Shown here piece after piece: positions 1 through 6,950 of a stretch of DNA of 6,950 bases. The stretch lies in the IMG/VR virus record IMGVR_UViG_2728369593_000029. One strand, 5' to 3'. The notes below the pieces were generated by a model that saw only the letters and a list, made by a program, of their open reading frames with translations, searched no databases and had not been told where the DNA came from. This stretch comes from a virus (lineage: Duplodnaviria > Heunggongvirae > Uroviricota > Caudoviricetes). The translations under genes and the position numbers were made by a program. The number at the start of each line of letters is the position of its first letter. Positions within the stretch are counted from its first letter, which is position 1.

Positions 1-204
1 ATGAACCGTTATTTCACATGCTCGTTTTGTGGCGCAAACGAGCTGCAGGCAAAAAAAATCATCGCCAAAGGCGGAAAAGATGAAGTTGCTATCTGCTCTG
101 AGTGCGTAGTCTTGTGTGTCGGGGCATTAATCAATATCAGCACAACTATTCAGTTCACACCAAATGAGAATGCGCCTTTAGATGCGCGGAAATCTGGAGG
201 TTAA
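1..204 (+). CDS. Small ClpX-type C4 zinc-finger domain protein (67 aa)
   Basis: Two CxxC pairs in the pattern of the ClpX N-terminal zinc-binding domain: FTCSFCG ... AICSECVVLC. ATG is at window position 1 and TAA at 202..204; the upstream context is not visible, so the start is uncertain. Confidence 0.55.
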   Translation: MNRYFTCSFCGANELQAKKIIAKGGKDEVAICSECVVLCVGALINISTTIQFTPNENAPLDARKSGG

Positions 205-293
205 AGAACAAAATGAAAGTCCAGATTTTAAACAATAACTGTGAAGTCGTTTGGGCGTAAAACATGACCGCGCGTAGACCAAGGGAGGAAAAA

Positions 294-470
294 GTGGGAA
301 TAGTTAGAAATCAAGCAGATATATTGAAAATCAGCTCTGAATTGCTTGGAGTTTTGAAAAGTGAGCTCACCGCACATGGCATCGAGCCCACTGACGAAAA
401 TTTAAGTTGGGTTTTGTCGATTATTCAACAATCACTCAAGCCCAGCCTCAGCAAACTTTTTATCGAGTAG
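294..470 (+). CDS. Hypothetical small protein (58 aa from GTG; alternative ATG start at 264)
   Basis: Strong Shine-Dalgarno AAGGGAGG at 281..288, 5 nt upstream of GTG 294. No recognisable domain. The 3' end overlaps the convergent ORF 432..623 by 39 nt. Confidence 0.35.
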   Translation: MGIVRNQADILKISSELLGVLKSELTAHGIEPTDENLSWVLSIIQQSLKPSLSKLFIE

Positions 471-623
471 TGCTTCGAACTTATCGTAAAGCTTGCTTAT
501 GTCGTCTATCGGGTTTTCTGACGTACTGTAATTTTTATCTGATGTCATGGCAGCAGTCTGATATGCAGTGTGAGTCTTAACCGATAGTTGGAATAAATAA
601 AGAATTTTTTCTTCTTTGGTCAT
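432..623 (-). CDS. Hypothetical small protein (63 aa)
   Basis: Minus-strand ATG at 623..621 preceded by an AAGGAAA RBS. Translation MTKEEKILYLFQLSVKTHTAYQ... is protein-like. It sits in AT-rich DNA with no competing + strand ORF between 471 and 623. The longer 77-aa version (start at 665) lacks an RBS. Confidence 0.35.
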   Translation of the reverse strand: MTKEEKILYLFQLSVKTHTAYQTAAMTSDKNYSTSENPIDDISKLYDKFEALLDKKFAEAGLE

Positions 624-881
624 GACTATTTCCTTCTTGGCTATATGAAAACACCAAGATACCACCGAGCCTGAAGTGGTGAAAAGACAGGCACATAACA
701 GCTAAGTATTTTCAACCAGAGAGAATCCTTAGCGTTGTGGTGAATGCGCAGGCTGATGCGCGAAAGACATTGCAGCTATTGCGGAAAAGAGCTGTTCGGC
801 GGGGCAATTAAACGCCCGTGAGAGTCTGAAATAACCGCAAGCCGGAGATCAGCACCGGTCACCACAACAGCCACTGCTTTG

Positions 882-927
882 GCGGTACCAGTTTGTACAC
901 TTGCTTCCGGCTGGTACCGCTCTTTTT
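882..927 (+). terminator. Perfect 10-bp inverted repeat (GCGGTACCAG / CTGGTACCGC) with 19-nt loop followed by a T-run; possible terminator or protein-binding palindrome
   Basis: Read directly: gcggtaccag at 882..891 and ctggtaccgc at 911..920, then tcttttta. The loop is long for a classical intrinsic terminator, hence low confidence. Confidence 0.3.
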
Positions 928-1064
928 ACAAAACAGAGAAGAGCATCACCGGACGACGGGCTCATAACCCAATCCATCCGGGCGGCTGCCACCGCAGGTG
1001 TTCTTCTCTGTTTTGTGGAGAAACCAACCGACCTTGCAGGGTCGATATGATGAGGAGCAGCAAA

Positions 1065-1427
1065 ATGGCTAGCGAACGCAGTACTGATGTGCAGGCATTT
1101 ATCGGGGAGCTGGACGGCGGCGTATTTGAAACCAAAATCGGCGCAGTTCTCAGTGAAGTCGCTTCCGGTGTGATGAACACGAAAACCAAAGGTAAGGTCT
1201 CGCTCAACCTGGAAATCGAACCGTTTGATGAGAACCGAGTGAAAATCAAACACAAACTCTCATATGTTCGCCCGACTAACCGCGGGAAAATTTCCGAAGA
1301 AGACACCACCGAAACGCCGATGTATGTCAATCGCGGTGGTCGCCTGACTATTCTGCAGGAAGACCAGGGACAATTACTGACTCTTGCCGGTGAACCTGAC
1401 GGAAAACTCCGCGCAGCAGGTCGTTAA
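1065..1427 (+). CDS. yfdP: YfdP-like prophage protein (120 aa), function unknown
   Basis: ATG at 1065 with GAGGAG RBS at 1052..1057. The 120-aa length and position immediately upstream of the YfdQ-like gene match my recollection of K-12 yfdP. The ORF-track N-terminal extension (TTG at 879) runs through the hairpin and has no RBS. Confidence 0.65.
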   Translation: MASERSTDVQAFIGELDGGVFETKIGAVLSEVASGVMNTKTKGKVSLNLEIEPFDENRVKIKHKLSYVRPTNRGKISEEDTTETPMYVNRGGRLTILQEDQGQLLTLAGEPDGKLRAAGR

Positions 1428-1493
1428 TATCGTTGTTAATAAACTAATTATTCATCTTATCACTGAATATCTTTAATATAGTGAGGACTTATT

Positions 1494-2318
1494 ATGTCTC
1501 AAAACTTAGACGCAACCGCAATTAATCAAATCCATGCCCTTATTTCTGCTCAGGGTGTTAATGAAATTATCAGTAAGATTGGTGCCGACGCAGTGGCATT
1601 ACCTGAAAATTTCCGCATTCATGATCTGGAAAAATTTAATTTAAATCGCTTCCGTTTCCGTGGTGCGCTTTCCACTGCCAGCATCGATGACTTTACCCGT
1701 TATTCTAAAGATCTTGCAGATGAAGGCACCCGCTGCTTTATCGATGCTGATAATATGCGTGCCGTCAGTGTGCTTAACCTGGGTACTATTGATGAACCAG
1801 GTCACGCAGATAACACCGCCACTCTCAAACTGAAAAAGACAGCACCGTTCTCTGCCCTGTTGTCTGTTAACGGCGAGCGTAACTCCCAGAAGTCACTGGC
1901 AGAATGGATTGAAGACTGGGCCGACTACCTTGTGGGCTTTGATGCTAATGGTGACGCCATTCAGGCAACAAAAGCGGCTGCGGCAGTCCGTAAAATCACG
2001 ATTGAAGCAAACCAGACCGCTGATTTTGAAGATAATGACTTCAGCGGCAAACGCTCCCTGATGGAATCTGTCGAAGCGAAGACCAAAGACATTATGCCAG
2101 TGGCATTTGAATTTAAATGCGTTCCGTTTGAAGGCCTGAAAGAACGTCCGTTTAAATTACGCCTCAGCATTATCACTGGCGATCGTCCGGTACTGGTTCT
2201 GCGCATTATTCAGCTGGAAGCGGTGCAGGAAGAAATGGCTAACGAATTTCGTGATCTGCTTGTTGAGAAATTTAAAGACAGCAAAGTAGAAACCTTTATT
2301 GGTACTTTCACCGCCTGA
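1494..2318 (+). CDS. yfdQ: YfdQ-like protein (274 aa; DUF2303 family as I recall)
   Basis: Clean 274-aa ORF with GTGAGGA RBS upstream of ATG 1494 and an AT-rich leader. Length and neighbours (YfdP-like upstream, HD-domain YfdR-like downstream) match the K-12 CPS-53 arrangement from memory. Confidence 0.8.
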
Positions 2319-2330
2319 TTTCATTACTGC

Positions 2331-2352
2331 AAATGCCCCTGCGGGGGCATTT
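2331..2352 (+). other. Short GC-rich hairpin between yfdQ-like and yfdR-like genes
   Basis: aaatgcccc tgcg ggggcattt gives a roughly 9-bp stem with a 4-nt loop, 13 nt after the yfdQ stop. No clear U-tract follows, so it is more likely an RNA stability or attenuation element than a strong terminator. Confidence 0.3.
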
Positions 2353-2446
2353 ATGGAAACATAATTTACTCAATAATCGCCGGATGGTGAGAGCTTCCTT
2401 TTAGCAGAATTCAACGCGGTGCAGCGCATATAAAGTGGAGAACGAA

Positions 2447-2983
2447 ATGTCATTTATTAAAACTTTTTCCGGGAAGCATTTTTATTATGACAAGATAAAT
2501 AAAGACGACATCGTGATTAACGATATCGCAGTTTCCCTTTCAAATATCTGTCGCTTTGCAGGACATCTTTCACACTTCTACAGTGTCGCCCAGCATGCGG
2601 TGCTTTGCAGCCAGCTGGTGCCGCAGGAATTTGCTTTTGAAGCGTTAATGCATGATGCAACAGAAGCATATTGCCAGGACATTCCCGCGCCACTGAAACG
2701 ACTTCTTCCTGACTATAAACGGATGGAAGAAAAAATAGACGCCGTAATCCGTGAGAAATACGGGTTACCTCCTGTTATGAGCACGCCAGTGAAATATGCC
2801 GATCTCATTATGCTGGCAACCGAACGCCGCGATCTCGGGCTTGATGATGGCTCTTTCTGGCCTGTACTGGAAGGCATCCCGGCAACAGAGATGTTCAAAG
2901 TTATTCCACTGTCACCAGGCCATGCCTACGGGATGTTTATGGAACGTTTTAACGAGTTATCGGAGTTACGCAAATGCGCATGA
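2447..2983 (+). CDS. yfdR: HD-domain metal-dependent phosphohydrolase, YfdR-like (178 aa)
   Basis: HD-superfamily motifs present: H..H in LSHFYSVAQHAVL and HD in ALMHDATEAY. ATG 2447 has a GGAG RBS 6 nt upstream (the track start at 2435 is a GTG inside the RBS). The 178-aa length matches K-12 YfdR from memory. Confidence 0.85.
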   Translation: MSFIKTFSGKHFYYDKINKDDIVINDIAVSLSNICRFAGHLSHFYSVAQHAVLCSQLVPQEFAFEALMHDATEAYCQDIPAPLKRLLPDYKRMEEKIDAVIREKYGLPPVMSTPVKYADLIMLATERRDLGLDDGSFWPVLEGIPATEMFKVIPLSPGHAYGMFMERFNELSELRKCA

Positions 2984-3336
2984 ATGTTTTCGAAATGGAA
3001 GGGTTTCTTCGCGGGAAATGTGTACCGCGAGATCTGAAAGTGAACGAAACAAATGCTGAGTACCTGGTACGTAAATTCGATGCGCTTGAAGCTAAATGTA
3101 CGGCACTGGAAAACAAAATAATACCAGTGTCAGCTGAACTGCCACCAGCAAATGAAAGTGTTCTGTTATTTGATGCTAACGGAGAAGGCTGGCTAATTGG
3201 CTGGCGTTCTCTCTGGTACACCTGGGGACAAAAAGAAACCGGAGAATGGCAGTGGACATTTCAGGTCGGGGACCTTGAAAACGTCAATATCACTCACTGG
3301 GCAGTAATGCCGAAAGCACCGGAGAATAAGAAATGA
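2974..3336 (+). CDS. yfdS: YfdS-like DUF551 protein (120 aa)
   Basis: Start overlaps the yfdR-like stop by 10 nt. The C-terminal W-rich segment (GWLIGWRSLWYTWG ... ITHWAVMPKAPE) is typical of DUF551, and the 120-aa length matches K-12 YfdS from memory. Confidence 0.8.
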   Translation: MRMNVFEMEGFLRGKCVPRDLKVNETNAEYLVRKFDALEAKCTALENKIIPVSAELPPANESVLLFDANGEGWLIGWRSLWYTWGQKETGEWQWTFQVGDLENVNITHWAVMPKAPENKK

Positions 3337-3500
3337 GCGTGATAAAAACTCATACAGGAATTGTTATCACCCGAGACGGTCCGCAGGTAAAAAAACTAGC
3401 ACCAGTACAAAGCGGATGTGGGTCGTCGGAAAAAACGAGTTTTACCACAAAGAAACCGGACGCCGCCACTTTGCAGAAAATACGCGCCGCCGACTGCTGA
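3333..3500 (+). CDS. Hypothetical small protein (55 aa), below the ORF-track size cutoff
   Basis: ATG 3333..3335 overlaps the yfdS-like stop (ATGA arrangement), and GGAG at 3321..3324 could serve as RBS. Translation MSVIKTHTGIVITRDGPQVKKLAPVQSGCGSSEKTSFTTKKPDAATLQKIRAADC. No recognisable domain. Confidence 0.3.
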   Translation: MSVIKTHTGIVITRDGPQVKKLAPVQSGCGSSEKTSFTTKKPDAATLQKIRAADC

Positions 3501-3530
3501 TCGACAGCATCAAGCCTATCGAGGTGAAGC

Positions 3531-3770
3531 ATGTTTAAACAGAACGAAAAATCTATCGCTCAAATTGCTGAGTATATCCCGCGTGCGTGCCGGGGTATGC
3601 AGTTGCAGGAAGCCAAAGCGCGCCTGGAGAAAAAAATTGCGCTCTATATCGATGACGGCTGTGATGCTGCCATTCTTAACACGGCGTTCGCGCCAGCTCT
3701 TAACAGTCATACGCGGGAGTCTTTTTTTTCGTGCATTGCAGCGCAGATCCGCAAAGGAGGCAACCAGTGA
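3531..3770 (+). CDS. Hypothetical protein (79 aa)
   Basis: GAGGTGA RBS at 3521..3527 before ATG 3531. The stop overlaps the GTG start of the downstream Ea22-like gene (GTGA), suggesting coupling. No recognisable domain. Confidence 0.5.
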   Translation: MFKQNEKSIAQIAEYIPRACRGMQLQEAKARLEKKIALYIDDGCDAAILNTAFAPALNSHTRESFFSCIAAQIRKGGNQ

Positions 3771-4300
3771 GCAAGATTGATTATCAGGCACTGCGTGAGA
3801 TAGCAAAACAGGCAACACAAGGCGAATGGGTCGCATTTATTTCGCCGGGCAAATACGGCACGTACGCCGTGCACACACCAGGAGATAATCATCAAGGAGA
3901 TATTGTCGACTGGCCTGGATTCGACGAACAGAAAAACGCAGAGAACAACGCTCGTTATATCGCAGCTTTCAACCCTGAAGTAGTGCAGGCGCTGTTGGAT
4001 GAACGAGAAGCCCAAAGCAAACGCATTGCAGAACTGGAAGCACGGGAAATAAAACCAGCCAAAGGTGAAGTTCTTGTCGTTGTCTCTGGTTTTACTGGTT
4101 GCGGAAAAAGCGCCATTGCCGGGGAAATAGAAATCGCGATGAAGGCTATTGGTGTACCGGTTAAGTGGACTAATGGCGATGCAGAAAAGCGCATGACAGG
4201 CGCTGACTGGCTGACAGCAATTGAGATGTACAAACCAACTGTGCGCATCGTGGAAGTTAATGTGCCATGCGCCGCTGGCATTCGCATCAAAGGAGAGTGA
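3767..4300 (+). CDS. Ead/Ea22-like prophage protein (177 aa from GTG)
   Basis: AAAGGAGG RBS at 3752..3759 precedes GTG 3767. The N-terminus SKIDYQALREIAKQATQGEWVA is the signature I associate with Ead/Ea22-like proteins of enterobacterial lambdoid prophages, followed by a coiled-coil-like segment (DEREAQSKRIAELEAREIK). The track start at 3731 (GTG) lacks an RBS. Confidence 0.65.
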   Translation: MSKIDYQALREIAKQATQGEWVAFISPGKYGTYAVHTPGDNHQGDIVDWPGFDEQKNAENNARYIAAFNPEVVQALLDEREAQSKRIAELEAREIKPAKGEVLVVVSGFTGCGKSAIAGEIEIAMKAIGVPVKWTNGDAEKRMTGADWLTAIEMYKPTVRIVEVNVPCAAGIRIKGE

Positions 4301-4301
4301 T

Positions 4302-4817
4302 ATGGCGTTAACACACCGCGAACTCTGTCAGATTGCGTACAAGTTCCTTAAGCGCAACGGGTTCAAGGTTTGTTTTCATGACCGCTTTATAGCTGTAACC
4401 AGTACCGGAGAACAGCCAGATGCTATGGGATTCAGAAATTCAGCATCATGCCTGATAGAGGCGAAATGTTCTCGTGCTGACTTGTTGGCAGATAGAAAAA
4501 AGCGTTTTCGTAAAAATCCGTCTCTTGGAATGGGCGACTGGCGATTCTTTATTAGTGAGCCGGGAATTATTTCAATTGAAGATTTACCACCTGGCTGGGG
4601 ATTACTTCACGTTGTTAACGGAAGAGTACGGAAAGTACATGGGTGGCCCAAGGGTAATTGCTGTTGGGGTAATCCTGACGATAAGCCATTTACTGGAAAT
4701 AAGCAGGTTGAATGCGATTACATGTTATCTGCATTAAGGCGCATGGAGTTGAGAGGGCACCTTAATGAAATATATGACGGTGTAATTGTTAATAAGAAAG
4801 AAGGAAACGCAGCATGA
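4302..4817 (+). CDS. PD-(D/E)XK nuclease-fold protein, MmcB-like (171 aa)
   Basis: ATG 4302 lies 1 nt after the Ea22-like stop, with AAAGGAGAG RBS. Core motif GEQPDAMGF ... CLIEAKCSRADL fits the PD-(D/E)XK pattern (D ... E-x-K). The track N-terminal extension (4221) lies inside the upstream gene. Confidence 0.65.
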   Translation: MALTHRELCQIAYKFLKRNGFKVCFHDRFIAVTSTGEQPDAMGFRNSASCLIEAKCSRADLLADRKKRFRKNPSLGMGDWRFFISEPGIISIEDLPPGWGLLHVVNGRVRKVHGWPKGNCCWGNPDDKPFTGNKQVECDYMLSALRRMELRGHLNEIYDGVIVNKKEGNAA

Positions 4818-5380
4818 TCACTATTACCAAAGAACGCCTGCTGACAATCCAGCAGTGGCGCGAAACATACGGACCTGGTAGCAACGTTGTACTGCCAGCA
4901 GAAGAAGCGGAAGAACTGGCACGAATTGCTCTGGCATCGCTGGAAGCCGAACCTATAAGCCAAACTTACAACTTGCCAGAATTAATCGAAGGGATGGAAG
5001 TTTCCATTGATGTAAGCACTTGTGATGCTGATTTAGGTAATCGCTATTTCGGCACCGTCACCGAGGCGTTAGAACTTGATACAGCCAAGAATGGTTACAT
5101 CCTCCTGGTTCAGGACGCAGAGCCAAACTTCGATGTAAATGGCAACTCTCCGGGAACTCCGGATAGTTGGATAAGCTGTAGTGATCAAATGCCTGAAAAG
5201 GGCCAGAACGTGCTTATTTCGGTGAATTTCGATAGCTCTCTGGTTGAACCGCTAATATGCTCCGCACGCTATACCGGAAGCACCTTTCGGCGCGGAGATG
5301 CAACGATTAAGCCGGGTAATGGTATTGAGCAAGCAACTCACTGGATGCCGCTACCGGAACCGCCGCAGGAGGTGAAGTGA
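4814..5380 (+). CDS. DUF551 domain protein (188 aa), paralogous in its C-terminus to the YfdS-like protein
   Basis: ATGA start/stop overlap with the upstream gene. The C-terminus PDSWISCSDQMPEKGQNVLI ... ATHWMPLPEPP parallels the YfdS-like C-terminus (ITHWAVMPKAPE). Confidence 0.75.
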   Translation: MITITKERLLTIQQWRETYGPGSNVVLPAEEAEELARIALASLEAEPISQTYNLPELIEGMEVSIDVSTCDADLGNRYFGTVTEALELDTAKNGYILLVQDAEPNFDVNGNSPGTPDSWISCSDQMPEKGQNVLISVNFDSSLVEPLICSARYTGSTFRRGDATIKPGNGIEQATHWMPLPEPPQEVK

Positions 5381-5952
5381 TGAACAACTTAATGATCGAC
5401 CTTGAGACGATGGGGAAAAATAAGGATGCATCGATCGTTTCCATTGGCGCGGTGTTCTTCACTCCAGAAACCGGAGACATCGGACAAGAATTCTATACGG
5501 TTGTTAGCCTGGAAAGTGCTATGGGGCAAGGAGCTACACCTGACGGCGATACCATCCTGTGGTGGTTGAAACAAAGCCCTGAAGCACGAGCTGCAATCTG
5601 TATTGATGATACTTTGTCGATCAGCGATGCTCTCTCAGAACTAAATCATTTCATTAACCGGCACGCAGCCAATACGAAATATTTAAAAATCTGGGGTAAC
5701 GGGGCCACCTTCGACAACGTAATTTTACGTGGAGCTTATGAGCGAGCAGGACAAATCTGCCCGTGGGCATACTGGAATGACCACGATGTACGCACGATCG
5801 TTACGCTTGGGCGTTCCATCGGATTCGACCCCAAAATGGACATGCCTTTCGATGGCGAACGGCACAACGCCCTGGCTGATGCTCGTCATCAGGCAAAATA
5901 TGTTTCCGCTATCTGGCAGAAATTAATTCCTGCCACCAGCACAGAATTATGA
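5380..5952 (+). CDS. DnaQ-like DEDDh 3'-5' exonuclease (190 aa)
   Basis: Exo motifs present: D-x-E in MIDLETMG, a second acidic motif in GNGATFDNVIL, and H-x4-D in ERHNALADARH. ATG 5380 overlaps the upstream stop (TGATG) with GGAGG 7 nt upstream. K-12 ypdJ is, as I recall, a fragment of this kind of gene. Confidence 0.8.
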   Translation: MNNLMIDLETMGKNKDASIVSIGAVFFTPETGDIGQEFYTVVSLESAMGQGATPDGDTILWWLKQSPEARAAICIDDTLSISDALSELNHFINRHAANTKYLKIWGNGATFDNVILRGAYERAGQICPWAYWNDHDVRTIVTLGRSIGFDPKMDMPFDGERHNALADARHQAKYVSAIWQKLIPATSTEL

Positions 5953-5988
5953 TTTTCCCGGGTGCAGCCGGTTTTGATGGAGAAAATT

Positions 5989-6270
5989 ATGAACACCTTG
6001 TTTTTACTGATGGCTGAATTCAATACCCCTAACATTGAACTCTCAGCAGTTAGCCAAAAGTACTTTGGCATGAGTCCAGCCACGGCAGAAGCAAAAGCAA
6101 ACGCTTGTAAGTTGCCCGTTCCAACATATCGCATCGGCACATCACAAAAAGCAAAACGTTGCATCAATATTCAGGATCTTGCGGAATACATAGACAAAAG
6201 ACGAGAAGAAGGACGTATCGAGTGGGAACAGGTCAGAACAGGCAAACAGAAGGGCAAAGAACATCACTAA
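5989..6270 (+). CDS. Excisionase-like / PrtN-family small DNA-binding protein (93 aa)
   Basis: GGAG 6 nt upstream of ATG 5989. The N-terminus MNTLFLLMAEFNTPNIELSAVSQKYFGMSPATAEAKANACKLPVPTYRIG resembles the PrtN / P22-Xis-like family as I remember it. Last gene of the + strand array; alternative ATG starts at 5962 and 5977. Confidence 0.6.
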   Translation: MNTLFLLMAEFNTPNIELSAVSQKYFGMSPATAEAKANACKLPVPTYRIGTSQKAKRCINIQDLAEYIDKRREEGRIEWEQVRTGKQKGKEHH

Positions 6271-6272
6271 AG

Positions 6273-6300
6273 AAAAAACCCGCCTAAAGGCGGGTTTTCA
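6273..6300. terminator. Bidirectional rho-independent terminator
   Basis: aaaaaa CCCGCC taaa GGCGGG tttt: a 6-bp GC stem (extendable by A:T pairs) with a 4-nt loop, flanked by an A-tract upstream and a T-tract downstream. It lies between the converging + strand array (stop 6270) and the minus-strand ORF (stop 6318..6320). Confidence 0.8.
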
Positions 6301-6317
6301 AAAAGCACCAGCTATGA

Positions 6318-6491
6318 TCATGCTACTTTGCGACGACGAAGCTTACCCTGCTGCTCTTTACCAGAGACAGTAGCGTGAGTGAACGCATTAGGAGCAGCCT
6401 TCATCAGAACTTCAACAGCAGCCCCCATACCTGCGAATGCTTTCATTGTGTCGAACTTAACCTGTGGCTTGGTTGCTTTTTGATCTTCCAT
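6318..6491 (-). CDS. Hypothetical small protein (57 aa), below the ORF-track size cutoff
   Basis: Hand-translated from the minus strand: MEDQKATKPQVKFDTMKAFAGMGAAVEVLMKAAPNAFTHATVSGKEQQGKLRRRKVA. GGAG lies 7 nt upstream of ATG 6491..6489, and the ORF ends 17 nt before the bidirectional terminator. No recognisable domain. Confidence 0.45.
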   Translation of the reverse strand: MEDQKATKPQVKFDTMKAFAGMGAAVEVLMKAAPNAFTHATVSGKEQQGKLRRRKVA

Positions 6492-6530
6492 AGAAAACTC
6501 CAGAAGCTATACCGAAAAAATTCCTGTTGT

Positions 6531-6950
6531 TTACTCATCATCAATAGATGATACGCAATATTTATTTTTAAATTTAAGGTTCTTTGGCGTAACTTCATCA
6601 GATATATCAAAACCGTCCAGAATTCTATTGAATGTAGCTTCTGGCATATCATCATGAACAGAAATCTCACCCGATCGCTGCTTTCTAACCATGTTATCCA
6701 CTCGCCAAATTATAGCTTCAGCGTAAACAACATAACTTGGATGCTTGATAAAGCGATGATCACCAGAATTCAAGACGCAAGACGGATCGTGGGGGACACC
6801 ATCCTTGATACTAGAAATATTAACAACTAAAACACAATAACAATCGTTAACGGGGTAATAAACAGGATCATTACAAATCACATGAAGATGATTGCATGGC
6901 CCAGTTGGGGCAAGCACAGTTCCTTTCCTGTATGGCTGATAATCCGTCAT
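6531..6950 (-). CDS. Hypothetical protein (at least 139 aa; ATG coincides with the window edge), Cys/His-rich, unknown family
   Basis: Continuous minus-strand ORF in visibly AT-rich DNA. Several Cys/His clusters (GPCNHLHVICND, CYC, HDPSC, GDHRFIKH). The start cannot be confirmed because the upstream sequence is outside the window. Confidence 0.55.
   Translation of the reverse strand: MTDYQPYRKGTVLAPTGPCNHLHVICNDPVYYPVNDCYCVLVVNISSIKDGVPHDPSCVLNSGDHRFIKHPSYVVYAEAIIWRVDNMVRKQRSGEISVHDDMPEATFNRILDGFDISDEVTPKNLKFKNKYCVSSIDDE

Follow-up and report, generated by a model that had tools for sequence, protein, structure and literature searches.

What would a phage do with a gene for little more than the zinc-binding domain (ZBD) of a host unfoldase? 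The question is raised by the first open reading frame (ORF) of a 6,950-nucleotide stretch of Caudoviricetes DNA, the window of this study. The initial annotation had described this ORF as a stand-alone mimic of the ClpX ZBD that could titrate adaptors or substrates of ClpXP.

Gene structure, domain identity and fold

The ORF runs on the plus strand from an ATG at position 1 to a TAA stop at 202–204 and comprises 67 codons. The first letter of the window is that of the ATG, and the upstream context was taken from near-identical loci, among them the lambdoid prophage of E. coli ECE170 (L001), which is 99% identical over window positions 1–1500. In L001 the transcript start lies ~100 nt upstream of the ATG, and the nearest upstream ATG is only 6 in-frame codons away. 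A start at position 1 is supported by the N-terminus MN[NRSH]x[FY]TC, which is shared by all homologues. The gene and the parts of its product are as follows.

1–204, plus strand: gene for a stand-alone ClpX-type zinc-binding-domain protein of 67 residues (ORF list; PF06689, 41.4 bits; PHROG 5259; PGAP; purifying selection)
16–120, plus strand: zinc-binding domain proper, residues 6–40, with the β-hairpin and the start of the helix (Pfam; alignment to 2ds5/1ovx; Foldseek)
19–30, plus strand: first zinc knuckle, C7-S-F-C10, in which F9 corresponds to ClpX F16 (C7, F9 and C10 invariant in a 22-sequence alignment)
67–84, plus strand: family-specific hairpin turn, K23-G-G-K-D-E28 (three-residue gap in ClpX in the HMMER alignment; AKGGKDE kept in the close family)
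94–117, plus strand: second zinc knuckle, C32-S-E-C35, and the conserved C39 (CSECVVLC; invariant, and aligned with ClpX C36/C39/C43)
157–201, plus strand: low-confidence C-terminal tail, residues 53–67 (pLDDT below 50 at 53–55 and 58–67; alignment)

The Pfam family zf-C4_ClpX (PF06689) matched residues 6–40 with an E-value of 1.3e-10 and 41.4 bits (gathering cutoff 27). The closest sequences of solved structure are those of the E. coli ClpX ZBD (2ds5 and 1ovx, E ~3e-4), and the alignment pairs CSFCG...ICSECVVLC of the ORF with CSFCG...ICDECVDLC of ClpX. The four zinc ligands, C7/C10 and C32/C35, align with those of the ClpX N-domain and are invariant in 22 relatives, so that this element of the initial annotation held up on inspection. 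Together with C39 they are invariant across all intact homologues, the sole exception being a frameshifted plasmid copy (P0008).

An AF2 model built on 22 relatives has pLDDT values of 75–93 over residues 1–50 and consists of a β-hairpin, a helix at residues 33–52 and a disordered tail. Foldseek placed the ClpX ZBD chains 2ds5, 2ds6, 2ds8 and 1ovx at the top of its PDB matches (target TM 0.80–0.83, probability 1.00), and the model superimposes on the E. coli ClpX ZBD with an rmsd of 1.5–1.7 Å at 36–41% identity; all PDB matches other than ClpX ZBDs had E>1. The PF06689 score, the four cysteine ligands and the ClpX ZBD fold bear out the description of the ORF as little beyond a ClpX-type C4 domain. 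We infer that the protein binds zinc and dimerises, and it is probably a dimer.

Could the ORF be the 5' end of a full-length ClpX gene? This is ruled out by the stop after residue 67, the upstream context and the NCBIfam scores: the ClpX equivalog NF003745 gave 25.8 bits (cutoff 359) and TIGR00382 gave 22.7 (cutoff 370.75), both over model positions 6–48 only. The downstream ORFs in the window are unrelated to ClpX, and an AAA+ module is absent after the zinc finger. The continuation into a ClpX ATPase, which the initial annotation had named as the outcome that would undo its proposal, is thereby excluded, and in the lambdoid prophage setting of L001 the domain is free-standing and prophage-encoded, as had been proposed. 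A component of a defence system was also considered and rejected, as the PADLOC-DB defence models matched the ORF with 0 families at E≤1.

The ORF is under purifying selection, since synonymous sites are saturated (pS 0.70–0.94) while pN is ~0.2 (0.17–0.22) when the E. coli type, the Salmonella type and the 121-aa type are compared with one another.

The tail varies in length and sequence between homologues. Past the ZBD helix, at a variable distance, lies a semi-conserved motif, h-x-[FL]-(0-2)-[AS]-P (window 142–174, residues 48–58), which in the ORF reads TIQFTPNENAP and runs from the last part of the helix into the tail. It was derived also from the tails of P0009, P0010, P0013, P0019 and P0021, and further examples are IDISFPDAP, ITVKFGDAP, LSVKFDYAP and LDMELAP. 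The motif could be a docking peptide.

Position in the early-left operon

In L001 a CI-like repressor is encoded 333 bp upstream of the ORF and in the same direction. The repressor combines an HTH domain with an S24 peptidase domain, and beyond its gene, on the far side from the ORF, are a YdaS-type cro analogue and a CII-like YmfL. Between repressor and ORF there is a promoter with a good sigma-70 match (TTGACA-17-TAGATT), overlapped by 12–21-nt repeats (D3–D5, D7) that recur in the cI/cro intergenic region. The repressor, the promoter and the shared operator repeats identify the ORF as the first gene of a repressor-controlled, pL-type early-left operon. In phage lambda the same position is occupied by N. 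The remainder of the window is early-left operon and encodes YfdP, YfdQ (DUF2303), the HD-domain nucleotidase YfdR, DUF551 proteins, an Ead/Ea22-like protein, a 3'-5' exonuclease and a PrtN-like protein. The Salmonella phages 118970_sal3 and F1055 have the same layout with a different repressor and different operators.

An unannotated 72-nt leader separates the ORF from the pL-like promoter (L001 8910–8981, plus strand) and ends 19 nt before window position 1. It is also present at ~3911–3982 of L002 and in L207–L216.

The ORF starts 80–81 nt past the 26-nt core of this leader in 42 of the 45 distinct loci that carry it, behind at least 6 unrelated promoter/operator types. This fixed distance across operator types ties the gene to the early-left transcript and not to the immunity type.

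Several smaller features of these loci were noted. Downstream in the window lies another small early gene:

264–470, plus strand: small early gene of 68 residues, PHROG 15476 (itself first behind the leader in other phages)

This gene converges with another small conserved ORF at 432–623 on the minus strand (PHROG 2605; RefSeq WP_000159356.1), the two overlapping by ~39 nt; the direction of the latter opposes that of the early-left operon. In ECCHD184 (L217 6408–7298, minus strand) the CI-like repressor gene is separated from the pL-like promoter and leader by an inserted BRCT-domain gene, which may be a moron or a defence gene. In F1055-type loci (L003 ~4190–4225) a GC-rich hairpin and a T run (AAAGCGCC...GGCGCTTT) directly follow the ZBD gene; this element looks like an intrinsic terminator, in which case the rest of the operon would need read-through.

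Relatives and distribution

The ORF is an already known and named object, and it is the position of the gene that is new. It is carried by 98 of 5426 complete E. coli genomes (~2%), and PGAP names its product 'ClpX C4-type zinc finger protein' (WP_033545897.1, WP_001083098.1). Over its full length it belongs to PHROG 5259 (E=2e-31), a group listed with function unknown; the entries of PHROG 5259, PHROG 20296 and PGAP provide a name only, and PHROG 20296 also includes fused forms of 112–121 aa. A search of the literature for ClpX zinc fingers that stand alone or occur in phages found no specific paper.

The close relatives occur in four forms: 67 aa in E. coli, 61–66 aa in Salmonella, 112 aa in Salmonella, and 121 aa. 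The longer forms join the ZBD in frame to one of two different C-terminal modules (L060 for the 112-aa form; L067 and L073 for the 121-aa form), each of which is also found alone as the first ORF behind the leader in other phages (L123, L187, L188). The modules have no Pfam match and belong to no PHROG of known function, and for the 121-aa form a single-sequence AF2 model, with a pLDDT of 44, could not be used. In phage 118970_sal3 the 112-aa form is split by a frameshift into ORFs of 57 and 56 aa.

When 1.84 billion representative proteins were searched with a profile, 600 matched at E≤1e-3. Among the best 150 of these, almost all are 27–300 aa long, many have 2–4 tandem fingers, and two are of ClpX length. 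The top match (P0016) is a 2505-aa protein with 37 separate ClpX-type zinc-finger matches. A scan of the GTDB species-representative genomes returned only two clostridial full-length clpX genes. As the best matches are short and few are of ClpX length, stand-alone ClpX-type zinc fingers form a broad class, already catalogued and uncharacterised. The phage ZBD family is an old lineage of this class, and not a host clpX 5' end copied in recent times.

A variable first-gene slot

More than 40 different small first ORFs follow the leader among 148 distinct loci (L086–L205), including the annotated Kil of mEp237. One of these early genes has left a trace in the window:

213–260, plus strand: 15-codon remnant (MKVQILNNNCEVVWA*) of another small early gene (intact elsewhere as the MKVQIL... 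ORF)

The MKVQIL... ORF is the first ORF past the leader in other phages, and in ECCHD184 it follows the ZBD gene directly and at full length (91 aa, L217 7713–7988). The remnant at 213–260 marks a deletion or recombination joint in the slot. The slot for the first early gene is prone to recombination, and the ZBD gene is one of its interchangeable cargo genes; as a cargo hotspot the slot looks comparable to moron and accessory slots. The occurrence of the ORF in 98 complete E. coli genomes against 1386 for the leader indicates that the gene is dispensable for this phage type.

Given such surroundings, the gene might be a passenger, decaying or without function, of a recombination hotspot. The hypervariability of the slot and its many remnants, such as that at 213–260, point that way, as do frameshifted copies (phage 118970_sal3 and the plasmid copy P0008). 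However, the strong purifying selection largely refutes this explanation, the zinc ligands are invariant, and at least 95 near-identical E. coli copies are intact; we therefore consider a passenger very improbable.

Comparison with the docking site of ClpX

The E. coli ClpX ZBD and the ORF protein have in common the CxxC...CxxC C4 site, the fold of a β-hairpin and a helix, and the phenylalanine of the docking pocket, ClpX F16, which is F9 in the ORF and invariant in the 22-sequence alignment. The hairpin strands KLIA and VYI of ClpX are retained as KIIA and V(P)AI, and the hydrophobic core of helix and hairpin is likewise conserved. The proteins differ in that the AAA+ module of ClpX has no counterpart in the ORF protein, which is the product of a separate phage early gene. 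The turn of the hairpin, 'GPS' in ClpX, is 3 residues longer in the ORF, and CNDII on the helix face is replaced by CVGAL. The counterpart of ClpX I46 is A42, at a position that varies (A/V/T/I/K/L), and the position of Y34, a residue which we take to sit at the binding site, is an invariant alanine in the ORF family. The changes at I46 and Y34 and the longer hairpin turn suggest that the partner specificity may differ from that of ClpX. The word mimic is too strong on sequence grounds: the domain, the fold and F9 agree with it, but the identity is 36–41% and the profile prefers other short zinc-finger proteins.

In ClpX, F16 and I46 are pocket residues that matter, and SspB, RssB, trigger factor and lambda O share a hydrophobic region of the ZBD dimer that includes both (PMC7804408). 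The argument from lambda O in the initial annotation does not transfer directly to this locus, as a lambda-O-type replication protein was not recognised by Pfam in a related prophage.

The explanation that we prefer, with a probability of roughly 40%, is that the phage protein acts as a decoy, the free ZBD competing for ligands of the ClpX N-domain. The protein would be made at once after prophage induction or infection. It would then bind what docks on the ClpX N-domain, either adaptors such as RssB and SspB or substrates that depend on this domain, and by keeping them off ClpXP it would stabilise a subset of ClpXP clients and leave the protease pore unblocked. Both the identity of the partner and the effect on ClpXP we infer. 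The idea is plausible because the isolated ClpX ZBD inhibits adaptor-dependent degradation: when added in trans, the purified domain inhibits the RssB-mediated breakdown of sigma-S by ClpXP in vitro (Micevski et al. 2020, PMC7226468). That competitor is likewise a ZBD free of the ATPase and acts by the mechanism proposed here, but it is an experimental fragment of ClpX and not a natural phage gene. The immediate-early position of the gene fits a role in host takeover.

Phages are known to interfere with host proteases; T4 PinA and T7 Gp4.5 are protease inhibitors that act on Lon. The anti-adaptors IraD, IraM and IraP, which are directed against RssB, are small proteins that reshape regulated host proteolysis and follow the logic of the decoy. 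Neither the anti-adaptors nor the phage inhibitors are related to the ORF protein in sequence or fold, and none of them is the copy of a domain from the unfoldase of the protease itself. For IraD, the pairing with RssB is given in PMC6546054.

The main rival would be a different use of the same fold, as a generic dimerisation or docking scaffold, with a target among host or phage proteins unrelated to ClpXP, for instance in cell division, replication or defence, in the manner of other small takeover proteins of the early-left region. Only 2 of the best 150 profile matches are of ClpX length, which suggests that the fold has uses other than docking to ClpX, and the ~600 relatives, mostly short and many with tandem fingers, indicate that it is in wide use beyond ClpX. 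In-frame fusions to two unrelated modules fit an add-on module for interaction or dimerisation; the surface residues around the ClpX docking pocket differ; and the slot carries many unrelated small proteins, including the annotated Kil. The ClpX N-domain is nevertheless the nearest characterised relative by sequence and fold, F16 and the hairpin strands are conserved, and the data, in which a PADLOC match is absent, do not indicate an alternative partner. We regard the scaffold as possible but doubtful.

The protein might also act on ClpX directly. By forming a heterodimer with the N-domain of new ClpX subunits it could poison or re-target the hexamer, and the fused forms could tether their module to ClpX as an adaptor or degradation handle. 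The ClpX ZBD dimer is very stable and is formed within the hexamer, so that an exchange of partners is unlikely. The identity of 36–41% and the many changes on the helix surface (CNDII to CVGAL) also make specific pairing uncertain. The conserved hydrophobic core of helix and hairpin and the existence of fused variants speak for the heterodimer, as does the dimerisation of the ClpX N-domain, which is named in the titles of Wojtyra 2003 and Donaldson 2003 as cited in PMC7804408. On balance such a heterodimer seems improbable.

The decoy would have consequences that set it apart from known inhibitors. We propose, tentatively and with some doubt, that a natural phage copy of the docking domain, made first, switches off only the adaptor- or N-domain-dependent proteolysis by ClpXP and leaves the pore active. 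If this is true, it would be a form of interference with a protease for which no phage example has yet been described. The processes affected could include RssB/sigma-S, the SspB-assisted clearance of ssrA-tagged proteins, and unstable phage or antitoxin clients, and the 112- and 121-aa fusions would act as effectors that are brought to the same ligands. A true decoy would also be the first natural viral copy of the docking domain of a host AAA+ unfoldase that reprograms proteolysis selectively, and a genetic tool with which to separate adaptor-dependent from adaptor-independent functions of ClpXP.

A widespread leader RNA

The leader upstream of the ORF is widespread and may prove more important than the ORF itself. 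The 72 nt are ~97% identical between the E. coli and Salmonella loci, whereas the promoters that flank them are different and the coding sequence next to them is synonymously saturated. The 26-nt core has at least 120 exact matches in IMG/VR, and leader-like sequence was found in 53 phage records, in all of which it is unannotated. These records include the Shigella phages SfII, SfIV and SfV, Salmonella ST64B, mEp237 and mEp460, and phages of Yersinia, Klebsiella, Pectobacterium (ZF40) and Aeromonas. The leader is also carried by lytic T5-like phages of Providencia and by a Drulisvirus; both temperate and lytic phages are represented, from at least 8 genera. In the temperate phages ZF40, YeP2, SfV, SfIV, SPN3UB and pAEv1818 it lies just downstream of the annotated repressor gene. 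Of the complete E. coli genomes, 1386 of 5426 (26%) contain the leader, and the matches listed are all without an annotated feature.

From 30 diverse copies a structure was derived that consists of a 6-bp closing stem, an invariant 3-bp hairpin and a 5-bp hairpin. In this alignment 94.3% of cells are paired, and 11 of the 14 pairs have changed on both sides; none of 500 shuffles reached the observed value, and slid controls paired at most 44.5%. The single-sequence fold is no more stable than that of shuffled sequences (z=+1.2), and the structure is therefore visible only through covariation. Rfam gave no match to the leader even at E≤5, and none in the window at the gathering threshold; a literature search with sequence strings for the leader RNA found nothing relevant. 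Identity with the put RNA of HK022 was considered and rejected: the covariance model of the leader had no match in the HK022 genome at E≤1, and a closing stem around two hairpins is unlike put, which has a V-shaped two-stem architecture (PMC9378689).

A structured RNA 20–25 nt upstream of a gene in the position of lambda N raises the possibility that the ORF protein is a nucleic-acid-binding regulator of the leader RNA or of early-operon DNA, acting in the manner of N. However, the leader is present in 14 times more genomes than the ORF and precedes more than 40 different first ORFs, from which it follows that the RNA does not need the ORF protein. In addition, the protein is nearly neutral (7 K/R against 6 D/E), and we know of no nucleic-acid binding by the ClpX ZBD. 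Such a regulator is highly unlikely. For the leader itself, its location directly after early promoters, whichever gene follows, suggests a cis-acting element in transcription or RNA fate. We put it forward as a candidate processive antiterminator.

Matches to boxA within the window were no commoner than expected by chance, and none was counted as a boxA. Outside the window, a short hairpin and an rrn-type boxA, GCTCTTTAACAA, come at once after the leader in SfIV (L212 ~1566–1610) and Kati (L213 ~788–832), and in the T5-like Providencia phage PSTCR5 (L209 ~1575–1600) the leader and hairpin are followed by the boxA version CGCTCTTTAAAAA. The order of hairpin and then boxA in these three loci is the same as in rrn leaders.

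Follow-up and report, generated by a model that had tools for sequence, protein, structure and literature searches.

A probable T6-type PanAT pair carried as cargo in a lambdoid prophage of E. coli

Just past the excisionase gene that ends the early-left array of an E. coli lambdoid prophage, two small genes face the opposite way, and the question they raise is whether they form a cassette of their own, of an undescribed family, or belong to something already described. The window analyzed here, a stretch of 6,950 nt, is the early-left arm of that prophage, with a plus-strand array of YfdP/Q/R-type, Ea22-like, 3'-5' exonuclease and PrtN-type excisionase genes; the last of these, xis, is convergent with the two minus-strand genes, here called panT and orf57 (Table 1). 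The first of the two is very likely the toxin gene of a Panacea-type pair whose antitoxin gene, panA, lies just past the window edge. The locus is a new example of a described system, a T6-type PanAT in an E. coli prophage, and it extends the described PanAT family and opens no new one.

Layout and composition of the genes beside xis

The list of open reading frames confirmed much of what the first-pass annotation had drawn from the letters alone, namely a 139-aa and a 57-aa frame on the minus strand with 39 nt between them, the first rich in Cys and His (six of each by count) and the second with an amphipathic core and the basic tail GKLRRRKVA. Among the Cys and His residues of the 139-aa protein, only H21, C58, and H65 are family-wide features. 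The plus-strand array had also been said to end at a bidirectional terminator, and here the claim stood for one direction. The hairpin begins 4 nt past the xis stop on the plus strand and is strong (-19.3 kcal/mol, z = -3.7, with 0 of 200 shuffles folding equally well), and a terminator scan calls it on the minus strand, where a T-run follows the stem; on the plus strand only TTTTC follows, and the scan makes no call. An Rfam scan of the window gave no match, a promoter scan of positions 5900-6950 gave no promoter-like site and nothing above shuffle expectation, and the region upstream of panA holds a single 9/12 promoter match, within shuffle expectation.

A flank richer in AT than the phage genes had been judged by eye, and measured composition bore this out for one gene of the two. 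The GC content of positions 6304-6950 is 0.411, compared with 0.469 for positions 1065-6270, and lies below that of every 647-nt window of the array, though the deficit stems wholly from the 139-aa gene (GC 0.383, GC3 0.307; below every 420-nt array window, the minimum being 0.400), whereas orf57, with a GC content of 0.483, is indistinguishable from the phage backbone. This split was the first hint that the two genes have separate histories.

Table 1 Features of the window and of the related loci
Feature	Locus	Coordinates	Strand	Remarks
67-aa ORF	window	1-204	+	two CxxC pairs; K-15KW01 counterpart annotated 'ClpX C4-type zinc finger protein'
xis, PrtN-type excisionase	window	5962-6270	+	PF11112, E 4e-23; phrog_1300 'excisionase', E 8e-40
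Intrinsic terminator hairpin	window	6274-6299	-	11-bp stem, then T-run; predicted end of the panA-panT-orf57 transcript
orf57 (57 aa, phrog_2741)	window	6318-6491	-	conserved small phage protein
panT-orf57 spacer (39 nt)	window	6492-6530	-	holds orf57 ribosome-binding site GGAG and recombination junction at ~6504
panT (139 aa)	window	6531-6950	-	probable toxin of PanT cluster T6 type; predicted MazF/Kid/CcdB-like fold
panT ATG	window	6948-6950	-	overlaps panA stop codon as ATGA; panA beyond window end
panA	L001	9048-9620		outside window
Prophage/host junction, K-15KW01	L001	~9885-9893		in region 9621-10093
177-aa gene + orf57, mEp460 gp24-gp23	L003	4419-5322		xis/attP slot
Spacer of ~190 nt, mEp460	L003	4593-4788		
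177-179-aa gene + orf57, Salmonella	L012-L016	2274-3174		xis/attP slot
Spacer of ~190 nt, Salmonella	L012	2808-3000		
177-aa gene + orf57, O157:H7	L024	3514-4417		xis/attP slot
177-179-aa gene + orf57, Enterobacter	L017-L020	2283-3174		Q-to-lysis region
179-aa gene + orf57, Hafnia	L021-L023	2319-3174		adjoins RelA_SpoT gene
RelA_SpoT (toxSAS-like) gene, Hafnia	L021-L023	995-2109		flanks the 179-aa/orf57 pair
Second Panacea pair, phiSTEC1575-Stx2k	L025	3396-4440		xis-adjacent slot
PanA-PanT, Proteus/Providencia				past tail-fibre gene, once adjoining Abi_2 gene
Proteus prophage end	L007	657-3408		Abi_2 (PF07751) gene adjoins PanAT in this one locus
PanA-PanT, Vibrio				between integrase and S24 repressor; genes 1 nt apart
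PanA-PanT, Enterobacter				within tail module
PanA-PanT, Pantoea	L038-L041	1557-3405		right behind cI-like S24 repressor gene, in the same orientation
PanA-PanT, Pseudomonas				overlap of 1 or 4 nt

The upstream Panacea gene and the predicted fold of the 139-aa protein

DNA that is 98.7-99.9% identical to that of the window is present in complete genomes of E. coli and in the phages SKA5 and Lys8385Vzw, and it continues past the window end into panA, a gene for 190 aa on the same strand as panT, which starts about 570 nt beyond that end and whose stop codon overlaps the panT ATG by 4 nt in the lists of open reading frames. RefSeq labels its product a 'Panacea domain-containing protein' in E. 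coli genomes, and the protein matches PF13274 SocA_Panacea (E 1.8e-18; score 67.9 bits, cutoff 25.7), so that it carries the Panacea domain (DUF4065, PF13274) of a PanAT antitoxin. The two-gene cassette that the first-pass annotation had made of the 139-aa and 57-aa genes was drawn in the wrong place, since the window stops at the start codon of the 139-aa gene and leaves that gene's actual partner out of view; the true pair is the upstream Panacea gene and the 139-aa gene. A window edge can thus make a textbook antitoxin-toxin pair look like an orphan 'mystery cassette'.

The pair recurs well beyond E. coli. The overlap of its two genes is usually 4 nt in other genera, as it is here, and in Proteus, Vibrio, Enterobacter, and Pantoea the pairs occupy differing prophage cargo slots. 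The Pantoea pair lies downstream of a cI-like repressor gene, which is the position of rexAB in lambda and suggests expression in the lysogen.

The RefSeq/PGAP start of panT is an internal GTG at window position 6917, giving a protein of 128 aa, but the 139-aa ATG form is the more likely one, because its ATG overlaps the panA stop and its first 11 residues are conserved: M1, P6, K9, and T11 occur in at least 90% of homologs, and G10 is invariant. Clustering at 90% identity gave 62 clusters of homologs of 47-100% identity, over full or partial length, those with names coming from Enterobacterales, Vibrio, and Shewanella, and a profile search with the family reached 2703 representative proteins at E<=1e-3. 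Pfam (E<=1), NCBIfam, and PADLOC scans of the 139-aa protein gave no meaningful match, a Pfam match to ICMT being spurious, and its only PHROGs match was phrog_19071, a family of unknown function.

An AlphaFold2 model of the 139-aa protein is confident (pLDDT 90.6, pTM 0.83), and when it was compared with the PDB by Foldseek, the first 45 matches were all MazF-family chains, while the fold search of BFVD returned 'PemK-like' phage proteins. The model has the SH3-like barrel of the MazF/CcdB type, and beyond the barrel it adds two helices (residues 104-116 and 122-131), unlike MazF, Kid, and CcdB. Both open reading frames are real genes, PanT by its homologs, conserved N terminus, and confident model, and orf57 by its conservation.

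The relation to MazF rests on the fold, since hhalign of the PanT family against the E. coli MazF sequence gave a probability of 0.3; the family profile found only chance matches among PDB sequences (E 0.3-0.5), and PanT is not a member of the PemK_toxin profile PF02452 by sequence. The residues conserved in 130 diverse family members are H21, L22, V43, D55, C58, G63, H65, F67, S72, Y76, G113, and S117, and there is no conserved Arg in the invariant set (H21, D55, C58, H65, S72, and Y76). The catalytic residues of E. coli MazF are Arg29 and Thr52. In a register set by hand, NHLHVICNDP of PanT is placed against GHRPAVVLSP of MazF and VVNISS against VPCTT, which would bring H21 and S46/S47 near the MazF site. 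The conserved H/D/C/H residues of PanT are unlike the Arg and Thr of MazF.

Relation to T6-type PanAT systems and a proposed mode of action

PanAT systems were defined, and their toxins sorted into 88 clusters, by Kurata et al. (2022, PNAS, PMC8832971). In the supplementary rows of that paper covered here, cluster T6 has at least 87 label occurrences, the gene order A|T with a gene distance of -4 or -1, and members in Proteus, Pantoea, Pluralibacter, Photorhabdus, and Pseudomonas among others, and by HHpred it is described as 'EndoA/PemK/MazF-family RNases'. The T6 PanT of P. moraviensis is toxic in E. coli and is neutralized by its own PanA, with which it co-purifies, and it specifically inhibits protein synthesis (PMC8832971). 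Of the 25 PanTs assayed in that study, 8 were non-toxic in E. coli, and some PanAs failed to rescue (PMC8832971).

Our link to the P. moraviensis pair is indirect and runs through P. atacamensis and Pseudomonas sp. App30 and through matching rows of the T6 table. Species-representative genomes were scanned for a decapeptide (IFSEQKVAQ) that is the reported N terminus of P. moraviensis PanA, and the scan found six Pseudomonas loci and one stray Pelagibacter match, the Pseudomonas loci including those of P. atacamensis and of P. reinekei, which is among the species listed under T6. Compared with the E. coli PanA, the PanA of P. atacamensis shows 43% identity (E 2e-47), and the 132-aa protein encoded downstream of it is 43% identical to the 139-aa PanT (E 4e-32) and keeps all the signature residues; homology of the toxin to T6 members is supported through this relative. 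The 43% identities of both proteins to a Pseudomonas T6-type pair indicate that the E. coli pair belongs with the T6-type PanATs, and we consider it highly probable that the locus carries a type II PanA-PanT pair of this type as prophage cargo. The T6 rows for Proteus and Pantoea ('MULTISPECIES hypothetical protein', A|T, -4) fit our family members P0017 and P0035 by description, and the accessions of the E. coli pair, WP_014640052 and WP_021538830, are absent from the supplementary rows covered here (PMC8832971). A literature search found no paper on this E. coli prophage copy.

The first-pass annotation had suspected toxin-like cargo, which suits the 139-aa protein with its MazF-like fold and Panacea partner, and it had recognized neither protein family; that of the 139-aa protein is in fact described, since it corresponds to PanT cluster T6, with its experimentally validated member. 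Its fuller reading, that the 139-aa and 57-aa genes make up a self-contained cassette, for toxin and immunity or for exclusion, of a family not yet described, draws on two genes that are adjacent, co-oriented, compact, and at a prophage end. It is scarcely credible against a 139-aa gene that is translationally coupled to a Panacea gene upstream of it in all the loci examined, across six genera including E. coli, and that is already catalogued as PanT T6, and a 57-aa gene that has another usual partner and another composition.

For the T6-type PanA-PanT pair we propose the following mode of action. The panAT genes would be transcribed from their own upstream region, convergent to the early-left operon, into the hairpin beside xis. 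PanA would bind PanT directly and hold it inactive; once PanA disappears or a trigger acts on it, PanT would be free to halt protein synthesis, most probably by cutting RNA, with the family-specific set H21, D55, C58, H65, S72, and Y76 carried on a MazF/Kid-like fold. By homology with the P. moraviensis pair, it is reasonably likely that PanA neutralizes PanT directly and that PanT, once free, arrests translation. The endoribonuclease step, predicted from the modeled fold, is an evenly balanced prospect; the His/Asp/Cys/His set differs from MazF, and CcdB shares the fold. PanT might have the MazF/CcdB fold with some activity other than that of a MazF-type endoribonuclease, either as a CcdB-like gyrase poison or as a metal- or thiol-dependent enzyme built on His21, Asp55, Cys58, and His65, and this we hold to be unlikely.

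In the lysogen, the pair would make the prophage more stable, abort infection by other phages, or both. Such a part in prophage retention, phage exclusion, or abortive infection is put forward tentatively from location, that is, from the cargo slots that the pair occupies in five genera, among them the rexAB-like position in Pantoea; should the pair protect lysogens from other phages, it would matter for phage therapy and for the stability of prophages. A bolder version of this idea, in which PanT of the T6 type has a MazF-fold chemistry or target not seen before and serves here as an abortive-infection switch with orf57 as a lineage-specific modulator, seems improbable, though His21/Asp55/Cys58/His65 (with Ser72 and Tyr76) standing in for the MazF catalytic residues means that a chemistry or target yet to be described may apply. 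No Pfam model covers the PanT-T6 family, which runs to about 2700 representative clusters.

The E. coli pair resembles the P. moraviensis PanAT in that a standalone Panacea antitoxin ('noNTD') is followed by a toxin of about 130-140 aa, overlapping or abutting and in the order A|T, in that each E. coli protein shares 43% identity with its counterpart in close Pseudomonas relatives of the P. moraviensis pair, and in that the toxin has a MazF/PemK-like fold with no CDD or Pfam match; it differs from that pair, which is classed 'NotPhage', in being prophage cargo and in having an extra small gene downstream. Unlike MazEF, Kis-Kid (PemIK), and CcdAB, its antitoxin is a Panacea-domain protein and not an AbrB/RHH-type MazE, Kis, or CcdA, and unlike the toxins of MazEF and PemIK, the PanT sequence has no detectable similarity to PF02452 PemK. 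With SocAB of Caulobacter crescentus it shares an antitoxin that has the PF13274 SocA_Panacea domain. SocA is the founding Panacea/DUF4065 antitoxin and acts as a ClpXP adaptor, not as a direct inhibitor, and SocB blocks replication. The E. coli system differs from SocAB in its toxin, SocB (cluster T10, PMC8832971) being of a different family from PanT. The comparison with lambda rexAB is one of position and function, both being accessory two-gene units in a variable prophage slot and the Pantoea PanAT behind its cI-like repressor taking the place that rexAB has in lambda, but rexAB has no homology to PanAT, and PanAT has no PADLOC match.

orf57 and the exchange of cargo beside xis

The panT gene occurs in 208 of 5426 complete E. 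coli genomes (~4%), with O25b:H4, ETEC, and other pathogenic lineages among them, and a probable role can now be assigned to a gene that RefSeq labels 'hypothetical protein' in these genomes. Any part of positions 5900-6950 is matched in 742 of the 5426. The cassette lies inside the phage genome, from xis to int, in Lys8385Vzw and SKA5. In K-15KW01, the DNA ceases to resemble the phages about 270 nt past panA, beside zur, and this point marks the junction between prophage and host, and the phages bear a 5' fragment of dusA at the junction, as expected of dusA-targeting integrases. The panAT pair is very likely carried as cargo, between xis and attP, by a lambdoid prophage of E. coli that integrates at dusA. 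In O157:H7 (L024), a DUF2713 gene separates zur from the dusA fragment; K-15KW01 is without it.

The first-pass annotation had suspected cargo just past the excisionase gene and had proposed a survey of whether the slot varies. The foreign GC content of panT and the occupancy of the slot both point to accessory cargo in a variable slot, as two other contents were seen besides panAT-orf57, making at least three. In mEp460, Salmonella, and O157:H7, the content is a 177-aa gene followed by orf57. In phiSTEC1575-Stx2k, it is another Panacea gene, whose 157-aa product is 20% identical to the E. coli PanA and matches PF13274 (E 6e-18), together with an unrelated 182-aa partner protein (phrog_13343) and no orf57; judged by sequence, this is a second PanAT-like pair, in a Shiga-toxin phage. 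The xis-attP(dusA) slot exchanges TA-like cargo, with two of its contents holding unrelated Panacea pairs, and the Shiga-toxin phages of this group have other cargo there.

The orf57 product is a full-length member of phrog_2741, a PHROG family of unknown function (E 2.2e-35, residues 1-57 on profile positions 1-57), and its homologs form 48 clusters, of which those named by organism are all from Enterobacterales, mostly Enterobacteriaceae and Hafnia. The length of 57 aa is conserved across Enterobacteriaceae, and between E. coli and Enterobacter the gene has 4, 3, and 15 differences at codon positions 1, 2, and 3, or 15 synonymous and 6 non-synonymous codons, a pattern of purifying selection. 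Pfam, NCBIfam, and PADLOC scans of the protein gave no meaningful match, and its AlphaFold2 model, with a single short helix and a pLDDT of 60.9, is too poor for a fold search. Elsewhere orf57 lies behind a gene of 177-179 aa (phrog_4350) in three different prophage slots (Table 1), and this mobile two-gene unit is the normal state of orf57.

The junction between the two arrangements can be placed closely. DNA similarity to mEp460 stops at query position 605, window position ~6504, about 13 nt 5' of the orf57 start, and upstream of the orf57 ATG, mEp460, Salmonella, and the window have only GGAGTTTTCT in common. This indicates that panA-panT replaced the 177-aa gene together with a spacer of about 190 nt, after which orf57 retains only its own ribosome-binding site. 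As no promoter-like site lies between panT and orf57, co-transcription with panAT is likely, and orf57 is probably read from the panAT transcript in this lineage.

Such an arrangement could suggest a tripartite system, in which orf57 is a functional third PanAT component, whether a second small toxin, a regulator, or a protease-targeted modulator, and in one version of which its conserved C terminus (...RKAA/KVA) could serve as a degradation tag. The three genes do share a strand, the first two overlapping by 4 nt and the last two standing 39 nt apart; panA, panT, and orf57 have a common terminator and no promoter-like site between them; of the 208 E. coli genomes with panT, at least 193 hold the complete panT-orf57-xis arrangement; and some PanAT loci may have conserved third genes (PMC8832971). 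We nevertheless regard this as quite unlikely, given that no orf57-like gene lies behind PanA-PanT in the PanAT(T6) loci of Enterobacter, Pantoea, Proteus, and Vibrio, so that the third gene is not conserved alongside the pair, that orf57 is present in 562 of the 5426 E. coli genomes as against 208 for panT, that elsewhere it accompanies a different gene in three slots, that its composition is that of the backbone and unlike panT, and that the DNA junction just 5' of its ribosome-binding site looks like replacement of a neighbor and not co-evolution. We therefore take orf57 to be what these observations show, a separate conserved phage gene and no conserved part of PanAT.

The phrog_4350 protein that usually precedes orf57 has no Pfam match and no similarity to PanA, and the PADLOC defense models matched neither it nor PanA, PanT, or orf57. 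Its only matches among PDB sequences were to a gp41 construct and are spurious; by eye, our impression is that it is GNAT-like. In mEp460 and Salmonella, a conserved spacer of about 190 nt, which the window lacks, separates the 177-aa gene from orf57; within it lies a palindrome, CCAATCG(N6-7)CGATTGG, which could be an operator or a processing site.
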